This document shows, one piece after another, positions 1 to 64,000 of a stretch of 64,000 bases of DNA. The position numbers were made by a program, and so were the translations under genes. A model generated the notes under the pieces. That model did no database searches, was not told the origin of the DNA, and was given only the letters and a program-made list of their open reading frames with translations. The stretch's first letter is position 1, and each line of letters begins with the position of its first letter. Source of the stretch: Vulcanimicrobiota bacterium (GTDB lineage Bacteria; Vulcanimicrobiota; Xenobia; Xenobiales; JADMJV01). The DNA is taken from contig JBFWNU010000001.1 in the NCBI GenBank assembly GCA_050250895.1, positions 648,008-712,007 of the forward strand, written 5' to 3'.

Positions 1-11
1 AACCCGCCCTG

Positions 12-779
12 GTGGTCCTGGGGATCTCGTCCCTGGGATACTTACTGGCTACTGTTGGCATTCAGCGCCAGACCTTCATCCAGAATCGCGGTGATCTGGC
101 GGGGTGGCGCAAATTGTTGTGGGGTGCGCTGGCACTGCACACCCTTGGCCTGTTCCTCTTCATCCTGTCGGTGGGGCGGTTGCCTATCGGCCATATCGAA
201 GAGACCATCGCCCCCCTGGGTTGGGTCGTCATGGCCCTCTACCTGATCTTTGGAGAACGTTGGCGGGTCGAGGTCGTGGGCACTGTGGCCGCCCCCGCCG
301 CCTTTGCGATGACCGCTTTCTCGGCCTTTGCCCTGTGGGGACAGCAGGCTCAAGCTCCCCATAACAGCTGGATCACCGTGCATGTATTGTCGATCATCGC
401 CGGCTATGCCGCCTTCTCATTGGCCGCCTTTTGTGCCCTGCTCTATTTCATCCAGTCGCGATTGCTCAAGCAAAAGAAACTGGGCGGCGTGCTGGGAGTA
501 CTGCCCCCACTAGAAACCCTCGATCAGGTCTCTTATCGACTGATTCGCGGTGGCTTTCCTTTCATGGTGCTGGGAATCGTCACCGGCCTGTTGCTCAACC
601 ACTGGCACTGGGACTGGGATTTTCAGCAGACTCTGGTGGCCGCCACCGGCGCCGTCTACACGCTTTACCTGCACGCCCGTATCGCCGGCTGGCACGGTCG
701 TCAAGTCAACATGATGCTACTGGTCGCCTTCGGCTGTGTGCTGGTCAGCTTCATCGTCCCCGGAGGAGTGCACCGATGA
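12..779 (+). CDS. ccsA: Cytochrome c biogenesis CcsA / HemX-like membrane protein (may be 5'-truncated by the window edge)
   Basis: Multi-TM protein with WITVHV, LPPLETLD and a Trp-rich WHWDWD segment. It lies directly upstream of hemC, and the frame is open to the window start. Confidence 0.75.
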   Translation: MVLGISSLGYLLATVGIQRQTFIQNRGDLAGWRKLLWGALALHTLGLFLFILSVGRLPIGHIEETIAPLGWVVMALYLIFGERWRVEVVGTVAAPAAFAMTAFSAFALWGQQAQAPHNSWITVHVLSIIAGYAAFSLAAFCALLYFIQSRLLKQKKLGGVLGVLPPLETLDQVSYRLIRGGFPFMVLGIVTGLLLNHWHWDWDFQQTLVAATGAVYTLYLHARIAGWHGRQVNMMLLVAFGCVLVSFIVPGGVHR

Positions 780-1669
780 AACTGCGCCTGGGAACAAGAG
801 GTAGCAAGCTAGCGCTGACCCAGTCCAGAGGGGTGGCTGCCGACCTCGAGGCCGCCTGTTCAGGCCTGGAAGTCGAGGTGATCATTATCAAGACCCACGG
901 TGATCGCGACCAGAATTCGGCTCTGTCGAGCTTTCCGGGCAAGGGTATCTTCACCAAGGAAATCGAGGATGAACTGCTCGCCGGGGGCATCGACTTCGCC
1001 GTGCACAGCCTCAAGGATCTGCCCACCGAATTGCCGGAGGGACTGTGCCTGGCGCCCTCGCCGCCCCGGGCCGACCCGCGCGACGTACTCATCTCCGCGA
1101 CGGCTCTAAACGACCTGCCCCTTGGGGCCGTGGTGGGGACTGGTAGCGCCCGCCGCCGATGTCAACTGCAGGCGGCCCGACCAGACCTCGAATTTCGCGA
1201 GATTCGGGGCAACGTGCCCACCCGGGTACGCAAGTGGCGAGAGGGTTCCTACGACGCGGTGGTGCTGGCCATGGCCGGGGTGCGGCGGCTGGGACTCGAG
1301 GCAGCCGGACTGCTCGAATCCGAAATCCATCCCCTCTCACCCCGACTATGCCTGCCCGCCCCGGGTCAGGGCATTCTCGGTCTCGAGATTCGCCAGGGCG
1401 ATCAGGCCACGCTCGAGTTCCTGGGCCGTCTCTGTTCACCCGAGGCCGAAACCGCCAGCCAGGCTGAGCGCTCTTTCCTTCGCACCCTGGGCGGCGGCTG
1501 CCATATTCCGGCGGGAGCCCTGGCCCGGCTCGAGTCCGACGTATTAGTGGCCGATGGGTTCCTGGGCACCGAGAGCGGCCACATCCATCGCCATCGAGTC
1601 GAGGGCCGGCCCGACCAGGCCGAGGCTCTGGGACAAAGTCTGGCGGCCTACCTGATGGAGCGGGCTTGA
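776..1669 (+). CDS. hemC: Hydroxymethylbilane synthase (porphobilinogen deaminase)
   Basis: Motifs MKLRLGTRGSKLALTQS, KGIFTKEIE, AVHSLKDLP, IRGNVPTR and LGGGCHIP. The ATG at 776 overlaps the ccsA stop. Confidence 0.97.
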   Translation: MKLRLGTRGSKLALTQSRGVAADLEAACSGLEVEVIIIKTHGDRDQNSALSSFPGKGIFTKEIEDELLAGGIDFAVHSLKDLPTELPEGLCLAPSPPRADPRDVLISATALNDLPLGAVVGTGSARRRCQLQAARPDLEFREIRGNVPTRVRKWREGSYDAVVLAMAGVRRLGLEAAGLLESEIHPLSPRLCLPAPGQGILGLEIRQGDQATLEFLGRLCSPEAETASQAERSFLRTLGGGCHIPAGALARLESDVLVADGFLGTESGHIHRHRVEGRPDQAEALGQSLAAYLMERA

Positions 1670-2700
1670 CCAACGAGCCGTTGCTGGCTCAAGCTCGCTT
1701 TCTGGGGCTCGATCCGACCGCTCGGGTGGCTCTCGTCAATCAGCCCGTCGAGGTCTGGGACAGCTGGCTTGACCTACCTGCCCACCTGCTGATCGGTCCG
1801 GGTTGCGGCTCGCTGACCGAGGTGGTGGCGGGCCTCGAGCTGGCCGGCCTGGGGCCCCATCACCAGTTGACCGCCTGCGACGCCCGCGGCCGCCTCTTCG
1901 AGCCGGCCCAGGAGGAGCCCCCCAACTGGCTGTTGCTGGTGGGCCCGCGTCCCGCCCAGGCGGGCTGGGCCGAGCGGCTACCCCTCTTCGGCAAACACCT
2001 GGTGGTGACCCGAGCCCCTGAGCAATCGGGACGGCTGGTCGAGGCGCTCGAACAACTGGGAGCCATCGTCCATCGTTTTCCGGTGTTGCGCTTCGTGGAG
2101 CCTCCCGATCTCGACGAGGTCTATGCGACCTTGCGACGCCCGTTTGACTGGATCGTCTTGACCAGCCCCAACGGAGTCGACTTTCTGGTCCGTCATCTCG
2201 ACCACGCCGGGCTCGACCTGCGTAGTCTGGGCGGAGCCAGGCTGGCAGCCATCGGCACCGGCACGGCCGGCCGCCTGGAGCGGTACCATCTGCGCGCCGA
2301 TCTCATCCCCCAACGCTTCGTGGCTGAGGGGCTCGTCGAAGCCCTGAGCGACCACGACCTGAAAGGCCAGCGCATCCTGTTGCCCCGGGCAGCCGTGGCT
2401 CGCGACACGCTGCCGGGCGAGTTGACGGCCCGAGGAGCCGAGGTCCAGGTGCTGGCCACCTATGTGACCTTGCCTCCCGATCCAGCCCCCGAACTGCCGC
2501 CGCACATCGACCTGGTGCTTTTCACCTCCTCCTCGACGGTCACCAACTTTCATCGCCTCTCAGGCAGCAGCGGGCTCGACTGCGCAGCCATCGGTCCGGT
2601 CACGGCGGCCACCGCCCGCGAGCTAGGCTATCAGGTGGTGGTTGAAGCCGACCCTCACACCATCGACGGGTTGGTGGCGGCCGTTTCTACTTTTTTTTAG
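1666..2700 (+). CDS. hemD: Uroporphyrinogen-III synthase with degenerate N-terminal extension
   Basis: Motifs PLFGKHLVVTRA, DWIVLTSPNGV, AAIGTGTA, FTSSSTV and AAIGPVTA. Coupled to hemC. Confidence 0.9.
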   Translation: MTNEPLLAQARFLGLDPTARVALVNQPVEVWDSWLDLPAHLLIGPGCGSLTEVVAGLELAGLGPHHQLTACDARGRLFEPAQEEPPNWLLLVGPRPAQAGWAERLPLFGKHLVVTRAPEQSGRLVEALEQLGAIVHRFPVLRFVEPPDLDEVYATLRRPFDWIVLTSPNGVDFLVRHLDHAGLDLRSLGGARLAAIGTGTAGRLERYHLRADLIPQRFVAEGLVEALSDHDLKGQRILLPRAAVARDTLPGELTARGAEVQVLATYVTLPPDPAPELPPHIDLVLFTSSSTVTNFHRLSGSSGLDCAAIGPVTAATARELGYQVVVEADPHTIDGLVAAVSTFF

Positions 2701-2725
2701 GCATCGCGGCTAAGCTGGAAGAACT

Positions 2726-3445
2726 ATGATGATCCACGCCGCCTCCCTTGTTCCTGTACGCCGGGCTGCCCCTCTTTCGACCCGGCAGGTCGCCTCGATG
2801 ATCGACCACACCAACCTCAAGCCCGAGGCCACCCGCGACGACATTCTGGCCGCTTGCGAAGTGGCCAAGAAGCACAAGACCGCCTCGGTCTGCGTCAATC
2901 CGTACCGGGTCAAGTTGGCTGCCGACGCCCTCATCGGAAGCGGCGTGGCCGTGTGCAGCGTGATCGGATTTCCGCTGGGGGCCACCACTACCGCCCAGAA
3001 AGCCTTCGAGACTCGCAGCGCTATCGCCGACGGAGCTGACGAGATCGACATGGTCATGAATATCGGAGCCTTCAAAGACGGCGACTACGACACCGTCCGT
3101 TCAGACATCGCGGCGGTGGTAGAAGCGGCCGGCGGTCACACCGTAAAAGTCATTCTCGAGAATCACTACCTGCAGCCGGACGAGATCGTCCAGGCCTGCC
3201 ATTTGGTCGAAGAAGGCGGCGCCCACTTCGTCAAAACCTCGACCGGCTTTGCGGGCAGCGGGGCTAAGCTAGAGGATGTCGCCCTGATGCGAGCGTCGGT
3301 CTCGCCCCACATCAAGGTCAAGGCGGCCGGCGGAGTCGGTAGCCTGGAAGACGCTCGCCAGATGGCCGACGCCGGAGCCGACCGTTTCGGCGCCAGCCGG
3401 ACCGAGAAGATCCTGGCCGGAGAAGAGGCCGGCGCGGGGTATTAA
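2726..3445 (+). CDS. deoC: Deoxyribose-phosphate aldolase
   Basis: Motifs IDHTNLKP, VIGFPLGA, GADEIDMV, FVKTSTGF and KVKAAGG. Confidence 0.97.
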   Translation: MMIHAASLVPVRRAAPLSTRQVASMIDHTNLKPEATRDDILAACEVAKKHKTASVCVNPYRVKLAADALIGSGVAVCSVIGFPLGATTTAQKAFETRSAIADGADEIDMVMNIGAFKDGDYDTVRSDIAAVVEAAGGHTVKVILENHYLQPDEIVQACHLVEEGGAHFVKTSTGFAGSGAKLEDVALMRASVSPHIKVKAAGGVGSLEDARQMADAGADRFGASRTEKILAGEEAGAGY

Positions 3446-3486
3446 TCAGGGGGTCGTCCCCAGGCCGACAGGCTGAGGCGGGAGCT

Positions 3487-4287
3487 CTATTGGTGGCGAA
3501 GATACCATTCGGGCAAGAAGCCCTGAGTTCCGAGGATCTCTTCCATGGTGAGTTCTTCAAAGCCCGCCTGAGATAGGCGCTGGACTTCTCCGCTGATGCA
3601 GGCCAGGACCGTCTCGCGGTCGAGGGGCTTGCCGTGAGCGGTTTCGACGGGCACGCCCTTCTCGAGGGCGTCGCGCACTTCGTAAACACAACCTTTGCTG
3701 ACTTCCCAGCCAGGAGCAACCACTACCCGATCGGCCAACTGGTGAACCACGTCCAGCCAGTGCTCGAGATACATCTGCTGGGTCCAGCCAGGCATGCTGA
3801 TCTCGGAGGGGTCCATGACCAGTCCCAGTTCGGGCACGTCACGCAGGCATTCGGCGATACTGAACGCCTGGTCGGTATTGCCCCCAATGACGTCGCGGGC
3901 GAAGTCTGCCTGCTCTTGCTCGGCTAACTGCGACTTGCTCCTCTTGCCACGATCAGCCAAAAAATCGTACTTCCGAGTGCCCCCCGTGACCGGGGTGCTC
4001 ATGTACGTGATGGGCCGGCCGTTGGCGAATTCGCGACAAGCGCCGATAAACTGTTGGGTGAACTCTTCGCGGGTGAGGCTCAAAGGCGAGGAGATCTCGG
4101 CGAACTCTTCGGGCACGTCATCGCGCCCGGCCAGAGTCTGTAGCGCGGCCAGTTCGACTTTGCTGGGCACCCGGCTGGGACTGAATCGGTCCACGGGAAT
4201 CCCGTTCTTGAGAGCGGCCTGACCCACCACGGAGAGCATGCGAGCCAAAGACTTGAAGTTGACTGACGGCAGACCGTTGACTTGCAT
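3487..4287 (-). CDS. DUF4406 / nucleoside 2-deoxyribosyltransferase-fold protein with N-terminal extension
   Basis: YMSTPVTGG and PGWEVSKGCVYE resemble DUF4406 motifs. The ATG at 4287 is preceded by a GGGAGG RBS. Confidence 0.5.
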   Translation of the reverse strand: MQVNGLPSVNFKSLARMLSVVGQAALKNGIPVDRFSPSRVPSKVELAALQTLAGRDDVPEEFAEISSPLSLTREEFTQQFIGACREFANGRPITYMSTPVTGGTRKYDFLADRGKRSKSQLAEQEQADFARDVIGGNTDQAFSIAECLRDVPELGLVMDPSEISMPGWTQQMYLEHWLDVVHQLADRVVVAPGWEVSKGCVYEVRDALEKGVPVETAHGKPLDRETVLACISGEVQRLSQAGFEELTMEEILGTQGFLPEWYLRHQ

Positions 4288-4440
4288 GGTGGCGTGTTCC
4301 TCCCTGCACAGGGTATCCGGGCGGCCTAAAATTTCCATGAAAGCGGGGTTGCCAGCCGTCTCGAACATCTGTATGATAGCAAGGTGAGCTTGAAAAATAA
4401 TCAAGAAACCCGCAGGTCATCCCCGGGCTTTGAAAAAGGG

Positions 4441-4833
4441 ATGCGCACTGGTCTTGACTCGCGTCAGACCCTGGCCTCCCTGGTAGAACAAGAGGGATTT
4501 CCTGTGCCACCAGGTCTCGAGTCGCCCGGTCGACTGCTGCAAGGTCCTCACGTCTGTGGCGGAGACCTCTGCGATCTCTTGCCGGGCTGGGAAGCCATCG
4601 CACTGGTCTCGCCCCACGGCGAGAAAATCGTCCTGCAAGCGGATGGCCGCGTGACCTTTCACGTGCCTCCCGGCTGGCGTCTGATGGTGAGTTCGCTACC
4701 GATTCGCACCGAGCAGGTGGTCACTCAGACCGTCGACTTCGACGGCCAACTGCAGCAGTGTGAGCAATGCCGCACGGTGACGCGCCTGGATCACATTCCG
4801 CTGATCTATCAAGAGGCCGAAGGACTCGGTTAG
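4441..4833 (+). CDS. Hypothetical protein
   Basis: ORF fills the gap between genes, with ATG after GAAAAAGGG. No recognised motif. Confidence 0.5.
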   Translation: MRTGLDSRQTLASLVEQEGFPVPPGLESPGRLLQGPHVCGGDLCDLLPGWEAIALVSPHGEKIVLQADGRVTFHVPPGWRLMVSSLPIRTEQVVTQTVDFDGQLQQCEQCRTVTRLDHIPLIYQEAEGLG

Positions 4834-4875
4834 AGTCGCGGAGGCCTGGGCCGCCCCTTGCAGAATGGGGCAAGC

Positions 4876-6618
4876 ATGAGACCGTTTCTGACCTGCCTGC
4901 TGCTACTGACGCTGCCCTGCTGGGCGACCCCTCCCCTGGTCTCGAAGGCCCAGCTGTTCAAAGGCTCGGAAGGCCCGACCGAGATCGGCTTCGACAAAGC
5001 CGGTCGGGCCTACGTGCTCTATGGGCGCCAGGGCTACATCGATGTCTACAACAGCGACGGACATCGCCTGGAACGGCGGGGCAGCAAGGCCACCGATCGC
5101 GAGGCTCCCGACGAAATTCGGGTAGTCTCGCAGTGGGTCGGCCGGATGGCCAAGAGCCTGCTACTGGCCGAGGACCCCCGGCAAGGCCAGCTGGAGTGGG
5201 TACTCATTCCAGAAGACGATCGCATCGACGTTCTTCGTCTCACCGACTGCCCCACCGAGCTGAGCGGATTGGGCGCTATCGCCAGAGATCTGGCCGGCCG
5301 CATCTTCGTGTATCATGAACAGACTCATACCATCTATGTCTTTGGTGGCACCACTGGCAAGTTTCAGTCCAAACTCTCGTTGGCTGGCAATGGTCGTCGG
5401 GTCCTGCAATTTGCTGTCGATAGTCGCCACAACTACTACCTGCTCGGCCTCAACGGGCTGGATGTCTTCGGTCCCGACGGCTCCCCTGCCTACAACTTCC
5501 CAGGAGTCCAAGCCTTTTACCTGACTGGAGCCGACCGCCTGGCCGCCGGGGGGGACGGATGGATCCGTCGCTATCGACCCGGCGGCAGTCTCGAGCTTGA
5601 CCTCGACGCGCCTCGCGAAGGCAAGGGCAAAACCGTCAGTGCCATCTCGCTTGACGACGAAGAGAACATCACCATCTATTACCGCGACCCGGTCGAGGGC
5701 TCAGGCAGTATCGTGCTGCTCAAGCCTGACGGCACCTTCAAGCAAGACTTTGTCCAACCGATTCGCATCCCGTCCTCCCCCGACCCCGGCTTTCGTCTCG
5801 ACTACCAGAGCCGTCTCCACGTCTGGAACCAGCAGCGCCACAAGTCACTGAAGTTTCACCCCGGCGGCAAGGTCGAGCGCAACCTGAGCTATGTGCCCAC
5901 CCCAGACCCCAAAGGATTGATGGTCGCCGCCACCGACATGGCCGTCAGTCCCGACGGGACCGTCTGGATCGCCGATCCGTCCAACTTCCGCCTGCAGCGC
6001 TTCGACTACGATCAGGGTGGCTGGCTCAAGCCCATCACGGTGGGAATCCGCGACGGCGCCAAGCGCGCTCACCCACGCCATCTGGCGGTGGACGGCAAAG
6101 GCTACCTTCTTTGCGTGGTCTATCCTCCCGACAATCGGGGTCAGATCGTGCTCCATCGGCGCGATCCATCCGGCAAACTGCTGGGACAGCAAGATCTGGG
6201 CCCGGCCAGCCAGGACTCGGTGGTCAAGGTGGCTGTGAGCCCCAACGGAGACTTCTTCGTCTACAACTCGTCGGGCGACAGCGGCGCCCCACAACTCAAA
6301 CGTTTCACCGCCCGAGGGGGCGAGATCGCCACGGTGGGCGGCTCGGACAAGAATTTCCATCTGCCCAACAAGTTCACCAGCCGGGTGGCCCTGAGCGTCG
6401 ACCAGGATCTTCTGCCCTGGCACGGCGGGTTGCTCATTCCCTACTACGGACAGTTCCTGGTCCTGAGCGATCGGCTGCAGGTCCGCGAACTGATCGATTT
6501 TAAGGCCCCCCGAGAGTTCGTAACCCCCGAATTTGGCGGCTCGACCATCTACAAAAACACGCTCTATCTCACCGACATCTCGAATCGCTGCGTCCACAAG
6601 ATCCCGCTACCCCAGTGA
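4876..6618 (+). CDS. Secreted NHL/beta-propeller repeat protein
   Basis: Signal peptide MRPFLTCLLLLTLPCWA. NHL-like blades such as DMAVSPDGTVWIADPSNFRLQRF and LYLTDISNRCVHK. Confidence 0.75.
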   Translation: MRPFLTCLLLLTLPCWATPPLVSKAQLFKGSEGPTEIGFDKAGRAYVLYGRQGYIDVYNSDGHRLERRGSKATDREAPDEIRVVSQWVGRMAKSLLLAEDPRQGQLEWVLIPEDDRIDVLRLTDCPTELSGLGAIARDLAGRIFVYHEQTHTIYVFGGTTGKFQSKLSLAGNGRRVLQFAVDSRHNYYLLGLNGLDVFGPDGSPAYNFPGVQAFYLTGADRLAAGGDGWIRRYRPGGSLELDLDAPREGKGKTVSAISLDDEENITIYYRDPVEGSGSIVLLKPDGTFKQDFVQPIRIPSSPDPGFRLDYQSRLHVWNQQRHKSLKFHPGGKVERNLSYVPTPDPKGLMVAATDMAVSPDGTVWIADPSNFRLQRFDYDQGGWLKPITVGIRDGAKRAHPRHLAVDGKGYLLCVVYPPDNRGQIVLHRRDPSGKLLGQQDLGPASQDSVVKVAVSPNGDFFVYNSSGDSGAPQLKRFTARGGEIATVGGSDKNFHLPNKFTSRVALSVDQDLLPWHGGLLIPYYGQFLVLSDRLQVRELIDFKAPREFVTPEFGGSTIYKNTLYLTDISNRCVHKIPLPQ

Positions 6619-6652
6619 AGGCTCCCGAAGGCGTCTGTCGAACCGTACCCTC

Positions 6653-7123
6653 ATGCTGCCCAATGAACGACAAGCCCGCATCCATCGCGACCGCGCTCAC
6701 CGACTGGCCAACGATTGCCGGATGGCCGAGGCCATCGACGAGTTACGTCTGGCGGTAGGCCACGATACTCGCGACGGACGTACGTGGCAGCTGCTGGGTC
6801 AACTCTACGGCGCAGCGGGTTACCACGAGCAAGCGGTCTCTTATATCCAACTGGCGCTAGCCGAAGACTTCAACAACATGGCGGCCTGGATCGTATTGAT
6901 CAATCTCTACGCTCAGATCGGCGGCCCCTACTTCGAGCTAGCTCTCGAGCAGGTCGATCTGGCCAAAGAGGTCAACGATCGCATTCCGGATTTACACTAT
7001 CTCGAGGGCAACATTCTGGCTCAACGTGGCGAGATGGATGCGGCCAGGCGAGCCCTGCAAAAGGCTCTCGAACTCAACCCGGGCCATCAGCACGCGGCCA
7101 ACGATCTGGCCGCTATCAGCTAA
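6653..7123 (+). CDS. Tetratricopeptide repeat protein
   Basis: TPR helices (TWQLLGQLY; HYLEGNILAQRGEMDAARRALQKALELNP). Confidence 0.8.
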   Translation: MLPNERQARIHRDRAHRLANDCRMAEAIDELRLAVGHDTRDGRTWQLLGQLYGAAGYHEQAVSYIQLALAEDFNNMAAWIVLINLYAQIGGPYFELALEQVDLAKEVNDRIPDLHYLEGNILAQRGEMDAARRALQKALELNPGHQHAANDLAAIS

Positions 7124-7721
7124 GCCAGCGCAAGGGATAGGCAGTCAGGGTGTAGCCCAGAAAAGCCCCGGTCACCCCCTGGACCGGGTGATGACGTTTG
7201 CGAGCAGCCCGGGCCCAGATCAGCGGCAGCTGCAGCAAGATCCACCACGAACTCCAGCCCATCAACTGAATGCCCCCCGCCAGGCAAACGCCGAGCGAAC
7301 CGGTGTGGACACTGATTTTCCAGTGGCGGGAGATCTTGGCGAAGAGGATCGAGTTCATGAACACCACGCCCACGAGATGGGTTAAAGCCGATGGGGCCCC
7401 CAGCACCATCAGCGCCAGAGTAAGACTGCCCAAACCTACAACCCCGGCCAGGAAGGGGCCGTCGCGCTGCTCGAGCAGGCTGACATGGATGTCGGTAATC
7501 AATCCATGACGCACGTGCCAACCGATGTAGAGAAACGGCACACCGGTCGATAGAGCCACGCACAGGAGGTACCAACCGAAGAAGGCGGACCAGGTCTCGG
7601 TTACCGACCCGACCAGAAAAGCGGTGAAGATGGGCACTACCACAAATGGGCTCAAGGCCCCCGACAGCAACAGGGCCAACTTGTCGCTCAAAGTCGACTC
7701 AGGAGTCAGACCAAATCTCAC
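7116..7721 (-). CDS. PAP2-like integral membrane protein
   Basis: Multi-TM with WKISVH and WAR...RHH motifs typical of degenerate PAP2 membrane proteins. Confidence 0.6.
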   Translation of the reverse strand: MRFGLTPESTLSDKLALLLSGALSPFVVVPIFTAFLVGSVTETWSAFFGWYLLCVALSTGVPFLYIGWHVRHGLITDIHVSLLEQRDGPFLAGVVGLGSLTLALMVLGAPSALTHLVGVVFMNSILFAKISRHWKISVHTGSLGVCLAGGIQLMGWSSWWILLQLPLIWARAARKRHHPVQGVTGAFLGYTLTAYPLRWLS

Positions 7722-8320
7722 CTTGACTCCTTTGGCAAGAATGCTTCGAGGGCCTTTCGCTCAAGCACCTCAACTCGCCCCCTCGAGAGCTTGAGCCAAC
7801 CAGCCCGATTCATCGCTCCCAGGGCCTTGGTCACACTCTCTCGGGTGGCGGCCACCTGGGCGGCCATCTCTTGATGAGTCAGCGCCAGAGGGTTCTCCGA
7901 GACGCTCCTGTCCAACAGCAAACGCGCCACCCGGTGCTTCACGCTTTCAAAGCCGAGCTGGGCTATCTGACGGGACAGGCGCCGCACCCGCTGGTTTTGA
8001 CGAAGCAACAGATCCTCTAGCAGAGCTGGTTGACCGCGGGCGATGCGTCGAAACTCTTCGGCGGCCAGACGGCGAACCGAACAGTCGGTTCTGGCCCTGA
8101 CCGTCGCCGAGTGAGGTCCCTCGTCAAAACTCGACATCTCGCCCAAAAGAGCGCCGGGCCCGACCGTCTTGAACACCACGACCTCACCGTCCGGGCTCTC
8201 TTCAAGCACCTCCAATTCGCCCTCCACCACAATCACGACCCCGCAGCAGGGGTCTTCTTGGTACCAAAGATAGGTCCCCGCCTCGATGTAAGCGGGATGA
8301 CCCATTTCTAGCCACTGCAA
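7718..8320 (-). CDS. Crp/Fnr family transcriptional regulator
   Basis: cNMP-binding domain (LGEMS..HSATVRA) and HTH (LTHQEMAAQVAATRESVTKAL). Confidence 0.92.
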   Translation of the reverse strand: MQWLEMGHPAYIEAGTYLWYQEDPCCGVVIVVEGELEVLEESPDGEVVVFKTVGPGALLGEMSSFDEGPHSATVRARTDCSVRRLAAEEFRRIARGQPALLEDLLLRQNQRVRRLSRQIAQLGFESVKHRVARLLLDRSVSENPLALTHQEMAAQVAATRESVTKALGAMNRAGWLKLSRGRVEVLERKALEAFLPKESR

Positions 8321-9210
8321 GGGTATCGCTCCTCCAATTCACGCCGCTGGATGGGGCTGAGATAACGAGCTGCGAAGCCGTCGCGACTAATACCCACCTC
8401 ACCTTGCATCACCCTGGAGGCGACCGCCGCCATGGCGTCACGATAGGCCAGGTTGGGCCAGTCAGGATAGCGCGGCCCTAACAGGGCGGGCAGGCCGGTG
8501 GCGATGGTTCGGCTGCCATTTTGGCTGCCGTCACCTTCGATATAGTGGTCCAGCACGGTCGCTTGGGCCACCCTATCGATGGCCTCAAAGAATCGCTCGG
8601 GAGCCTCCAGCGGCAACAGTGGCGAGACCGTCACCACTACCCTGAGCCCGCAGTCCCGCAACTGGCCGGCCGCCTCGAATCGAGCCGCCACCGGGCTGGC
8701 GTGAGCAGGCAGCCCTTCAAAGCGCTCGCGGTCGGTTTCGATACTCAGATGCACCCGCAACTGGCAACGTTGGGCCAGGCGAGCCAGCAGCTCGGCCTGC
8801 TCGGCCACGGCGGCCGAGTGGGTCTGCACCACCAGGGCGTCCGGAGGTTCGTCGAGCATAGCCTCGAGAACGCTCCGAGTAACGCCAAACTGGCGTTCTT
8901 GAGGTAGGAAAGGCTCGGTCGAGGAGGCCATGAAGATGGAAAAATCTCGACCCTGACGGCGGGCCCAGCGTCGCTCGGCCGGGGCCCGCTCAAGATACGA
9001 TTCGGCGGCGTTAAGACGAGCTTCCAGAAAGCTACCCCAGGGCTCGCCGCGAGTCAAGAAACGGTTGTGCGCCACATAGCAGCTCTGGCCGCACAGACTC
9101 TTGCCGAAAGAACAACCGCGATAGGGCTGGAGTGAATGCGAGGTCACCTCGCTGAGGTAACCGCTGGTACGGGTGAGAATCCGCGCCACACGGCCCTGGG
9201 CAACCCTCAT
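8308..9210 (-). CDS. SplB (spore photoproduct lyase)-like radical SAM protein
   Basis: PYRGCSFGKSLCGQSCY cysteine cluster, plus MASSTEPF, LVVQTHS and VSPLLP. Probable ATG at 9210. Confidence 0.8.
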   Translation of the reverse strand: MRVAQGRVARILTRTSGYLSEVTSHSLQPYRGCSFGKSLCGQSCYVAHNRFLTRGEPWGSFLEARLNAAESYLERAPAERRWARRQGRDFSIFMASSTEPFLPQERQFGVTRSVLEAMLDEPPDALVVQTHSAAVAEQAELLARLAQRCQLRVHLSIETDRERFEGLPAHASPVAARFEAAGQLRDCGLRVVVTVSPLLPLEAPERFFEAIDRVAQATVLDHYIEGDGSQNGSRTIATGLPALLGPRYPDWPNLAYRDAMAAVASRVMQGEVGISRDGFAARYLSPIQRRELEERYPCSG

Positions 9211-9274
9211 CTTTCCGCCGTTTCCAAGGAAATGGTTAGCTGATTCTGGAACACTATAGTACTCGGTTCCCTCC

Positions 9275-10459
9275 TTGATCAGAGGAACCTGCTTGAGGTT
9301 CGAAGTGGACTGGATTTCCCTTTTGTCACGCCGCCCCCGCCTCCAAGACTGCCTGGAGGAAGTCCTCTCTGTCTCGCCCCCCCGGGGCCGGCCAGATCTG
9401 GCCATCGTCTTTGCCACCTCGGCCTTTCGGGATGACTTTGCCCTGATCGGCCAGGTGCAAGACCGACTGGGAGCGCCGGTCATGATCGGCTGCTCGGCCG
9501 ACGGTGTCATCGGCGCCGGACTCGAAATCGAGGGTGGCCCGGCTCTGAGCTTGAACCTGGGCTGGTTGCCCGGTGCCGAAGTGCGTAGCTTCCGGGTGGC
9601 CGACGGCAGCAACCTTCCCGGTCCCGACGATCCCCCCGAAGCCTGGCAAGACATGATCGGATTCGACCGCTCCGCCTCTCAAATCTTGTTGGTCGACCCC
9701 TTCTCGGACTTCATCTCCCATCTCTTATCGGGCCTCGACTTTGCCTTTCCCCGGGCGGTTCGCATCGGCGGCCTGGCCAGTGGAGCCCGCCAACCCGACG
9801 AAGTGGCCCTCTTCCTTGACGGCGACATCTGTCGCAACGGGGCCATCGGAGTGTCTCTGTCGGGACTGTCCATCAACTCGCTGGTAGCCCAGGGTTGCCG
9901 CCCCGTGGGCGCGCCCATGGTGATCACCGGATGCCAGGATACCAACGTCTATGAACTCGACCATCGCCCCGCCCTGCAACTACTGGCCTCGACCGTCGCA
10001 GCCCTTTCGCCCGATGACCGACTTTTGGCTCGCCACTCTCTCTTCGTGGGCCTGGCTACCGAGAGCCTGAGTTCGATCACGCCCGAAGACTTCCTCATTC
10101 GCAACATTCTCGGGGTTCATGCGCCCAGCGAGAGCATCGGCATTGCCGCCCCGACCCGACGCGGACAGATCCTGCAATTCCATCTCCGCGATGCCCGGGC
10201 CTCGACCCTCGATCTCGAGCGCGCTTTCTCGGGGCTGCAGCCCGAGAGCCTCAGCCAGGCCCGAGGGGCGCTGCTCTTTTCCTGTCTTGGTCGCGGTCAA
10301 GGTCTGTACGGACTGGCCAACCACGAATCCAACCTCTTCACCAGAATCATGCCCGATGTCCCGCTGGGTGGCTTTTTCTGCAACGGCGAGATCGGCCAGA
10401 TCGGCGGCTCGACCTACGTCCACGGATACACTTCATGTTTCGGTATCTTGTCCAACTGA
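9275..10459 (+). CDS. FIST N/C domain protein
   Basis: Motifs IGCSADGVIG, GGLASG, VAQGCRPVG, FSCLGRG, GFFCNGEIG and HGYT. Confidence 0.9.
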   Translation: MIRGTCLRFEVDWISLLSRRPRLQDCLEEVLSVSPPRGRPDLAIVFATSAFRDDFALIGQVQDRLGAPVMIGCSADGVIGAGLEIEGGPALSLNLGWLPGAEVRSFRVADGSNLPGPDDPPEAWQDMIGFDRSASQILLVDPFSDFISHLLSGLDFAFPRAVRIGGLASGARQPDEVALFLDGDICRNGAIGVSLSGLSINSLVAQGCRPVGAPMVITGCQDTNVYELDHRPALQLLASTVAALSPDDRLLARHSLFVGLATESLSSITPEDFLIRNILGVHAPSESIGIAAPTRRGQILQFHLRDARASTLDLERAFSGLQPESLSQARGALLFSCLGRGQGLYGLANHESNLFTRIMPDVPLGGFFCNGEIGQIGGSTYVHGYTSCFGILSN

Positions 10460-11439
10460 GTCTGCTGGCCTTGTTGGCCTGCTCGTCCCCACCCCATCCC
10501 ACGCCGTCAGCGGTGGCCACCACGCCCGTCAGGCCCGACCCTACTCCCCAGGCCACCCTGGCCCCGCCCGGCTTGAAGGTCGAGGTTCAGGGACCAGGGC
10601 AGGTCCTGGTCGAGTATTCCGGGGGACGTCTGGTCCGCAGCCTGACGCCGCTCGACTTTCCCAATCCACCCGCCACCGAACTCGAAGGCCCCAGCCCCTA
10701 TCTCGACCGGGAGGTCGCCTCGGGGGTGACCTATCAATATTCGCTCATCGACGGCGACCGGGTGCTCGAGAGTAGTCAGGTCCAGGTCCCGGCCACGTCC
10801 CTTCCGGCCTTGACCCACCCCCGGCTGGTGGTCGACAAAATCCACTACACGCTCTCGGTCTTCGACGGTCCCCAGCGGGTCAAACGCTATCCCTTCGTCA
10901 TGGGCGGAAAACCCCGCCAGCGCAAGCTCTGTCGCGACAATGCCTCCACGCCCGAGGGCATCTACACCATCTACAATCTGCAGCCTCAGGCCACCTTCTA
11001 TCGGGCCTACGACATCGACTATCCCAACCGGATCGACCACTTCCGTTACGGCTTTGCTCGGCGACACCTCGGCCTGGACGACCCCGGCATCGGTGGCGAG
11101 ATCCAGATCCACGGCTGTGGCCTCAACGGCAACTGGACGGCCGGCTGTATGGCCCTGCGCAACGCCGATATGGACGAGTTGTTCGCTCAGCCAGCTCTGG
11201 CCGCCGGCACCAGAGTCTGGATTACAGGCCACGAACTATCGCTGGCCGATCTCGAGGGCCTTTCCCAGGAGCAAAATCCCCAGCTGGTGCGCCAGCTGCA
11301 GAAAAAACTCGGACTCGAGCCCGACGGCCAGATGGGCCGGGCCACCCGCGAGGCCCTGGGACTCTATCAAAAGAAAGAGGGCTGGCCGGTCACGTGTCAG
11401 CTCGACCGCCGCAGCGCCGAGCGCTTGCTCAACCCCTAG
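10435..11439 (+). CDS. L,D-transpeptidase family lipoprotein with C-terminal peptidoglycan-binding domain
   Basis: Lipobox LLAC, TPEGIY, and catalytic IQIHG...WTAGC. C-terminal LQKKLGLEPDGQMGRAT. Confidence 0.85.
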   Translation: MFRYLVQLSLLALLACSSPPHPTPSAVATTPVRPDPTPQATLAPPGLKVEVQGPGQVLVEYSGGRLVRSLTPLDFPNPPATELEGPSPYLDREVASGVTYQYSLIDGDRVLESSQVQVPATSLPALTHPRLVVDKIHYTLSVFDGPQRVKRYPFVMGGKPRQRKLCRDNASTPEGIYTIYNLQPQATFYRAYDIDYPNRIDHFRYGFARRHLGLDDPGIGGEIQIHGCGLNGNWTAGCMALRNADMDELFAQPALAAGTRVWITGHELSLADLEGLSQEQNPQLVRQLQKKLGLEPDGQMGRATREALGLYQKKEGWPVTCQLDRRSAERLLNP

Positions 11440-12686
11440 ACCGTAACGTCCCAGCGCACCAGCTCGTGGTCGCTGCCCCCACCCTCGACCCTGTGCCGTC
11501 CCGAGGCCTGACTGCCGTGGCTGGTGTAAATCCGGTCGATCGAGTTGTCCGCATCGGGGTCGCTCCATCCCAGCGAGTCGGCTGAAGGATAGTGATGAAC
11601 GGGATTGTCCGGCAGCAGACCGCGCCAGCGAAAGTCGAGGTACCTTCCACCCGCCTTCGAATTGAAGTCACCCGCCACGATCGTGTGGTCGCCATAACCT
11701 TCGACGATATCTCCCAGGGTTTGATACTGGGTCACCCGGGCCTGTTGGTCGGCTTCGTCGCCGCCCGAGGTGAAGTGCGTACTGACGAAAGTCGCCTCTT
11801 GCCCACCGGCCTCGAAGCCCACCGCCAGAGCGGTGCGGTTCTCGTTGTCGGGGTCGTTGGCGCCGAGGTCGTGGCGACGCAGGCTGCCGGGCTCGATCTC
11901 GCCCTGGGCGTCGCGGCGCAACTGCGCCTCGGGACCCAGCAGCACGGCGTTGCCATAGGTGCCTGCGCCCGAATGGGCCAGGGACGAGCCAAAGACCACG
12001 GTGTAGTCGGTCTGCGCCCCGTCTTTTTCGATTTCGGCCGAGTAGACGGTGATGGGAGTGTCATTGCTGTCGTCAAAGGCTCGCCGGCCATTCTCGAGAT
12101 AGGGTTGACCGTGCTCGTCGTAACTCTCTTTGCTAACCACCAGGCTGGCACCGTTACTCTCATAGACGACGTGATCCGCGCCCTGGGCGACCCGCTCCAC
12201 CACCTGCTGCTCGCGGTGGTCGCCGAAGTCGGCCTCATACTGGGTGCGGTCATAGCGGACCGGGTCGTAGACGCGGTGGCCCTGCTCATCGACCACGGGT
12301 TGGCCGTGCTCGTCGAGACTGAACTTATCCACCGACTCAGCTTCGCTCCAGTTTGGCCCACTCTCGGCCCGAAAGACGTCCTTGAGGACCTCTTCATTGT
12401 AGTCCTGGCGGCCCGTGCGTTCCGCCCCCACGTCGACCTCTTGAAAAGCCACGACATCGAGACCCCCGCCGGTCACCTGCTCGGACACCTGCCGGGTAGT
12501 CTCGTCAAAGTGTTGGCGAGCCCCGGCGTTGCCGGCGCCCAGGTTGTAGGTGCCCACCTGGAGCCGGGCCGGCGGCGAGACCTCGGCCCGGTCGGCCGCA
12601 ACGGCTGCAGCGGGCCCCGGCGCCGGCTTGGGGTGTTTAGCCAGTCTGGTTTCGGCCCGGACCGGGCCAGCCTCTCGAATCAACAC
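11436..12686 (-). CDS. Endonuclease/exonuclease/phosphatase (EEP) family protein with large insertion
   Basis: Motifs VGTYNL, VAFQEVD, YGNAVL, STHF, IVAGDFN, IDRIY and SDH. Confidence 0.85.
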   Translation of the reverse strand: MLIREAGPVRAETRLAKHPKPAPGPAAAVAADRAEVSPPARLQVGTYNLGAGNAGARQHFDETTRQVSEQVTGGGLDVVAFQEVDVGAERTGRQDYNEEVLKDVFRAESGPNWSEAESVDKFSLDEHGQPVVDEQGHRVYDPVRYDRTQYEADFGDHREQQVVERVAQGADHVVYESNGASLVVSKESYDEHGQPYLENGRRAFDDSNDTPITVYSAEIEKDGAQTDYTVVFGSSLAHSGAGTYGNAVLLGPEAQLRRDAQGEIEPGSLRRHDLGANDPDNENRTALAVGFEAGGQEATFVSTHFTSGGDEADQQARVTQYQTLGDIVEGYGDHTIVAGDFNSKAGGRYLDFRWRGLLPDNPVHHYPSADSLGWSDPDADNSIDRIYTSHGSQASGRHRVEGGGSDHELVRWDVTV

Positions 12687-12857
12687 GCTTGCATTCTAAA
12701 GGCTCTGACCTGCCCAACGGCTGCCCAGATGGTGTCGACGTGAACAGCTCATTGCCGAAGCGTTAACTGGGGCGGGAAGAAGAGTGGGCGAGGGCGAAGG
12801 AATAAGATGTACGACTTGACGACGGGACTAGCCAAGTGATTCACAGGGGAGGTAGTT

Positions 12858-13886
12858 TTGAAGGTCTGCCTGGTTCTCACCCACCAATGCAATCTCGGTT
12901 GTAGCTACTGTTACGCGGGCGAAAAGTTCAAACGCACGATGAGCTACGAGTCGGGCCTCAAGAGTCTCGCTCTGGCTTTCTCGAAGGAAGGGCCTGTCGA
13001 AGTCTCGTTTTTTGGCGGCGAACCGATGATCGCCTTCGCTCAGATGGCCGCCCTCACCCGGGTGGCCCGCCGCTGGGCCGACCGCGCCGGTCGCCAACTG
13101 CGCTTCGCGGTCACCACCAATGCCACGATCCTCAACGAAAAGCACCTCAATTTCTTGCGCGACTACAACTTCTTTGTCGGCATTTCGGTGGACGGCGTCG
13201 AGGAAGAGCATGATCGCCATCGCCCCTTCGTGGGGGGACGAGGCTCCGGCGACCTGGTCTGGCGCAATCTCGAACGGGCCGCCCACTATCTCGACGATTT
13301 TCGGGTCTTGATGGTGGTCCGCCCCGACACCGTGGCCCGCCTGCCCGAAGCCATCGAGCGAATGTACCGCCTGGGCGTCTCGAAGGTTTCGCTCTTGCCC
13401 GAAACCGAAGCCGATTGGAGCGAGTCGCGCCATCTTCTCTCGGACGTCTACCAGCAACTGGCCCGTGTCTGCTACTTCTCGATGATGACCGACGAGCCCA
13501 TGTATATCAGCCCCTTCGCCGAACTGCATCCTCACCTTCGCAGCAACGGCAACGGCGGCGGTCGTGGTGGCTGCAACTTCGGCCGCGACGAGGTGGCCGT
13601 CTCGCCCGCCGGCAACTTCTACCCCTGCGCCCGTCTGGTCGGCCCCGATACTCGCCCCGAGGTGCGCATCGGCAATCTGGAGAACGGCTTTGACCTGGCC
13701 CGCATCGAAGAGCTCAACAGCTGTTCTGAGGCCAGCCTCTCCAAGTGCGGCAGCGGAGGCTGCAAGTGCCTGGCCCTGATGCCGGGCGATGTCGACTATC
13801 AGCTGGTCAACGTCAAGATGTTCACGGACGTCACCGGTGAGGCGTGCCGCGCCGCCGCAGCCTGCCTCGAAGAGGTGGCCGCGTGA
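12858..13886 (+). CDS. Radical SAM/SPASM(-twitch) enzyme, anSME-like; probable peptide/protein maturase
   Basis: CNLGCSYC (CxxxCxxC), FFGGEP, TTNAT and ISVDG. SPASM-type C-x12-G-x4-C (CNFGRDEVAVSPAGNFYPC) followed by further Cys. TTG start after a GGGGAGG RBS. Confidence 0.93.
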   Translation: MKVCLVLTHQCNLGCSYCYAGEKFKRTMSYESGLKSLALAFSKEGPVEVSFFGGEPMIAFAQMAALTRVARRWADRAGRQLRFAVTTNATILNEKHLNFLRDYNFFVGISVDGVEEEHDRHRPFVGGRGSGDLVWRNLERAAHYLDDFRVLMVVRPDTVARLPEAIERMYRLGVSKVSLLPETEADWSESRHLLSDVYQQLARVCYFSMMTDEPMYISPFAELHPHLRSNGNGGGRGGCNFGRDEVAVSPAGNFYPCARLVGPDTRPEVRIGNLENGFDLARIEELNSCSEASLSKCGSGGCKCLALMPGDVDYQLVNVKMFTDVTGEACRAAAACLEEVAA

Positions 13887-14209
13887 GCGAAGACAAAATC
13901 AAAAGGCGCCGCTTCCTGGCTGACGTGCTATTCGCTGGCGGCGGGCTGACCGCGGCTGCTTTCCTGGCCAAGGCCGGCTTTGACCGCGACCAACCCGACC
14001 AACTGCCCGGAGCGGTGGCCGTGCCCAACGACGGCCAAACGCCGACCTGCGAAGAGACCCCGAGCTGTGCGCCCACCCCCGACGATCCCAGCCTGGGCGG
14101 CGAACCGATGCCCCCCGAGCCCCCCATGCCCGGCCAAATGGCCCTGCCCCAGCAACCGCCCGAGGTCATCCCCGATGGTGACGTAGCCGCCCCCAGGGAG
14201 TGCAAATGA
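13883..14209 (+). CDS. Precursor/substrate paralogue P1 (twin-arginine leader + Pro-rich core), 108 aa
   Basis: GTG start overlaps the rSAM TGA (GTGA). Leader MSEDKIKRRRFLADVLFAGGGLTAAAFLAKA. Confidence 0.88.
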   Translation: MSEDKIKRRRFLADVLFAGGGLTAAAFLAKAGFDRDQPDQLPGAVAVPNDGQTPTCEETPSCAPTPDDPSLGGEPMPPEPPMPGQMALPQQPPEVIPDGDVAAPRECK

Positions 14210-14559
14210 GCGACGACAAGATCAAGAGACGCCGATTTCTAGCAGATGTGCTCTTCGCTGGCGGCGGACTGACGGCAGCGGCTTTTCTGGCCAAAGCCGG
14301 CCTGGACCGTCACGAGCCCAACCCCGGCGTAGCCGGCGACATGAAAATGCCCCAACCCGCCAACACTCCGGTGGCCTCGCCCACCTGCGAAGACCCCGAG
14401 ATCGAGGGCGACGTAGCCCTGCCCGAACCCGAGCAGACCCCCTGCGAAAAGCCGCCCCTCACGCCCCAAGACGAGCCCAACGTGGCCGGCGGCATGCGCC
14501 CGCCCCAACCCCCACCCGAGGCACTGCCCGGCCGAGTCGCCGTGCCCCGTGACCAATGA
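14206..14559 (+). CDS. Precursor/substrate paralogue P2, 117 aa
   Basis: ATGA overlap with the P1 stop and an AGGGAG RBS. Leader MSDDKIKRRRFLADVLFAGGGLTAAAFLAKA. Confidence 0.88.
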   Translation: MSDDKIKRRRFLADVLFAGGGLTAAAFLAKAGLDRHEPNPGVAGDMKMPQPANTPVASPTCEDPEIEGDVALPEPEQTPCEKPPLTPQDEPNVAGGMRPPQPPPEALPGRVAVPRDQ

Positions 14560-14891
14560 TGAGCAAAGGCAAGACTCGGCGCCGACGCTTTCTCGCCGAT
14601 CTGCTCTTTGCCGGCGGGACACTCACTGCCGTGGCCTTTCTGGCCAAGGTCGGGGGGACCGTCGACCCACCCACCCCGGCGGGACTGGCCGCAAAGCCCG
14701 CCGCCTCGCCGTCCTTCCAAGAGTGCCCCGAGACTCCAGCCCTGGAGACGCGGGAACCCATCCCGGGCCCCGGAGACCAGGGCACCATCAAAGTTGGCGG
14801 CATGGTCAAGCTGCCGCGCCAAACTGGCAAGGAAGTTCTTCCTGCTAATATCACAAGCAAGCCGGTGACAAGAAGCTATGAGCGAAGATAA
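14556..14891 (+). CDS. Precursor/substrate paralogue P3 (most divergent), 111 aa
   Basis: ATGA overlap with the P2 stop. Leader MMSKGKTRRRRFLADLLFAGGTLTAVAFLAKV. Confidence 0.82.
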   Translation: MMSKGKTRRRRFLADLLFAGGTLTAVAFLAKVGGTVDPPTPAGLAAKPAASPSFQECPETPALETREPIPGPGDQGTIKVGGMVKLPRQTGKEVLPANITSKPVTRSYERR

Positions 14892-15207
14892 GATCAAAAG
14901 GCGCAGATTTCTGGCCGACGTGCTGTTCGCGGGCGGTGGCCTGACGGCCGCAGCCTTTCTGGCCAAAGCCCAGTTCGGCCAACCCGACCCGCCCCTCGTC
15001 AAGCCATCGCCGCGGGAAACCCCCACTTGCGCCCACCCCCCCGAGCCAGACCTCCGGGTCAAAGGCGAGGTGGCGCCACCCCAACCAGCACCGCCAACCC
15101 AGCCCGAGCCGGCTGTGCCCGGCAAAATGAAAGCCCCCAACCCCAGGCCGATCGAGCTTCAGCTCGAGGGCGAGGTAGAGATGCCTGAACCGAGGGAGTG
15201 CAAATGA
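14878..15207 (+). CDS. Precursor/substrate paralogue P4, 109 aa
   Basis: Leader identical in amino acid sequence to P1. Overlaps the end of P3. Confidence 0.88.
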   Translation: MSEDKIKRRRFLADVLFAGGGLTAAAFLAKAQFGQPDPPLVKPSPRETPTCAHPPEPDLRVKGEVAPPQPAPPTQPEPAVPGKMKAPNPRPIELQLEGEVEMPEPRECK

Positions 15208-15527
15208 GCGAAGACAAGATCAAACGCCGCCGATTTCTAGCCGACATCCTGTTCGCCGGTGGAGGCCTGACGGCCGCGGCCTTTCTGGCCAAAGCCCAGT
15301 TCGGCCAAACCTCGCCGACCGACGTGCCTCAAACCTGCGAGACTCCCACCAGCTGCCAATCGCCCGACATCGACGGCAACGCCGTCCCCCCCGTCGAACC
15401 CCACCCCGCCGGCGCCGTCGCGCCCCCTCAGCCCGAAGAGCCCCAACTCGAGGGCAAGGTCGCCCAACCCGTCCAGATCAAAGGCGACGTGGCCGTGCCC
15501 GATGACAGGCTAGAGGGACGACGGTAG
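15204..15527 (+). CDS. Precursor/substrate paralogue P5, 107 aa
   Basis: ATGA overlap with the P4 stop. Leader MSEDKIKRRRFLADILFAGGGLTAAAFLAKA. Confidence 0.88.
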   Translation: MSEDKIKRRRFLADILFAGGGLTAAAFLAKAQFGQTSPTDVPQTCETPTSCQSPDIDGNAVPPVEPHPAGAVAPPQPEEPQLEGKVAQPVQIKGDVAVPDDRLEGRR

Positions 15528-15561
15528 ACGGTAGACGGTAGACGGTAGACGGTAGACGGTA
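15520..15561 (+). repeat. Tandem heptamer repeat (GACGGTA)x6
   Basis: Six perfect copies read directly. The P5 stop codon spans the junction of the first two units. Confidence 0.95.
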
Positions 15562-15693
15562 GAGAGCCGCATCTCGCTGCCGGCTCGCTGCCGGCTCTCT
15601 CCTGTTTCCCTGACGGCGCCCGGGCCCGCCCACTCGAAGCTGGTGAGTTCCCCTCTCGACGGCGAAGCCGCCCAGAATGACGACGCGAAGCGT

Positions 15694-15995
15694 CGAGTAC
15701 CTCAAAACTCGAGGTGAGCCCAGCGAACCTCGCTCCCCTCTCGCTGGCGAGCGCAAGCGAAGCCAGCGCTCCCCTCTCCGGGCGCAGCCCGGCTCCTCTC
15801 TCGCGAGCAAAGCGAGCGCTCCCTTCTCGACGGCGAAGCCGTCGCGAGTACCTCAAAACTCGAGGTGAGCCCAGCGAACCTCGCTCCCTTCTCGCTGGCG
15901 AGCGCAAGCGAAGCCAGCGCTCCCCTCTCCGGGCGCAGCCCGGCTCCTCTCTCGCGAGCAAAGCGAGCGCTCCCTTCTCGACGGCGAAGCCGTCG
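15694..15995. repeat. Tandem direct repeat, 2 x 151 bp, built from small hairpins joined by CTCCYYTCT linkers
   Basis: Units 15694-15844 and 15845-15995 differ at one position. A partial copy lies at about 15650-15670. Confidence 0.92.
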
Positions 15996-15999
15996 CCCG

Positions 16000-16977
16000 C
16001 TAGGCGGTGGCTACGAAGGAGGGAGCGCGGCCGAAGCTCTTGCGATAGCGATCGGCGAACTCATCACGGGTGTAGCTGTGATTCTGGGTGCCGTACTTCT
16101 CCACCACGTAAGCGGCGGCCACGCTGCCCATGCGTCCACATTCGGCCAACTCGCAGCCCGCGACCAGGCCAGCTACGAATCCGCCGCGATAGGCGTCGCC
16201 CGCGCCGGTGGGGTCGACCGCTTTCGAGATCACGCAGGGCGGGACCTCGATGGCCGTCTCGCCTTTGCGCAGAATGCGACTGCCTTTCTCGCCCAGGGTC
16301 ACCACCAGCATGTCCATCTGGTCGAGCAATTGCTCGGTGGTGCGACCGGTCTTCTCTTGGAAGACCGAGAACTCGTAGTCGTTGAGAATCATAGCGTGGG
16401 CGCCCAGAGCGCCTTCGAGCAAGGGTCCGCCCTCCATGGCCGTGACCTGGAAGGAGGGGTCGTAAATCAGCGGGATGCCGGCCTCTTTCGCCTCGCGGCA
16501 GTGACGCAGCATGGCTTCAGGATCGTCAGGGGCGACGATCAGCAGGGCCGGCGAGGGGCCGGCCGAGGCTTTGACACTGATGTTCTTGGAGTGGGGCATG
16601 GCGCCCACATAGAAGCCGGTAATCTGGTTGTTGGCCCGGTCGGTGGTGATGTAGCAGGTGGCCGTGATCTCGTCTTCGACTCGCAGGATGGCCGAGGTGT
16701 CGACCCCGTTCTTCTCGAGGAAGTCGGCGTAGGTGTCGAAATCGTTGCCGGCCGCCGCGATAATGCGGGGGTGGCGACCCAGAAGGGACAGGGTGTAGGC
16801 GATGTTGGCTGCACAGCCGCCCCGCTGCTTGGTGACCTTGTCCACCAGAAAAGAGATGTTGATCATGTGCAGCTTCTCGGGCAGGATGTGCTCCTTGAAG
16901 TAGCCGGGAAAGGACATGATGTTGTCAAAGGCCAGCGAGCCTGCTACCAGGATCTGGCCCTCCATCGTTTTGGCCAC
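16000..16977 (-). CDS. PfkB-family carbohydrate/adenosine kinase
   Basis: Motifs GSLAFD, GGCAANIAY, LNDYE, VTLGEKGS and DPTGAGDAYRGG. GTG start after AAGGAGG. Confidence 0.92.
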   Translation of the reverse strand: MAKTMEGQILVAGSLAFDNIMSFPGYFKEHILPEKLHMINISFLVDKVTKQRGGCAANIAYTLSLLGRHPRIIAAAGNDFDTYADFLEKNGVDTSAILRVEDEITATCYITTDRANNQITGFYVGAMPHSKNISVKASAGPSPALLIVAPDDPEAMLRHCREAKEAGIPLIYDPSFQVTAMEGGPLLEGALGAHAMILNDYEFSVFQEKTGRTTEQLLDQMDMLVVTLGEKGSRILRKGETAIEVPPCVISKAVDPTGAGDAYRGGFVAGLVAGCELAECGRMGSVAAAYVVEKYGTQNHSYTRDEFADRYRKSFGRAPSFVATA

Positions 16978-16990
16978 GGTATTGCCTCCT

Positions 16991-18397
16991 TCAGGGCGTC
17001 GCCGCCGCAGTGGGACTCGCGGCCGGCGTCTCGTTCTTGGAGTAGAGCGGCGCGACGATTCCGCGCCACTCTTCCAGGGGATTGCCCGACGCATTGTAGA
17101 CAGGCTTGGCGCCGTTGTCAACTTGAGTGCTTCCATCCCGGAAAGCTCCCAGGCGAACGTGGCCCAGACTCTTGCCCGACTTGTCGAAAAACTCCAGGTC
17201 GGCGACAGGCTCCTTCAGTTCCGCCGTTTGAGGCAAAGATTCCTCCCAACGAAGGTCCTTGATCTTCCAGAGCAGATCGGTCACTTCGGCGCCGTTATCG
17301 GAGTGGGCCGGCTCGCTGACCTTCCAGCCACCGCTGGTGCGTTTGGCTTCGAGCTTGTAGTCGCCGAGATGCCCGGTGACTTTCTCGACGTTTTCGACCT
17401 CGAAGTCGACCAGGTGGCGCTCTTGGAACTCGTGCACTTCGGGGTGCAGCAATTTGGCCGCTTTGTCACCGAGCTCGACCACCATGGCTTCTTCAGGGTC
17501 GAGTCGGCGGACATAGTACATTCCCGGTTTGACGGCCACCTCCGGACCGATTTCCATCACGAAGGGGCGGGGGTTGTCCTCGAGGGTGGCCTCGACTCGC
17601 AGCCACGGATGGTCCCATTTGACCTTCTCGTCGGGGCCGAGAAAACGTCCACCGGAGAGAGACTTGAGTGCCCAGATGTAATCGTTGACCTGCTGGCGAT
17701 CGGCGGGTGCTTTGATGGGCTCGACCAGCGAGAACTCGACCAGCGGTTCCGGCTCGTCTTCATCCTTCTTCTCGTCTTTGGTTTCGGGCTTTTTGCCGTC
17801 AATCACCAGGGTGTTTGTCGGAGTCACCAGCTTGAGCTTTCTCACCTGGGCCGGAATCACCGGCATCGGACTCTTTTCGCGCAGCGCTTCGATGTCTTGC
17901 TCGAGAGTCTGGCCGAAGGCGCCAGCCACCATATAGATAGGTCCGCTGCCGCCCACCTGAGCATAAAAATTCTGGCCGTCAGGCGTGCGCGAGCCCAGCA
18001 CCAGGTCGTATTCGGCTCCGTCTTCGACATGCAACTTGAGACGATAGCTGGGCTGGTCGAGCCCAAACTCGGCCAAATCCTCGGGCTTGGGGGTCTCGAT
18101 GATCACCTTCTCGTGAGAGAGTTGGCCCAGGTCGTTGGCCAACTGATCCAGCTGGGCTGCGCTGAGCAGCTGCTGACCGAAGAGCCAGCGACCGTCATGA
18201 CGTTCGAAGACCAGCTTCTTGTCGGCTTCTTTAGCTTCGACTTCGAGACGGTCCACCTGGTTCTCTTCGACTTTGGCGAACAGGCGCTTGGCTAGAGCCT
18301 CTTTCTCGGCCTCGTCGGCCTTGTGCTTGGTCGACCAGACATAGAAGCCGGCCAGCCCGATGACCAGCACCAGCATAATCACAGTTGAACGGTTCAT
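16991..18397 (-). CDS. DUF4340 domain protein (Gld-type ABC accessory)
   Basis: N-terminal TM and LAEFGLDQP motif. Last member of the GldA/F/G-like operon. Confidence 0.75.
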   Translation of the reverse strand: MNRSTVIMLVLVIGLAGFYVWSTKHKADEAEKEALAKRLFAKVEENQVDRLEVEAKEADKKLVFERHDGRWLFGQQLLSAAQLDQLANDLGQLSHEKVIIETPKPEDLAEFGLDQPSYRLKLHVEDGAEYDLVLGSRTPDGQNFYAQVGGSGPIYMVAGAFGQTLEQDIEALREKSPMPVIPAQVRKLKLVTPTNTLVIDGKKPETKDEKKDEDEPEPLVEFSLVEPIKAPADRQQVNDYIWALKSLSGGRFLGPDEKVKWDHPWLRVEATLEDNPRPFVMEIGPEVAVKPGMYYVRRLDPEEAMVVELGDKAAKLLHPEVHEFQERHLVDFEVENVEKVTGHLGDYKLEAKRTSGGWKVSEPAHSDNGAEVTDLLWKIKDLRWEESLPQTAELKEPVADLEFFDKSGKSLGHVRLGAFRDGSTQVDNGAKPVYNASGNPLEEWRGIVAPLYSKNETPAASPTAAATP

Positions 18398-18406
18398 GAG
18401 CGGCCC

Positions 18407-19831
18407 CTAGCGAGAATTGTTGCGACCCGAGGCGGTCACGAAGCCGGTCACGGCTACCAGTAAAGGCACCAGGACCATACTCACCAAACGGATCCAGGCC
18501 AGCTGGTTATTCTCGAGCACCAGGGGCTTTGACTTGGACTCGTCATCCCGGATGGTAATCTGGTCGTCGGCCTCGGCCAGCCAGTTGACGGCATTAAGAG
18601 CCAGGTCGCGATTGCCGTTGAGGGCCAGCATATTGTTAGAAAAGCAGTCGATGTCGCCGAAGACCAGCAGCCGCTGCTCTTTAGGCTTGGCCTCGGGCTG
18701 GTCAGGCGCCGGGGTCTCGGTCGGTTTTGGCTGGTCGATCGTTCGGGTCACCGCTACTGCCAGTCCCAGCGAAACCGCCTTCTCGGCATCGGGGGTAAAG
18801 GCGAACTGGGTCTTGCCCACCACCTCGGAGAGGGGCACCGGGTAAGCGCTGGGAGGCGTCTTGATCAGCGGGTCGACGCGGAAGCCTTCCTTCTCGGTCC
18901 CCTTCTCGACGGGGCGGGCCAGGCGGAACAGGGTATTGGTCTTGAAATCGCGGGTGACGGGGCTGTTGGGCGAATAGACGGCGCCCACAGCGAAGACCGG
19001 CTCGGCGTTGACCAGAGCCGAAGCCTCGTCGATGATGACCTCGTCTTTCAGGTCGACTCCGTATTCGGCCACCAGTTCCTGATACTGCTTGGGAGTTTCC
19101 ATCTCGGCCGCCAGCATCAGGTGCCCACCGGCCTCGAGAAAGTCCTTCACCTTCTTGAGTTCGCCTTCGAGCATGGCGCTGGTGGGGCCGGCTAGAATCA
19201 AAGCGGCGGCATCCTTGGGTACTTCCTTTTCAGAGACCAGACTCAACGGCTCGGAAACGAAGCCCTCGGTAGCCAGAGCGGCCTTCCATTCCGAAACCGA
19301 GCCCTGGTCCTTCTGCTCGAGACCACGCTCGCCGTGACCCTGGACAAAATAGACCTTGCGCTCTTTAGAGTGCGAGAGCTTGAGCAAAGCCGAGGTGATG
19401 GCCGCCTCCTCCAAATTGGTGGCGCGCTCGCGCCGCTGGCCCGCTTCTTCGCCTTTGAATTCGAGCACGGCCTGACTATTGGTGCGCACCTCGAGTTCTT
19501 GAGCCAGCGTGGGCCGGCGCTCGACATCGTTAATCTCGTATTCGAACTTCCCGGGGTTGACCTTCTGATAGCGCTCCATCAGCGACTCGACCTCTTTGCG
19601 GCCCCGCCCGTCGGCCTCGAAGACCCAGGCTTTGACGGGCTTGTCCAACCGCCTGAGCAGGTCGAGGCTCTGTTGCGTGAGAGTGTTGCGCTGATTCTTG
19701 GTCAAGTCAAAGGTGTGCTGGTTCTGCTTGGAGATGGCCAGCACCAAAAAGTAGATGGACAAAGCCAGGGCGGCCGAGAAAACGGTAGAGAGAAAAAGCT
19801 TGCTGCGCCGATTCACGATTAGAGCCTCCAC
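18407..19831 (-). CDS. GldG-family ABC auxiliary component
   Basis: Motifs FDLTKNQRNTLT, KVYFVQGHGE, LVFGD and NRDLALNAVNWL, with N- and C-terminal TMs. Confidence 0.85.
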   Translation of the reverse strand: MEALIVNRRSKLFLSTVFSAALALSIYFLVLAISKQNQHTFDLTKNQRNTLTQQSLDLLRRLDKPVKAWVFEADGRGRKEVESLMERYQKVNPGKFEYEINDVERRPTLAQELEVRTNSQAVLEFKGEEAGQRRERATNLEEAAITSALLKLSHSKERKVYFVQGHGERGLEQKDQGSVSEWKAALATEGFVSEPLSLVSEKEVPKDAAALILAGPTSAMLEGELKKVKDFLEAGGHLMLAAEMETPKQYQELVAEYGVDLKDEVIIDEASALVNAEPVFAVGAVYSPNSPVTRDFKTNTLFRLARPVEKGTEKEGFRVDPLIKTPPSAYPVPLSEVVGKTQFAFTPDAEKAVSLGLAVAVTRTIDQPKPTETPAPDQPEAKPKEQRLLVFGDIDCFSNNMLALNGNRDLALNAVNWLAEADDQITIRDDESKSKPLVLENNQLAWIRLVSMVLVPLLVAVTGFVTASGRNNSR

Positions 19832-20577
19832 TTCCGGCTCTCGAGGATGCGCACTGTCAAAAACAGGAATAGCGCTGTCCAGGCCAGGTAGTAGACGATG
19901 TTATGGGTCGAGACATTGCCTCTGGCCATGGCCTCGACGTGCGACATCATCGACAGGTCACCGAAGGTCTCTTTGACGGCCGTGATCTGGTCGTCGAGAA
20001 TCATGATCAACCAGCTGGCCATCAGCCCGCCATAGCTCACCACGGCCGCGATCATCTGACTCGACGTGGTGCTCGAGGCCCACAGGCCAAAGGCCGTGAA
20101 GGCGGCTCCCAGCAGCAGCAGGCCGAGATAGCCCGACCCGATGAGCTTCCACTCGATGTCGGTGAGGCGACTGAGCATCACCACCGACACCGAACTGAAA
20201 GCCAACATGGTGGCCACCACCGTCTGCGCGGCAAAAAACTTGCCGCCCACGATCTGCCACTCGGTCAGAGGATAGGTGAACAGCATCTCGAGGGTGCCCG
20301 AGCGACTCTCTTCGGCGATGAGGCGCATCGTCAAGAGCGGCAGGATGAACAACATGAGAAAGCCCATCCACCATTGCACCGGCACCACCAGATCGTCCAT
20401 GACGTTGACGCTGCGCGCCATGAACGGATTCATACCGGCGCTCATGGAGTACTGCGAATAGCTGTTGACCATGCCGGTGAAGATCAGGCCCAGCACGAAC
20501 AGGTAGATGGCCATCAGCACCCAGGCCAGGCTCGAGTTGAAATAGGCGGCCAGTTCGCGCCGATAGATTGCCAGCAT
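19819..20577 (-). CDS. GldF-like ABC-2 permease
   Basis: Motifs RRELAAYFNS and PLLTMRLIAEESRSGTLEMLFTYP. Confidence 0.9.
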   Translation of the reverse strand: MLAIYRRELAAYFNSSLAWVLMAIYLFVLGLIFTGMVNSYSQYSMSAGMNPFMARSVNVMDDLVVPVQWWMGFLMLFILPLLTMRLIAEESRSGTLEMLFTYPLTEWQIVGGKFFAAQTVVATMLAFSSVSVVMLSRLTDIEWKLIGSGYLGLLLLGAAFTAFGLWASSTTSSQMIAAVVSYGGLMASWLIMILDDQITAVKETFGDLSMMSHVEAMARGNVSTHNIVYYLAWTALFLFLTVRILESRKWRL

Positions 20578-21503
20578 CAGTTGGCCTCCTTGCGCACGAT
20601 TTTGAGAAAGATGTCTTCGAGGCTCAAACTCTGGGGAGTCAGCTCGAGCAGGTCCCACTCTTGAGCGATCACGGTGCGAGCCAATTCGGCCCGCACATCC
20701 ACCCCGGTGTCGGATTCGACCTCGTAGAGGTTGCCCTCGACCTTGCGCACCTCATTAATGCCTTCCACGGTCCCTAGCACACTGGAAACCTTGTCGCTGT
20801 CGGTCCCCACCCGCACCAGGATGCGGGCCATGCCCTGCAGACTCGAGGTCAGGTTGCGAGGAGTGTCGATGGCCTTGATCTTGCCTTCGGCGATGATGAT
20901 GACCCGGCTACACGTGGCCGAGACCTCGGGCAGAATGTGAGTCGAGAGGATGACCGTGGACGATTCGGCCAGTTCCCGAATCAATTCGCGGATATCGCGG
21001 ATCTGGGCCGGGTCGAGCCCCACGGTGGGCTCGTCGAGGATCAAGACCTTGGGATTGTTGACGATGGCCTGAGCCAATCCCACCCGCTGCTTGTAGCCTC
21101 GGGAGATGGTGCCGATCAACTGGTTCTCGACCGAGCCCAGGTTGCAGCGGCCCATGGCCAGCTTGACGGCCTTCTCCCGCTCGCTGCCGGGAATGCCCTT
21201 GGCGGCGGCGGCAAAGGTCAAGAATTCTCGAGTGGTCATCTCGTGATAGAGCGGCACATGTTCGGGCAGGTATCCAACGCTGCGGCGCACCTCGATGGAC
21301 TCATCCGAGACGTCATGACCGGCGATGCTGGCTGTTCCCGAAGTCGGCGGGAAATAACCCGTCAGCATACGCATTGTAGTGGTCTTGCCGGCGGCGTTGG
21401 GGCCGAGGAAACCGAGGATCTCCCCCTTGTGGACCTCGAAAGTCAACCCGTCGACAGCCACTTTATCTCCGAAAACCTTCGTGAGCTTGTTAGCGGCAAT
21501 CAC
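20577..21503 (-). CDS. GldA-like ABC transporter ATP-binding protein
   Basis: Walker A GPNAAGKTT, signature ISRGYKQR, Walker B LILDEPT. Confidence 0.95.
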   Translation of the reverse strand: MIAANKLTKVFGDKVAVDGLTFEVHKGEILGFLGPNAAGKTTTMRMLTGYFPPTSGTASIAGHDVSDESIEVRRSVGYLPEHVPLYHEMTTREFLTFAAAAKGIPGSEREKAVKLAMGRCNLGSVENQLIGTISRGYKQRVGLAQAIVNNPKVLILDEPTVGLDPAQIRDIRELIRELAESSTVILSTHILPEVSATCSRVIIIAEGKIKAIDTPRNLTSSLQGMARILVRVGTDSDKVSSVLGTVEGINEVRKVEGNLYEVESDTGVDVRAELARTVIAQEWDLLELTPQSLSLEDIFLKIVRKEAN

Positions 21504-21576
21504 ACCAGGTCCCTCCTACTAGCGGCGAGGTTGTTCTGCGATGCAGATCACATTCCTCCCTTAACCGCTAGAGGCC

Positions 21577-23070
21577 CTAAAGGTTTCGCTGGTCGTCCAC
21601 CAGTCGACCCACCACAGCCTGAATCTCATCGAGGTCGAACGGCTTGGTCAACCAGGCAGCCACTCCGGGCAGATCAGCCTGCTGCTCGCCGCCGCTAAAG
21701 ACCACCACCGGGATGCCCGAGGTCGCCTCCTGGCTGGCCAGTTCGGCGATCAGCTCAAGCCCGGTCATGCCAGGCATGGTGATGTCGGTGATGATCAGCT
21801 TGGGAAACAATTGGCGAGCGGTGTCGAGGCCGGCCTCGGCCGTATTGGCCACGTGGACGGTGAAGCCGCGCACGCTCAAGAGTCCGCGCAAGACCTCGAG
21901 GGTCGGCACCTCGTCATCGATCACCAGCAGGTCGGGGCCTTCTCCGAGAGGGGGCAGCTCGATACGCTCGAGCAGCGAGCTTCGGGCCAGCGACAGGCGA
22001 AACAGAGCGCCTCCCTCGGGGCGATTGAAAGCCGCGAGGCTACCACCGAGCACCTCGGCGTGGCGGCGGGCCAGGCTCAGCCCCAGCCCACTGCCCTCGG
22101 AACTCTGGTCTTTGCTAAACGGCTCGAAGACGGCCTCAGGGTCGGTCAGCCCCGGCCCCTGGTCGACCACCTCGAACCGCACTTCCTCTGGCTCGTGGGC
22201 GGGGTAGCGATAGCAGCGCACCACTACCTCGTTGTGGCCACCAAAACGCAAGGCGTTGGACACCAACTGGTCGAGGATCTGGCGCAGGCGCTCGGGATCG
22301 CTGCGCAGACAGAGTGGTGACGCCACCACCTCGGTGAACAATCTCGTTCCCTGCTGCGAGGCCTCAAGAGCAAAACGCCGCTCCAGGGCGTCGAAAAGTT
22401 CAGCACAATCCAGGGGAGCCAACCGAGTAAGCGAGTGGTGGCCAGAGCCGCCTTCGTGCTCCTTGAGTTCCTCAAGCATGGCCTGCAATTGGCGCGCCGA
22501 GGCTTCGATCTGGTCGAGATTGGCCAGCTGCTTGTCGGCCAGGACATCTTCGGCCTTACGCCGCACCAGGCGAGCAAAGCCGACAATAGCATTGAGGGGA
22601 TTGCGCAAGTCGTGCAGCGTCTGGCGGAAGGTCAGGTCGCGGCGCTCGCGCTCCTTGGCCAGGGCTGCCGAGACCAATTCATATTCTACGTGAAGGTGGC
22701 GCAACTGAGCCATCAGACTTCGGCTGGTCTCGAGGGCCCGACCTTTCTCGCCGTCGGTCCTGCCACAGGCCAACAGACTGCCCACTCTGGCCAGCACCTC
22801 CCAGCCCGCCAGCGGTTGGCGGATGAACTCGTCAGCGCGCGGATCGGGCTGGTTCGAGGCCACGATCAATAGGACCGGCGGCCGGTCGGTCTGGGCCAGG
22901 ATGGTCGACGACTGACCGCTCGCCTGGTCGAGCAGAATCAAATCGGGAAGATCCTCGTCGGGCAGGCACCAGCCGATCTCGAGACGGTAGTCTGCTTGAA
23001 GAAATTCTCTGAGATTGGCCCCGAGTTCGGCCCTCTCCGTGATCAGAAGCAGGCGTGGGGGGTCGACCAT
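21577..23070 (-). CDS. Hybrid sensor histidine kinase (degenerate REC - HisKA - HATPase - REC)
   Basis: H-box HDLRNPL, N-box LVSNALRF, DQGPG and GSGLGL, plus a C-terminal receiver (TDITMPGMTG). Confidence 0.9.
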   Translation of the reverse strand: MVDPPRLLLITERAELGANLREFLQADYRLEIGWCLPDEDLPDLILLDQASGQSSTILAQTDRPPVLLIVASNQPDPRADEFIRQPLAGWEVLARVGSLLACGRTDGEKGRALETSRSLMAQLRHLHVEYELVSAALAKERERRDLTFRQTLHDLRNPLNAIVGFARLVRRKAEDVLADKQLANLDQIEASARQLQAMLEELKEHEGGSGHHSLTRLAPLDCAELFDALERRFALEASQQGTRLFTEVVASPLCLRSDPERLRQILDQLVSNALRFGGHNEVVVRCYRYPAHEPEEVRFEVVDQGPGLTDPEAVFEPFSKDQSSEGSGLGLSLARRHAEVLGGSLAAFNRPEGGALFRLSLARSSLLERIELPPLGEGPDLLVIDDEVPTLEVLRGLLSVRGFTVHVANTAEAGLDTARQLFPKLIITDITMPGMTGLELIAELASQEATSGIPVVVFSGGEQQADLPGVAAWLTKPFDLDEIQAVVGRLVDDQRNL

Positions 23071-23122
23071 TCCTGCAGTGTTCCAAGGAGGGTAGGGGCC
23101 CTCCTCTTTTGAACCTGCCGAT

Positions 23123-23485
23123 ATGCGTATCCTGGTGGTCGAAGACAACCCCGTCAACCTCGACCTCGTCGTCCAGCTCCTCGAAGACGACCATGACATC
23201 CTTACCGCCGAAGACGGGCAAACAGGCATTGACCTCGCCCTCGAATCTCGACCCGACTTGATCCTGATGGACCTGTCGCTGCCCCGCAAGAATGGTTGGG
23301 AGGCCTGTCAGGCGCTGCGCGAGAGCGGCAAACTCGAGGGGGTCCCGATCGTGGCCCTGACCGCCCATGCCATCAAGGGTGACCGGGAGAAGGCGCTAGC
23401 CGCCGGCTTTGACGACTATGTCACCAAGCCCATCGACGAAGACCAGTTGTTCTCGGTCCTCGAGCGCTACGACCCCCAGAAATGA
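23123..23485 (+). CDS. Single-domain response regulator (DivK-like)
   Basis: Motifs ILVVEDN, LMDLSLP, ALTAHA and YVTKP. Confidence 0.93.
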   Translation: MRILVVEDNPVNLDLVVQLLEDDHDILTAEDGQTGIDLALESRPDLILMDLSLPRKNGWEACQALRESGKLEGVPIVALTAHAIKGDREKALAAGFDDYVTKPIDEDQLFSVLERYDPQK

Positions 23486-23488
23486 CGA

Positions 23489-23516
23489 GCCCCCCGAACC
23501 TTTGTGTCGGAGGGCC
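23489..23516. terminator. Imperfect GC-rich hairpin between convergent genes
   Basis: GCCCCCCGA...TCGGAGGGC stem just after the response regulator stop. No clear U-tract. Confidence 0.4.
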
Positions 23517-23540
23517 AGGATGATTCAGATTCCATAGGAG

Positions 23541-23630
23541 TCATTTGGTCGCAGGAGCGGACTTCTTCTTCTGAGCAATCAGAAGCAGAATCGTTTCGCG
23601 TACTTTGGAGAGATCTTTGGTAGCGCTCAT
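23541..23630 (-). CDS. Small 29-aa protein MSATKDLSKVRETILLLIAQKKKSAPATK (not in ORF track)
   Basis: Perfect SD AAAGGAGGTG 6 nt before the ATG, in an otherwise empty intergenic region. Confidence 0.55.
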   Translation of the reverse strand: MSATKDLSKVRETILLLIAQKKKSAPATK

Positions 23631-23801
23631 GCTAGACACCTCCTTTCGTGTGACGATATTAGCACACCAGCAGTGCAGTTTGGCAACCCCTTGAAGCACA
23701 TTTTTTTTGGCTGCTGTCGAATTTACATTTCCGTCACTTTTGCGAGCGAAATGAGCCCTCCTAATGACGGATTTGTTACCTTCTGTTCAGAACATTGAAG
23801 A

Positions 23802-25034
23802 ATGCGAGAGAGCCTCGGAAGGGCCGACCTGGTTTGCCTCGGACTCAACTGTGTGGTGGGTTCAGGCATTTTTCTGGCACCCGGCAGCATCGCCAAGAAT
23901 CTGGGACCGGCTTCGGTGCCGGCCATCGCCCTGGCCGCCGCTTTGTGTTTGATGATCGCACTTTGCTTTGCCGAGATGGCGGCCACCATCGAAGGCACCG
24001 GGGGAGCCTTTCTCTACTGCACCGAGGCCTTCGGACCCAGGCCCGGCTTTATGGTCGGCTGGGTGATGTGGCTCTCGGGCCTGATCGGCGGCGCCAGCGT
24101 GGCCGTGGGCCTGGGCCAGTATGTCCACGAACTATGGAGGGCGATTCCAGCCACTGCGGTGGCCCTTGTGACGGTCGGCCTGCTGGCGCTGCTCAACTAT
24201 TTCGGGGCCCGGGCCGGAGCTTTGAGCAACGATATCCTGGCCCTGCTCAAGTTCGTGCCGCTGGTCTTGTTCGCCGCCTGGGCGTTAAGCCGTGTGGCCC
24301 CCTCCCGGGTGGTTGGACTGCCCCAGGGCGAGGATCACCTGCTGGGCTTTCTGCTCATCCTTTATGCCTTTAGCGGCTTCGAATGGCTGGCCGTGCCGGC
24401 CGGTGAGGTCAGCGAGCCCCAGAAGAGCGTCCCGTTCGCGTTGACCACGGTGTTGGCTCTGGCTGCGGTGCTCTACATGGCCATCCAGGCAGGAGTGGTC
24501 TCGCTCGGACTGCATGGCTCGGATGCTCCCCTGGCCGAGGCGGCCAAAGGCACCTGGCTGGCCGGACTGGTCACCTTCGGGGGGCTGGCCAGCATCGCCA
24601 GTGTCAATGCCGCCATCGCCTTCACGGGTCCGCGCAGTCTGTGGGCTCTGGCCCATCAGGGCTGGCTGCCCGAGTGGCTGGCCCGGCGACACCCGAGCCT
24701 GGACAGCCCGGCCCACGCCGTCCTGGCCACTTCAGCGGCCACGGCCGCTCTAGTGGTGATCGGCAACTTCGAGTTGCTGGCTCGCTGCACCGTGCTGGTT
24801 AGCCTGCTGCAATACGTGGCCACCATCGGAGCCGTCATCCGTCTGCGCTTCACCCAGCCCGCCCGACCTCGACCCTACCGCCTGCCCGGCGGCCTGACCA
24901 TTCCCATCCTGGCCCTCTCCGTGTGCGTGTTGCTGTTGGCTACCTCCCAATTGCAGTACATCGTCGGGATGGCCGTTGCCCTGGCCGCCGGCTGGGTTCT
25001 TTCGTTCTTTGGCAAGGCTCGCCGAGCCAGCTAG
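23802..25034 (+). CDS. APC-family amino acid permease
   Basis: Motifs NCVVGSGIF, FAEMA, GGAFLY and YAFSGFE, with about 12 TMs. Confidence 0.92.
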   Translation: MRESLGRADLVCLGLNCVVGSGIFLAPGSIAKNLGPASVPAIALAAALCLMIALCFAEMAATIEGTGGAFLYCTEAFGPRPGFMVGWVMWLSGLIGGASVAVGLGQYVHELWRAIPATAVALVTVGLLALLNYFGARAGALSNDILALLKFVPLVLFAAWALSRVAPSRVVGLPQGEDHLLGFLLILYAFSGFEWLAVPAGEVSEPQKSVPFALTTVLALAAVLYMAIQAGVVSLGLHGSDAPLAEAAKGTWLAGLVTFGGLASIASVNAAIAFTGPRSLWALAHQGWLPEWLARRHPSLDSPAHAVLATSAATAALVVIGNFELLARCTVLVSLLQYVATIGAVIRLRFTQPARPRPYRLPGGLTIPILALSVCVLLLATSQLQYIVGMAVALAAGWVLSFFGKARRAS

Positions 25035-25132
25035 GCGTCGGTTTCAACCCCCCTGATTCTGACGAAATTTGAGCGAGTCGAAGGGACTTTGGGTCGACTT
25101 CTGAATTCTCCTGAACGGAGGACCCCGGGTAT

Positions 25133-26344
25133 ATGATCAGAGGACTGGAATTGATGGGAGCCGAGGAACTATCGGCTGTGGCCGCCTTGACCGGCATCGA
25201 GGAAGGCGCCACCCCCGACGAAACTCGCAAGAAGGCCGTGGCCTGGATGGGCAAATCGGTGGGGTGCGAGAATTCCTCGAAGGACATTGTAGAACGACTG
25301 GTGTTGGAGTGGACCGCTCGGCGCCTGGACGTTGCCTTCGACAAGTCGATCTCGACCGACGATCTCGAGCGCAAACTGCGCCTGCACATTGCCGCCTCCG
25401 CCTCCGAGTTCCTGACTCCGGGGTGGCGACTGGTGTGCGCCTTGATGTCGGCCGGCCCGGCCAACACCCTGCCCACCAAGCTGGCTATGCTCGAGCAGGC
25501 AGCCGCCCTGGCGGTTCCCTCGCGCACGGCCCTGCGCGAGCGTAGAGCCGAGTGGTCTGAGCTGTGCAAACGCTGGACCGGGGGCGATCCGCGGCCAGAG
25601 CTCGAACCCGAACTCGAGCAGCTCAAACAAGCCGGCGATCGGGGCCGCGACTGTCTGACAGTAGGAGTGATCATCTGCCTGGTGGACGGCCGCATCTCGG
25701 TCGACGAAGAACGCCTGTTCCGCCACTGCACCGAGCAGATCGGCATCTCTCGCGAACAGACCAACGACATTCTGGCCCGAGTCAACGACCTCTTCTGGCG
25801 CCACCAGAACGAGCTGACCCCCACTTCGGCCCGCCAGGGCAGCAAGGTTCGCCTGGCCGAAGAGGCAGCCCGCCGCACCATGTTCGAATCGGGAGCCCTG
25901 GAAGGGCTGGCCACCGAAGCCCGCCTGGACCTGCTGGCTCACGCCGTGCCCGAAGAAGACGACCAGAAGACCGGATGGTCCCGCCTGATGGGGCGCTTTT
26001 CGGGCCTGGGCGGCTTCTTCTCGAGCAAGCTCAAAGACGAACGCGACGCCACGATGGCTCGCATCGTCTACCACACGATTCTCAAGCAGCACGAAGAAGT
26101 GGCGGTAGCCGAAGCGGCCAGGTCGGCCGAGAATCGTCAGGCTGTCAAAGCGGCCGAACTCATTCCCTCGGTCAACAGCGCCCCCGCTCCCGTGGCTCCG
26201 CCGTCCGAACCAGAATCCAAGCCAGAACCTGAGCCAGAACCCGTCCCCGCCCCCGCTCAAGCGCCGGCCGTGCCGGCGCCATTCTCCGAGCTGTCGCAAA
26301 CCGTAGCCCCTCCGCCCCCGAAGCGCATCATCAAACTCGACTAG
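25133..26344 (+). CDS. Hypothetical protein with TerB-like segment and Pro-rich tail
   Basis: ICLVDGRISVDEERLF resembles the TerB-like motif. ACGGAGG RBS. Confidence 0.55.
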   Translation: MIRGLELMGAEELSAVAALTGIEEGATPDETRKKAVAWMGKSVGCENSSKDIVERLVLEWTARRLDVAFDKSISTDDLERKLRLHIAASASEFLTPGWRLVCALMSAGPANTLPTKLAMLEQAAALAVPSRTALRERRAEWSELCKRWTGGDPRPELEPELEQLKQAGDRGRDCLTVGVIICLVDGRISVDEERLFRHCTEQIGISREQTNDILARVNDLFWRHQNELTPTSARQGSKVRLAEEAARRTMFESGALEGLATEARLDLLAHAVPEEDDQKTGWSRLMGRFSGLGGFFSSKLKDERDATMARIVYHTILKQHEEVAVAEAARSAENRQAVKAAELIPSVNSAPAPVAPPSEPESKPEPEPEPVPAPAQAPAVPAPFSELSQTVAPPPPKRIIKLD

Positions 26345-26408
26345 CTTGGGGTGCTTTCGCCGGGGTTCGCCAGGGAGGATTTACACCATCAATGAAGAAT
26401 TCTTCATT

Positions 26409-26675
26409 GTGGCTCTGAACATCAAGAACGAGGAAGTCGAAAGACTTGCTAGCGAGGTGGCCGCCCTCACCGGCGAGACCAAGACCGAGGCGGTCCGCAA
26501 GGCGCTTGAAGAGCGAAGGCGCAGACTGACACTGCATAGGTCCACGTCTGAGCGGAATATTCTGCAGACTCTCGAAGCCGAGATTTGGAGCGCTTTGCCG
26601 CCCGAGGCTCTCGGTCAGGGATTAGCCTACGAGGCTATCGACGGCATTCTTGGATTCGGCCCAGAAGGCTACTAG
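26409..26675 (+). CDS. vapB: VapB antitoxin (Rv0623-like)
   Basis: ALNIKNEEVERLASEVAALTGETKTEAVRKAL. Adjacent to a PIN toxin. Confidence 0.88.
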   Translation: MALNIKNEEVERLASEVAALTGETKTEAVRKALEERRRRLTLHRSTSERNILQTLEAEIWSALPPEALGQGLAYEAIDGILGFGPEGY

Positions 26676-27086
26676 TTGATCCTGGATTCTTCGTCAATCC
26701 TGGCCATTCTTCTGAAAGAAGCAGAGGCGCCTGCTCTGGTGGCAGCGGTCCGTGACGCCCCGTTGCTAGGAGTAGGCGCCCCCACCCTCTCGAAGACGGG
26801 GGTCGTGCTCGGCAGTCGCCTGGGATTTCAACACCTGCCGATCCTTCATCGTTTCCTGCAACTGTTCGATGTCAACATAATATCATTCGAAACCGGCCAT
26901 TGGCTCGAGGCTATGGAAGCCTACCGGCGTTTTGGAAAGGGCCGGCATCCTGCAGGCCTCAACTTTGGAGACTGTCTAACTTATGCCGTGGCCCGAATCG
27001 CCGCACTCCCGCTACTGTGCGTGGGAGATGACTTCCCGCAGACGGATCTACCACTGGTCGCGTGGAAACTCGACGAGGCTGATTAG
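26676..27086 (+). CDS. vapC: VapC PIN-domain toxin
   Basis: Motifs ILDSSSILA, FGKGRHPAGLNFGDC and GDDF. Confidence 0.92.
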   Translation: MILDSSSILAILLKEAEAPALVAAVRDAPLLGVGAPTLSKTGVVLGSRLGFQHLPILHRFLQLFDVNIISFETGHWLEAMEAYRRFGKGRHPAGLNFGDCLTYAVARIAALPLLCVGDDFPQTDLPLVAWKLDEAD

Positions 27087-27108
27087 GAACCCCGCACCCG
27101 CCAGCGGG

Positions 27109-27747
27109 CTACTTTTCGGCCTTGAGCCCGTCGATCTGTTTGCGGATGGCGGGGCCGTTGCGGTAGCCTAGCTTTACTGCCTGCTCGAGGGCCTCTTCGG
27201 CCTCTTCGAAGCGGTCAGCCATGGCGTAGGCTAACGAGATATTGGCATAAGCCACCGGCAGCTTGGGATCGAGTTCGATCGCTTTCTCGAGGCTCGCGAT
27301 GGCCTTCTTGGGCTGCTCGCGATAGATGTAGAGAGCTCCGAGGCTGGCATGCAACTCGGCGTAGTCAGGCTTGATCTCGAGTGCCTTCTGATAGGCCTTT
27401 TCGGCCGCATCATAGTCGCCGACATGGCGATAAGCCACCCCCAGGTTGGTCCATCCCTGATAGAGCTTGGGATTCTCGCGCAAGGCCTGCTTGTGGGAAG
27501 CGATGGCCTGGTCATAGTCTTCGAGCTCATCGTAGGCATTGCCCAGGATGGTCAAGATGAGCGGGCGCTCTTTCACACCCAGGTCGAGAGCCGACTTGAG
27601 CAGCTGGACCGACTCTTGAAAACGCCTCGCCTGATAGGCTTTGACACCGTCGCGGGCCTTGTCTTCGCCTTTGTAGTCGGTTTTGTCGGCCCAGCCGGCC
27701 GCGGTCAGGAGCAGGGCCAGGAAAATGGCCACCCAAGGTCTTTGCAT
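27109..27747 (-). CDS. Secreted TPR protein
   Basis: Signal peptide and about five TPRs (e.g. WTNLGVAYRHVGDYDAAEKAYQKALEIKP). Confidence 0.88.
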   Translation of the reverse strand: MQRPWVAIFLALLLTAAGWADKTDYKGEDKARDGVKAYQARRFQESVQLLKSALDLGVKERPLILTILGNAYDELEDYDQAIASHKQALRENPKLYQGWTNLGVAYRHVGDYDAAEKAYQKALEIKPDYAELHASLGALYIYREQPKKAIASLEKAIELDPKLPVAYANISLAYAMADRFEEAEEALEQAVKLGYRNGPAIRKQIDGLKAEK

Positions 27748-27756
27748 GGCGGGTTC

Positions 27757-29571
27757 TTAACGCTCGGCGGTCGATTCTCCTGGCGGCACCACATCTAGCC
27801 AACCGAACCAGAGCGGGTGGCGCTGCCGATACCACTGCAAGAGTTCGAGCAAACGCTTCTGTTTTTGGGCCGGAATCACCGAGGTGGGGATTCGGTCAAA
27901 ATGCAGTACCATCCGCTCGTTGCCGGGAAACTCGAGGGCCTCGGCGCAGAGCGTTTGCAGCTCGTTGCGGATGCGGCCCGAGTCGGAAATCTTGACCGGT
28001 CGCGCTTGATAGTCCTCACCCCCCAGGAAACGGTTCAAGAGCGGGTTGAAAATGAGCCGACTCTTGTCCTGGCCTTCCATCAGTCGAAAAGTCAGGATGC
28101 TGTGCTTGTCGGTCCGCTCCGACACCAACCGGACGGTGACCTTATAGGTGTCGGGCCCGACCTTCTCGACACCGGGTAAGCCAGTGTAGGGCTCGGGACC
28201 CATGTACCCCGAGATGGCCAGGACCTCCCAACGTTTCTCGGGGAAGAAGTCATCGGCGGCCAGGACCGCCTTGTGAAGGGGCAAGCCGGCTCCGCTGGCC
28301 TCTTCGATCATCTCGCGATAGTGGTTGGCGTCGAGCTCGGTGCCGGCCACCTCATGGAGACGAGCCTCAAAGTCGTCTGCTTCGGGATCGAGGTGCATGA
28401 TCTTGCGCTCGCGCTCGTAGGGCAGCTCGAAGGCCGAGGTGAAGACCGAGAGTGAAGCGTGCAGCCCCAGGATGGGGGCCAGACTGGCCGCCTGCAAAGC
28501 CTCGGCCGAGGCGGCATAGCCATCGCATAGAAACAGGTGAGTATTGCCCTGCTCGTCGGACCAACTGCCCACCCGATAGGTGGGCGAATAGGTGCCCGAC
28601 TCGGTGAAAGCCTCGCCACCCGTGGGCATCACCCAGCCGTCTTCGACCAGATGGACGCCCAGGGCTTTCCAGTCGTTCCACAGTCCGGACAGACGCTTTT
28701 CCCGGCTCTTGCCGGCCAGCGTCCAGACATGGACATGTTCGGGTTTGATGCCGGGATAGGTGGCCTCGATAGCCTTGAGCACCAGCCTGCGCGGAGTGCG
28801 ATAATCGATCAGGATGGCTCGCTCGGCGGCTGCGTCGACCACCTGCCTGGGCAGGGTCAAGGTGCCCATGTAGCCCTCATAAGGTCGCAACACATGCAGC
28901 GGCTGATTGAAGACGTGCAGGATCGTCATGGTGCCGGGAGCCCTGCCCAGAGCGAAACGAGAAGTGTTCTCTAAAGTATCGATAGCGGCTCCCCAGACGG
29001 TGATGCCCGAGGCTTTGATCTCGCCGTAAAACTCGCTCCAGCCATAGCTGCTGTCATTGAGCAGGCGCAGCACCCGAGCGTCGAGCCAGCGGGCGATCTC
29101 GGGGCGGGCATAGACCCGACCGAAGCCTAGTTGAGGGTTAGAGCCCATCTCGGGGGTCTCGCCGGCCTTCGGCATCAGGCCCTCACCCAGGCAAACCATG
29201 ATAGCGTGATTCTCGGGTAGGTGGCGGGTCAGATACCAGAGGCTCTCGCTCATAGCGTAGGCCGAGATGGCGTCGGCCTCTTTCTTGACCTGGTTGAGCC
29301 CAGCTTTGTCCAAGCCGGCGCCCTCGCCGAATCGACCGTAAATCTTGGTACCCAGGGCGGTGACGGCGGCGGTCACCGCCAGTTGGCGCTCGATCTGCCC
29401 GCTCACGAACGACATGGGCTGGGGCGTCGGGGCCGGCGGCTTGCCGCGGGTCCAGCGCGTCTCGACATCCTCTAGCCAGAGGTGGAAGCGTCCCAAAATC
29501 GGTCGGGTGTCAAAAGCCCACTGGGCCAGGACATCCCGTTTGTCCTGGCTGGTTTCGGTGATGGTTTGCAT
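27757..29571 (-). CDS. Divergent, enlarged GlpX (class II FBPase)-like protein
   Basis: Ordered GlpX-like motifs KEADAISAYAM, VCLGEG, AAIDTLENT, GYMG and GYAASAEA. Confidence 0.55.
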   Translation of the reverse strand: MQTITETSQDKRDVLAQWAFDTRPILGRFHLWLEDVETRWTRGKPPAPTPQPMSFVSGQIERQLAVTAAVTALGTKIYGRFGEGAGLDKAGLNQVKKEADAISAYAMSESLWYLTRHLPENHAIMVCLGEGLMPKAGETPEMGSNPQLGFGRVYARPEIARWLDARVLRLLNDSSYGWSEFYGEIKASGITVWGAAIDTLENTSRFALGRAPGTMTILHVFNQPLHVLRPYEGYMGTLTLPRQVVDAAAERAILIDYRTPRRLVLKAIEATYPGIKPEHVHVWTLAGKSREKRLSGLWNDWKALGVHLVEDGWVMPTGGEAFTESGTYSPTYRVGSWSDEQGNTHLFLCDGYAASAEALQAASLAPILGLHASLSVFTSAFELPYERERKIMHLDPEADDFEARLHEVAGTELDANHYREMIEEASGAGLPLHKAVLAADDFFPEKRWEVLAISGYMGPEPYTGLPGVEKVGPDTYKVTVRLVSERTDKHSILTFRLMEGQDKSRLIFNPLLNRFLGGEDYQARPVKISDSGRIRNELQTLCAEALEFPGNERMVLHFDRIPTSVIPAQKQKRLLELLQWYRQRHPLWFGWLDVVPPGESTAER

Positions 29572-29618
29572 CGCTGCAGATTAGACCTCGCGGCCCCGGG
29601 CCCTGCCTGCTATGACGT

Positions 29619-31121
29619 CTAGTAGACGCGCATCTCGACGAGTCGTTGCTGCTTGAGCACGAACTGAATCCCGGGCAGCTTGTAGACGGTGGTGGAGAAA
29701 TCCTCAGACAGACCTTCCTTGGCGTCGGGATAAGCCCGCGTGAGCTTGGCCTGGGAGCTGCCCAAAAAGACTTTGCGTTCGGTAATGGCGCGAACACCCT
29801 GGACCGTAATCGAGGTCACCGCGTCGGGGGCACGACCGTTGTGGGTGGTCACCTCGACCATGTGTCCGGGTGTCCCCCAGCGCACCAGCCCGCTGTTGGC
29901 CTGGCCTCGTTCGGGGGGACGAGTGTAGGTTGGCTCGCCGAGCAGTTGGTAGGCTTCGGCCGAAACCTTCTCGCCCAGTTTGATGGGCCCGACACCCAGG
30001 CCTGGCTCCACCACCAGCTTCTCGAAACGCCAACCCTCCCGGTTGGGAGGTTCGATAATCATCTCGTCGAGCTGGCGAGCCCGCACGCGCAGAACCAGGC
30101 CGGGGGTCAGAAAATCGCTGCTGTTCGAATCGGGGCCGGCTTCTTTCTGAGCCTCGGGCGCCAGTTCCTTGAGCTTGTCCACGGGCACTCCCAGGTAAAG
30201 GCCTTCGGATGTGGTCGCGCGCAGACCACGAAGGACCACTCGCGTCACGCGCAGATTCTCTTTGTCGCGCTCGATTTTGAGCATCTTCGCGCCGCCGCCC
30301 CAGACCAGCGAGGCCGGCGTCTCGGAAGCGGGGGGACCCAGCAGCGTGAAGGCCTCGCCCGACATCGGTTCCCCCAGGCTGGCCAACTCTTTTAGCCCCT
30401 CACCAGGCAGGACCACCAAACGCATCTTGTCCCAGCCCCGCACCTCGACCTCAGGCGTGGGGGTGGCGGTGGGTGCGGGGGTACTCACTGGGACGGGGCT
30501 GGGGCTGGGAGTCGAGGTGACTTCGGGAGCAGGTTCGGTGGTAGCCACCGGCTCGGGGGTTTCAGGGGGGGCGGCCTCTCTGGCCTCGACCAGATGGCTC
30601 TCGGGCAACTCCACCACCGGCGGTTCGCCCTGGATTTTGAGGTCGCTGTGAGAAATGGGAGCGTAGCCTTCGGCTCCGACCGTGACCGAACAAAGTCTAG
30701 GAGGGTCGTTCCCCGGATAGGCGACGGCCGCCTTGAAGGACCCGTCAGCAGCGACCCGGACCGTGTCGAGACCGACTTGCCGGCCGGACTCAGGAAGAGT
30801 CACCATCAATCGAATCTGGTCCTGGCCGGTGGTCAGGCCGCGGACGCTCCCGCGGACTTCAAAAGTGGGCAACTCGACCGGCTGGGTAAACATGAGTCGA
30901 TGGGCCACCGGCAGGGCCACCAACAGCAACAGCACTCCGATGCCGAGCGCGGTCAGAGCCGGCATGAAGGGTCGCATCCCCTGGGTCAAACGGCTCAGGT
31001 GGAGAATTCGGTAGCCACGCCCTGCCAGCGTCTCACGAGCATGTTGTTCATCATCAGCGACTAGGCGAAAGGTCCTGACAGCGCCGGTGTCGTCGATAAT
31101 TTTGCAAAGATACTTGGGCAT
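29619..31121 (-). CDS. Membrane-anchored protein with PilC/GspF-like N-terminal cytoplasmic motif and duplicated exported domain
   Basis: MPKYLCKIIDDTG...ADDEQHARETLAGRGYRIL, one TM, a Pro/Thr linker and two internal repeats. Confidence 0.55.
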   Translation of the reverse strand: MPKYLCKIIDDTGAVRTFRLVADDEQHARETLAGRGYRILHLSRLTQGMRPFMPALTALGIGVLLLLVALPVAHRLMFTQPVELPTFEVRGSVRGLTTGQDQIRLMVTLPESGRQVGLDTVRVAADGSFKAAVAYPGNDPPRLCSVTVGAEGYAPISHSDLKIQGEPPVVELPESHLVEAREAAPPETPEPVATTEPAPEVTSTPSPSPVPVSTPAPTATPTPEVEVRGWDKMRLVVLPGEGLKELASLGEPMSGEAFTLLGPPASETPASLVWGGGAKMLKIERDKENLRVTRVVLRGLRATTSEGLYLGVPVDKLKELAPEAQKEAGPDSNSSDFLTPGLVLRVRARQLDEMIIEPPNREGWRFEKLVVEPGLGVGPIKLGEKVSAEAYQLLGEPTYTRPPERGQANSGLVRWGTPGHMVEVTTHNGRAPDAVTSITVQGVRAITERKVFLGSSQAKLTRAYPDAKEGLSEDFSTTVYKLPGIQFVLKQQRLVEMRVY

Positions 31122-31168
31122 GAACTACCAGGGCAGGGATTCCACGATTCCTAGACAATATCTACACA

Positions 31169-32611
31169 ATGATTCCAACAGGCGTCCCTACCACCAGACT
31201 TCGAGACCTCAACGGGGGCTCCATCCATCCAGAAGGAGAATTTGTTCTCTATTGGATGATTGCCAACCGGCGTTCCTGCTGGAACTTTTCCCTAGATCGT
31301 GCCCTTGATTACGCGCGCGCGCTGGCCAAACCGTTACTGGTCCTCGAAGCCCTGAGGCTTGACTACAAGTGGGCCAGTCAGCGCCTTCACCAATTCGTCA
31401 TCGATGGCATGCGCGCCAACCAGGCTGCGTTTGCGGATTCTCCCATCACCTATTTTCCCTATCTCGAGACCAGGTCCGGCGAAGGAAGCGGCCTGCTCGA
31501 GTGGCTGGCCGAGCGGGCGGCCGTGGTGGTCACCGACGACTTTCCGTGTTTCTTCCTGCCTCGCATGCTAACGGCGGCAGCGCGACGAATCCAACCAAAA
31601 CTCGAAGCCGTAGACTCCAACGGTCTCTTTCCTATGCGAGCCACCGACCGAACCTTTGCTCGGGCTGTCGACTTTCGTCGCTATCTCCAGAAGCACCTGG
31701 AACGCCATCTGGACCACTTTCCTCAGGCCTCCCCCCTGGCCCGACTCGAACTCAAAAGACTCTCGTCTCTGCCTCAGGGCCGCTGGCGGCCCAGCGACCT
31801 GAGCCAGCTGCGCCTCGAGGACCTGCCGGTACCGGCGCTGCCCGGCCCCGTCCGCTTTCAAGGCGGTTCGGCGGCAGCCACCGAGCTGCTGGACCATTTT
31901 CTGCACCAACGGTTGGCTGGCTATGACGAACGCAACGACCCGGAACGCAAGGCCACCAGCGGCTTCTCTCCTTACCTGCACTTCGGCCACCTCTCGAGCC
32001 ACCAGGTCTTTCACGAGGTCGCCGAGAGGGCCGGCTGGCGCCGAGCACGCCTGGGCCCTCAGGCCAGGGGACAGCGGACGGGATGGTGGGGCCTCGAACT
32101 GGCTACCGAGTCTTTCCTCGACCAGTTGGTCACCTGGCGAGAACTGGGCTACAACATGTGCGCCACCCAGCCCGCTTATGACCGCTGGGAGTCTCTGCCC
32201 CAATGGGCTAGCGCCAGTCTGGAAGAACACGCCGACGACCCCCGCGACCACGTCTATAGCCTGGACCGGTTCGAACAGGCGAACACGCATGACCCGCTCT
32301 GGAATGCCGTTCAGAACCAGTTGCGCCAGGAGGGGGTCATTCACAACTATCTGCGCATGCTATGGGGCAAGAAGGTGCTCCACTGGACCCGCCACCCTCG
32401 TGAAGCTCTCGAGATCTTGATTGAACTCAACAACAAATATGCCCTGGACGGCCGCAACCCTAATTCTTATAGCGGGATCTTTTGGATCTTCGGGCGCTAC
32501 GACAGGGCCTGGGGCCCCGAGCGCCCGATTTTCGGAAAGATTCGTTATATGACCAGCGATAGCACCCGGCGCAAGTTCAACCTGGAGCAGTATCTGGCGC
32601 GCTACAGCTAG
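31169..32611 (+). CDS. phrB: Class II CPD DNA photolyase
   Basis: Motifs VLYWM, SPYLHFG, THDPLWNA, YLRMLWGKK, DGRNPNSY and DRAWGPERPIFGKIRYM. Confidence 0.95.
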   Translation: MIPTGVPTTRLRDLNGGSIHPEGEFVLYWMIANRRSCWNFSLDRALDYARALAKPLLVLEALRLDYKWASQRLHQFVIDGMRANQAAFADSPITYFPYLETRSGEGSGLLEWLAERAAVVVTDDFPCFFLPRMLTAAARRIQPKLEAVDSNGLFPMRATDRTFARAVDFRRYLQKHLERHLDHFPQASPLARLELKRLSSLPQGRWRPSDLSQLRLEDLPVPALPGPVRFQGGSAAATELLDHFLHQRLAGYDERNDPERKATSGFSPYLHFGHLSSHQVFHEVAERAGWRRARLGPQARGQRTGWWGLELATESFLDQLVTWRELGYNMCATQPAYDRWESLPQWASASLEEHADDPRDHVYSLDRFEQANTHDPLWNAVQNQLRQEGVIHNYLRMLWGKKVLHWTRHPREALEILIELNNKYALDGRNPNSYSGIFWIFGRYDRAWGPERPIFGKIRYMTSDSTRRKFNLEQYLARYS

Positions 32612-32642
32612 GGGACTCGAGCCGGCGGCCGAAGTCCCCGGG

Positions 32643-33977
32643 GTGGTGCGGCCCCTGCGTGAAGAGGATCTACCCGTTCTGGACCAATTGATCCAGCGCT
32701 GCCCCCAGCTGGGCAGCGAGCGTCCTTCGCTCCTGTGGCTTTTTTGGCGATTCTTTCCCACGACCAGCTGGGTGGTCGAGCGGGAAGGACGGCTGGCGGG
32801 CGCCGTGCTGGCTTTGCCGAGTTTTCGCGAAAGCTCTACGCTATATGTCTATCTGCTGGCCGTCGACCCCGATTTTCAGGGTCGGGGACTGGGTCGAGTT
32901 TTGCTCGAGCAGCTGCAAAGCCAGGCCAGAGCCCATCTCTTCTTGACCACTACCCCGGACAATCCGGCTGCTCTGGCCTTCTACCAAAGAGTCGGTTTCG
33001 AGCCCCCTCAACCGCTCGAGAAAGTGGGCCAGCCTCGGCTGGCCCTGCGGCGCGCCTATCCAGAGGCGGGCTCGGCCATCCTCGCGCGCATCGAGCGAGA
33101 GAGCGGCCTGAGCGGGCTCGCCGAGAGGCTGGCGAATCTGCCCGCCGGCGACCTTCAAAGCCTGCTGTTGGCCGTCTATCACCAGCGCAGCCAAAAGCTC
33201 ACCCCGCCCCAGGTGCTGGCCCAATATCGACAGAGCCGCTTCACCCCCGCCAGCCCCCTGGACGGCCTTACCTCGAGCCGCCTCGAGGTGGCGGCCTTCG
33301 AATGCCTGCCGGAGGGCTTCGAGACCCTCGAGTTATCACCGCTAGCTCCGCTGGGAGCCTGTTCCGTGCTGGGACCGGTGCACCAGAATAAAGTGGTGAG
33401 CACGTCTCGCAATCTCGAGGTAGCCGCCGACCCAACCTGTGGCCTGGCCATGGAGTGCGCCCTGCGTCGTCGCCGGGGCCAATCCGCCCGCCTGGCCGCC
33501 AGCCAGCGGGTGGTCCGGGCCCAGGCCCTGCCGGGGCCGGGGTTCTATGCTCACTTCCGCATGCTGGCCCTGGCTTCGGCCGACCGCTACAGTCGCGCCT
33601 TTCAAACCCAGAGCCTGAGACAGCATCTGGAGTTCTACCTCAGGCTCTTTAGCCGCCTCTGCGAGGGCCGCCAGATCCAGGTGCGCCTGACCGACCTGGG
33701 AGCCGGGCTCGACTCGGGTTTCTTCATGCCGTTGCGCAGCCAGTTCCCAGCCGTGAGCTACGGACTCGACCCGGACCGCGAGGTCGGGGCCTATTATCGT
33801 AGCTGCTGCTTCAAGCTCTGGGTCGACGACCTCGAACTGGGAGATGGCGGTTTTCTCGACTGGACTGCCAGGCTACTCGAAGACGGCCGCGAAACCATGC
33901 TCAGCAGCGGCATCGGTCTCGAACGTCTGGCCGAGTTGTGCAACTGGAAACGCCCAGGCGAGCCGACTGGGGCCTAG
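32643..33977 (+). CDS. GNAT acetyltransferase fused to class II aminoacyl-tRNA synthetase-like domain
   Basis: GNAT LAVDPDFQGRGLG and NPAALAFY. C-terminal ELGDGG and SGIGLERL (class II motif 3-like). Confidence 0.65.
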   Translation: MVRPLREEDLPVLDQLIQRCPQLGSERPSLLWLFWRFFPTTSWVVEREGRLAGAVLALPSFRESSTLYVYLLAVDPDFQGRGLGRVLLEQLQSQARAHLFLTTTPDNPAALAFYQRVGFEPPQPLEKVGQPRLALRRAYPEAGSAILARIERESGLSGLAERLANLPAGDLQSLLLAVYHQRSQKLTPPQVLAQYRQSRFTPASPLDGLTSSRLEVAAFECLPEGFETLELSPLAPLGACSVLGPVHQNKVVSTSRNLEVAADPTCGLAMECALRRRRGQSARLAASQRVVRAQALPGPGFYAHFRMLALASADRYSRAFQTQSLRQHLEFYLRLFSRLCEGRQIQVRLTDLGAGLDSGFFMPLRSQFPAVSYGLDPDREVGAYYRSCCFKLWVDDLELGDGGFLDWTARLLEDGRETMLSSGIGLERLAELCNWKRPGEPTGA

Positions 33978-34678
33978 CGTTCGTCAATCTGGTAGCTCCA
34001 GGTGCCCGGGAATTCCCAGGGCTCCCGACGGATGCGATAGTGACGGTCCAGCACCCTGGAGTAGGCAAAGCCGTCCTCCGTCGTTGGCGCCGATCGGAAT
34101 TCTCCATCCACCAGGTGACAGAGATGAAACGAAATCTCTCCACTGCGGGCATCGACCAGCCAAAGCTCCTCTACCCCGGCAGCGGCATAGAGCGGGGGCA
34201 GTCGCTTCCTGTCCTTTCCCGCCGAGCTGTCGCTGAGAATCTCGACCACCAGGGCTGCGCTGCCCTCAATCTCGATGAGGCGTTCAGGACGAGACCCGGA
34301 AAGATAGCGAGAGCGCCCCTCTCGCAGAGCCTTCAATGAGATCAGCAGAAGGTCCGGCTCGCAGGACAGACCGGCACGGTCGTTGCTCAAGCGAGCGCGA
34401 TCGATGAACAACTGGCCCAGATTCTCGGCTTTGACCCGCCTGTGGAGGGCGGCGTGGAGTTCGCTCTTGAGGGCGCCGTGGCTCTGGAGTTCTTCGGGAG
34501 ACATATCGATCTCGAGGGTTCCGTCCAGAAAGTCGATTCTCCCCCGTTCAGGAAACGCGTCCGAGCGGGCCCATTCCCGAAAGGCGTCGATGCGGCCGGA
34601 ATCGGCCGGAATGACCAGTTCGTCTTCCCAAAGAATGGCGGGTCTCATCAGGTGGGATTTCGTCACGAACGACGCCAT
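33974..34678 (-). CDS. Uma2 family (DUF820) PD-(D/E)XK endonuclease
   Basis: Motifs CEPDLL, LVVEILSDSS..KDR and YAAAGVEELWLVD. Confidence 0.88.
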   Translation of the reverse strand: MASFVTKSHLMRPAILWEDELVIPADSGRIDAFREWARSDAFPERGRIDFLDGTLEIDMSPEELQSHGALKSELHAALHRRVKAENLGQLFIDRARLSNDRAGLSCEPDLLLISLKALREGRSRYLSGSRPERLIEIEGSAALVVEILSDSSAGKDRKRLPPLYAAAGVEELWLVDARSGEISFHLCHLVDGEFRSAPTTEDGFAYSRVLDRHYRIRREPWEFPGTWSYQIDER

Positions 34679-34694
34679 TTCCCGTAGCCGGCGA

Positions 34695-34712
34695 GCCCGC
34701 CTCAAGGCGGGC
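34695..34712. terminator. GC hairpin downstream of the giant TPM-like gene
   Basis: GCCCGCC-TCAA-GGCGGGC. No U-tract. Confidence 0.35.
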
Positions 34713-34725
34713 CCGCCTGGGTCTG

Positions 34726-37632
34726 TTACCAGCTGCCGCCGCTGGAGCCACCGCTCCAACTGCCGCCGCTCGAGCCTCCACTCGACCCACTGCCCCAGCT
34801 GCTGCCACTAGAGCCACTGCTGCTGTCGCTGCCACTGCCCCAACTGCTGCCGCTCGAGCCGCTGTCGCTTGAACCAGAACCCCAGCTGCTACCGCTCGAG
34901 CCGCTGCCCCACGAACTGCCGCCAGAGCTGCTGCTACCCGAACCGCTGCTTCCACTGCTTCCACTGCTTCCACTGCTTCCGCTGCTGCCACCCCAGGAGC
35001 TGCCACCACCCCCATAGCCGCCACCATAGTAGTCGTCGTGGCGGTGACTTTCGCGATAGCGACGCTGCTCTTCAGCCCTACGAGCGGCCTCGCGGGCGCG
35101 TTCGGCCGCTTCCTCCATGGCCCGATCCACCTCCCGATTGTGCAAGTCCCTAAGCTGGTCGCGCGCCTCAGAGACGGTTTTCTGAGCCAGGTCAACCTTC
35201 TCACGAGCGCCCTGAATATTGCCCTCGGCCTGATCAATGTCGCTCTCGCGGAGATGAGCCTCAGCGCCTTCCAACAATAGCTCGCCGTCCCGAAGAGCCA
35301 TTTCGGCCGGTTTGATCCATTCGCTCTTCATGCCGGTGACCACGCCGGCCCGGCTCAGCTTTTCGGCTTTAGCTGTAGAAGCATCCTCGCTGCTGGCCTG
35401 GATCAGGCCTCTCACCTCGACGATAGCATCCAGGCAATCCTGAAAGCGATCCCCTTCACCGGCCGCTTTGGCCTTTTCAAGCGCTTCCAGGAGAGCGAGC
35501 CTGGCGAGCAGTTCGTTAGCGTTGTCGCGCTTTTCGGCCATAGCCAGCAAGATCTCATGGAGCGACTTCTCGAAGTCGCGCGAGGCACCCCGCTTGAGCA
35601 ACTCGTCCTTCCAGCTGCGGGCTTTGTCCGAACCGTCCAGGACGGCCCGCGAGGGGTCGCTCAGGCTAAAGCGGACCCGCTCGTCCTCTTTGGTCAACAG
35701 AGCCAGGGCTTTATCATAGTTGCGCGGCGAGAACCAGTTGATCATCGACTTCGACTCGATGAGTTCCGACGACTCGGCCAGAACCTTGTCGGCGCCACCC
35801 ATCAAGGTGAGGGCGTCGCCGACATTCTCAGACAGCTGAGCCACCAGGTCGCCCAGCTGGCCCGAATAGTTCGACAGCTTGTGCACGTCTGTTTCATCGA
35901 GCAGGTCCATCAGAGCCCTGGTCTTCTCGGCGATCTCGGTCTGGGCGTCGGTCAACGCCTCTTGAGCCTCTTTACGGTGCCGCTTGGAATTCTGATGTGC
36001 CATCAGGGCCGCTACCGCGATGCCTCCGGCCACCGTCACGATGGCCAGCTTGCGCACGTTGGCTGCCTGCTGGTCCAACTTCTCCAATCGTTGCGCCTCG
36101 GACACCGCACGATTGGCATCGCGGGTGGCTTGCTGCTGGCTGGCGTAGAAGCCGGTGTCCTTCGATGAGAGTTTGGCCTGGAACGATGCGTAGCTGGCCC
36201 GAGCCTGCTCGAGCACTGCCTGAGCCTGGCCTCGTGAGCCCTCGGGCAGACCGGCGATGATGGTCTCGGCGCGGGTCAGCTGACTGCCGATACGGGATGC
36301 CTCGGCAGGGGCCTGTGCGAAACGAGCCATCAGTTCCTGTTGCGAGTGGATTGCGTCGAGCACCTCGCGGGCTGCGTCGCGGGCGGCCTCGAACTGGCCG
36401 GCGGCAGCGTTCCTTTCGGCCTGGTCAAGGGTGGATGCCCAGCCCGACAAATTGGGGTTGGCCAGGCCTCCGTCGCCATGCTCGGCCCGAAACTCGCTAA
36501 CCGACTCGCGCACGCCCTCGAGGGCGGTCTTGGCGCTGGCCACGGCGCTCAGGGCTTCGCCCCGAATGCGCTCGTAGTTCGTCATGGCCGTCTGCGCGCC
36601 GGTCACGCCCGAGAGCACTCCCTCGGCCAACTCTCGCGCCGCCTGGTAGTCCTTGCGCTCGAGGGCGCCGCGCGCCCTGGCCAGCTCCTCTTCCCAGCGT
36701 GTGGTGTCGAGGGGGACCGCGGTGCTGCCGTTCTTCTCGGTAAACTCCTGGGCCTGCTCGCGCCCTTCGGCCAAAGCCGTCTCGGCCCGGCGAACGGCCG
36801 AGTTGGCTCCCTCCACCACTTCCACCACGTGGGTCTGGATCGTGGTGTTGATACGGCGGGCAACCGCCCCCAGACCCGAGGCGATATCGCCCTGACCGAC
36901 GTTGGCCTTAAAGACCTCGATCAGAGTGCTGCTGCGCGGACCGGCGAAGTTCTCTTCGCCTACACCCAGCTGGTCAGGTAGACCCTCGGAGCGCATGAAA
37001 ATCTTGCGTCCCTGGCTGCTGTCCATGTAGACGAAGAAGACCACACCCTTTTTCTCGCCGGTGGTCTCGTCGACCACGGAGTGAAAGGCGCTGCTCTCTC
37101 CCAGGCCGTGGTTGGCCGTGCCGTGATAGCTCTCGAGCTGGCCGGCGTTGTCGACCACCACCACAAAGACGTTGGGGTTCTGGGCCAACATACGCTCCAA
37201 ACGCTGCTCCTGGTCGGCGCTCACGGGGTGGCCCTGGATATAGAGTTGGCGGTCCGCGCTGAATTTGCGAATCAAATCCTGAGCGCTGTTTACCCTGACC
37301 GGATCGGTGCTGCGTATGGCCTCCTGAGAGATCGACTGGGCCATAGCCGGCGAGGCGGCTCCCATCAGGCCCACTCCGGCCCCGACGGCCGAGAGGGCCA
37401 GGGCGCCGATGGTGGCGGCTTTCTGCCACCCGGACTCGGCTCTGTCGGGAGCCTCGGGAGCAGACATTTCTTTGAGTTCTGGCGTGGGGGTGATGAGACC
37501 GAGCCGGTGAGAACCAGGCGGGGCCTGATACTCGAGCCGGTCGAGAGACTGGTGGCTGGTTTGGGTGCTCGTGCTACGAGCAGTATATTTAACAGGCCGG
37601 CTGGCCTGACCGATCACGGGATTCAACGACAT
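34726..37632 (-). CDS. Large TPM(DUF477)-like membrane/coiled-coil protein with Gly/Ser/Trp tail, paralogue A
   Basis: Delayed signal-like segment ending ASPAMA, globular domain, helical repeats, a second TM, coiled coil, and a C-terminal GGSSGGSW. Confidence 0.7.
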   Translation of the reverse strand: MSLNPVIGQASRPVKYTARSTSTQTSHQSLDRLEYQAPPGSHRLGLITPTPELKEMSAPEAPDRAESGWQKAATIGALALSAVGAGVGLMGAASPAMAQSISQEAIRSTDPVRVNSAQDLIRKFSADRQLYIQGHPVSADQEQRLERMLAQNPNVFVVVVDNAGQLESYHGTANHGLGESSAFHSVVDETTGEKKGVVFFVYMDSSQGRKIFMRSEGLPDQLGVGEENFAGPRSSTLIEVFKANVGQGDIASGLGAVARRINTTIQTHVVEVVEGANSAVRRAETALAEGREQAQEFTEKNGSTAVPLDTTRWEEELARARGALERKDYQAARELAEGVLSGVTGAQTAMTNYERIRGEALSAVASAKTALEGVRESVSEFRAEHGDGGLANPNLSGWASTLDQAERNAAAGQFEAARDAAREVLDAIHSQQELMARFAQAPAEASRIGSQLTRAETIIAGLPEGSRGQAQAVLEQARASYASFQAKLSSKDTGFYASQQQATRDANRAVSEAQRLEKLDQQAANVRKLAIVTVAGGIAVAALMAHQNSKRHRKEAQEALTDAQTEIAEKTRALMDLLDETDVHKLSNYSGQLGDLVAQLSENVGDALTLMGGADKVLAESSELIESKSMINWFSPRNYDKALALLTKEDERVRFSLSDPSRAVLDGSDKARSWKDELLKRGASRDFEKSLHEILLAMAEKRDNANELLARLALLEALEKAKAAGEGDRFQDCLDAIVEVRGLIQASSEDASTAKAEKLSRAGVVTGMKSEWIKPAEMALRDGELLLEGAEAHLRESDIDQAEGNIQGAREKVDLAQKTVSEARDQLRDLHNREVDRAMEEAAERAREAARRAEEQRRYRESHRHDDYYGGGYGGGGSSWGGSSGSSGSSGSSGSSGSGSSSSGGSSWGSGSSGSSWGSGSSDSGSSGSSWGSGSDSSSGSSGSSWGSGSSGGSSGGSWSGGSSGGSW

Positions 37633-37709
37633 CCTTTTCTTCCTCCATTAGAAAAGAAGACGAGCCTGGTGCTGTGTGTGTGGTGACCTGAGAAATGGCA
37701 GTGGTCAGA

Positions 37710-37737
37710 CGGTAGGCCCGGCGCCCCGGGCCTACCG
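37710..37737. terminator. Perfect 12-bp inverted repeat (terminator-like or GTAG-type REP-like)
   Basis: CGGTAGGCCCGG-CGCC-CCGGGCCTACCG, between the two paralogues. Confidence 0.55.
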
Positions 37738-37750
37738 CAAAACGCGCGTG

Positions 37751-40642
37751 TTACCAGCTAGAACCGCTGGAGCCGCCGCTCCAACTGCCGCCGCTCGAGC
37801 CGCCGCTGGAACCCGAGCCAGAGCCCCAACTGCTTCCGCTCGAGCCGCTGTCGCTCGAGCCAGAGCCCCAGCTGCTACCGCTCGAGCCCCAGCTGCTGCT
37901 ACTGCTGTCGTCATTGTCGCTCGACGACGAGCCGCCGCCCCAGTTCCAAGAACTGGAACTAGAACCCGAGCTAGACGAGCCGCTGTCGCTGCTGCCCCAA
38001 TTCCAGGAACTGGAGCTTGAACTCGAGCTGCCGCTAGAGTAGTTGTCATCGCGGTCCCAGCCTCCCGAGCTGTAGCTGTCACGATAACGCCGGGCCTCTT
38101 CGGCACGCTGGCGGGCCTGCTCTTCCACGGCGGCCACCACGTTGTCGTGGCGCTCCTTGAGGGCATCATTGGCCGAGCGAATGCCCGCTTTGGCTTCGTT
38201 GTTCTTGGCGCGGGCCTCTTGCACGTGCTCTTCACCCTGGTCGACCTGATTCTGGCGCAGCGAATTCTCGGCCGCCGCCAGAGCCTGCTGACCCTGGCCC
38301 AGAGCCGTCTCGGCCGGCTGAATCTCGGAACTGGCCATGGTGGTGGTGACACTGTTGCCCACATCGACCAGTTGGCTGCCTTTGGCCGTATTGATGTCAG
38401 CGGCGGTGTTCTCGAGACTGGCGCGAACCGAGGCGATGCTGTCGAAGCAAGCCTGGAAGCGGTCGCCGTTGCCGGATGCTTTAGCCCGTTCCAGAGCCTC
38501 GAGCAAGGCCAGCCGGTCGAGCAATTCCTGTGCGTTGTCGCGCTTTTCGGCCATGGCCAGCAAAATCTCGTAGAGCGACTTTTCGTATTCGCGCGAGGCG
38601 CCTCGCTTGAGCAGCTCTTCTTTCCAGCTGCGGGCCTGGTCCGAGCCCTCCATGACAGCCCGCGAGGGGTCGCTCAGACTAAAGCGCACGCGCTCGTCCT
38701 CTTTGGTCAACAGGGCCAGCGCTTTGTTGTAGTTGTGAGGCGAAACCCAGTTGAGAGCCGACTTAGAATCCACCCGTTCCGAGGCCTCGGCCAGCACCTT
38801 CTCGGCCCCGCCCATCAAGGTCAGGGCCGCACCCACATTCTCCGAGAGAGAAGCGACCAGGTCGCCCATCTCGCCCGAATAGTTCGACAGTTTGTGAACG
38901 TCCACTTCGTCGAGCAGGTCCATCAGAGCCTTCGTCTTAGCCGCGATCTCGGTATTGGCGTCCTCGAGGGCCAGTCTTGCCTCTTTACGGCGCGACGAAG
39001 CCCGATAGTTGGCCACCAGACCCAGCACCGCGATGCCCGCAGCCACACCCCCGATGGCCAGTTTGCGCATGGTCTCGGCCTGGTGGACCCGATTCTCGGC
39101 GCCCTCGATTACCTCGACCGCGGTGTCGGCGTCGTGGGCGGCGTGTTGTTGGCTGGTATAGAAGCCCGCATCCTTGGATTGGAGTTTGGCCTGGAAGTCG
39201 GCGTAGCTGCTCCTGGCCTGCTCGAGGACCCCCCGCAAGGGGGTTTGTTCGGACTCGGGCAGTCCCGCCAACTTCGCCTCGGCCTGAGCGAGTTGCCCGG
39301 CGATCCGTTCAGAAGCGGCCGGCGCCTGCTCGAAGCGAGCCATCAGTTCTTGCTGGGTGCGAATGGCATCGAGCACCTCCTGAGCCGTGTCGCGGGCCAC
39401 CTGGAACTGACCGGCGGCCGCGTTCTTTTCGGCCTGGTCCAGAGTGGCGCTCCAGCCCGAGAGATTGGGGCTGGCCAAGCCGCCGTCGCCATGTTCGACC
39501 CGGAAGCTATTGACCGACTCGCGCATGCCCTCGAGGGCGGTGCGGGCGCTGGCCACTGTGCTGAGAGCCTGGCTGCGAATGCGCTCGAAGTTGGCCATGG
39601 CGGTCTGGGCCCCGGTCACGCCCGAGAGCACGCCTTCGGCCAAATTCTTGGCCGTCTGGTAGTCTCTGCGCTCGAGCGCGTTCCGGGCTCGAGCCAGGTC
39701 CTGCTCCCAACTGCCCACGTCGACCGGCACCGAGGTGCTGCCGTTCTTCTCGCGAAACTCTTGGACCTGTTGGCGCCCTTCGGCCACCGCCGACTCCGCC
39801 CGACGGACGGCCGAGTTGGCTCCGTCGGCGAGTCCGACCACATAGTTGTGGACGGTGGTATTGATGCGGTTGGCCACGGCGCCGATGCCCGAAGCCAGGT
39901 CGCCCTGACCGACGTTGGCCTTGAAGATGTCCACCAGCGTGTTGCTGCGCGGTCCGGCGAAATTCTCTTCACCCACCCCGAGCTGGTCAGGCAGGCCCTC
40001 GGCCCGCATGTAGATTTTCTTGCCCTGGCTGCTGTCCATGTAGACGAAGAAGACGACTCCATCTTTCTGGCCGGTAGTCTCGTCGACGACCGAATGGAAG
40101 GCACCGCTTTCGCCGATGCCATGGTTGGCCGTGCCGTGATAGCCTTCGAGCTGGCCGGCGTTGTCGACCACTACAACATAGATGTTGGGATGGCGAGCCA
40201 GCATTTGCTCGAGGCGATGCTCCTGATCGGCGCTGACCGGACGCCCCTGGATATAGAGTTGGCGTTCGGCCGTGAAACGGTTGACCAGATCCTGGGCGCT
40301 GGTGATACGCACCGGGTCGGTGTTACGGGCGGCCGGAACCGAGATGGACTGGGCCATCGCCGGTGACGAGGCGCCCAATAGTCCGGCTCCGGCACCCACG
40401 GCCGAAAGCGCCAGGGCGCTCAGGGTAGCAACTTTACGCCAGCCTGACTCTTGCCTTTCAGGAGCTTCGGGAGCGGCCGGCTCCAGCAGTTCGGGGGTCG
40501 GTTGGATCAGGCCGAGGCTTTGGGCTCCTGGCGGGGCCTGACGGTCCAGACCGTCGATGGGGTTGGCGTGGGGGATGCTCGCCCGAGGCGCGCTATAAAC
40601 AACAGGCCGCTTGGCCTGGCCGGGAATGCCGATCGAAGACAT
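37751..40642 (-). CDS. Large TPM(DUF477)-like membrane/coiled-coil protein with Gly/Ser/Trp tail, paralogue B
   Basis: Colinear paralogue of 34726-37632. ATG at 40642 follows an AGGAGGAG RBS. Confidence 0.7.
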   Translation of the reverse strand: MSSIGIPGQAKRPVVYSAPRASIPHANPIDGLDRQAPPGAQSLGLIQPTPELLEPAAPEAPERQESGWRKVATLSALALSAVGAGAGLLGASSPAMAQSISVPAARNTDPVRITSAQDLVNRFTAERQLYIQGRPVSADQEHRLEQMLARHPNIYVVVVDNAGQLEGYHGTANHGIGESGAFHSVVDETTGQKDGVVFFVYMDSSQGKKIYMRAEGLPDQLGVGEENFAGPRSNTLVDIFKANVGQGDLASGIGAVANRINTTVHNYVVGLADGANSAVRRAESAVAEGRQQVQEFREKNGSTSVPVDVGSWEQDLARARNALERRDYQTAKNLAEGVLSGVTGAQTAMANFERIRSQALSTVASARTALEGMRESVNSFRVEHGDGGLASPNLSGWSATLDQAEKNAAAGQFQVARDTAQEVLDAIRTQQELMARFEQAPAASERIAGQLAQAEAKLAGLPESEQTPLRGVLEQARSSYADFQAKLQSKDAGFYTSQQHAAHDADTAVEVIEGAENRVHQAETMRKLAIGGVAAGIAVLGLVANYRASSRRKEARLALEDANTEIAAKTKALMDLLDEVDVHKLSNYSGEMGDLVASLSENVGAALTLMGGAEKVLAEASERVDSKSALNWVSPHNYNKALALLTKEDERVRFSLSDPSRAVMEGSDQARSWKEELLKRGASREYEKSLYEILLAMAEKRDNAQELLDRLALLEALERAKASGNGDRFQACFDSIASVRASLENTAADINTAKGSQLVDVGNSVTTTMASSEIQPAETALGQGQQALAAAENSLRQNQVDQGEEHVQEARAKNNEAKAGIRSANDALKERHDNVVAAVEEQARQRAEEARRYRDSYSSGGWDRDDNYSSGSSSSSSSSWNWGSSDSGSSSSGSSSSSWNWGGGSSSSDNDDSSSSSWGSSGSSWGSGSSDSGSSGSSWGSGSGSSGGSSGGSWSGGSSGSSW

Positions 40643-40763
40643 TTTTCTCCTCCTGTAGAAAGGAGAGAGCACAACGAGAGACCTGGCATGAGAGTAGGCC
40701 GCGGCCCTGAAAGTATCCTTACTTCTCGGGGGGTTTTGACTGCAGGAAGAGGAATGGTCGCCC

Positions 40764-41126
40764 ATGTCCAATCGAGGCGGATACCACCAGCGCGCGCTCA
40801 ACCTCATCGACCAGACCGCTCGCGCCCTGCGGGGCCAACTCGACGTTGACCACGTGCTCGACGAGATCGAAGCCCTCAGCGAGGACATTCACGCCGCCTT
40901 TACGGTCTTGCCAGAACCGCCTGATAGCCTGCAAGCTCTGGTGGGCGAACTCGATACTGCCTTCGCCGAAGCCGGCGAGTTGCATCTCGAAGGGTTGACG
41001 CTGGCCGCGGAGGCTCTGGAACAGGGCGAGCCCGCTCAGCTCGAGCGAGCTCGCCAACTGGTCGAAAAAGGCGGCCTGCGCATCGTGGCCGCTGAAGAGC
41101 AGGCCCACAAACGGCTGCTGGGCTAA
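40764..41126 (+). CDS. Hypothetical helical protein
   Basis: ORF with a GAGGA RBS and typical codon usage. Confidence 0.6.
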   Translation: MSNRGGYHQRALNLIDQTARALRGQLDVDHVLDEIEALSEDIHAAFTVLPEPPDSLQALVGELDTAFAEAGELHLEGLTLAAEALEQGEPAQLERARQLVEKGGLRIVAAEEQAHKRLLG

Positions 41127-42946
41127 CCCGCCTCGAAGGCCAGGGTCGAGAAGCTGGCCTGGAACTCGGACAGCGGCATCTGGACGAGACCGTCGTTGCT
41201 GCCGTCGTGGTCGGCCGGATCGCGCCCCCAGGGGTTGCGTACCGTAACCATCTGGGTGACCGGGTCGTAGGCCATCACCGCATAGGCGTGGCTGGTGACC
41301 ATCTGATTGCCGTTGGCGTCGTTGTTTAGAACCCCGGCCGTGACCATCTTGCCTTCAGCCAGCGTCGCCTCGAGGATATCGCCCACCACGGCCGGGTCGC
41401 GGCCGTCGATGTTGGAGTTGAGGTTGTAGTGATTGCCGTGAGCGCCGAGACCGTGCATCGACACCGTCATGGCCCGATGTCCGGTGAACAACTCGATACC
41501 AGCCGCGGCCGGGCCGCCTTCGCTGATCTCCTGGCCCATTTGCTGTGAGCGCTGGGCGGCGGCCTTCTCGAGCAGGGCGGCCCAATCGCCGTTCGAGGTC
41601 GCGTAGATACCGCGCTCGGCTTCGGTCAAACCGGCCACGACCTGGGTGTTGCCGTCGGGGAAGGTAACCTGGTAGCCACCTCCCTTGAGGGGGGTAAGCA
41701 TGCGCTCGATCTGGTCGGGAGTTAGCCGCGACATGGCCGAGAGCACCCAGCAGTCACCGGCCAGCCCCTGCGAGATCGAGTTGGGATCGGGCCGTCCCTG
41801 GAATAGCCGCTCTTCGGCGCCGGCCCGCTGGCGGGTTCGCTGCCAGCCCGACTGCATGCGCTTGTGGGCCGTCGTCCACTGCTGGTCACCAGCCCCTCGA
41901 GGGCCGGCCTCGTAGGCCTGCAGATCGGCCCGGGACAGTCCTGGGCCACCACCCTCGTTGTTCAAGCCGGCCAGCTCTTCGAACGCATTGAGAGCCACCG
42001 CGGCGAGCTCGGCCTCGGTGCCGCGATTGCCAGGCTCACTCAAGACCCGGTCCATCTCCTGACGCGAGACCCGACCGTCATGGTCGAGATCCCACTTGTC
42101 CAGCCGCGAACTCAGGGCCTGACTCAAGTTGGCGTCAGCCTGGGTGGGCTCTTGAGCCGGGCCCTGGCCGGGCCGAAAGTCCCCCTGGCTGTGGTAGCGC
42201 CGCACCGCCTCGCGTTCTTCTTCATAGACCATGCCGTGTTGGTCGAGCACGGCCTCGCCATAGGCGGCTTTGTCGTTTTGACGCAGACCCTCGATAGCCT
42301 GTCTCTGGTTGATTTGGCCGTTGCGCACGCCATCGAAGATCTGCCCGGCCCGCAGGTAATTCTGCATGGAAGTCTCGTCACTGGTGGCCAATTCCGGCTG
42401 GTAGTCGCCCACCATGAACTGGTTGCGCAGCCCCTGATACTGGCGATAACGCTGGTCAAGGAAAGCCGCTTCCTGAGGTGAGTAGCCTCCCTCGCGAAAG
42501 AGAGCGCGCAAGCGCTGGGTCTCTCCCGAGAAAGCGTCGAGATACTGAAACTCGCTCCGGTTGATCATGCCCGAGCGAACACCTTGAAGGTCGTTAGAGC
42601 GAGCCAGACCGGTCTGCATTTCGTCATACTGAAAAGACGAGCGGGTGGCCCCCGGACCCATCAAGGGGCCACCCTGGTAGTCGCCCATCATGAACTGCCC
42701 CGCCAGCATTCGCCACTGTTGCATCCGCTGGTCGAGATAGGCGGCTTCGATTGGCGAGTAGCCGCCGGCTCTTAGCTGTTGGGCCAGGAGCCCTGCCTGC
42801 TGATGGTAGAGGTCGAGGGCGACAAACTGGTTACGGTTGATGAGCCCGCTGGCGACACCTTGAACCAGGACGTCGCTGTTGGCGCGGAACTCGAGGGAAA
42901 AGGAGGAAGTGGATGAGCGTGGTTGGACGCTACCAAAATCGAACAA
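41123..42946 (-). CDS. Calpain-like (C2) cysteine protease with EF-hand and N-terminal repeats
   Basis: QGLAGDCWVLS (Cys), SHAYAV (His), RNPWG (Asn). EF-hand DLDHDGRVSRQE. Confidence 0.85.
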   Translation of the reverse strand: MFDFGSVQPRSSTSSFSLEFRANSDVLVQGVASGLINRNQFVALDLYHQQAGLLAQQLRAGGYSPIEAAYLDQRMQQWRMLAGQFMMGDYQGGPLMGPGATRSSFQYDEMQTGLARSNDLQGVRSGMINRSEFQYLDAFSGETQRLRALFREGGYSPQEAAFLDQRYRQYQGLRNQFMVGDYQPELATSDETSMQNYLRAGQIFDGVRNGQINQRQAIEGLRQNDKAAYGEAVLDQHGMVYEEEREAVRRYHSQGDFRPGQGPAQEPTQADANLSQALSSRLDKWDLDHDGRVSRQEMDRVLSEPGNRGTEAELAAVALNAFEELAGLNNEGGGPGLSRADLQAYEAGPRGAGDQQWTTAHKRMQSGWQRTRQRAGAEERLFQGRPDPNSISQGLAGDCWVLSAMSRLTPDQIERMLTPLKGGGYQVTFPDGNTQVVAGLTEAERGIYATSNGDWAALLEKAAAQRSQQMGQEISEGGPAAAGIELFTGHRAMTVSMHGLGAHGNHYNLNSNIDGRDPAVVGDILEATLAEGKMVTAGVLNNDANGNQMVTSHAYAVMAYDPVTQMVTVRNPWGRDPADHDGSNDGLVQMPLSEFQASFSTLAFEAG

Positions 42947-43348
42947 GAAACCGTTCCCCTATGTTTTCTGGCCGACAGACTCTCGCGGAACCTGTCTAAC
43001 CAAATTTCGCACACACACTCACACTGCCAGAAAAAAATACTGACAGTAGTGTTCAATGACACATATCGATGTCTGTAATGTGGGGGGGGTCGCGATCCGT
43101 CGAGGGGGATCAGGGCGTGGTCGTGGAGATGAGCAATCTGGCCTCTTATCGGGCTCTTTGTGCAGTTCTTCCGGGGCTAGAATAGCACACCCGTCAACCC
43201 GAAGTCGTTACGAAGAGGTAACAAAGTCCTGAAACTGTAACAGAATTGTTGCAAGGAAGTTTCCATGCGGACAATCCGGACCACTGCTGTCTATTTCACG
43301 CCCGGCTGGCGATCTGTCTAGGGGGGCAAGACAAGAGCGGCGAACTGG

Positions 43349-44422
43349 GTGGCTGTGTCCGACATCAGAGTGCCGCGAGAAGACGCTAACGACGACAGCG
43401 CCGTGCTGGTCAAGTGGCTGGTAGAAGACGGCCAGGAGGTCCAGGCGGGTCAGACCATCTGTGAAATGGAGACCACCAAAACGGTCTTCGCCGTGGTCGC
43501 CCCCGCCACGGGTCGCGTTCAGAGACTGGTGGAGCAGGGACAGGAGATCGAGGTTGGCGCTCCCCTGGCCCGTTTGCTGCAGGCCGGTGAGAGCCCTCAG
43601 GAAGAGACAGTTCAACGCGACAGCGGTGGCCCTCGCCTGACCCGAGAGGCCGAGCGCTACGCAGCCGAGCACCAGCTCGAGGTGAGCGCCCTCAAGAAGC
43701 GGGGTATCGTCACTCTGACCGATCTGCAAGCCATGGTCGCTCCGGCCCGGCCCAACGTCTGGGATAGGCTGCCCAGGCAAAAGCGCGTGCTCTTGATGGG
43801 GGCCGGCAGCGTGGCCTGGCAAGCCGCCGATATCTTGTTGCACGACTACTCCCGCACCGTCATCGGATGCCTGGACGACTCGCCCTCGACCTGGGGCCGG
43901 GACGTGCTGGGAGCCCCCGTCCTGGGGGCGATCTCCGACCTGGAACGCCTGTGGCAAGAGCAAAAGTTCGACGAGGCGGTGGTGGCCATGGGCAACAACC
44001 GCATCGACCTGCGTCGGGGATGGTACGAGCGTTGCCGGGCCCTGGAAATACCACTGGCCAACGTCATCGACCCCAGCGCTCGCCTCAACTCGGGCGTAGA
44101 ACTGGGTCAGGGCAATCTACTGCTGAGTTTCGTCCATGTCGGTGTGGGGGCGTGTCTGGGTGACAACAACTTCATCGCTGCCCACAGCAGCATCGACCAC
44201 CACTGCCAGCTGGGCAGCCACGTCTTCATGGGTCCCGGTTGCCTGCTCTCGGGCCTGGTGACGGTAGGTGACGAGACGCTCTTTGGTTCGGGAGTGGTGG
44301 TGCAGCCCTCGCTGCGGATTGGCACCGGTTGTCGCCTCTCTTCGGGAGCGGTAGTCATTCGCGATGTACCCGACCGTCACGCCGTCAAGTGCAGCTTCGA
44401 GCAGACGGTCACCCCCATCTGA
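43349..44422 (+). CDS. Lipoyl domain - peripheral subunit-binding domain - PglD/NeuD-type LbH acetyltransferase fusion
   Basis: EMETTK lipoyl site, LTREAERYA...GIVTLTDL, LMGAGSVA/CLDD, NVIDPSA, IDHHC and hexapeptide repeats. Confidence 0.85.
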   Translation: MAVSDIRVPREDANDDSAVLVKWLVEDGQEVQAGQTICEMETTKTVFAVVAPATGRVQRLVEQGQEIEVGAPLARLLQAGESPQEETVQRDSGGPRLTREAERYAAEHQLEVSALKKRGIVTLTDLQAMVAPARPNVWDRLPRQKRVLLMGAGSVAWQAADILLHDYSRTVIGCLDDSPSTWGRDVLGAPVLGAISDLERLWQEQKFDEAVVAMGNNRIDLRRGWYERCRALEIPLANVIDPSARLNSGVELGQGNLLLSFVHVGVGACLGDNNFIAAHSSIDHHCQLGSHVFMGPGCLLSGLVTVGDETLFGSGVVVQPSLRIGTGCRLSSGAVVIRDVPDRHAVKCSFEQTVTPI

Positions 44423-46359
44423 TGGAATTGGCCAGCCTCTACTACGAGATGCTGCGCATCCGGCGTTTTGAGGAGCGTATCCTGGAGCTGTTCTCGCAGG
44501 GCGAACTGCATGGCACGACCCACGCCTATATCGGTCAGGAAGCCATCGCGGTGGGAGTGCTCAGCCACCTCGAGCCGACGGACCGGGTGGTCTCGAACCA
44601 CCGCTGCCACGGACACTTCTTGATGCATCGCCGCGACATGACGGCGCTTTTAGCCGAACTGATGGGCAAGGCCAACGGTGTCTGCTCAGGTCGAGGGGGC
44701 AGCCAGCATCTATGCCGCGACGGTTTCTTCACCAACGGAGTGCAGGGCGGAACCTTGAGCCTGGCGGTGGGCCTGGCGCTGGCCACCCGTTTTTCCCCCG
44801 GGGGCCTGGTGGCGGTGTTCATGGGTGACGGCACCCTGGGCGAAGGGCAGACCTATGAGGCCTTCAATCTGGCTTCGCTGTGGAATCTGCCGCTGCTGTT
44901 CGTGATCGAGAACAACTTCTATTCTCAGAGCACCCCCAGCAATCTTCAGGTGGCCGGCTCGATCGCTGCCCGCCCCCGCGCCTTTGGCATCGAGACCCTC
45001 GAGGTGACCAGCAATCGTTTGCAGGATTGCTGGCGGGTGGCCGGCCAGGCGGTAGCCGACCTGCGCGCCGACGGCAAGCCACGGGCGCTGGTTTTTGACA
45101 CCTTTCGCCTTTGCTCTCACTCCAAAAGCGACGACGGTCGTCCCGAGAGCGTCATCGAGCCGTGGCGCGAGCGCGACCCGCTGTTGGCGGTGGCCCGAGA
45201 ACTGGCAGCGCCCCAAGCCAGCGAGCTCAGCCAGCGCGTCGAGGCCGAACTCGAGGCCGCGGTGGCCGCCAGTTTGACCGCCCCCATCGCCGACCAGGCG
45301 GTGCTGCCGGCCCTGCCCTGGCCCGAGCCCACCCCGCGCCAACCCTCGACGGGCCGGGTGGTCGAGGTGCTCAACGCGGCCCTGCACGAATTGATGGCCG
45401 AGGACGAACGGGTGATCCTGCTGGGCGAGGACCTGCTCGACCCTTACGGCGGCGCCTTCAAGGCTACTCGCGGGCTGTCCACCGCCTACCCGGCCCGGGT
45501 TCTGGCCACACCGCTGTCAGAGACCGGCTTCACCGGCGCCGCCGCCGGCCTGGCCCTGGCGGGCATGCGACCGATCGTCGAGATCATGTTCGGCGACTTC
45601 GTTACGCTTTGCGTCGACCCGCTGGTCAACTATGTGAGCAAGTACCGCGAGATGTATGACGATCAGGTTCGCTGCCCCCTGGTGGTGCGCACCCCGATGG
45701 GTGGCCGGCGAGGCTATGGCCCCACCCATAGCCAATCCTTGGAGCGGTTGTTCCTCGGTATCCCCGAACTGCGGCTGGTGGCTTTGAGCGCGCTGCACGA
45801 CCCTCGAGCCCTGCTGCGCACGGCCGTGGCCGATCTCGCTCCCGTGCTGTTCATCGAAAACAAACTGCTCTACACCCGGCGCCCCAGAGTCGCCGACGCT
45901 GAAGGATGGCTCGACGATCTGGCCTGGCGCGAAAGCGATCACCCCTATCCCACCGTGACCCTCTCGCCCACCGGCTTCCAACCGGGTCAGGTGAGCCTCA
46001 TCACCTACGGCGGAATGGGCGAGATGACCATGGAGGCGGCGGTGCGCCTGCTGGTCGAGCACGAGATCCGGGCCGAAGTGGTGGTGGTGAGCTGCCTGCA
46101 ACCGCTGGAACTGGGGCCCATCGAAGCGAGCCTGCAGCGCTGCGGCGGTAGAGCCGTGACCGTCGAAGAGGGCCCGGCCAGCGGTGGCTGGGGTAGCGAG
46201 GTGCTGGCCAGCTGCGCCGAAGCCGGTTGCTTGCGGGCCGGCCAACGGGTGGGCGCGGCCAACATTCCCATTCCGTCGGCCCGCGCCCTGGAAGACCAGG
46301 TACTGCCCTCGCTCGAACAGATCGTGGCTGCGGCCCGGTCGGTGGTGAGCCGGCGTTGA
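44422..46359 (+). CDS. Fused 2-oxoacid/acetoin dehydrogenase E1 alpha+beta (ThDP-dependent)
   Basis: HAYIGQEA, HRCHGH, GDG...ENN ThDP motif and HSKSD. Beta part LLGED, TPLSE and GPTHSQ. Confidence 0.92.
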   Translation: MELASLYYEMLRIRRFEERILELFSQGELHGTTHAYIGQEAIAVGVLSHLEPTDRVVSNHRCHGHFLMHRRDMTALLAELMGKANGVCSGRGGSQHLCRDGFFTNGVQGGTLSLAVGLALATRFSPGGLVAVFMGDGTLGEGQTYEAFNLASLWNLPLLFVIENNFYSQSTPSNLQVAGSIAARPRAFGIETLEVTSNRLQDCWRVAGQAVADLRADGKPRALVFDTFRLCSHSKSDDGRPESVIEPWRERDPLLAVARELAAPQASELSQRVEAELEAAVAASLTAPIADQAVLPALPWPEPTPRQPSTGRVVEVLNAALHELMAEDERVILLGEDLLDPYGGAFKATRGLSTAYPARVLATPLSETGFTGAAAGLALAGMRPIVEIMFGDFVTLCVDPLVNYVSKYREMYDDQVRCPLVVRTPMGGRRGYGPTHSQSLERLFLGIPELRLVALSALHDPRALLRTAVADLAPVLFIENKLLYTRRPRVADAEGWLDDLAWRESDHPYPTVTLSPTGFQPGQVSLITYGGMGEMTMEAAVRLLVEHEIRAEVVVVSCLQPLELGPIEASLQRCGGRAVTVEEGPASGGWGSEVLASCAEAGCLRAGQRVGAANIPIPSARALEDQVLPSLEQIVAAARSVVSRR

Positions 46360-47825
46360 CCAACCGCCTGCGGGTCTGGCTCGCGCTGGCTACCGGTCTG
46401 GCCATGGCCGCCTTCACCCTGGTGACCTTGCCGCCGGCCGACACCTGGTGGCATCTGGCCGCCGGCCGTTACATTCTCGAGCATGGCCTGCCGGCCACCG
46501 ATCCCTTCTCCTTTACCGCTGGCGACCACCCCTGGGTCAACCATGAGTGGCTGGTCACGGTGTGGTTCGAACTGCTCTATCGAGCCGGCGGCCTGACCCT
46601 GCTCTACGCCATGCGCAGCCTGGTGGTGGTCGTCGCTTTCGTGGGCCTGCCGCTGGTGTGGGCCTGGCGTCGCCAGAGCGAGCCGCTGGGGTGGCCGATG
46701 CTGGTGGTGCTCGCCTGGGCCTGCCAAACCATGTTTTTTATCGACCTGCGGGCCTATCTGGTCAGCTATCTGCTCTTGTCACTCACCTTTCTCTGCATTC
46801 TGTTCTATCGCGAGAGCGAGAAGATCGCCTGGCTGCTGGGCCCCGTGCTGGCCCTACCGCTCTGGGCCAACTGCCACGGAGCGTTCGTGCTGGGGGCGGC
46901 GGCGCTGGGCAGCGCCGCCCTCGGGTGCTGGCTCGAGGGTCGCCGGCCCCAGGCCGGCTGGCTGGCGGGCGGAGCCTTGCTCGGCTATCTGCTGACGGCC
47001 CTGAACCCCTATGGAACCTCGATCTGGATGTTCCCCTTCAGCCTGCTGGGCCGCGACGCCTTTCGATTGGGACTCAACGAGTGGGCCGCCCCCGACCTGT
47101 CGGGAGCCCAGCTGGCCTATTTGCTGCTGACTCTGGTGGCAGCCGTCCTGGTCCTGTGGCGAGGTCGGGAGGACCGAGTGCTATGCTTGTGGGCCCTGCT
47201 CTTTCTGGCTGCCGGGCTCAAGACCTGGCGCCACGAGCCTCTGGCCGGGCTGGCTCTGGCCTACATCCTGCCCGGCCTGGTGCCCGAGATCCGCTGGCCC
47301 TCGCGCTGGATAGTCGGTCCGTTGCTCAGTCTAGCAGCGGGCCTGCTGCTATGGCAGCGGGCCAGCGGTGGAGTCGAGCGGCTGACCGGCCTGCACACCT
47401 TCTTTCCTGTGCACGCTTGCGACTGGATCGAGGCCAATCCCGGTTTGCCGGGACGAATTCTCAATCCCTACGAGTGGGGAGGCTACCTGCTCTGGAGGCT
47501 CGGCCCGCAACGAAAAATCTTTTTCGACGGCCGAGCCCACACCGTTTATCCCGAGCAGGTCTATATCGACGGTCTTTTCACCCAGTTCGGCGAGCCCTGG
47601 TCTCGCCTGCTCGAACGCGAGGGGTTCGCCCCGCCCAGCGGCGACCTCGGCGCCTTGCTGGATCGCTACCAGGTAGAGATGGTGCTGGTCAACCGGTTGC
47701 AGGGCAACCTGGCCACCCGCTTGCCCCCGGGCTGGTATCTGGCCTATGAAGACAGCAATTGCCTGGCCTTTTTGCGCAATACCCCCGAAAACCGCTCGCG
47801 CACGTTGCTGGTTCCGCCGCGCTAG
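46356..47825 (+). CDS. GT-C-like polytopic membrane protein (putative glycosyltransferase)
   Basis: Motifs DTWWHLAAG, WVNHEW, LWANCHG, NEW, YEWGGYL and FFDGRA. TTG start overlaps the E1 stop. Confidence 0.65.
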   Translation: MTNRLRVWLALATGLAMAAFTLVTLPPADTWWHLAAGRYILEHGLPATDPFSFTAGDHPWVNHEWLVTVWFELLYRAGGLTLLYAMRSLVVVVAFVGLPLVWAWRRQSEPLGWPMLVVLAWACQTMFFIDLRAYLVSYLLLSLTFLCILFYRESEKIAWLLGPVLALPLWANCHGAFVLGAAALGSAALGCWLEGRRPQAGWLAGGALLGYLLTALNPYGTSIWMFPFSLLGRDAFRLGLNEWAAPDLSGAQLAYLLLTLVAAVLVLWRGREDRVLCLWALLFLAAGLKTWRHEPLAGLALAYILPGLVPEIRWPSRWIVGPLLSLAAGLLLWQRASGGVERLTGLHTFFPVHACDWIEANPGLPGRILNPYEWGGYLLWRLGPQRKIFFDGRAHTVYPEQVYIDGLFTQFGEPWSRLLEREGFAPPSGDLGALLDRYQVEMVLVNRLQGNLATRLPPGWYLAYEDSNCLAFLRNTPENRSRTLLVPPR

Positions 47826-50392
47826 CGGGGGGTGCCCAGCAGCTTCTGGCCGAGCTCGATCGGCTCGAGCGGCTCGGACACGGCGTAGCCCTGAGCAAAG
47901 TCAAAGCCCAGCCTCATCAGATTGCGATAATCGAACTTCTCTTGCACCGACTTGATGGTGGCGGCAATACCCCGGTCTTTGAGCAAAGACCGCACCAGGG
48001 GCATCAGGGCCTCAGCCATCGAAGCCTCGATCTTGACCATCTTGATGCCCGGTCGGGCCAGAGTGGTCAAACGCGACTCGCGAAAGCCGAAGTCGTCCAG
48101 GCAGATCTTGAAGCCTTCGCGCTCAAGCCCAGAGATGATAGCGTTCCAGCGGTCGGTGCCTCGCACCTGGCCACCCTCTCGCACCTCGAGCATCACCTGG
48201 TCGCGGCTCACGCCGTGGCGGGCCAACACCTGAGAGAGCAACATTCCCAGGTCGGGCTCGAGCAACTGCCGGTGAGAGAGATTGATCGAGACTACCAATC
48301 CGAGTCGCTGTTGGCGCCATTGCAAGATCTGGGCAGCCACCATGTCGAACATGCGGTGACCGATCTCGATGAGCACGCCGGAGCGTTCGGCCGTCTCGAG
48401 GAAATTCTCTGGCCCCAGGACGCCCATCTGGCGATGACGCCAGCGCAGCAGCGCCTCGACCTGGACCACTTTGCGTCCAGCCAGCTGAATGACTGGCTGA
48501 TAGACCACGAAGAATTCGTTCTTCTCGACAGCCGTGCGCAGCTGCCCTTCGAGGCTTTGCTGATGTTGGCGCCAGCGCTTGAATTCTCCGGTGAAAACAC
48601 AGATGCGGCCGCGCCCCTCGTCCTTGGCCTGGTACATGGCCGTTTCGGCCTGGTGAAGCAGGGCCTCGCCCGAATCAGCATCGGAAGGATAGAGACTGAC
48701 GCCGATGCTGGCTCCCAGGTGGAAACGCTGACCCTGCACCGTGAAAGGATAACTGAGGGCTTCGAGAATGCGCTCGGCCGTCCCCATCACCAGCGGACCC
48801 GGATTGCGTCCCTCGATCTCCGAGAGCAGCAAAGCGAATTCGTCCTCGCCTCGACGGGCCAGCACGTCGGAGTTGCGGACCAACTCTTTGAGGCGAGTCG
48901 CCACCGCTCGCAACAACTCATTGCCGGCCTGGTGTCCCATGGTTTCGTTGACCACCCGAAAGTGATCGAGATCCATGACCATCAAAGCCACCACTCGATT
49001 GTAACGGCTGGCCTGTTGCAGTGCGAACTCGAGATACTTCTTGAGGATATTGAGATTGGGCAAGCCGGTGAGACTGTCTTCAAAAGCCAATCGCTGGGTT
49101 TCTTTGGCGTTGGCCGTGGCCCCCCGCTCCTGCTTTAGTTCCATCACGGTGGCGTCGAGTTTCTTCTCGGTCTCGGTGAGCCGCGATTGCAGCCAGTTGA
49201 CCTGGGTGCGGGCTTGCTCGAGCATGGTCTCGGCTTTCTTGGTGCGCACTCCGAGTTCGTCTCCCGAGCCGGTCGAGAGCGAGGCGGTGGCCGTCCGCAG
49301 CTGCTCGCGCAAGCTGTCGTTCTGGCGCTGGAGCTGCTCGAGAGCGGCCGGGTCGACGCCGGACTCGTGCTTGAGGGCGAGCGTCTGTTGCAACTCGTCG
49401 CGCAACCCCTCGAGCCCTTCCAGGCGGGCTTTGAGCACTTCTTCGCGTTCGCGGGCGGTCTCGCGCTCCTGGCGCATCACCCGCAGCGACTCGTTCAATT
49501 CTTCGTTGAGGCCCAGCAACGATTGCACCCGGCGCTCGGCCCTGGCCACCTCGGCCCGCTGTTTTTGCAGCTCTTGCTCGAGCCCTTCGTCGGCCGGAGC
49601 AGAAGTAGCTTCCTGGGCAGCTGCCAAAAGGGCGGTTAGTCGCACCACTTCACGCTCGAGCCCGGCCGCCTTCTCGGTCGCCTCTTCCAGCCTGGGGGCC
49701 AGTTCTTCAGCCCGCCTGGCCTCTTCTAGCTCGACCCTGGCCAGGCGCAGCTCTTCTTCGAGGTCGGTCACCAGCTCGGCCGGAATGGATTGTTCGAGTT
49801 CGCCCCTCAAGTGGTCGACCATGGCCTCGGCTCGAGCCAGGTCGGCCTCCAGGCGCTCTACGGCGGGATCGGTAAGAGGTTCGGCCTGGGCCCTGGCCTT
49901 CCACTCATCACGCTCTTCAAGGGCCTTTTCGAGCTTCTTCTCGAGCCTGGCCAGGTCGGCCGAACGATCGATGGCCGGCTCGGGTTGCTGCTCGAGTTGG
50001 TCCTCGAGCTTTTGATTCTTGTTTTTCGAGCGAGCTAACTTAGACAGAGCCTGCTGCAATTGGCGCTCGGCATCGCGCTGGGCCGACTCGGCCTGACGCT
50101 TCTTGCGAGCCGTCTGGCGCTGGGTCCGCTGCAGGGCCGCCAGCTTCTCGCGCAACTGCTCGACTTCACCCTCGAGGGGGTTCAGGGTTACGGCCAATTC
50201 GAGTCGAGCGGGTTGGTTTTGCCATTGGCAGGGAGTCGCTTTGACCGGGGGCTCGAAACTGGTCTCGGCGGCCCGGTTGGCATACAGCAGGGCCCCATCT
50301 TCGGCCACCACCCGAAGCGGACTGGGCAGGTCATCTAGAAGCTTTTGTAGTTCTCCGGTGCGAGGACGAGGGTGCTTGCGCCGTGGGGCCAT
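47822..50392 (-). CDS. Coiled-coil GGDEF-EAL protein
   Basis: DSLTGLPN, DLDHFRVVN, RGEDEF, YQP, EALLR and DDFG, with about 370 aa of heptad repeats. Confidence 0.9.
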   Translation of the reverse strand: MAPRRKHPRPRTGELQKLLDDLPSPLRVVAEDGALLYANRAAETSFEPPVKATPCQWQNQPARLELAVTLNPLEGEVEQLREKLAALQRTQRQTARKKRQAESAQRDAERQLQQALSKLARSKNKNQKLEDQLEQQPEPAIDRSADLARLEKKLEKALEERDEWKARAQAEPLTDPAVERLEADLARAEAMVDHLRGELEQSIPAELVTDLEEELRLARVELEEARRAEELAPRLEEATEKAAGLEREVVRLTALLAAAQEATSAPADEGLEQELQKQRAEVARAERRVQSLLGLNEELNESLRVMRQERETAREREEVLKARLEGLEGLRDELQQTLALKHESGVDPAALEQLQRQNDSLREQLRTATASLSTGSGDELGVRTKKAETMLEQARTQVNWLQSRLTETEKKLDATVMELKQERGATANAKETQRLAFEDSLTGLPNLNILKKYLEFALQQASRYNRVVALMVMDLDHFRVVNETMGHQAGNELLRAVATRLKELVRNSDVLARRGEDEFALLLSEIEGRNPGPLVMGTAERILEALSYPFTVQGQRFHLGASIGVSLYPSDADSGEALLHQAETAMYQAKDEGRGRICVFTGEFKRWRQHQQSLEGQLRTAVEKNEFFVVYQPVIQLAGRKVVQVEALLRWRHRQMGVLGPENFLETAERSGVLIEIGHRMFDMVAAQILQWRQQRLGLVVSINLSHRQLLEPDLGMLLSQVLARHGVSRDQVMLEVREGGQVRGTDRWNAIISGLEREGFKICLDDFGFRESRLTTLARPGIKMVKIEASMAEALMPLVRSLLKDRGIAATIKSVQEKFDYRNLMRLGFDFAQGYAVSEPLEPIELGQKLLGTPR

Positions 50393-50407
50393 GACAGAAC
50401 CTTCCTT

Positions 50408-52297
50408 CTATGTCCGCACAACCCTTTTGTCGTCGACTCTTTGGGTGAATCCGGTCAGATCAAAATACTCTAGCACCGGAATGATATATTTGCGGGTGGT
50501 GTCGAGCGCCGTCCGGGCTTCGGAGGCGGTGAAGCCATCGCCCAGTTCTCGCAAGGCCTGGCGAGCCGCCTCCAGCGTCTCTTCGAGGAAATACATTCCC
50601 TCGGCCACCTTCTTGACCGCCTGGGTTTCGATCAGAAAGCCAGCCACGACGTTCCACATCCTGGGGGGTAGGCCGGCTTGCTTTTCCAGCTCTTTCCAAT
50701 CGGGCGGGGCGCAACCGCCCGACCGCAATAGCTCGACCACGCGGTCACAAGCCTTTCGCTGCTCCGGGTCAAGCACGGCCTCGTGACCAGCCAGGGACAA
50801 CAGGGCCTGACGCTCCTGCAAACGCCCCCGGGCCAGACCATCGGCCAGCACGGCCTGGGCCAGTTGCGGCTTGTCGCTATTGAGCAACTTGAGCAACTCT
50901 TCCTTACGCCAGCCCACCCGCCAGGGCGCGGCCTCTTGCAACCGTTCGAGCACCGACTCCAGGCGAGCGCTCAAAGCCTGAGCAGCCGGCCCACTGGCAT
51001 ACCACTTGCCGAGCCGGGCCACCGCCCCCTCGGCCAGCAGGCGTTGCACCAGCTCGTCGAAGGTGGCCTCGTCGAGCTGCAGCTCCTGGGCCAGCGCCTG
51101 AGCCGTGCGGGTCCCGCCGGCGGCCGACTCGAGCACGGCCAAGAGACCGCCTTCGGTGCCGCCTTGCTCGCGGTCTTTGAGCCGGTTGAGCAGCTTAGGG
51201 TCGCTGCGCCGACGATAGGGAGCCGAATAGGGGTCGAGCACGGTCCCGCCCCCCACCGTAAAGCTCGAGGTGAACTCGCGCAAGATGTAGCGGTCTTGCC
51301 GCAACACCACGGTGGGTTCCTCGAGACGAATCTGGACCAGACCACTGCGGCCGGCCTCGAGACGGTCCTGCTCGAGCAGATAGACCCGCCCGATGCACTC
51401 CTGGGTCCCGGCGTAGAAGCGCACCGGGGCCCGGTGCTTGAGGGCCCGAGGCACCGAGGCCAGCACCTCGAGGCGAGCATCGATACAGGTCGTGGCCCGC
51501 ATCAAGCCGGGAGGAGCCAGTACCTGTCCACGGGCCAGGCTGCCGGGCTCGACCCCCGAGAAGTTGACGGCCACGCGCTGGCCGGCCAGCGCCTGCTCGA
51601 CTTTGGCCCCATGAACCTGCAACCCCCGAATGCGCGCCTCGATACCGGCCGGCAAGATCTCGACCCGGTCGCCCACATTGAGGGTGCCGCTCCAGAGCGA
51701 GCCGGTGACCACGGTACCAAAGCCAGATTTGAGAAATACCCGGTCCACCGGCAGCCGGAAGGGCGCATCGACCGAGCGAGGCGCCAGTCCGGCCAGCCGC
51801 TCGGCCAGCACCTTCTTGAGCTCGTCCATGCCACGGCCGGTGCGGGCTGATACGCGCACCACCGGGGCCTGGTGCAAGAAGGTCGGGGCCAGAGCCTGGG
51901 CCAGCTCTTCCTCCACCAACTCGAGGAACTCTTCCTCGGCCAGATCGACCTTGGTCAGCGCGACCACCCCGGCCCGCGTCTTGAGCAGGTCCAGGATCTC
52001 GACATGCTCGGTGGTCTGGGGCATGACGCTTTCCTGGGCGTCGACTACCAGCAGTCCGAGGTCGTAACCACCCACCCCGGCCAGCATGTTCTTGAGAAAG
52101 CGTTCATGACCGGGCACGTCCACGATCCCGGCCGTCACCCCCCGGTCAAGCTCGAGGGAGGCAAAGCCCAGATCGATCGACAGCCCGCGGGCTTGCTCTT
52201 CGGGCAACCGATCGGTCTCGGTGCCGGTGAGAGCCCGAATGAGCGTGCTCTTGCCGTGGTCAACGTGACCAGCCGTGCCTACAATGTAGTGAGCCAT
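50408..52297 (-). CDS. selB: Selenocysteine-specific elongation factor
   Basis: GTAGHVDHGKS and DVPGHERF, plus C-terminal winged helices (TTRKYIIPVLEYFD). Confidence 0.97.
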   Translation of the reverse strand: MAHYIVGTAGHVDHGKSTLIRALTGTETDRLPEEQARGLSIDLGFASLELDRGVTAGIVDVPGHERFLKNMLAGVGGYDLGLLVVDAQESVMPQTTEHVEILDLLKTRAGVVALTKVDLAEEEFLELVEEELAQALAPTFLHQAPVVRVSARTGRGMDELKKVLAERLAGLAPRSVDAPFRLPVDRVFLKSGFGTVVTGSLWSGTLNVGDRVEILPAGIEARIRGLQVHGAKVEQALAGQRVAVNFSGVEPGSLARGQVLAPPGLMRATTCIDARLEVLASVPRALKHRAPVRFYAGTQECIGRVYLLEQDRLEAGRSGLVQIRLEEPTVVLRQDRYILREFTSSFTVGGGTVLDPYSAPYRRRSDPKLLNRLKDREQGGTEGGLLAVLESAAGGTRTAQALAQELQLDEATFDELVQRLLAEGAVARLGKWYASGPAAQALSARLESVLERLQEAAPWRVGWRKEELLKLLNSDKPQLAQAVLADGLARGRLQERQALLSLAGHEAVLDPEQRKACDRVVELLRSGGCAPPDWKELEKQAGLPPRMWNVVAGFLIETQAVKKVAEGMYFLEETLEAARQALRELGDGFTASEARTALDTTRKYIIPVLEYFDLTGFTQRVDDKRVVRT

Positions 52298-53628
52298 CGA
52301 AAGGCCTCCTCGATATGGTCCTCGTCCCCGGCCAGCAAAGTCCGCGGGTCGAGCAACACGGCGCCTTTGGCCCGGCGGGCGACCACCGGCGGGCGCGCTC
52401 TTCTCAAACCGTCAAGCAGTTCATCTTCGGAGCGGGTGTGGGGGCGAACCTCGACCAGCCAGGTGGGGAGCTCTTGACCGGGCAAACTGCCGCCCCCGAC
52501 GCTCGAGCCGCCTTCCACCACCGCCACGGTGGCCGTCTCGGACACGATCGATTCGAGCCGGTGGGCCAGCCCCTCGGCCCGCTGGCGCAGCTGGTCAGGG
52601 GTCGCCTTGAGCATGGCCCACACCGGCAGACTCTCGAGGGCGCCCAGATGGGCCCGCAAGGTGCCTTCCAAAGCCGCATACACCAGCTTATCCACCCGCA
52701 GCGCCCGCATCAGGGGATTGGCGGCCAGCTGCTTGACCCAGGTCGCCCGGCCCACGACGATGCCGGCCTGAGGCCCCCCCAGCAGCTTATCGCCTGAAAA
52801 CGCCACCAGGTCGAAATCCAACGAACCGCTCACGGTCGGCTCATCGGGCCAAAGCGGATGCATCAGCCCCGAACCCAGATCGAGACAGGTGGGGATCTTG
52901 CGCTCGCGGCCCAGGGCCGTGAGCACGCCCGGGTCGACCGACTCGGTGAAGCCCACCACTTTGAAGTTCGAGGAGTGGGTCGACAGCAGCAAGCCCGTCT
53001 CGTCGGTGATCGCCGAGGAATAGTCGGCTAAGCGCGTTTTGTTGGTGGTGCCCACTTCAACCAGTCGGGCTCCGGCCCGGGCCAGGATATCAGGGATGCG
53101 AAAGCTGCCTCCAATCTCGATCAACTCGCCGCGACTGACGATCACCTCTTTGCCCCGGGCCAGGGTGTCGAGAATCAACACCATGGCAGCCGCGCAATTA
53201 TTGACCACCAGCGCGTCTTCAGCCCCGGTCAGACGAGTCAGATAAGACTTGACGAGACTGTCGCGCTTGCCTCTGCCCCCGCTCTCGAGCGAAAACTCGA
53301 GGTTGCAGTAGCCACTGCAGGTCTCGACCACGTGCTCGAGGGCCTGGGCGGAAAGCGGGGCCCTGCCCAGGTTGGTGTGCAACACGACGCCGGTAGCGTT
53401 AATGATTTTCTGCAGCCGGACCTCGAGCCAGACGGCCAGCCGCTCCATCACCCACTCGGCCTCGGTTCCCGGCTCGGGAAAATCGCGGATCGAGCGAAGT
53501 TGGTCGGCGGCCAACCGCAACCCCTCGACGACCATGGGCCGGCCGTGGCGGGCGCACCAGTCCGCTGCCCGGGGATGCCCGAGCAGAGACTCGACACTGG
53601 GAATGCGCCGCAGATTGTTCAAGGACAC
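52279..53628 (-). CDS. selA: L-seryl-tRNA(Sec) selenium transferase
   Basis: Motifs INATGVVLHTNLGRAPL, VVNNCAAA, EIGGSFRIP and FSGDKLLGGPQAG. Confidence 0.97.
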   Translation of the reverse strand: MSLNNLRRIPSVESLLGHPRAADWCARHGRPMVVEGLRLAADQLRSIRDFPEPGTEAEWVMERLAVWLEVRLQKIINATGVVLHTNLGRAPLSAQALEHVVETCSGYCNLEFSLESGGRGKRDSLVKSYLTRLTGAEDALVVNNCAAAMVLILDTLARGKEVIVSRGELIEIGGSFRIPDILARAGARLVEVGTTNKTRLADYSSAITDETGLLLSTHSSNFKVVGFTESVDPGVLTALGRERKIPTCLDLGSGLMHPLWPDEPTVSGSLDFDLVAFSGDKLLGGPQAGIVVGRATWVKQLAANPLMRALRVDKLVYAALEGTLRAHLGALESLPVWAMLKATPDQLRQRAEGLAHRLESIVSETATVAVVEGGSSVGGGSLPGQELPTWLVEVRPHTRSEDELLDGLRRARPPVVARRAKGAVLLDPRTLLAGDEDHIEEAFRWLTTL

Positions 53629-54635
53629 ACGCGTAGACTCACTTCTTCGGCTTCGAGCACCTGCCCGATCTCCCAAAAGCCGGCCGGAGTCGGATGCTCG
53701 GGGGGAATGGCTCCGAGCAAGCCACCCGAGGTCTGGGCATCGTTGAGCAGGTCGCGCACTTCAGGGTCTACACCCTCTTCCCAGCCCAGGGCGCCGGCCC
53801 CTTCCAACCAGGCTCGATTGGCCCGCGAGCCCCCCGGAAAGTGGCCCTGGCGATAGTAGTCAAATACCCCGTCAAGCCAGGGAATGCGACTCGCTTCGAG
53901 CCGCATGGTCACCTGGGAAGCACGGGCCATCTCGAAGAGGTGTCCCAGCAGGCCATAGCCGGTGATATCCGTACCACCGGTGGTGCCGGCCGCCACCAGA
54001 GCCTCGGCCGCCTCACGGTTGAGTCGCTCCATCCACTCCACGGCCGCGTCCAGGTGAGCCGCACTGGCCGCCTCGCGCTTATGAGCGGTGGTGAGCACCC
54101 CCGTTCCCAGCGGCTTGCTGAGCACCAGCCGTTGGCCCGGACGGGCCCCTCCCTTGGTCATCATGCGATCGGGATCGATCACCCCGGTCACCGCCAGGCC
54201 GTACTTGGGCTCCTGGTCCTCGACAGTGTGCCCGCCGGCCAGCAGAGCGCCCGCCTCGAGGATGGTGTCGAGGCCTCCTCTGAGAATCTCGGCCAGGACC
54301 TCGCCCCCCAGTTGGCGAGTGGGAAAGCAACAGATGTTCATCGCCGTGACCGGCTGCCCGCCCATGGCATAGACATCTGACAAACTGTTGGCCGCGGCGA
54401 TGCGGCCGTAGTGGTAGGGCGAGTCTACCACGGGCGTGAAAAAGTCAACGGTCTGTACCAACACGGTCGAATCGTTGAGGCGAACGACCACCGCATCGTC
54501 ACCGACCGAATCCCCCACCAGGACCCGGGAGTCTTTTGGCTTGATTAAACGGAGCAGCACCTGCTCCAGATCCTCAGGTCGGATCTTGGAGGCTCAACCG
54601 GCGCAGGCTGCGTATTGGGTCATTCGGATTTGCAT
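53619..54635 (-). CDS. selD: Selenide, water dikinase (selenophosphate synthetase), selenocysteine-containing
   Basis: Reads MQIRMTQYAACAG-UGA-ASKIRPEDL in frame into DDAVV, QTVDFFTP, ANSLSDVYAMGG, GGHT, TDITGYGLLGH and DAQTSGGLL. Confidence 0.95.
54564..54591 (-). promoter_or_regulatory. Candidate bacterial SECIS hairpin immediately 3' of the selD UGA
   Basis: mRNA CUCC-A-AGAUCC-GACCUGA-GGAUCU-GGAG begins 2 nt after the UGA (54594-54596). Confidence 0.7.
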
Positions 54636-54695
54636 AGGCGGCTGTTCCGCCCACCCGGCCAGGATTCCCGCCCCCTCGGCCGAAGCCGCCAGAGT

Positions 54696-56009
54696 ATGGT
54701 CAAGAAAAAAGTCGTGGTGCTGGGAGCCGGATTTGGCGGGCTGCAAGCCGCCCGCACCTTCCGTCGCCGCTCGGATGTCGAAGTCACCATCATCGACCGC
54801 ACCAACCATCACCTTTTTCAGCCCCTGCTCTACCAGGTGGCCACGGGAGGACTCAACCCTTCCGAGATCGCCAGTCCGGTGCGGGCGGTGTTGGGCCGGC
54901 AGAAAAACCTTACCTCGCTGATGGGCAACGTCACCAGCGTCGACTACGAGCACAACCGGGTCGAACTCGACGGGGGCCAGATCACTCTCGAGTATGACTA
55001 TCTAGTCCTGGCCATGGGAGGCCGCACCAGCTACTTCGGCAACGACCAGTGGGAGAAAGTGGCGCCGGGCCTCAAGTCGTTGCAAGACGCCCTGACCATC
55101 CGCCAGCGCGTGCTGTGGGCCTTTGAGCGGGCCGAAAAACTCGAGGACGGCCCCGAACGCGAAAAGCTCATGACCATCGTGGTGGTCGGCGGCGGCCCCA
55201 CCGGGGTAGAGCTGGCCGGAGCCATGGCCGAACTGCGTCGCCACGTGTTGCGATGGGATTTCAAGAACATCGACCCCAACAAGGCTCGGGTTTTGCTGGT
55301 GGAGGGCGGACCGGGGCTGCTGGGAGCCTTTCCCGAGCGGCTCGGCAAGTACGCCACCCGCAAGCTCGAGAACCTCGGCGTCGAGCTGCTCTTCAACGAG
55401 CGCGTCAAGACCATCGAAGCCGGCCGCGTGGTCACCGAGGCCCGCACCATCGAGGCCGAAAACATCATCTGGGCGGCGGGCGTGGGTGGTCACGAACTGG
55501 CTCCGCGGCTGGGGGATGACCGGGACCGGGCCGGGCGGCTGACGGTCGAAGCCGACCTGCACCTACCTGGCCGAGACAACGTCTATTGTGTCGGCGACAT
55601 GGCCCACTACGAGCACTCCCAAACCAACGACGGCAAGCTGCTTCCCGGGGTGGCCCAGGTGGCCATTCAACAGGGCAAGCTGGCAGCCAAGAACATTCTG
55701 CGTCAACTCGACGGCCAGCCGACTCAGCCCTTTCACTACTTCGACAAGGGCAGCATGGCCACCATCGGTCGGAGTGCTGCCGTGGCCCACACTCCCTTCA
55801 ATCTGCAAATGACCGGGCCGCTGGCCTGGCTGGCCTGGCTGTTCGTTCACCTGATGTTTCTGGTCGACTATCGCAATCGCTTGATCGTGCTCCTGCGCTG
55901 GACCTGGAAGTACTTCGGCTGGCGCTGGAACGTGCGCCTGATCACGGCCCCGCCCGAAACCAGTGAAGAGAGCGCCGAAGAGCCCAGGACCCCCGTCGAG
56001 AGTTCGTGA
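54696..56009 (+). CDS. ndh: Type II NADH dehydrogenase
   Basis: Motifs GAGFGG, HHLFQPLLYQVAT, VVGGGPTGVELAG, AQVAIQQG and KGSMATIGR. Confidence 0.95.
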   Translation: MVKKKVVVLGAGFGGLQAARTFRRRSDVEVTIIDRTNHHLFQPLLYQVATGGLNPSEIASPVRAVLGRQKNLTSLMGNVTSVDYEHNRVELDGGQITLEYDYLVLAMGGRTSYFGNDQWEKVAPGLKSLQDALTIRQRVLWAFERAEKLEDGPEREKLMTIVVVGGGPTGVELAGAMAELRRHVLRWDFKNIDPNKARVLLVEGGPGLLGAFPERLGKYATRKLENLGVELLFNERVKTIEAGRVVTEARTIEAENIIWAAGVGGHELAPRLGDDRDRAGRLTVEADLHLPGRDNVYCVGDMAHYEHSQTNDGKLLPGVAQVAIQQGKLAAKNILRQLDGQPTQPFHYFDKGSMATIGRSAAVAHTPFNLQMTGPLAWLAWLFVHLMFLVDYRNRLIVLLRWTWKYFGWRWNVRLITAPPETSEESAEEPRTPVESS

Positions 56010-57511
56010 AACGGCCCCGGGCAACCGGTCCCAAACAGATGGTGGGTCGCCTCATGAACGACCCCACTTTCGTTCCCAAGCGCTGGCTCGATGGCTTCAT
56101 CGCACTCTTGATCGTGTTTTCGGCCGGCGAGATCATTCACTACTCCCTGAGCGAGGCCACTCCACCCGCTTGGATGGTCAACCTCGACCACGCCATTCTG
56201 GGCCTGTTCCTGGTAGAATACCTGGCCCGGCTTTGGGTGGTGGACCCCGAACTACCCGAAGTTCTCCAACTGAGCGACAGCCAGCGGCTCTGGTATCATC
56301 TCAAGGCGCGTCTTGCCTGGGCCCTGACTCCCCTGGCTCTCATCGACCTGCTGGCTCTTTTGCCACTGTTCTCGCTGGCCGATTCGTTGCGCTTGCTGAG
56401 GGTGATGCGGGTGCTGCGCCTGCTCAGGCTCTATCGAGCCTTCGTCTATCACGATACCTTCGTCAAACTGGCCAAGGCCTTTCGTTCCAACACGCTGCTC
56501 TATCTCGTGGCCTTCAGTCTGGTAGGAGTTACCGTCCTGATCGGGTCGCTCAGCTTCTTTGTGGTCGAAAGCCGTGTCAACGAAAGGGTTCAGACTCCCT
56601 GGGACGCTCTTTGGTGGACGGTGGTCACACTGACCACCGTGGGTTACGGCGACACCGTGCCCGCCACTCCGGCCGGGCGGGTGGTGGCACTGGTTCTGAT
56701 GCTGGCCGGAATGATCTTGCTGGCCGTGTTCGCCGGTGTCATGTCCCAAACCATGGTAGGGTACCTTTTGGACGTGCGAGAAGAGCGCGTGCGTATGAGT
56801 TCGGTGGTGGACCAGGTAGTGGTTTGCGGCTGGAACAGCCGCGGCCCGATGATCGTTGAAGAACTGGCCGCCCTGGATCCCGACCGCTCGGTAGTGGTCT
56901 TTTCGGCGGGCGAGTCGCCGGAGGATCTACCCTCGACGGCCACCCATATCCGCGGCGATCCAACCAGGGAGGCCGAACTGGACAAGGTTCGTATGGCGGT
57001 GGCCTCGGCCGCTATCGTGCTGGCCACCCCGGGCGAGGCACTGTCGGCCTCGGATGGCCACACGGCCCTGGTGGTCTATACTGTCCGTTCGTTCGAGGCC
57101 AAGTTGAGCCGGCGCGAGGTCCACCGCAAGCGGCCACTGCATATATGCGCCGAACTGATGGATCCCGAGAACTTTGACCACCTCAAGACGGCCGGGGCCG
57201 ACGAGGTGGTCCATACCGCCCAGATCGGCAGCAACCTGATCGCCCACTCTTCGAACCGACCGGGCATGGCCAGTGTGGTCAAAGAGTTGTTATCCTGGTG
57301 GGGTCAGCAGATCGACATCTCTACCCCACCCGAGGGGCTGGCCCTGCCGGCCTCCTTCGAGCAGGTGGGCGACGAGGTGCGCCAGCGGGGGCGCTATCTC
57401 GTCATCGGCCTCATTCGCGCTGGCGGTGAGGTCTTGCTCAACCCCCCCAACGACACCCCGGTGAACCCGGGAGACCGCATCGTGTACCTGCGCGATGGAG
57501 ATGAGGACTGA
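56006..57511 (+). CDS. 6TM potassium channel with RCK domain
   Basis: S4 LRLLRVMRVLRLLR, selectivity filter TTVGYGD, VVVCGW and GDPT, plus RCK-C. Confidence 0.93.
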   Translation: MKRPRATGPKQMVGRLMNDPTFVPKRWLDGFIALLIVFSAGEIIHYSLSEATPPAWMVNLDHAILGLFLVEYLARLWVVDPELPEVLQLSDSQRLWYHLKARLAWALTPLALIDLLALLPLFSLADSLRLLRVMRVLRLLRLYRAFVYHDTFVKLAKAFRSNTLLYLVAFSLVGVTVLIGSLSFFVVESRVNERVQTPWDALWWTVVTLTTVGYGDTVPATPAGRVVALVLMLAGMILLAVFAGVMSQTMVGYLLDVREERVRMSSVVDQVVVCGWNSRGPMIVEELAALDPDRSVVVFSAGESPEDLPSTATHIRGDPTREAELDKVRMAVASAAIVLATPGEALSASDGHTALVVYTVRSFEAKLSRREVHRKRPLHICAELMDPENFDHLKTAGADEVVHTAQIGSNLIAHSSNRPGMASVVKELLSWWGQQIDISTPPEGLALPASFEQVGDEVRQRGRYLVIGLIRAGGEVLLNPPNDTPVNPGDRIVYLRDGDED

Positions 57512-58431
57512 TGTTTGATTCGAGGATGGCCGAGGCGGCGGTGGCTGCCGTGGCCGAAGCGGCCGAGGTGGTTGGTCGGGTCAGCCGGCCCGAGAGCCTG
57601 GCTAAAGCCGATACTTCCCCCGTCACCCTGGCGGACTACGCCTCCCAGGCGGTGGTCACCCGGTCGCTGCGCGACCACCTGGGTCCCCAGACCCGGTTGG
57701 TGGGCGAAGAAGGGTCCGATCTGCTGGAGCGAAATCCTGAATTCTCCGCCCAGCTCGCCGAACTGCTCGGCTTCGTCCCCGGCCCTGATCTGTTCAAACC
57801 GAGCTCGCTGGAGGAGGGGGCCTGCTGGGTGCTCGACCCCATCGACGGCACTAAAGGCTTTCTGCGAGGGGATCAGTATGCCATCGCCCTGGCCCTGGTA
57901 AAACAGGGAAGGGTGCAAGTGGCCGTGCTGGGCTGCCCGAACCTGCTCCTCGAGTGCCTGGGAGGTCGTGGCTGCCTGGTCACGGCGGCGCGTGGCCAGG
58001 GTTGTTGGGCTCGACTGCTCCAGGGCCAGGATTGGGTCCAGCTCAAGACCAGCGAGCGAGAGCACGACCTGCGCATTCTCACTTCGGTCGAACCGGCTCA
58101 CTCCGACGACGCCGTGGCCCGCCGGGTGACCGAACGCTTCGGCGCCACCGCCATCCCCATGGACAGCCAGGCCAAATACGCCGTGCTGGCGGCGGGCGAA
58201 GGCGAGGTCTATCTGCGCATTCCCCACCGGGAAAAAATCCATCGGGAGTATATCTGGGACCAGGCGGCCGGCGCTTTGGTCGTCGAAGAGGCCGGGGGGA
58301 TCATTACCGATTTGCAAGCGCGCCCTCTGGATTTTTCCACCGGCACCCGGCTGCTGAACAACCTGGGAGTCTGCGCCAGCAACGGCCCCCCCCATCAGGC
58401 CCTCATCGAGCTGTTCAGCCAGCTGGTGTGA
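57511..58431 (+). CDS. 3'(2'),5'-bisphosphate nucleotidase, HAL2/CysQ (inositol monophosphatase) family
   Basis: Motifs SPVTLADY, WVLDPIDGTKGFLRG, DSQAKY and IWDQAAG. Confidence 0.92.
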   Translation: MFDSRMAEAAVAAVAEAAEVVGRVSRPESLAKADTSPVTLADYASQAVVTRSLRDHLGPQTRLVGEEGSDLLERNPEFSAQLAELLGFVPGPDLFKPSSLEEGACWVLDPIDGTKGFLRGDQYAIALALVKQGRVQVAVLGCPNLLLECLGGRGCLVTAARGQGCWARLLQGQDWVQLKTSEREHDLRILTSVEPAHSDDAVARRVTERFGATAIPMDSQAKYAVLAAGEGEVYLRIPHREKIHREYIWDQAAGALVVEEAGGIITDLQARPLDFSTGTRLLNNLGVCASNGPPHQALIELFSQLV

Positions 58432-59569
58432 CGATGGCCTCGAGTTCGGGCGAATCGTAACCCCACCGGCGGGCCTCTTTGACCAGTTCGGCCGCTTTGG
58501 CGGGCTGGCCGGCAGCCGCGAAGGCCCGGGCGGCCACGGTCAGAGTCTCGTTGTCCCGCCGGCGTTCCAGTTCGTTCTTCATCACCTCGACCGCCCGCGC
58601 CACGTCCTCGGGCCGCCCGCGCTCGAGATAAAGTCGGCCCAAATCCCGGCCGTGGCCGTAGTGACCGCGGGCAAGGTCGCCTTCAAGAATCGTCTGGGCC
58701 TGCTCCCACACCCGCTCGGCTTCTTGATCACGTCCAGCCAGATGATGACACAACCCCAACCACACCAGGGGTGCCGCTTCTTGATTTTTGGCGAAAGCCC
58801 GGGTGTAGAACTCGCCGGCCCTGGAGTAATCCATCTGCTCACGGGCTAGATGCCCCAGCCAGAGCAGAGCGGCCGGGTCATCCTGGCGGGCCTGCAGGGC
58901 CCCCAAAAAGGCCTGCCGAGCAGCCTCGAAACGCTCTAGCCGCATCAAGCACCGCCCCATCTCGACCCGCAGCAGGGCCGACAAGCTGCGCTGCTGGGGT
59001 TGCTCTAGATTGATGGCCTCTTGATAATACTCGGCTGCCTGCTCGAATTGGCCGCGCGCCTCGGCCAGACGACCCTTGAGACCCAGATAACCCGGTCCCG
59101 GCTCGCGGGGCAACCGTTTGAACCAGGCTTCGGCCTGATCGACGCGACCCAGCTCGATATTCGCCGTGGTCAGCAGACTCAAAGCGCCCTCGTTGTTCGA
59201 GTCGCGATGCAGCACGTCTTCGCAAAGAGCGACGCACTGAGCGAACTCATGCGTTGCCTCATGGACTTGAGCCAACACCAGGGTGGCGCCGGGATTGGGC
59301 TGGCGCTCGATCGACTCGCGCGCCAGTTGAGCCGCCAACTCGAAAAAGCTGGGGTCCCGGGTGAGGCGGGCCTTCTCTAGATAAGCCTCCGCCAAAGTGG
59401 CCCGGTCCACGAAGCCTTTCGGGTTGCGCTCCACGCGGTCCCGATAGAACGTGATCAGCTCATCGGTCGTGGGGCCCGAGGCCTGGACATATTGATAGTC
59501 GTAGGGGTTTGCCGCCGGCCGGCTACAGGCCACCAGCCCGAGCAGCAGCAGCCACCACAGCTTGCTCAC
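58415..59569 (-). CDS. TPR lipoprotein
   Basis: Lipobox LVAC and multiple TPRs. Confidence 0.85.
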   Translation of the reverse strand: MSKLWWLLLLGLVACSRPAANPYDYQYVQASGPTTDELITFYRDRVERNPKGFVDRATLAEAYLEKARLTRDPSFFELAAQLARESIERQPNPGATLVLAQVHEATHEFAQCVALCEDVLHRDSNNEGALSLLTTANIELGRVDQAEAWFKRLPREPGPGYLGLKGRLAEARGQFEQAAEYYQEAINLEQPQQRSLSALLRVEMGRCLMRLERFEAARQAFLGALQARQDDPAALLWLGHLAREQMDYSRAGEFYTRAFAKNQEAAPLVWLGLCHHLAGRDQEAERVWEQAQTILEGDLARGHYGHGRDLGRLYLERGRPEDVARAVEVMKNELERRRDNETLTVAARAFAAAGQPAKAAELVKEARRWGYDSPELEAIVTPAG

Positions 59570-60258
59570 TTCTTTTCGAGCTTGGCCAACTTGTCGGCCA
59601 GGGCGTCGTGCTTGTTCTGGCGAGCCCGAATGGCCGGGGTGCGCCCGTCGTTATCCACCACGCCCGGGTTGGCCCCGGCCTCGAGCAGCAGCTGGCAAAC
59701 CTCATCCTGGCCACTGGCCGCGGCCCAGTGCAGCGGGGTCGAGTTGGTGGCATCCCGGGCGTTGAGGTCGGCCCCCTGTTCTAGCAAGAAACTGCACATT
59801 TCGGTCTTGCCGTTGATGGCCGCCGTGTGCAGGGCGAACAGACCCATAGAGTCGGTGGCGTCTTTCTGGGCCCCTCGCTCCAGCAGATAGCGGGCCGCCT
59901 CGACGTGGCCACCCCCGGCGGCCACCAAGAAAGGGGTGCTGTCAAAGGCGCCCCGGGCCTCGATATCGGCGCCCTGGTCGAGCAGATAGGCGAGCATCTC
60001 GACCTGGCCATAGTGGGCGGCTGTATGAAGTGGAGCAAACTGAGACTGATTGCGGCCGTTCACCGAAATCGGGCTGCCCGAAAGAAGGCCCTTTAGCTCT
60101 TCAAGCTTGCCCCCCTCGATGACCCTGGTGACCTCTACTTGCAGCTCGGCCTCTTTGACGATCTCTTGCTGTGTTGGTGGCTTCGGCTTCGTCGGGGTCG
60201 ACTGGCAGCCCACCATGGTCAGCGTTAGCACAACAAGCAAGCAGTGGTAAATCCTCAT
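59566..60258 (-). CDS. Ankyrin-repeat lipoprotein
   Basis: Lipobox MVGC. Ankyrin repeats PLHTAA, TPFLVAA and TPLHWAA. Confidence 0.9.
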   Translation of the reverse strand: MRIYHCLLVVLTLTMVGCQSTPTKPKPPTQQEIVKEAELQVEVTRVIEGGKLEELKGLLSGSPISVNGRNQSQFAPLHTAAHYGQVEMLAYLLDQGADIEARGAFDSTPFLVAAGGGHVEAARYLLERGAQKDATDSMGLFALHTAAINGKTEMCSFLLEQGADLNARDATNSTPLHWAAASGQDEVCQLLLEAGANPGVVDNDGRTPAIRARQNKHDALADKLAKLEKK

Positions 60259-60357
60259 GGCTTTCCATACCATCGAGGCATGGGGTCCAAACGTATAAGA
60301 GGACCCTCGAGATTTTCTGCGAACGGAACCAGACTTGCAAATCCCAGGGAGGTCAAT

Positions 60358-61179
60358 ATGCAGCTTCGGCAATGGGCCGCTCGCTTTGTCCTCGGCGCTC
60401 TCGTCGCCGGCCTAGCGTTTTCCATCGTCGGTTTGCGAAGCGATCGCGTGAAAGCTTCCGACCACGATGACGGCGAAACCAATATTAAATCTCGTAACAC
60501 GGGTCTCACCGACCTGTTCGTCTTCCGCGAAGACTGGTACACCGGCATCGGAGCTGATGCCAACAACCTGATTTTCATCATGTGCACCAATCCTCGCTCG
60601 CTGCCCCGTCAGCACTACTACTTCAACACCAACGCGCTCTACAATTTCCACGTCACCCGCAACGCCACCAATAACGACGTCGTAAGTGGCCGCGAAGATT
60701 TGCGCTTCGAATTCTCCTTCGGCGCCCCCGACGCCAACAACCAGCAAGCCATCCGCTTCAACGTGCACACCGTGGCCAACGGCGTGCCCACCAACACCAC
60801 TCTGGGCGTGGCCACCAACCCGGTGACCACCGCCGCCCGCCCCCTGCTGGCCGGCACCAACACCCCCGTGGTCAATAGCTTCAACGTCAACGGCACCAAC
60901 ATCGACGTGTTTGCCGGACTGCGCGAAGACCCGTTCTTCTTCGATGTCGAGGCCTACTTCCGGCTGCGCGCCTCGCTGCGCGGCTCGAACAGCCCCACCG
61001 ATGTCGACCCGATCGGCTTTGCTCCCAGCACGGCCACTTCCGTCGACTTCGCCCAGGGCTATAACGTGAACGCCATCGTGATGCGCGTTCCCATCGCCTT
61101 CCTGCAGGCGAATGGCGAGACCAGCTTTGACGCTTGGGAAACCATCACCATTCCCGGCAACATCGCGGTGTACCAATAG
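60358..61179 (+). CDS. Secreted DUF4331 family protein
   Basis: Motifs ASDHDDG, TDLFVF, FAGLREDPFFFD and GYNVNAIV. GGGAGG RBS. Confidence 0.85.
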   Translation: MQLRQWAARFVLGALVAGLAFSIVGLRSDRVKASDHDDGETNIKSRNTGLTDLFVFREDWYTGIGADANNLIFIMCTNPRSLPRQHYYFNTNALYNFHVTRNATNNDVVSGREDLRFEFSFGAPDANNQQAIRFNVHTVANGVPTNTTLGVATNPVTTAARPLLAGTNTPVVNSFNVNGTNIDVFAGLREDPFFFDVEAYFRLRASLRGSNSPTDVDPIGFAPSTATSVDFAQGYNVNAIVMRVPIAFLQANGETSFDAWETITIPGNIAVYQ

Positions 61180-61191
61180 GAGGCAGCTAAC

Positions 61192-61857
61192 ATGAAGACT
61201 TACAAGTTCCTTGCATCAGTCGCCCTGGCCGCCAGCCTGTTCGTCACCGGTTGCGGTACCAGTTCCGACATTATCCCTCAACCCGCCCAGGCCCAGAACG
61301 GCGTGGGTGTGGTCCAGGTCGAGCAGTTAGCTCGTCCGGCCATCAACGAAGGTTTGCTGGTCGACAACGCCCTGCTCAACGCCTATAACAGCGTGCCGCC
61401 GTCGTTCGTGCGGGCGGCCCTCGACAACCAAAACGGACCAGAATTCGCCAGGGCGCTCCCGCTCATCACCGACGCCACGGCGACCCTGAATGCCCTGCTG
61501 CAGGCCAACAACAACGACGGGCCTTTTGCTGCCGTCAACAACGGCAACGGCCCCGACGCGGGCTTCTTTCTGGGCATCTTCCTGCCCGACGTGATGCGCA
61601 TCAACACCCAGCTGAACTTCGCCCCCGGGGCTCAGGCCTTCGGTGCGAGCTTCAACGGCAACTTCGTCCTCGACAGCGGTCGCAAAACCACTGACGACGT
61701 GATGGATGTGGTGTCGACGGCGTTGACCAACAACGCAGCGGTAAGAGACAACGTGCCCTACACCCGCCAGGGCGGGAACCAGGCCACCGGCCACTCGGCC
61801 CTGCCGGTGGGCGGCAACGCCAACCCGACCTTCCCCTTCCTGGCCCCGGCCAACTAG
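61192..61857 (+). CDS. DUF4331 family lipoprotein (C-terminal-half type)
   Basis: Lipobox VTGC. Motifs QVEQLARPAINE, GRKTTDDVMD and FPFLAPAN. Confidence 0.8.
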   Translation: MKTYKFLASVALAASLFVTGCGTSSDIIPQPAQAQNGVGVVQVEQLARPAINEGLLVDNALLNAYNSVPPSFVRAALDNQNGPEFARALPLITDATATLNALLQANNNDGPFAAVNNGNGPDAGFFLGIFLPDVMRINTQLNFAPGAQAFGASFNGNFVLDSGRKTTDDVMDVVSTALTNNAAVRDNVPYTRQGGNQATGHSALPVGGNANPTFPFLAPAN

Positions 61858-61875
61858 GCGACGGTCAACAACACG

Positions 61876-61907
61876 AAAAAGCCTCGGCGGCCCGCCGAGG
61901 CTTTTTT
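61876..61907. terminator. Bidirectional intrinsic terminator
   Basis: AAAAAGCCTCGGCG-GCC-CGCCGAGGCTTTTTT, between convergent genes. Confidence 0.9.
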
Positions 61908-61925
61908 CTTTGGGCTAGAGACGTC

Positions 61926-63368
61926 CTACCGGGACAGCCAACCTTCGAGGTTGCTGAACTCCTGGCGAATGGCGGCCCGTTGACCGTCGTCTTTGGCCCC
62001 GGACAGGGCCAAGCCCTGAAGCTCGTCAAGGGTCATCGATTCGACCAGGCGCCGCTGGGCGAAGGCAAAGCCCTCCTCCACCTTGGTGCGCACCCGGTCT
62101 TTCACCTCGTCGGTGGCAAAGGCCGAATTGACGCCGTTGTCGACCAGCTGACGCAGGTCGGTGGCCGAGAAGCCGAAGGCCTGAGTGATGTTGACGTAGT
62201 CGTCGGTCAGGGTGATTCCCGACACGCCAGGGTCATCGTTGTTGACGGTGACCACCGCCCCTTTGCGCATCAAGTCTGGCAGAGGATGGCTGGCCATGTC
62301 TTTGACCGCCTGGGTTTGCACGTTCGAGAGCGGGCAGATCTCATAGGGAATGCCTTTGTCGATCATCATCTGCTCGACGGCCGGGTCCTCCGAAGAGCGC
62401 ACCCCGTGGCCGATGCGATCGGCACCGAGTTCCTCAACGGCTACACGCACGTTGTTCGCTCCGCCGATACTCTTGTCGGCGTGGTGCACCGGCACCTCAC
62501 CGGCATGCACGGTGACTCCTAGACCGGCCTGCTTGGCGGCCTGAAAGACCTCTTTGTAAGGTCCCGGAGGATAATCGTATTCATTGTTGGCCAGGTCGAG
62601 CGCGACCACACCGGCATCTTTGTACTTCTCGGCTAGCTTCTCGACCACCCAACCAGACTCGACGCCCATCTGGCGCTCGATGATCATGATCAGACCCAGG
62701 TCCATCCCGAAGTCCTGAGAAGCCCGCTTGGCGCCTTTAAGGACGGCCTGGGTAACAGCGTCCAGGTCGAGGTTGTTGGTGGAGGCCATATACATCGGCG
62801 AGAACCGCAATTCGGCGTACTGGAGATTGTCGTCAGAGCAATCCTTGGCCACATGATAGGTAAGATCTTCAATGACCTGGGGATCTTTGAAGATCTTGCC
62901 GATCAGATTGAACTTCTCCAAGAACACCTTGAGCCCGTCCTCGGCCGCGGCATCCTTATCCTTGGCGGTGATCTGAATCAGCTCGCGCAGTTCTTCGACA
63001 TCGTAGGTCGGCAGTTCGATATCGTTCTTCTTGGCCACGTCCGCCAGCGCCTCGGGAGTGATGGCTCCTTCGAGGTGGCGGTGCAGGTCGGTCTTGGGAA
63101 CGTCCTGGCTGAATTGGCGAAGCTGTTCGTTGCGCAGGCCCGACAGAGGAGCCAGAGCAACCGAGGCCAGGGCCTGGTCCAATTGAGCGAAAATCGCTTC
63201 TTTGGACACCCCCGAGCCGCACAACTCGGCGATGGTTCGGCCGCTGAGCTCGCTCGTCTCGCGACCTCCGATGGTCACCTGATCGCCATCCGGCCTCTTC
63301 TGGCAACCGCAGGCGCGAGCGGTGGGCGACGGAGTCGTGGGACTGAAGTTCCTCTGAATCGAGACCAT
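61926..63368 (-). CDS. add: Adenosine deaminase with N- and C-terminal extensions
   Basis: Motifs PKTDLHRHLEG, YAELRFSP, TVHAGE, RIGHG, EICPLSN and NNDDP. Confidence 0.92.
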   Translation of the reverse strand: MVSIQRNFSPTTPSPTARACGCQKRPDGDQVTIGGRETSELSGRTIAELCGSGVSKEAIFAQLDQALASVALAPLSGLRNEQLRQFSQDVPKTDLHRHLEGAITPEALADVAKKNDIELPTYDVEELRELIQITAKDKDAAAEDGLKVFLEKFNLIGKIFKDPQVIEDLTYHVAKDCSDDNLQYAELRFSPMYMASTNNLDLDAVTQAVLKGAKRASQDFGMDLGLIMIIERQMGVESGWVVEKLAEKYKDAGVVALDLANNEYDYPPGPYKEVFQAAKQAGLGVTVHAGEVPVHHADKSIGGANNVRVAVEELGADRIGHGVRSSEDPAVEQMMIDKGIPYEICPLSNVQTQAVKDMASHPLPDLMRKGAVVTVNNDDPGVSGITLTDDYVNITQAFGFSATDLRQLVDNGVNSAFATDEVKDRVRTKVEEGFAFAQRRLVESMTLDELQGLALSGAKDDGQRAAIRQEFSNLEGWLSR

Positions 63369-63432
63369 TGGCAAACCTCCTATTGTCTGTCATGTCAGAA
63401 TAGGAAGAATGCCTCAAAAATCGCTGAAAGGA

Positions 63433-63921
63433 CTACATGCGGGGGGCGCCGGGCGGAAGCTGCTGATCATCGTCATTCGCCTGCCACTGCTGCTGCGGGG
63501 GCGGCGATTGCGACTGGGCAGCGGCCATCTGGGCCGGATTGATGGCCGCCTCTTCAGCCTGGTGAACCGGGGCAGCCGCTGGAGCGCTACCGGCCTGCAC
63601 CAGGGGCTCGGGAGCCTCGCTGGCCGGCGCATCGTCTGGCTTCTTACCGCGAAACGCGTCATAGAGAGCCTTGATGAACAACCCGGTGAGATAGCGATAG
63701 TAGCCAAACCGTCGGCGTTCGAGGCTCTTGATGACCGCCTCGACCCCAACCAGCTCTTCTTCGACCAGAGGATGCTCAAAGCCGCAAGACTGGATGTGAA
63801 GGCGCAGCTTGAGAGCCAGGGTCAGGGCTTCTTCGTGCTTTTTGAAGCGCAACTGCGTGTTGACCTGGGCGGCGCGCTTTTGAATCTCTTGCACGGGTCC
63901 CGGGGCATTGTTCTCGACCAT
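63433..63921 (-). CDS. Hypothetical protein with Pro/Gln-rich tail
   Basis: ORF with a strong AAGGAGGAG RBS. Confidence 0.65.
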   Translation of the reverse strand: MVENNAPGPVQEIQKRAAQVNTQLRFKKHEEALTLALKLRLHIQSCGFEHPLVEEELVGVEAVIKSLERRRFGYYRYLTGLFIKALYDAFRGKKPDDAPASEAPEPLVQAGSAPAAAPVHQAEEAAINPAQMAAAQSQSPPPQQQWQANDDDQQLPPGAPRM

Positions 63922-63930
63922 GGCTCCTCC

Positions 63931-64000
63931 TTACCTCAGCAAATTGATCAGGTCGTCTCGACCGGCCGCTTTAGCCAGACTCATCGGGGTCTTACCAGAA
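63931..64000 (-). CDS. C-terminal end of an ankyrin-repeat protein (truncated by the window edge)
   Basis: Translates SGKTPMSLAKAAGRDDLINLLR*, an ankyrin-type terminal repeat. Confidence 0.55.
   Translation of the reverse strand, partial: SGKTPMSLAKAAGRDDLINLLR

Follow-up and report, generated by a model that had tools for sequence, protein, structure and literature searches.

The window analysed here is a stretch of 64,000 nt from a Vulcanimicrobiota bacterium (GCA_050250895.1, JBFWNU010000001.1:648008-712007), in which positions are counted from the first letter. On its plus strand lies a gene for a radical SAM (rSAM) enzyme, followed by five genes for small proteins, here called W1 to W5:

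12846..12852, plus strand: Shine-Dalgarno-like GGGGAGG, 5 nt upstream of the TTG with which the rSAM gene starts (read in the sequence)
12858..13886, plus strand: rSAM gene, TTG start, 342 aa (ORF listing and sequence)
13883..14209, plus strand: W1, 108 aa, GTG start, GTGA overlap with the rSAM stop; three strict copies of the core motif described below, three Cys
14206..14559, plus strand: W2, 117 aa, ATGA overlap with W1; four motif copies, two Cys
14556..14891, plus strand: W3, 110-111 aa (ATG at 14556 or 14559), ATGATGA overlap; two motif copies, one Cys
14878..15207, plus strand: W4, 109 aa, 14-nt overlap with W3; three motif copies, two Cys
15204..15527, plus strand: W5, 107 aa, ATGA overlap with W4; three motif copies, two Cys; partner in the complex model

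Both the ORF listing and the sequence show a gene overlap at each of the five junctions from the rSAM gene through W5, which bears out the reading of an earlier note on this DNA that the six genes form one operon with overlapping stop and start codons. GC3 lies between 0.69 and 0.80 in each of the six genes, and the proposal that these are not real genes was rejected, being contradicted by conservation, coupling and GC3. RNA-library contigs from one study span part of the rSAM gene, and one of them crosses the rSAM/W1 junction; these contigs are only ~90-94% identical to the window and therefore come from relatives. They are weak evidence for expression of the locus. In each of seven sequencing runs just 5-13% of the sampled words are present, and stretches without RNA cover are uninformative.

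No peptidase was found among the ten neighbour genes scanned, and the sole transporter genes nearby, of the ABC-2/GldG type (~18407-21503), are on the opposite strand and outside the operon. The enzyme carries no N-terminal RRE, since it starts at its CX3CX2C motif, and it aligns to residues 99-405 of CteB. The earlier observation that the operon encodes no RRE, peptidase or dedicated exporter was thus confirmed.

The CX3CX2C motif is found within CNLGCSYC at residues 11-18 (C11-x3-C15-x2-C18) and is kept in 81/81 relatives, and the match to PF04055 (68.5 bits, cut-off 29.5) places the protein in the radical SAM superfamily. SPASM domains carry seven Cys in the pattern CX9-15GX4C ... CX2CX5CX3C ... 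C, which bind two auxiliary clusters. In the window enzyme five Cys of the C-terminal domain are conserved (C239-x12-G-x4-C257 and C297-x4-C302-x-C304), each kept in 80-81/81 relatives, and the other two of the SPASM pattern are absent in 81/81. The fold is SPASM/Twitch-like according to Foldseek, and the match to the Pfam SPASM profile PF13186 (15.2 bits, cut-off 21.5, E 0.028) leaves the enzyme outside the family. Therefore, of the earlier description as a 342-aa rSAM/SPASM enzyme, the rSAM part stands, whereas a full SPASM domain does not.

An AF2 model of the enzyme (pLDDT 86.9) gave CteB as its best Foldseek match (TMq 0.77-0.78), followed by anSME (0.71-0.74), and CteB is also the nearest solved structure by sequence (hmmsearch E 6.7e-40). 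The best NCBIfam match is PapB NF047865, aligned from residues 3-308 of the enzyme to positions 5-306 of the 330 in the profile, with a score of 186.6 bits that falls outside that family (cut-off 340); PapB is also the top family for four distant rSAM relatives (167-193 bits). For TIGR03974 the score is 115 bits (cut-off 425). Apart from the superfamily match, the enzyme reaches the cut-off of no curated family in Pfam or NCBIfam, and the W peptides fall into none at all. A sulfatase maturase was ruled out as the identity of the enzyme, since the anaerobic sulfatase maturase profile TIGR03942 stays far below its cut-off (84.7 vs 349.45 bits) and no sulfatase occurs among the ten neighbour genes scanned; the grouping with sulfatase maturases that would have spoken against the earlier note is thus not seen. 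The tree of rSAM relatives is a plain Biopython neighbour-joining tree without support values, so that its clades are only rough.

W1 to W5 have the N-terminus MSEDKIKRRRFLADxLFAGG..AAAFLAKA in common. Residues 1-31, which we take as the leader, are 93-100% identical among W1, W2, W4 and W5, and 73% identical between these and W3, the most divergent copy of the five. The description of five 107-117-aa paralogues with near-invariant first 31 residues therefore stands, most loosely for W3. At the codon level, W1 and W4 differ by 15 synonymous changes and 1 non-synonymous change over 31 codons, and pairs of paralogues, W3 aside, by 8-17 synonymous and 1-2 non-synonymous changes. The leader is under purifying selection and is conserved as protein. 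Eleven positions (R8, R9, F11, L12, A13, D14, L16, F17, A18, G19 and G20) are invariant in 28/28 family members, and by inspection the leader is laid out as RRRFLAD + LFAGGGLTAAAFL + AKA. A search of 1.84 billion proteins with this leader returned 213 cluster representatives at E <= 0.001. Among the 150 representatives listed, 149 are 55-194 aa long, and in 144 the matched part begins at one of residues 1-11, in 4 at residue 21-23 and in 1 at residue 85; the leader is specific to one small-protein family. One match, P0150 (1261 aa), is repetitive, with 18 matched stretches, and was set aside as spurious. In the ESM Atlas, W4 returned sub-threshold leads only (0.83-0.85), to fragments with Tat signals.

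The earlier note called this segment a twin-arginine leader, and the likeness shows in several features, namely RRxFL, a moderately hydrophobic Gly-rich h-region, an AxA-type c-region (AKA) and a Tat translocase in the source genome (TatC, 213.9 bits). However, the Tat HMMs PF10518 and TIGR01409 match none of W1-W5 at E <= 0.1, and only 3/28 members across the leader family, at a best E of 4.9. Because these profiles miss the leaders of the window, export and its pathway are judged from motif likeness only, and the segment could possibly be a signal-anchor or a purely cytoplasmic leader. One version of the latter would be a double-glycine-type leader (...LFAGG), cut by a C39-type peptidase or transporter encoded elsewhere and carrying no export signal. 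It would agree with the invariance of G19 and G20 in 28/28 members, with the poor performance of the Tat HMMs and with the single Peptidase_C39 domain found in the genome, on contig 7 and away from the operon. However, this GG lies inside a longer conserved hydrophobic stretch, which runs ~11 residues past it to AKA/ARA like the h- and c-regions of a signal peptide. In addition, no C39 transporter was seen within the operon, beside it or around the related loci inspected, W1-W5 match no Nif11 or GG-leader family in NCBIfam, and partners of distant rSAM relatives show a clear RR, hydrophobic stretch and lipobox-like Cys, one of them passing the TIGR01409 cut-off. We therefore regard a cytoplasmic double-glycine leader as very improbable.

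The cores are rich in Pro (16-28%) and hold 0-2 aromatic residues each, in line with the earlier remark that core aromatics are almost lacking. They had also been called hypervariable and Pro/acidic, of which the richness in Pro and acidic residues holds, whereas pure hypervariability does not, for a ~9-aa motif that the earlier note did not mention, [LVI]xG[DKE][VM]AxPxP, recurs 2-4 times in every core of W1-W5. In 28 family cores the pattern G-x-[VMIL]-x-x-P occurs 70 times, compared with 7.1 +/- 2.7 (maximum 19) in 1000 composition-preserving shuffles of the same cores, and in the wider family at least one strict motif copy is present in 126/160 cores and none in 34/160. Cys residues number 1-3 in each of W1-W5, and the sulfatase-type motif C/S-x-P-x-R is absent from the cores.

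These Cys bring in a ranthipeptide-type alternative, in which the enzyme would join the sulfur of a Cys to an Asp or Glu close by, at its beta or gamma carbon, and the GxVAxP repeat would be only structural. [quoted passage not shown] Apart from the Cys in the C-terminal ...RECK of W1 and W4, every Cys of W1-W5 is followed 0-4 residues later by an Asp or Glu, with one exact C-x3-D in W5. CteB, the closest solved structure, is a thioether-forming SCIFF maturase. On the other hand, the PapB score is far under its cut-off, all 81 relatives lack two of the SPASM Cys, and the acidic residues near Cys may be there by chance because the cores are rich in them. Further, 8/28 cores in the close family and 30/160 in the wider family are Cys-free. 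The conserved chemistry of the family is therefore probably not thioether formation, as judged from these cores, and we consider the ranthipeptide-type alternative rather unlikely. The earlier statement that the system fits none of the RiPP classes named in the note is accordingly retained in part: beyond the superfamily no curated family reaches its cut-off, and no description of the rSAM-leader system was found in the openly accessible articles searched, yet the best match is to a ranthipeptide maturase and most Cys have an acidic residue close by.

We surveyed 201 genomes of the phylum for the leader and for rSAM orthologues, the latter defined by a score > 300 bits. The leader is present in 17/201 genomes, the orthologue in 18/201 and both in 16, the only leader-bearing genome without an orthologue being 65% complete. 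At 17/22 orthologue loci the leader genes lie directly downstream, in arrays of 1 to 7 copies. Two paralogue-clade rSAM loci in one genome and one in another have no leader gene beside them. Taken by gene, 38/66 leader matches adjoin an rSAM gene and 28/66 are elsewhere. The co-occurrence check with a leader HMM that the earlier note had proposed thus came out strongly by genome (16/17) and more weakly by locus (38/66), and its central claim, that an rSAM maturase stands beside a row of precursors sharing a conserved leader, survives this test as well as that of the sulfatase. The locus has the gene layout that generally characterizes RiPPs, in which precursors combine a constant leader with differing cores and adjoin a putative modifying enzyme that co-occurs with them across genomes.

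Beyond the phylum, 80 related rSAM loci were compared, with partners sought by HMM and manual inspection. rSAM relatives at 30-39% identity, from Planctomycetota, Verrucomicrobiota/Kiritimatiellia, Victivallales and Myxococcota, adjoin genes for signal-bearing proteins of the form 'YP...RRxF'. All 21 matches to an HMM of this partner type are within 2.5 kb of the rSAM gene and none is farther away in those loci (14/80 loci). The same motif occurs 24 times in the distant partners, compared with 5.3 +/- 2.2 in shuffles, and in 9/17 of them one copy falls within the last 30 residues. Several are Cys-free, and the element kept across clades contains no Cys, both of which argue further against ranthipeptide-type linkage. 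The distant partners are 155-267 aa long with lipoprotein-like signals, including a lipobox-like Cys in the Myxococcota relatives, and one of 11 passes TIGR01409 (23.3 bits, cut-off 16.7). Therefore, 'protein maturation before export' describes the system as well as 'RiPP natural product' does. The pairing of enzyme and partner is older than the leader type. At ~50/80 distant loci the filters used recognized no partner, reflecting either real absence or weak detection; three of these loci, for example, have an unrelated conserved gene of ~215 aa upstream. The ten genes flanking the operon in the window do not recur at the 80 loci, save for four weak ABC-ATPase matches (23-29% identity) at three loci, so that what is conserved as a unit is the enzyme with its small genes.

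A predicted complex of the enzyme with W5 reached an ipSAE of 0.77 (median of three runs), compared with 0.05 for the best control, a score that is the model's own confidence and that may partly reflect likeness to solved complexes, because rSAM-peptide complexes are already known (CteB, SuiB, anSME, ChlB). The runs have at least 75% of contacts in common, with a partner pLDDT of at least 51, and in the calibration of the tool this mark was reached by 58/80 solved complexes and 2/110 mismatched pairs, counts that apply here only roughly, since the model was built from our own alignments. In the model, W5 leader residues 1-31 lie on enzyme helices 163-173 and 200-223, while W5 residues 79-92 (EPQLEGKVAQPVQI, one motif copy) contact the barrel strands and residues 239, 258-259 and 297-305, which surround the auxiliary-cluster Cys. 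It is thus a motif copy, rather than a Cys segment, that is placed inside the barrel, again at odds with Cys-to-Asp/Glu linkage.

A different possibility is that the small proteins are not substrates at all, being instead membrane-anchored or secreted proline-rich envelope proteins that share no more than an operon with an enzyme whose target is another. Modification of the W peptides is, after all, something we infer, 28/66 leader genes are unlinked to an rSAM gene, the N-terminus could pass for an ordinary signal or anchor, and the Myxococcota partners are proteins of 155-267 aa with a lipobox-like Cys. However, a mere neighbourhood fits poorly with co-occurrence in 16/17 genomes, with translational coupling of the genes and with an adjacency that holds over clades at 30-39% enzyme identity though the leader type changes. 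Moreover, the invariance of the leader far exceeds the needs of targeting, the complex model passes against its controls, and the nearest relatives of the enzyme are all maturases of peptides or proteins. We therefore find it quite unlikely that the small proteins are mere bystanders.

Taken together, the operon represents a real, conserved and apparently undescribed rSAM-peptide system, and the pairing of the enzyme with its small genes probably marks a peptide-modification system that is likewise undescribed. We give somewhat better than even chances to a two-component maturation pathway, in which the leader is bound without an RRE, the modification at the motif is Cys-independent and export is left to housekeeping machinery. 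For such a pathway we infer that the enzyme modifies the peptide, with the motif as the site and the leader as the export signal. Lacking an RRE, the enzyme would bind the invariant N-terminal segment (RRRFLADxLFAGG...) on the catalytic domain itself, and the core motif would be threaded into the barrel beside an auxiliary Fe-S cluster. There, a radical modification that does not depend on Cys might take place, for which epimerization, dehydrogenation or a new cross-link are candidate chemistries. The N-terminal segment, with its RRxFL, Gly-rich hydrophobic stretch and AKA, might double as a twin-arginine or general export signal, and the proline-rich product, once modified, would pass to the housekeeping export machinery and be trimmed by signal peptidase, which would explain why the operon holds neither protease nor exporter.

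A broader reading, which we put forward tentatively and consider doubtful as a whole, is that these systems form a new class of rSAM-modified peptides and proteins, in which a Tat-type signal is itself the leader, clamped and masked by the enzyme while each [LVI]xG[DKE][VM]AxP copy is modified independently of Cys, before housekeeping export. Such a class would be ancient and span four phyla (Vulcanimicrobiota, Planctomycetota, Verrucomicrobiota and Myxococcota), with proline-rich peptides of ~100 aa, encoded in arrays, at one end of its substrate range and Tat lipoproteins at the other. By analogy, masking the signal from the Tat machinery would resemble the work of a proofreading chaperone. 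The cytoplasmic Tat signal-binding chaperones TorD, DmsD and NapD bind a twin-arginine signal and hold the substrate until it is matured. The predicted contact between enzyme and leader would act likewise, as an analogy of mechanism only, whereas the chaperones are non-enzymatic and their fold is unrelated to rSAM.

Each known system resembles this one in part. PapB/PapA (freyrasin; ranthipeptides) also combines a short rSAM maturase with a precursor carrying multiple copies of a short motif, whereas here the repeated motif is Cys-free, as are many members, the C-terminal Cys number five rather than seven, and the leader is signal-like. CteB/SCIFF (PDB 5wgg, 5why) has the CX9-15GX4C element in common with the window enzyme, which, unlike CteB, has no N-terminal peptide-binding domain (CteB residues 1-98) and scores below the TIGR03974 cut-off. 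anSME is a rSAM/SPASM enzyme of similar size, also without an RRE, that recognizes a short motif and modifies its protein in the cytoplasm before export; by contrast, the window has no sulfatase near the enzyme, no C/S-x-P-x-R in its cores and no TIGR03942 match near the cut-off. As to export, bufferins are MNIO-modified RiPPs with precursors of 80-120 residues, in which a Sec signal peptide replaces a dedicated exporter, an arrangement called rare among bacterial RiPPs by the authors (PMC11626156). Precursor length and a general-secretion signal in place of such an exporter are features that the W peptides would share; the enzyme class (MNIO) and the Cys-dependent chemistry are different, and the bufferin signal peptide is dispensable for modification (PMC11626156), whereas the leader of the W peptides is predicted to be enzyme-bound.

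If the motif is indeed modified, this would be rSAM peptide chemistry involving neither Cys nor aromatic residues, with leader recognition that needs no RRE and an export signal serving as the recognition handle, and it would explain how a minimal system of two gene types does without a dedicated protease and exporter. For mining, motif and leader each offer an easy sequence handle. The phyla in which the system occurs are poorly studied and have large genomes, and it has relatives in PVC bacteria and Myxococcota, where the targets look like exported lipoproteins; the enzyme may therefore carry out a general step in envelope-protein maturation, beyond a natural-product route.

The radical SAM gene and the five small genes directly downstream of it (W1-W5, each encoding a protein of 107-117 aa) form a single plus-strand operon, an arrangement confirmed by ORF listing and by reading the raw sequence, with a GC3 of 0.69-0.80 across all six genes and an overlap at every junction:

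12846-12852, plus strand: GGGGAGG upstream of the TTG start of the radical SAM gene, read from the raw sequence
12858-13886, plus strand: radical SAM gene, 342 aa, TTG start
13883-14209, plus strand: W1, GTGA overlap with the radical SAM gene
14206-14559, plus strand: W2, ATGA overlap with W1
14556/14559-14891, plus strand: W3, ATGATGA overlap with W2
14878-15207, plus strand: W4, 14-nt overlap with W3
15204-15527, plus strand: W5, ATGA overlap with W4

The flanking genes are on the minus strand, an endonuclease/exonuclease/phosphatase-family gene upstream and, downstream in order, genes for a PfkB kinase, DUF4340, a GldG-like ABC auxiliary protein, an ABC-2 permease and an ATPase, of which the DUF4340-to-ABC ATPase cluster (16991-21503) is convergent with the operon. 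Except for four weak ABC-ATPase matches (23-29% identity, three loci), none of these genes recurred beside enzyme relatives in 80 other loci, the best 80 of 543 confirmed relatives, all from named genomes, and therefore the conserved unit is the enzyme plus the small genes. RNA-library contigs (two libraries of one study) from a relative ~90-94% identical cover 12822-13296 and 13518-13966, the latter bridging the enzyme/W1 junction; they weakly suggest that the operon is expressed, since DNA carry-over is possible. A perfect heptamer repeat (GACGGTA, 6.3 copies, 15520-15563) begins in the last codons of W5 and spans its stop codon; contigs over it reached a summed depth of ~950 in one metagenome run, compared with ~10 for the operon, so the repeat is common outside this locus. 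A 151-bp unit with an internal 25-bp sub-repeat is tandemly duplicated (15694-15996, 2.0 copies, 99% identical) in the gap separating the operon from the convergent PfkB gene.

The enzyme belongs to the radical SAM superfamily by Pfam. The earlier note had described it as a radical SAM/SPASM protein, and the second half of that description needs adjusting, as the Pfam SPASM model scored below threshold (E 0.028, 15.2 bits vs. 21.5). Beyond the CX3CX2C motif, five C-terminal cysteines (C239-x12-G-x4-C257 and C297-x4-C302-x-C304) are kept in 80-81 of 81 relatives, whereas the full SPASM pattern has seven, and we therefore call the domain SPASM/Twitch-like. The top NCBIfam match was the PapB ranthipeptide maturase, nearly end to end (186.6 bits vs. 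a cut-off of 340), with the remaining peptide-maturase models scoring lower; a sulfatase maturase, which would have argued against the RiPP-like reading, is not indicated by the family score (84.7 vs. 349). An AlphaFold2 model (pLDDT 86.9) most resembles CteB (TMq 0.77-0.78) and anSME (0.71-0.74). CteB is also the closest solved structure, but the alignment begins only at CteB residue 99, indicating that the enzyme lacks the N-terminal peptide-binding domain that CteB has.

The first 31 residues of the small proteins, MSEDKIKRRRFLADxLFAGGGLTAAAFLAKA, are near-identical among W1, W2, W4 and W5, and 73% identical to these in W3. Across the 31 leader codons, W1 and W4 differ by 15 synonymous changes and one non-synonymous change, so the leader is conserved at the protein level. 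A word-indexed search gave 39 candidates, 29 of which were relatives at E <= 0.01, several of them on contigs that match in length those carrying close relatives of the enzyme. R8, R9, F11, L12, A13, D14, L16, F17, A18, G19 and G20 are invariant in a 28-member alignment. Against 1.84 billion cluster representatives, a leader profile matched 213 proteins at E <= 0.001; among the 150 matches listed, 149 were proteins of 55-194 aa, with the match starting in the first 11 residues in 144, at residue 21-23 in four and at residue 85 in one. The remaining match, a long repetitive protein, was regarded as spurious. Because the listed matches are nearly all small proteins, the leader is the mark of one small-protein family and not a generic signal common to enzymes.

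The leader also looks like the twin-arginine signal that the earlier note had proposed, having RRxFL, then a hydrophobic stretch rich in Gly, and a c-region that combines a basic residue with AxA, the last a trait of Tat signals. However, Tat HMMs did not recognise the leaders of W1-W5, and for this reason the export half of our account is one that we infer. A TatC gene is present in the genome.

The co-occurrence check with a leader profile, as the earlier note had proposed, covered a sample of 201 genomes of the phylum, counting enzymes above 300 bits as orthologues. The leader profile gave 66 matches in 17 genomes and the enzyme 22 loci in 18, with both present in 16; the sole leader-only genome is 65% complete. 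Two genomes carry only the enzyme, the gene being truncated at a contig end in the first and no leader reaching the threshold in the second. Leader genes lie immediately downstream at 17 of the 22 enzyme loci by coordinates, and none was found beside the enzyme at three paralogue-clade loci inspected. Thus the possibility that leaders occur mostly apart from the enzyme fails by genome (16/17 with it), while by locus 38 of 66 matches adjoin the enzyme and 28 are elsewhere. The 11 unlinked matches that were inspected all encode proteins of this kind, with the leader ahead of a proline-rich core carrying the motif described below. Among the 80 loci, the profile matched seven, with every match immediately 3' of the enzyme and array sizes of one to seven genes.

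The window's genome has one copy of the enzyme and eight leader matches. The operon accounts for five; the other three (contig 4 ~263311-263457, minus; contig 6 ~122063-122311, minus; contig 1 ~3209426-3209512, plus; loci L086, L087 and L091) are unlinked members of the small-protein family, and one of them has only a short core of ~25 residues past the hydrophobic stretch. A second radical SAM gene there, of an unrelated clade (contig 2 252504-253265, within a 454-aa frame; L089), shares 35% identity with the window's enzyme across the N-terminal half. The largest arrays seen have seven tandem leader-bearing genes after the enzyme (locus L003, 7031-8866; genome G054, contig 85, 15906-17606). 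At L005 (2666-3355) and L006 (7958-8614), the precursor genes are followed by a gene for a conserved ~220-aa protein (...NDPALAMR...); these records are labelled Burkholderiales and Selenomonadaceae, surprising labels given that the system was otherwise encountered in Vulcanimicrobiota.

The cores (~25% Pro) are not simply hypervariable, as the earlier note had described them, since they carry a repeated motif: 28 cores contain 70 copies of G-x-[VMIL]-x-x-P, compared with 7.1 +/- 2.7 (maximum 19) in 1000 composition-preserving shuffles, with the consensus [Q/A/H]-[L/V/I]-[K/P/D]-G-[D/K/E]-[V/M]-A-x-P-[Q/E]-P. Each of W1-W5 contains 2-4 strict copies; of the 160 wider-family cores, 126 contain one or more and 79 two or more. 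PapB-like thioether formation is a real rival in the window's operon, where D/E lies 0-4 residues downstream of every Cys of W1-W5 except the one in the C-terminal ...RECK of W1 and W4; PapB accepts spacings of this kind (PMC9413430). In the family at large Cys is not conserved, being absent from 8 of 28 and 30 of 160 cores.

A complex model of the enzyme and W5, built from alignments of 19 and 28 rows respectively, gave a median ipSAE of 0.77 over three runs vs. 0.05 for the best control, with at least 75% of contacts shared between runs and a partner pLDDT of at least 51. In the calibration of the method, 58 of 80 solved complexes scored this high, as did 2 of 110 mismatched pairs, figures that apply only approximately with custom alignments. 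The top-confidence contacts join leader residues R8-F17, the segment invariant in the family, to two enzyme helices (~163-173 and 200-215), and W5 residues 79-92, with one motif copy (LEGKVAQP), touch barrel strands and enzyme residues 239, 258-259 and 297-305, which surround the auxiliary-cluster cysteines. The model supports binding, although part of its pass may reflect likeness to radical SAM-peptide complexes already solved.

Taken together, an enzyme-substrate pair is the best-supported account. The enzyme, which lacks an RRE, would recognise the invariant N-terminal segment and act on the core motif, by a conserved chemistry independent of Cys. Housekeeping machinery might export the product, which would explain the missing protease and exporter, and an enzyme bound to the signal would hold the peptide back until modified, analogous to Tat chaperones, which hold back cargo by binding its signal. 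Lipoprotein-pathway RiPPs are reportedly the subject of a 2026 paper, and an archaeal SPASM enzyme is said to form thioether cross-links in proteins. The closest precedent for signal-bearing precursors is the bufferins, whose Sec signal, a rarity among bacterial RiPPs according to the authors, is dispensable for modification (PMC11626156). No description of the pairing was found in curated families or the literature searched, which excluded supplements and subscription journals; the system appears to be a variant of radical SAM peptide or protein maturation not described before, and it stands a fair chance of forming a class of its own.

Enzyme relatives found in Planctomycetota, Kiritimatiellia/Verrucomicrobiota, Victivallales and Myxococcota are 30-39% identical and adjoin a different-looking partner (155-267 aa, in some with a globular middle part), with an N-terminal '...YP...(D/N)RRxF(L/M)...' followed by a hydrophobic stretch, often ending in a lipobox-like Cys. 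Searched with a profile of this N-terminus, 14 of the 80 loci yielded 21 matches, each no more than 2.5 kb from the enzyme, with the more distant parts of those loci giving none; five further partners were recognised by eye, and at ~50 of the 80 loci no partner was recognised. One of 11 distant partners passed the curated Tat-signal model, the only curated family matched. The core motif seen in W1-W5 occurs 24 times in these partners vs. 5.3 +/- 2.2 in shuffles, with a copy in the last 30 residues of nine of 17 partners (e.g., ...PLDGDVAIPHYFD and ...PLDGDMPAPRF). A rough neighbor-joining tree, drawn without support values, separates the window's enzyme clade from the distant-partner clade. 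One Polyangiales sub-clade has a longer enzyme (over 400 aa), whose 5' neighbour is, instead of a signal-bearing partner, a conserved ~215-aa protein (MVRKSTMSGDPPSKK...; L020 255-917, L024 2575-3219, L041 5199-5852).

Follow-up and report, generated by a model that had tools for sequence, protein, structure and literature searches.

The radical SAM enzyme encoded next to the five small, proline-rich proteins P1-P5 very probably has them as its substrates, and together they look like a peptide-modifying system undescribed so far, within the radical SAM-modified peptides. The five genes lie on the + strand at positions 13883-15527 of the window (the whole stretch of 64,000 nucleotides that was analysed); they have in common an export-signal-like start and a short Gly-to-Pro repeat motif, and are translationally coupled to the upstream radical SAM enzyme gene (12858-13886, + strand, 342 aa, TTG start). 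The assignment draws on this coupling, on conserved adjacency, on co-occurrence across genomes and on a co-fold prediction that passed its mark. No description of the peptide family was found in the literature (open-access papers and bioRxiv).

The array is arranged as follows. P1 (13883-14209, 108 aa, leader nt 13883-13975) starts with a GTG that overlaps the TGA stop of the enzyme gene (GTGA), carries the motif copies LPGAVAVP (14003-14026), LGGEPMPP (14093-14116, loose form), MPGQMALP (14126-14149) and PDGDVAAP (14171-14194), and has Cys at aa 56, 62 and 107. P2 (14206-14559, 117 aa, leader nt 14206-14298) overlaps the P1 stop through an ATGA, carries VAGDMKMP (14329-14352), IEGDVALP (14401-14424), VAGGMRPP (14482-14505) and LPGRVAVP (14524-14547), and has Cys at aa 61 and 80. 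P3 (14559-14891, 110 aa, leader nt 14559-14651, alternative ATG at 14556) is the most divergent paralog: it carries PAGLAAKP (14676-14699), VGGMVKLP (14793-14816) and the loose QTGKEVLP (14820-14843), has one Cys (aa 56) and shares 14 nt at its 3' end with P4. P4 (14878-15207, 109 aa, leader nt 14878-14970) carries VKGEVAPP (15058-15081), VPGKMKAP (15115-15138) and LEGEVEMP (15163-15186), with Cys at aa 51 and 108. P5 (15204-15527, 107 aa, leader nt 15204-15296), joined to the P4 stop by an ATGA overlap, carries IDGNAVPP (15369-15392), PAGAVAPP (15405-15428), LEGKVAQP (15447-15470) and IKGDVAVP (15477-15500), with Cys at aa 45 and 51. Immediately past its leader, P3 also holds GTVDPP, a strict match to the motif that was absent from the list of the sequence-only reading.

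P1-P5 were assigned to no family of Pfam or NCBIfam, even at E <= 10. Weak profile rows for the peptides (QcrA_N, E 0.15; CU044_5270, E 0.005, 16.7 bits vs a cutoff of 100) were set aside, and an Atlas search of the peptides gave leads only (scores of 0.83-0.85, structure matches with TM < 0.5). The region 12400-16200 had no match in Rfam, and a promoter and terminator scan yielded nothing exceeding shuffles. One RNA run contained 6% of the sampled words, and its contigs span parts of the enzyme gene; a 449-nt contig running from the enzyme 3' end into the first leader has 28 differences and so comes from a relative. These RNA contigs may reflect DNA carry-over.

The repeat motif was assessed against composition-preserving shuffles of the cores. 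The window's five cores contain 17 copies of the strict form, G.[VMA]..P, vs a shuffled mean of 1.20 (sd 1.06, max 7), and 0/20,000 shuffles reached 17; 16 copies vs 0.53 expected were counted when a hydrophobic residue or Pro was included at -2. Of the loose form, G....P, there are 22 copies vs 6.8 expected, so that one begins at 22 of the 33 glycines in the cores, and G-x4-P came top when every residue pair was scanned at distances 1-8 (22 vs 6.7, z 7.0). The sequence-only reading, which had listed 17-18 copies and placed most core glycines in a G-x4-P context, was thus right on these points: 16 of its 18 octamers fit the strict pattern, while LGGEPMPP and QTGKEVLP fit G....P only.

The enrichment recurs in independent relatives. 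A first replication set (63 candidates, from which 16 too-similar sequences were removed, leaving 47 non-redundant cores) contained 76 strict motifs vs 11.7 expected (0/5,000 shuffles), and a second set (127 cores out of 135 new 50%-identity cluster representatives) contained 202 vs 31.4 (0/2,000 shuffles). At least one G....P was present in 121/127 of these cores and at least two in 103/127; six of the 127 had none, and 34/127 were without the form having a hydrophobic residue at -2. Residue counts at the +2 position were V 75, M 33, P 32, A 11 and Y 8. The motif is retained in clades with other leaders and with enzymes just 42-51% identical to that of the window, as exemplified by MPGQMxxP behind the YTRRRFLTDLLFVGG leader. 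The cores had been called otherwise unalignable, which is wrong: orthologous cores align well, and between orthologs the motif positions are modestly more conserved than the spacers (139/160 vs 184/236, p 0.025). P0001, a 95%-identical variant of P4, has four changes within its first motif.

The N-terminus common to P1-P5 has 31 residues (MSEDKIKRRRFLADxLFAGGGLTAAAFLAKA), of which R8, R9, F11 and L12 (R-R-x-F-L) are invariant in 28/28 sequences. The leader codons of P1-P5 differ by 132 synonymous vs 38 non-synonymous differences (300 pairwise codon comparisons), and the leader is under purifying selection. When a leader HMM was run on the 134,347 ORFs of the window's genome, only 8 matches were obtained, all of them small proline-rich proteins (next E 0.15); the 150 library relatives listed are all 69-194 aa long. 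In form, the leader appears to be Tat-signal-like, or a signal-anchor: R-R-x-F-L is followed by VLFAGGGLTAAAFLA, a weakly hydrophobic Gly/Ala/Thr stretch of 15 uncharged residues, and TatC was found in the genome (213.9 bits), so that the leader conforms to the Tat rule (R-R-x-F-L, at least 13 uncharged residues, TatC in the genome). TIGR01409 and Pfam TAT_signal (PF10518) did not match the five window peptides, even at E <= 10; the L067 relative passes TIGR01409 (18.9 bits, cutoff 16.7). Atlas feature matches to Tat-signal clusters (0.83-0.85) are leads only, and an AxA-type leader end was present in just 51/127. The Tat-like N-terminus had been missed by the sequence-only reading, as had the usually single Cys of the cores and the lack in the enzyme of an RRE and of a full SPASM cysteine set.

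The enzyme passes Pfam Radical_SAM (PF04055; 68.5 bits vs a gathering threshold of 29.5), also matches Fer4_12, and has a CxxxCxxC at C11/C15/C18 that is invariant in 16/16 aligned enzyme sequences. Its fold resembles the SPASM/Twitch enzymes. In the alignment, the C-terminal domain has just five family-invariant Cys (C239, C257, C297, C302 and C304), short of the seven- or eight-Cys C-terminal motif for two auxiliary clusters, and SPASM (PF13186) gave no match at E <= 0.01. An N-terminal RRE (PqqD-like) is lacking: the protein begins 10 residues ahead of the cluster motif, and RRE-bearing family profiles align to it only from their positions 77-113 onward. The best NCBIfam match was the PapB family of ranthipeptide maturases (NF047865), which scored 186.6 bits against a cutoff of 340 although positions 5-306 of the 330-position model were aligned; it was followed by the nif11-type, CcpM, QhpD and SCIFF/CteB maturases. 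By sequence, the nearest solved structure was that of CteB (5wgg, E 2.6e-24); the top Foldseek matches were CteB, anSME and ChlB.

These relatives resemble the present system in part. As in the top-scoring named family, PapB/PapA (the freyrasin ranthipeptide system), one maturase would act on a precursor with a repeated short motif after leader binding, according to the published PapB work (PMC9413430). That work gives the PapB motif as Cys-X3-Asp/Glu, whereas the repeat here is G-x4-P and as a rule has neither residue; it also describes PapB as expected to contain two or more auxiliary clusters and to bind its leader via an RRE (PMC9413430), unlike the RRE-less enzyme here with its five conserved C-terminal Cys and its score below the family cutoff. 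The thioether synthase of SCIFF (thermocellin), CteB (5wgg/5why), is close in sequence and in fold (Foldseek E 5e-18, TM 0.71), with only 22% identity to the enzyme here; the alignment begins at CteB residue 99, and therefore the leader-binding N-terminal domain of CteB is missing from the window's enzyme. CteB substrates are Cys-rich. Like the enzyme here, the anaerobic sulfatase-maturing enzyme anSME (4k36-4k39), a top fold match, is short (~370 aa) and RRE-less; it is cytoplasmic and targets a short Pro-containing motif in proteins carrying export signals, namely the Cys/Ser in C/S-x-P-x-R (context C/S-x-P/A-x-R). No such context surrounds the Cys here, and the NCBIfam score for anSME was 84.7 vs a cutoff of 349.

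The triceptide (three-residue cyclophane) systems (GrrM/OscB, FxsB, YhhB, AmcB and ChlB) were matched weakly by profile and, for ChlB, by fold; they have RRE-less maturases of ~360 aa, several precursors per cluster and many very short motif copies per precursor. Their motif requires an aromatic residue, whereas in the cores here F, W, Y and H together account for only 3.1% of residues, and the scores were far under the cutoffs. The epipeptide epimerase EpeE/YydG (8ai1-8ai6), also a radical SAM enzyme without an RRE, was among the fold matches, albeit a distant one (TM 0.45-0.49) that gave no sequence match at the thresholds used; it converts Val/Ile to the D-form, the hydrogen being donated by a Cys outside the clusters. 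In the present enzyme, five Cys would suffice for a four-Cys cluster and leave one Cys free; that a Cys might serve as hydrogen donor here too is pure inference.

Co-folding of the enzyme with P4 scored 0.89 (best of 3 controls: 0.23), above a mark that was reached by 58/80 solved complexes and 2/110 mismatched pairs in a calibration run without the custom alignments and riding ligands used here. Contact agreement between runs was at least 67% and partner pLDDT at least 51. Part of this pass may be likeness, because solved radical SAM-leader complexes exist (CteB, SuiB, ChlB), and the enzyme interface residues are not more conserved than the rest (15/55 vs 87/342 at >= 90%). In the predicted complex, leader residues 1, 5, 8-10, 12-13, 16-17 and 19 contact the enzyme, and P4 residues 94-106 (LQLEGEVEMPEPR), with the third motif LEGEVEMP, lie in the catalytic cleft, where P103 is placed against C297-C302; Cys51 and Cys108 are not at the active site. 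Because the cleft is occupied by a copy of the motif and by neither Cys, the prediction fits the proposal of the sequence-only reading that the motifs may be repeated modification sites. The combinatorial library that it had derived from such sites is without support.

Enzyme and peptides also co-occur across genomes. Of 20 fetched loci, 12 have 1-7 peptide genes immediately downstream of an enzyme homolog (42-77% identity); in the other 8/20, peptide genes occur with the enzyme absent within ~6 kb. Across 13 loci the conserved genes are the enzyme and the peptides only, other neighbours changing, so that neither a dedicated protease nor a dedicated transporter accompanies them consistently. 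Of 401 genomes examined in the phylum, 18 have peptides and 18 have the enzyme, with both in 16; one of the two enzyme-only genomes has a peptide with a divergent leader (L067), and in the other the match ends at a contig end. All these genomes fall within one Eremiobacterota/Xenobia lineage, and the peptide family, with more than 200 sequence clusters, is confined, as far as searched, to large-genome Eremiobacterota (Xenobia). Near distant enzyme relatives (<= 38% identity, other phyla), a leader-like ORF was found within 2.5 kb downstream in 0/60 loci, 11 of which were inspected by eye. Additional ORFs clustering with the enzyme in L047 and L051 had no NCBIfam match. With a conserved leader, variable cores, and adjacency to and co-occurrence with a maturase, the genes would qualify as a RiPP-like precursor/maturase pair.

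This distribution bears on whether the peptides are instead common proline-rich proteins of the envelope, secreted or membrane-anchored, with the enzyme acting on another target and the neighbourhood being mere synteny. Members without an adjacent enzyme (three from the genome of the window and, in other genomes, four clear orphans) and the absence of any protein family matched by the peptides would suit such an arrangement, which we regard as highly improbable given the overlapping start and stop codons, the adjacency kept although other neighbours change, the co-occurrence in 16 genomes, the co-fold contrast (0.89 vs 0.23) and the fact that the relatives of the enzyme are peptide maturases. 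The neighbours of the window genome's three orphans (an ABC permease, a TPR protein and an ABC-F ATPase) have no visible link to them.

The cores hold 0-3 Cys, mostly one: exactly one Cys was counted in 88/135 cores vs 48.7 +/- 5.6 expected (0/5,000 shuffles), and none in 23/127. Over 142 Cys, no context position exceeded 0.39 bits, Arg was not enriched at +4, and the Cys stood before the first motif in 53 cases and after it in 47. A fixed Cys-motif cross-link was rejected as a general feature, there being no dominant spacing and only a small peak with the Cys six before the motif Gly (13 vs 4.7); lipobox and sulfatase-type contexts were likewise rejected, the Cys lying at least 13 residues past the hydrophobic stretch in an unconstrained context.

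The excess of single Cys fits the main alternative explanation: the enzyme may be a thioether synthase of ranthipeptide/sactipeptide type that joins the usually single Cys to a carbon of another residue, with G-x4-P as a functional repeat of the exported peptide, for example short strands binding a partner or the cell envelope. The partner-binding role that the sequence-only reading had offered as its alternative fits an enzyme acting in this way. The PapB, nif11-type, CcpM, QhpD and SCIFF/CteB families, to which the best profile matches and the best solved relative belong, include Cys-thioether formers; at least one Cys-bearing peptide was present in each enzyme-linked array seen, and PapB tolerates variable Cys-acceptor spacing, as stated in the PapB work (PMC9413430). 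Against these points stand the 23 Cys-free cores (among them that of the peptide gene next to the enzyme in both L044 and L051), the barely conserved context and variable position of the Cys without a dominant motif offset, the missed PapB cutoff and just five conserved C-terminal Cys, and a co-fold that has the motif at the active site in place of Cys51 or Cys108. On balance we consider thioether formation a possible explanation, with a chance well short of even.

The motif copies are evenly spaced, mostly 11-14 residues from start to start, as would be expected of processing or recognition signals at which a general protease splits the precursor into short products, the enzyme modifying the residues between them. 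Multi-core precursors of this kind occur in other peptide natural products. We deem this improbable here, since a protease is conserved near the enzyme in none of the 13 loci, the spacers are the least conserved parts and it is the motif itself that occupies the predicted cleft.

We therefore prefer, at roughly an even chance for the reading as a whole, paralogous precursors with a docking leader, whose repeat motifs are modified before Tat/Sec export or anchoring. It builds on data for the motif, for the pairing of enzyme and peptide genes and for selection acting on the leader, and on the docking predicted by the co-fold; from these we infer which site is modified (the motif), by what chemistry, and how the peptide is exported. 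The 31-residue N-terminus would be the docking helix of the enzyme, standing in for the usual leader-RRE interaction, and the proline-rich tail would present its 3-4 copies of h-x-G-x-(V/M)-x-x-P. These would be threaded one by one across the SAM site, the invariant +5 Pro being gripped by the C297-C304 cluster loop, and a 5'-deoxyadenosyl radical would abstract a hydrogen atom from one of the residues at -2 to +4. The likeliest site may be the +2 Val/Met (epimerisation or a C-beta reaction), with the Gly C-alpha next; hydrogen abstraction at the Gly C-alpha and epimerisation of the +2 Val/Met had both been proposed in the sequence-only reading, and are guesses. The modified peptide would finally be exported, or inserted with an N-terminal anchor, via the general Tat (or Sec) machinery.

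Signal-binding chaperones (TorD/DmsD-type proofreading) offer a further parallel. As with Tat signals and these chaperones, an R-R-x-F-L and a weakly hydrophobic stretch are met by a predicted cytoplasmic binder; here, unlike there, the binder is predicted to be the modifying enzyme itself, and the window peptides miss the Tat profile models. A bolder version of the preferred reading, which we think rather unlikely, is that these are the first radical SAM-modified, Tat-routed peptides: the maturase would bind the twin-arginine signal as its leader, and therefore act like a Tat proofreading chaperone, retaining the peptide until all G-x4-P repeats are modified. The chemistry would be new in kind, because the target motif is free of aromatic residues and Cys, and might be, for example, C-H functionalisation or serial epimerisation, with the +2 Val/Met or the Gly C-alpha as its site.

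Radical SAM peptide maturases are a main source of new peptide chemistry. To our knowledge, almost all those characterised recognise their leader by means of an RRE and modify Cys or aromatic residues. The system is distinctive in its putative target, a repeat motif of Gly, Val/Met and Pro, in an RRE-less enzyme with a reduced Cys set, and in its Tat-like leader. As a minimal two-part system it should be easily reconstituted, and therefore the chemistry and the idea of an export signal as docking site are directly testable. If Tat routing holds true, protease-resistant proline-rich peptides would be displayed on, or released from, the Xenobia cell envelope.

The radical SAM enzyme gene (12858-13886, + strand, TTG start, 342 aa) was followed on the same strand by five small proline-rich peptide genes: P1 (13883-14209) started within the enzyme stop codon (GTGA), P2 (14206-14559), P3 (14559-14891) and P5 (15204-15527) started at ATGA overlaps, and P4 (14878-15207) overlapped P3 by 14 nt. 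These start/stop overlaps point to translational coupling of all six genes as a single unit. Each peptide opened with near-identical 31 residues (the leader, MSEDKIKRRRFLADVLFAGGGLTAAAFLAKA; P3 departed at 8 positions) and continued with a tail, or core, of 76-86 residues containing 13-22 prolines. The upstream neighbours encoded a YkuD L,D-transpeptidase with a peptidoglycan-binding domain (10435-11439, + strand) and an endonuclease/exonuclease/phosphatase-family protein (11436-12686, - strand), neither of which was kept beside the enzyme in other genomes (13 loci compared). Directly 3' of P5, a perfect 7-nt tandem repeat (GACGGTA, 6.3 copies, 15520-15563) overlapped the P5 stop, and a 151-nt unit (two copies at 99% identity, with internal 25-nt sub-repeats, 15694-15996) lay downstream of it; these repeats were also matched by RNA-library contigs from another context. 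In the PfkB-family kinase ORF (16000-17136, - strand), the family match began only at residue 87-97: the true start probably lies downstream of the listed one, and the doubtful portion overlaps the repeat region.

As the sequence-only reading had claimed, the cores carry a repeated motif: G.[VMA]..P was found 17 times in the five tails, against a mean of 1.20 (maximum 7) in composition-preserving shuffles, none of 20,000 reaching 17. The looser G....P (G-x4-P) occurred 22 times (6.8 expected) and used 22 of the 33 tail glycines. Because the pattern had been picked after inspection, two extra checks were run: a pair scan without preset pattern, and application of the pattern to unseen sequences. 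When all residue pairs at distances 1 to 8 were scanned, G-x4-P ranked top in the window (z 7.0), and L-x-G, G-x4-P and G-x-V ranked top in the relatives (z 16.1, 12.1 and 11.9, respectively). Other genomes and metagenomes supplied 63 candidate cores, of which 16 were excluded for excess similarity; in the 47 non-redundant ones that remained, the motif was counted 76 times against 11.7 expected (0/5,000 shuffles), and in 127 further cores, drawn from 135 additional 50%-identity cluster representatives, 202 times against 31.4 (0/2,000 shuffles). At least one G....P was present in 121 of these 127 cores and at least two in 103. Copies were mostly spaced 11-14 residues apart, with the fuller consensus (E)-P-x-[LVI]-x-G-[DEK]-[VMP]-[AV]-x-P-[QE]-P. 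The description of the cores as otherwise unalignable was inaccurate: orthologous cores align along their full length. P0001, a protein from a metagenome, shares 95% identity with P4; four of the five differences fell in the first motif, where VKGEVAPPQ of P4 becomes GQGEGAPPH, with glycine at both hydrophobic positions. Either a variant strain has lost one motif or the assembly is wrong here.

Of the 134,347 ORFs in the genome, a leader HMM matched only eight, all encoding small proteins (P1-P5 and three divergent members), and the library relatives among the matches listed (150) were all 69-194 aa, which indicates that the leader marks the peptide family rather than being a general signal of the lineage. 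Its codons in P1-P5 showed 132 synonymous vs 38 non-synonymous differences (300 pairwise codon comparisons), an excess that points to maintenance of the peptide sequence by selection and not to copying by gene conversion. The leader contains an invariant R-R-x-F-L (x variable) and then a 15-residue uncharged Gly/Ala/Thr-rich stretch, which gives it the form of a twin-arginine (Tat) signal. In favour of the Tat reading, TatC is encoded in the genome and one relative scored above the cutoff of a curated Tat model (18.9 vs 16.7); against it, P1-P5 matched none of the Tat models searched, the leader stretch holds an invariant Asp, and an AxA-like end was present in only 51 of 127 leaders. Given this last count, a cleaved signal and an uncleaved signal-anchor are equally likely.

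The enzyme matched Radical_SAM and Fer4_12 in Pfam, with no Pfam match to SPASM. Its top NCBIfam model was the PapB ranthipeptide family (186.6 bits, below the cutoff of 340), followed by the nif11-type, CcpM, QhpD and SCIFF peptide maturases, all far under their cutoffs. Profiles of families bearing an RRE (leader-recognition domain) aligned only from about profile position 77-113, and CteB, the closest solved structure, from residue 99; the usual leader-binding domain is thus absent. The best fold matches of its AlphaFold model (pLDDT 80.4) were CteB, anSME and ChlB. In an alignment of 16 family members, which share 42-77% identity with the window enzyme, the only invariant cysteines besides the SAM-cluster triad were C239, C257, C297, C302 and C304. 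These five suffice to ligate one auxiliary cluster entirely through Cys, with one Cys left over; a canonical SPASM domain, with its two clusters, needs more.

Of 401 genomes sampled from the phylum, 18 had the peptide family (12/15 of the window's family and 4/5 of a sister family); the search did not find it in any of 19 relatives with small genomes from the same order. The enzyme (E <= 1e-50) was also found in 18/401, and 16 genomes carried both. Of the two enzyme-only genomes, one has a motif-rich peptide with a divergent leader (locus L067) and in the other the enzyme match ends at a contig end; of the peptide-only genomes, one is 65% complete and the other has a weak peptide match (E 4.7e-4). 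Of 20 fetched loci, 12 had an enzyme homolog followed immediately by 1-7 peptide genes. The other eight, with peptide genes and no nearby enzyme, count against strict pairing; among them are the three divergent members from the genome of the window, in which the enzyme family has a single representative. Among named records, a few with evidently mislabelled MAG titles, all enzymes of at least 41% identity fell in Vulcanimicrobiota/Eremiobacterota, class Xenobia, and none of 60 more distant enzyme loci from other phyla had such a peptide downstream. P1-P5 are very probably substrates of the adjacent enzyme, as had been proposed; mere synteny receives a small share of the probability. Comparison of 13 loci revealed no conserved gene besides the enzyme and peptides, specifically no protease or transporter; the repeats acting as processing signals is likewise given little weight.

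In some genomes the enzyme has two paralogs, which share about 43% and 70% identity with the window enzyme and are each paired with a distinct peptide type: leader YTRRRFLTDLLFVGG with MPGQMxxP-like motifs vs the window type (e.g. loci L058/L071, contig G082:C11, and L040/L072, same contig). Separately, in a Deltaproteobacteria MAG, an enzyme relative at only 33% identity is followed by a 259-aa Ala/Pro-rich ORF (L100, 5141-5920) that contains LGGAPVAP without the family leader, which may be chance.

The enzyme was co-folded with P4, each with its own alignment, with SAM and two clusters included. Three runs scored 0.89, 0.89 and 0.87 (best of three controls 0.23; contact agreement at least 67%, partner pLDDT at least 51); the mark for this score is reached by 58/80 solved complexes and 2/110 mismatched pairs. 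Two cautions apply to the score: the calibration inputs differ from these custom alignments and ligands, and solved maturase-leader complexes exist. Leader residues 1, 5, 8-10, 12-13, 16-17 and 19 were confidently predicted on enzyme helices ~163-173 and 200-223, and core residues 94-106 (LQLEGEVEMPEPR, the third motif) at barrel-top residues 50-52, 84-86 and 106-108, adjoining the SAM-binding motifs, with the motif's invariant +5 Pro, P103, packed against the loop at C297-C302. The listed contacts included neither of the P4 cysteines, Cys51 and Cys108, and enzyme interface residues were not more conserved than the rest (15/55 vs 87/342). The model supports enzyme-P4 binding without proving it.

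Exactly one Cys was present in 88 of 135 cores (48.7 +/- 5.6 under random placement, 0/5,000). This excess keeps alive a less likely rival, in which the enzyme forms a thioether at Cys, as its nearest named relatives do, and the repeat serves the mature peptide. The core Cys had almost no conserved context, lay before the first motif in 53 cases and after it in 47, showed no dominant offset to the motif across family cores, and was absent from 23/127 cores, some of them first genes after the enzyme. The P1-P5 cores hold 1-3 Cys each (nt 14048, 14066, 14201, 14386, 14443, 14724, 15028, 15199, 15336 and 15354, + strand); P1 and P4 share the C-terminal end PRECK.

We give about an even chance to the G-x4-P repeats being sites bound and modified by the enzyme, the other part of the earlier proposal. 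Sequence does not reveal the chemistry; as a guess, the +2 Val/Met ranks first, as the site of epimerisation or some other C-H reaction, and Gly C-alpha second. Open-access papers and bioRxiv yielded no description of the peptide family and none of radical SAM substrates that bear a Tat signal. Peptide modification by radical SAM enzymes is of a known type; new here are the type of leader and the target motif, and the enzyme is a reduced one.

Follow-up and report, generated by a model that had tools for sequence, protein, structure and literature searches.

Modified peptides normally rely on an exporter of their own, a protease of their own and an RRE through which the leader is read. One RRE-less radical SAM protein is the anaerobic sulfatase-maturating enzyme, which modifies a cytoplasmic sulfatase before Sec or Tat export and recognises the sulfatase motif directly. 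On the export side, Tat proofreading chaperones of the TorD, DmsD and NapD class are dedicated proteins that serve cofactor enzymes and bind the substrate's twin-arginine signal until maturation is done. A full-text literature search found no natural Tat-signal RiPP, and the only related work it returned is reportedly the engineered Tat export of lanthipeptides (PMC5686179).

Signal-bearing RiPP precursors have been described in another setting. In bufferins, oxazolins and chryseobasin-type lipoprotein RiPPs, a general-secretion signal replaces the classical leader, and such MNIO-modified precursors are modified in the cytoplasm and then exported and processed by housekeeping machinery, according to the available parts of two papers, which call a secretion signal on the precursor highly unusual for bacterial RiPPs (PMC12452194, PMC13056109). 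Neither "Tat" nor "twin-arginine" occurs in the accessible text of these two papers. For the radical SAM enzyme PapB, the available part of its description reports that Cys-to-Asp spacings of 0-6 are tolerated and that leader binding is expected at the RRE domain (PMC9413430).

A radical SAM enzyme followed by five precursor genes

In the window, the 64,000-nucleotide stretch of a Vulcanimicrobiota bacterium genome that was analysed, a radical SAM gene on the plus strand (12858..13886, 342 aa) is followed on the same strand by five translationally coupled tandem genes of about 110 aa each. The first precursor, P1 (13883..14209, 108 aa), begins with a GTG codon that overlaps the radical SAM stop and consists of a leader (13883-13975) and a Pro-rich core. 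P2 (14206..14559, 117 aa; leader 14206-14298) is joined to P1 by an ATGA start/stop overlap, and P3 (14559..14891, 110 aa; leader 14559-14651) has an alternative ATG one codon upstream, at 14556. P4 (14878..15207, 109 aa; leader 14878-14970) carries a leader identical in protein sequence to that of P1, and P5 (15204..15527, 107 aa; leader 15204-15296) closes the array. The range 13883-15296 opens with the first codon of P1 and closes with the last one of the P5 leader.

The enzyme carries a CX3CX2C cluster motif at residues 11-18 and matches Pfam Radical_SAM with 68.5 bits. Its best NCBIfam match is PapB, NF047865, at 186.6 bits, which lies under the cut-off of 340; TIGR03942 scores 84.7 against a cut-off of 349, and Pfam SPASM 15.2 bits against 21.5. 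A SPASM domain with its two auxiliary clusters has at least seven conserved cysteines after the radical SAM core, including CX2CX5CX3C. The C-terminal part of this enzyme is SPASM-like with five conserved cysteines after the core (C239, C257, C297, C302 and C304 in 19 sequences): among the 19 homologues, cysteines 11, 15, 18, 239, 257, 302 and 304 are conserved and 297 is nearly invariant. An N-terminal RRE is absent from the enzyme, and all 19 homologues begin at the cluster motif. The nearest solved structure, CteB (5wgg, E 1.7e-38), aligns with the enzyme only from chain residue 99, and the lack of any counterpart to CteB residues 1-98 supports the absence of an RRE. Five loci with 51 neighbouring ORFs between them yielded no peptidase, no ABC exporter and no PqqD protein. 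The genes would thus make up a minimal peptide-modification module of two components, a single RRE-less radical SAM enzyme and five coupled precursors.

The five precursors gave no meaningful family match in Pfam or NCBIfam, and Rfam gave none over 12400-16100. A scan for promoters and terminators returned one weak promoter-like site within the array and no plus-strand terminator. In sequencing runs, only 5-9% of the sampled words were present, uncovered stretches being uninformative. An RNA-library contig from a relative of about 94% identity covers 13518-13966, which is no proof of transcription since DNA can occur in RNA libraries. Two further features were considered as parts of the system and rejected, as neither is conserved with it: the repeats that follow P5 and a set of ABC-2/DUF4340 genes (16994-21503).

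Conservation of leaders and divergence of cores

Each precursor opens with a 31-residue leader that contains KRRRFL in P1, P2, P4 and P5 and RRRRFL in P3, followed by a Gly/Ala-rich hydrophobic stretch and then A-K-A in four of the five copies (A-K-V in P3). Leader identity among the copies ranges from 23 to 31 of 31 residues: P1 and P4 agree at 31/31, P2 and P5 each match P1 at 30/31 and one another at 29/31, and P3 is the most divergent copy, at 23/31. A sequence-only reading of this DNA had described the match to the Tat consensus RRxFL, the composition of the following region with its one exception, the identity of the P1 and P4 leaders, the one-residue differences of P2 and P5, and the many synonymous codon differences between copies. 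These observations stand: RR-R-F-L is present in all five copies, and the P1 and P2 codon strings that it quoted are exact.

The same reading proposed strong purifying selection on the leader and called for a comparison of leader and core, which bears the proposal out. Counted pairwise by the Nei-Gojobori method over codons 2-31, the leaders differ by 8.5-20.5 synonymous against 1.0-11.7 non-synonymous changes per pair. Among P1, P2, P4 and P5, pS is 0.35-0.72, pN 0.015-0.053 and dN/dS 0.011-0.081; with P3 included, the ranges over all pairs are 0.35-0.82, 0.015-0.18 and 0.011-0.18, with synonymous sites close to saturation. In the cores of the same pairs pS is similar and pN reaches 0.35-0.55; the cores are 25-50% identical where they could be aligned (61-73 positions), although the alignment between precursors is uncertain. 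The low pN at high pS in the leaders places the conservation at the level of the protein and not of the DNA, and it is far above chance. In contigs from a relative, all five listed differences within the P1 leader are synonymous, as read from codon positions.

The accompanying premise that generic Tat signals drift freely outside the RR motif was overstated. Two ordinary Tat substrates compared across the same genomes have signals that are 42-88% identical, about as well kept as their mature parts at 40-76%. By hand count, the leader matches at 28/31 and 26/31 residues in two of these genomes. By this sequence comparison, the leader appears only moderately more conserved than the better-kept of the two ordinary Tat signals.

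The precursors belong to a family that bears no existing name. A profile search over 1.84 billion representatives returned 218 matches at E<=0.001, which are clusters at 50% identity, and a loose leader motif is found in 149 of the best 150 of these 218. The arginine pair is present in 149/149 motif-bearing representatives, although the motif test admitted RK, KR and KK; the residue that follows it varies (R 117, Q 15, K 13 and E 4 of 149), and the residue that precedes it is S or T in 76/149. Positions +3 to +12 are nearly all invariant (F+3 149/149, L+4 138/149, F+9 149/149, GG 144-145/149), an apparent invariance that is inflated, since the leader is itself what the profile and pattern searches look for.

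Starting from the enzyme instead, motif-bearing precursors lie downstream of the radical SAM gene in 18 of 21 loci with downstream DNA, amounting to 38 precursors with RR in 38/38; none was detected downstream of the enzyme at the remaining three (L036, L043, L044). A further three loci (L037, L047, L049) end at contig edges and cannot show a precursor. The order of enzyme then precursor, with start/stop overlap, recurs down to 41-46% enzyme identity, and the number of tandem precursors per locus ranges from one to six. A leader pattern scan of genome contigs yielded 17 loci, of which five (L017-L021) were dropped for lacking the family motif; at L008 and L009, precursors occur with no adjoining radical SAM gene. 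Enzyme matches at 26-33% identity (L040-L042, L048) were set aside as parts of other systems, and a long open frame preceding the L016/G054 enzyme was taken as spurious since two congeneric genomes do not preserve it.

The cores carry two recurrent features. An octamer of the form hydrophobic-x-G-x-hydrophobic-x-x-P occurs 160 times against 28.9 +/- 4.6 in 500 shuffles (maximum 45). Cysteine is present in 46 of 56 family cores, and in 47 of 62 cases it is followed by Asp or Glu within seven residues, against 37.1 +/- 3.7 after shuffling, a value of 47 being reached by 2 of 1000 shuffles. The most likely chemistry in most members would be a PapB-like thioether between Cys and Asp/Glu, with the repeated octamer as a second, possible target of modification. 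Cysteine is missing from 10/56 members and 28/149 representatives, which makes the chemistry less certain.

Candidate functions of the leader: export and enzyme docking

The proposal that the leader resembles a Tat signal is sustained by features that can be read by hand and by the genes of the host, and finds no backing from the family profiles. Beyond the twin-arginine motif itself, the leader has a 15-residue uncharged stretch with a mean Kyte-Doolittle value of 1.89-2.0, the lower figure lying at the top end of the range for those Tat signals in this genome that the profiles do recognise, and the c-region position is basic (K or R) in 107/149 representatives. The lysine that follows F-L in the Tat consensus is replaced here by A-D, and an invariant Asp lies within the hydrophobic region. 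PF10518 gives 7.3 bits against a cut-off of 22.7, aligning to the hydrophobic part rather than to RR, and TIGR01409 gives no match at E<=10; searched against the whole genome, the two profiles have 34 and 25 matches, none of them to any of the five leaders. At the putative cleavage site, 116/149 representatives have A at -3, and 88/149 have one of A, S and T at -1 (28, 37 and 23, respectively), with V, W or L in others. With the signal-peptidase site only partly conserved, an uncleaved signal anchor is possible. The host genome (G000) encodes TatC (213.9 bits) and three TatA/B proteins, and within the order 38 of 40 genomes have TatC, among them every one that bears the family; presence of the translocase is necessary for a Tat reading and does not discriminate.

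Structural modelling points to a second role. A complex model of the radical SAM enzyme with leader residues 1-36 scores 0.68 (runs 0.68, 0.68 and 0.70), against 0.02 for the best of three controls. Of 157 solved complexes, 116 came up to that mark, as did 2 of 215 mismatched pairs; with own alignments in use here, these counts apply only roughly. The runs agree in at least 97% of contacts, with a partner pLDDT of at least 70. In the model, the leader helix contacts enzyme residues ~163-173, 200-215 and the C-terminal tail, R8-R10 are set against E213, D212 and R171/Y170, and the conserved n-region preceding RR is also in predicted contact. Residues E167, Y170, R171, G173, S208 and T211 of this predicted interface are invariant in 12 clade-1 enzymes. 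Seven clade-2 paralogues are 0.14 identical to the window enzyme at the predicted interface and 0.41 overall, and they have a four-residue deletion there; their leaders differ too, reading F-[IL]-T-D or F-V-G-G. As modelled, the docking surface is clade-specific and changes together with the leader between the two enzyme clades. Within clade 1, identity at the predicted interface is 0.58, no higher than the 0.60 of the whole protein, and in silico docking of a hydrophobic helix can be meaningless; both count against a reading of the model as binding.

Taken together, it is plausible that the 31-residue leader serves both for docking on the radical SAM enzyme and for Tat export, with a probability that we put at roughly one half, or slightly below. 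The leader helix would dock on the surface formed by residues ~163-173, 200-215 and the C-terminal tail, and the Pro-rich core would thereby be held at the active site while still inside the cytoplasm. The same segment, with RR-x-F-L, an uncharged stretch of 15 residues and, at the end of a basic c-region, A-K-A, would act as a twin-arginine type signal, so that the modified peptide, once released from the enzyme, might pass through the housekeeping Tat translocase and then perhaps lose its leader to the general signal peptidase. Use of Tat and of a general signal peptidase would, on this proposal, leave a cluster-specific exporter or protease unneeded. Against it, the same contrast between leader and core would arise with no enzyme binding at all if a conserved anchor were followed by a disordered Pro-rich tail that evolves fast.

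A more specific form of this proposal, which we hold to be on the doubtful side, is that the radical SAM enzyme acts as its own Tat proofreading chaperone. It would clamp the twin-arginine helix of the precursor, with RR against the acidic patch at 212/213 and the hydrophobic face in a groove formed by residues 163-215, and mask the signal until the core is modified and the peptide can go to Tat. If so, the system would represent a natural Tat-routed family of modified peptides with RRE-free leader binding, built from only two gene types.

A somewhat unlikely alternative to dual function is that the leader is an export signal or membrane anchor only, and that the enzyme reads the repeated core motifs directly. 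The signal would either be cleaved or stay in place as an anchor of the Rieske kind, inserted by Tat or Sec. Conservation of the leader would then have causes in the membrane, for instance the packing of helices, an interaction partner or an intramembrane protease. The enzyme lacks an RRE and is about the size of the anaerobic sulfatase-maturating enzyme, and the over-represented octamer could be what it recognises. Not all members have the A-x-A site, and ordinary Tat signals in these genomes are fairly conserved too. P3 weakly resembles QcrA_N (E 0.15-0.16), and the nearest ESM Atlas clusters include the Rieske Tat signal-anchor family, at scores of 0.83-0.85 that have the standing of a lead. 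Dual function is favoured over a plain anchor by a complex model that passes with clean controls and by the concerted change of docking surface and leader between enzyme clades. A plain anchor would also have no need of the conserved n-region before RR that is predicted to be in contact, and the near invariance of +3 to +12 extends beyond one helix face.

The converse, that the leader is solely a maturase-recognition element, is improbable. In such a scheme, RR would bind through acidic residues 212/213, in line with the modelled position of R8-R10, and the peptide would be no Tat substrate, as the failure of the Tat profiles might suggest; it would remain in the cell or membrane, or exit by an unlinked route. 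Against this, a hydrophobic stretch of 15-19 residues behind a basic n-region would be membrane-targeting anyway. RR is retained in all motif-bearing representatives although the neighbouring basic position accepts K, which fits a Tat signal better than a contact by charge alone, and the frequent S or T ahead of RR and the basic c-region residue likewise speak against recognition only. Very improbable is the view that these are merely membrane-tethered Pro-rich spacer proteins beside a radical SAM gene that has no enzyme-substrate meaning: precursors away from any such gene, three enzyme loci with none detected and the lack of a matching family model are compatible with it, but it is at odds with the coupled gene order of 18/21 loci even at 41-46% enzyme identity, with tandem copies and hypervariable cores typical of precursor arrays, and with the excess of Cys followed by Asp/Glu.

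Relation to described systems

One conserved 31-residue segment may stand in for an exporter, a protease and an RRE. If true, this would explain how a cytoplasmic, oxygen-sensitive enzyme completes its work before export, and engineers would gain a portable tag by which a peptide is first modified and then exported.

Among radical SAM systems, the closest likeness is to PapB and its precursor PapA (freyrasin), in best family match and in the Cys followed shortly downstream by Asp/Glu in most cores, and to CteB/CteA, through the nearest solved structure. The enzyme described here differs from PapB and CteB in scoring below the PapB cut-off, in lacking an RRE and in having five conserved cysteines after the radical SAM motif, and its precursors differ in being Cys-free in some members and in their hydrophobic, signal-like leaders. 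With the anaerobic sulfatase-maturating enzyme, as that enzyme is generally described, it shares a comparable size and the lack of an RRE, whereas it falls under the TIGR03942 cut-off and acts on short Pro-rich peptides encoded in tandem instead of on enzymes, if the precursors are its substrates; these peptides are devoid of the sulfatase C/S-x-P-x-R motif. The likeness to Tat proofreading chaperones, a part that the complex model suggests the radical SAM enzyme may play, is one of role; here, the modifying enzyme itself would bind the signal.

Bufferins, oxazolins and chryseobasin-type peptides use an MNIO enzyme with a DUF2063-type partner and Sec or SPII signals, whereas here a lone radical SAM protein is paired with a twin-arginine type signal, and the signal itself is the predicted docking element. 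The system is plausibly a variant of the signal-peptide RiPPs, with a Tat-type signal and a radical SAM enzyme, and would, if the dual function holds, be the Tat counterpart to the recently recognised Sec-signal RiPPs.

Leader conservation in the precursor array

The radical SAM enzyme (342 aa; 12858-13886, +) is followed by five small precursor genes, P1 (13883-14209, +), P2 (14206-14559, +), P3 (14559-14891, +), P4 (14878-15207, +) and P5 (15204-15527, +). Because start and stop codons overlap, or the genes overlap slightly, at every junction, the six genes are probably one translational unit. Each precursor opens with a 31-residue leader, in which a basic n-region containing K-R-R-R-F-L leads into a hydrophobic stretch rich in Gly and Ala and then A-K-A (P3 has A-K-V), and continues into a Pro-rich tail of ~77 residues, the core; Pro content across the precursor family is 25%. 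The leader motif was found only at P1-P5 in the 9.5-Mb genome. The best single explanation of this leader is a dual function as Tat-type export signal and enzyme docking element, to which we give slightly less than even odds (about 0.48). The main rival, which we regard as rather unlikely, holds that the leader is purely a signal or anchor and that enzyme recognition is directed at the core.

The sequence-only reading had proposed this double role from the Tat-like motif and from leader identity at the protein level, and its observation is confirmed. The P1 and P4 leaders are identical (31/31), those of P2 and P5 are one residue off P1 and two residues apart from each other, and the codons it quoted for P1 and P2 are exact. 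Across leader codons 2-31, synonymous differences number 8.5-20.5 per pair and non-synonymous ones no more than 1.0-11.7. Among P1, P2, P4 and P5, leader pS is 0.35-0.72, pN 0.015-0.053 and dN/dS 0.011-0.081 (up to 0.18 in pairs with P3), whereas the cores of the same pairs, whose alignment is uncertain, have a pN of 0.35-0.55, a similar pS and 25-50% identity. The strong purifying selection claimed for the leader is thus upheld by the dN/dS comparison. In public-run contigs of a ~92-94% identical relative, the P1 leader differs at 13888, 13903, 13915, 13916 and 13930 among the differences listed, all five synonymous by codon position; 152 further differences lie on the stretch besides those listed. 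The precursor copies are old, and the leader is kept at the protein level. Neither gene conversion nor DNA-level constraint accounts for this conservation.

The accompanying premise that generic Tat signals drift freely was too strong, as two ordinary Tat signals of the same genome, compared across five relatives, are about as conserved as their own mature parts. In a 705-aa lipoprotein-type oxidoreductase the signal is 42-73% and the mature part 40-64% identical; in a 418-aa DUF1501-like protein the values are 58-88% and 59-76%. By hand count, the leader retains 28/31 residues in a same-genus genome (enzyme 77%) and 26/31 in a same-family genome (enzyme 72%), so that it is better conserved than the control signals and its own enzyme, though it exceeds the better control only modestly. 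The unusual features are the reversal, with the leader far above the core, the conserved n-region and the near-invariance of almost all positions from +3 to +12.

Spread and surroundings of the family

Word-based and pattern searches turned up relatives in metagenome bins; the bins carry the labels Eremiobacterota, Vulcanimicrobiota or Xenobia. An enzyme-only search of 401 genomes of the phylum, which avoids picking loci by their leader, gave a match at E<=1e-30 in 21, the window's own included. Among 21 loci with downstream DNA (L037, L047 and L049 stop at contig edges and fall outside this count), in 18 the enzyme is immediately followed by one to six precursors in tandem, altogether 38, and RR is present in all 38; no precursor was found behind the enzyme in L036, L043 and L044. 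A second enzyme clade, 41-46% identical and often sharing a genome with the first, has related but distinct leaders (F-[IL]-T-D and F-V-G-G versus F-L-A-D and F-A-G-G).

Searching 1.84 billion representatives with a profile returned 218 matches at E<=0.001 (103 at <=1e-10), mostly of 70-150 aa. Of the best 150, 15 were already known from an earlier search, and most of those were query rows. The loose motif [RK][RK]-x-hydrophobic-hydrophobic occurs in 149 of these best 150, the sole exception being P0161 with R-N-R. Although the motif test admitted K, RR is present in 149/149, as are F+3 and F+9, with D+6 in 140 and GG in 144-145; the position after RR is variable, with R in 117, Q in 15, K in 13 and E in 4. 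The profile favours leader-bearing sequences, and part of this invariance therefore comes from the selection of hits. An invariant RR beside a freely varying neighbour goes beyond what hit selection accounts for.

No peptidase or exporter conserved with the system was found in the five loci examined. In the window (11436-12686, -) and in L005 (4254-4925, -), a gene of the endonuclease/exonuclease/phosphatase family sits just upstream of the enzyme gene; in L016 (49-1239, +) it sits 3 kb upstream. Beyond this gene, the window has a YkuD/PG_binding_1 gene and L005 a PG_binding_1 gene. These upstream genes may be mere shared synteny of related genomes. The window's downstream ABC-2 system, of gliding type, is not kept in other loci. 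In L030, L032, L038 and L039, loci of one genus, the precursor array is followed by a conserved protein of ~190-230 aa, which is assigned to no family and is absent from the window. In L024, L025 and L027 (the same as L015, L005 and L006; one genus), the stop of the single precursor is overlapped by the start of a Pyr_redox_2 gene, type-2 NADH dehydrogenase-like. Directly at the P5 stop, the heptamer GACGGTA forms a perfect array of 6.3 copies (15520-15563), followed by two copies of a 151-bp unit at 99% identity (15694-15996); the very high summed contig depth of the heptamer region in metagenome runs marks it as a widespread repeat.

Proposed export signal and docking element

Several features favour a Tat signal. 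RR-x-F-L is present and its RR is invariant, the residue preceding RR is S or T in 76/149, the c-region contains K or R in 107/149, and an uncharged stretch of 15 residues has a mean hydropathy of 1.89, at the upper edge of the genome's profile-positive Tat signals. The genome encodes TatC and three TatA/B proteins; TatC is present in 38/40 genomes of the order, among them all that bear the family, and is necessary rather than discriminating. Three Tat-signal families are among the nearest language-model clusters (0.83-0.85, a lead only). Against it, A-D stands where K usually follows F-L, PF10518 scores 7.3 bits on the leader, below its cut-off of 22.7, TIGR01409 gives no match at E<=10, and the leaders are missing from the genome-wide match lists of both profiles. 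A-x-A is present in 4/5 window copies; family-wide, 116/149 have A at -3 and only 88/149 carry A, S or T at -1. In some members the segment may be a Rieske-type signal anchor that stays uncleaved.

Elsewhere in the genome, many of the best Tat-profile matches are paralogous ~250-aa proteins, even though their motif is not N-terminal (contig positions such as C2:781632-781709, C1:1925376-1925462, C3:616601-616690, and C2:174128 and C2:176469, loci L064 and L065). Their N-terminal part is PqqD-like (TIGR04353, 20.6 bits, under the cut-off of 35); internally they have R-R-x-F-L-K with a hydrophobic segment, which TIGR01409 scores as a Tat signal (20.5 bits), and their tail is very rich in Cys.

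The enzyme is without an RRE: 19/19 aligned homologues begin at the CX3CX2C motif, and the match to the closest solved structure, CteB (5wgg), starts at chain residue 99. No PqqD-like protein was found among 51 neighbouring ORFs of five loci. When the enzyme was modelled in complex with leader residues 1-36, the score was 0.68 (runs 0.68, 0.68 and 0.70), whereas the best-scoring of three controls gave 0.02; contact agreement between runs is at least 97% and partner pLDDT at least 70. The mark was reached by 116/157 solved complexes and 2/215 mismatched pairs, counts that hold only roughly as our own alignments were used. This pass supports leader-enzyme binding as a prediction, without proving it. 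The modelled leader contacts fall at helical spacing (8-10, 12-13, 16-17, 19, 21-25 and 27-28) and meet enzyme residues 163-173, 200-215 and 336-340, with the leader arginines near D212/E213. Within the predicted interface E167, Y170, R171, G173, S208 and T211 are invariant in 12/12 enzymes of the first clade, yet the complete interface is not more conserved there than the rest of the enzyme (0.58 vs 0.60). In the second clade (n=7) it is only 0.14 identical to the window enzyme, versus 0.41 overall, and carries a 4-residue deletion, which fits that clade's different leaders.

Candidate chemistry and relation to known systems

Among families, the enzyme matches PapB best (186.6 bits, under the cut-off of 340), and just five Cys beyond the radical SAM motif are conserved. 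Cys is found in the core of 46/56 collected members, usually as T/S-P-x-C in the first third, and is lacking in 10/56. Asp or Glu follows within 7 residues in 47/62 cases versus 37.1 +/- 3.7 after shuffling, a value reached by 2/1000 shuffles. With PapB described as accepting spacings of 0-6 (PMC9413430), this excess makes a thioether ring, by analogy, the leading guess for the core modification. All cores also carry a repeated octamer, hydrophobic-x-G-x-hydrophobic-x-x-P (160 observed vs 28.9 +/- 4.6 shuffled), at 1-7 copies per core in the window (13976-15524) and all family members, with subtypes resembling L-D-G-D-V-A-x-P, L-G-G-K-P-M-x-P and x-P-G-x-M-x-x-P. Candidate roles are a second target, a functional motif or a recognition unit, the last being a place where recognition directed at the core could occur.

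A full-text literature search found no natural Tat-signal RiPP, and one engineered Tat case has reportedly been made (PMC5686179). Among the nearest known systems are the MNIO-modified bufferins, oxazolins and chryseobasin-like peptides, in which Sec or lipoprotein signals replace the classical leader, an arrangement termed highly unusual (PMC12452194, PMC13056109). Tat is mentioned in neither report, whereas the leader here is of the twin-arginine type. The present system would extend signal-peptide RiPPs to an RRE-less radical SAM enzyme with a twin-arginine type leader, which may itself be the docking helix.
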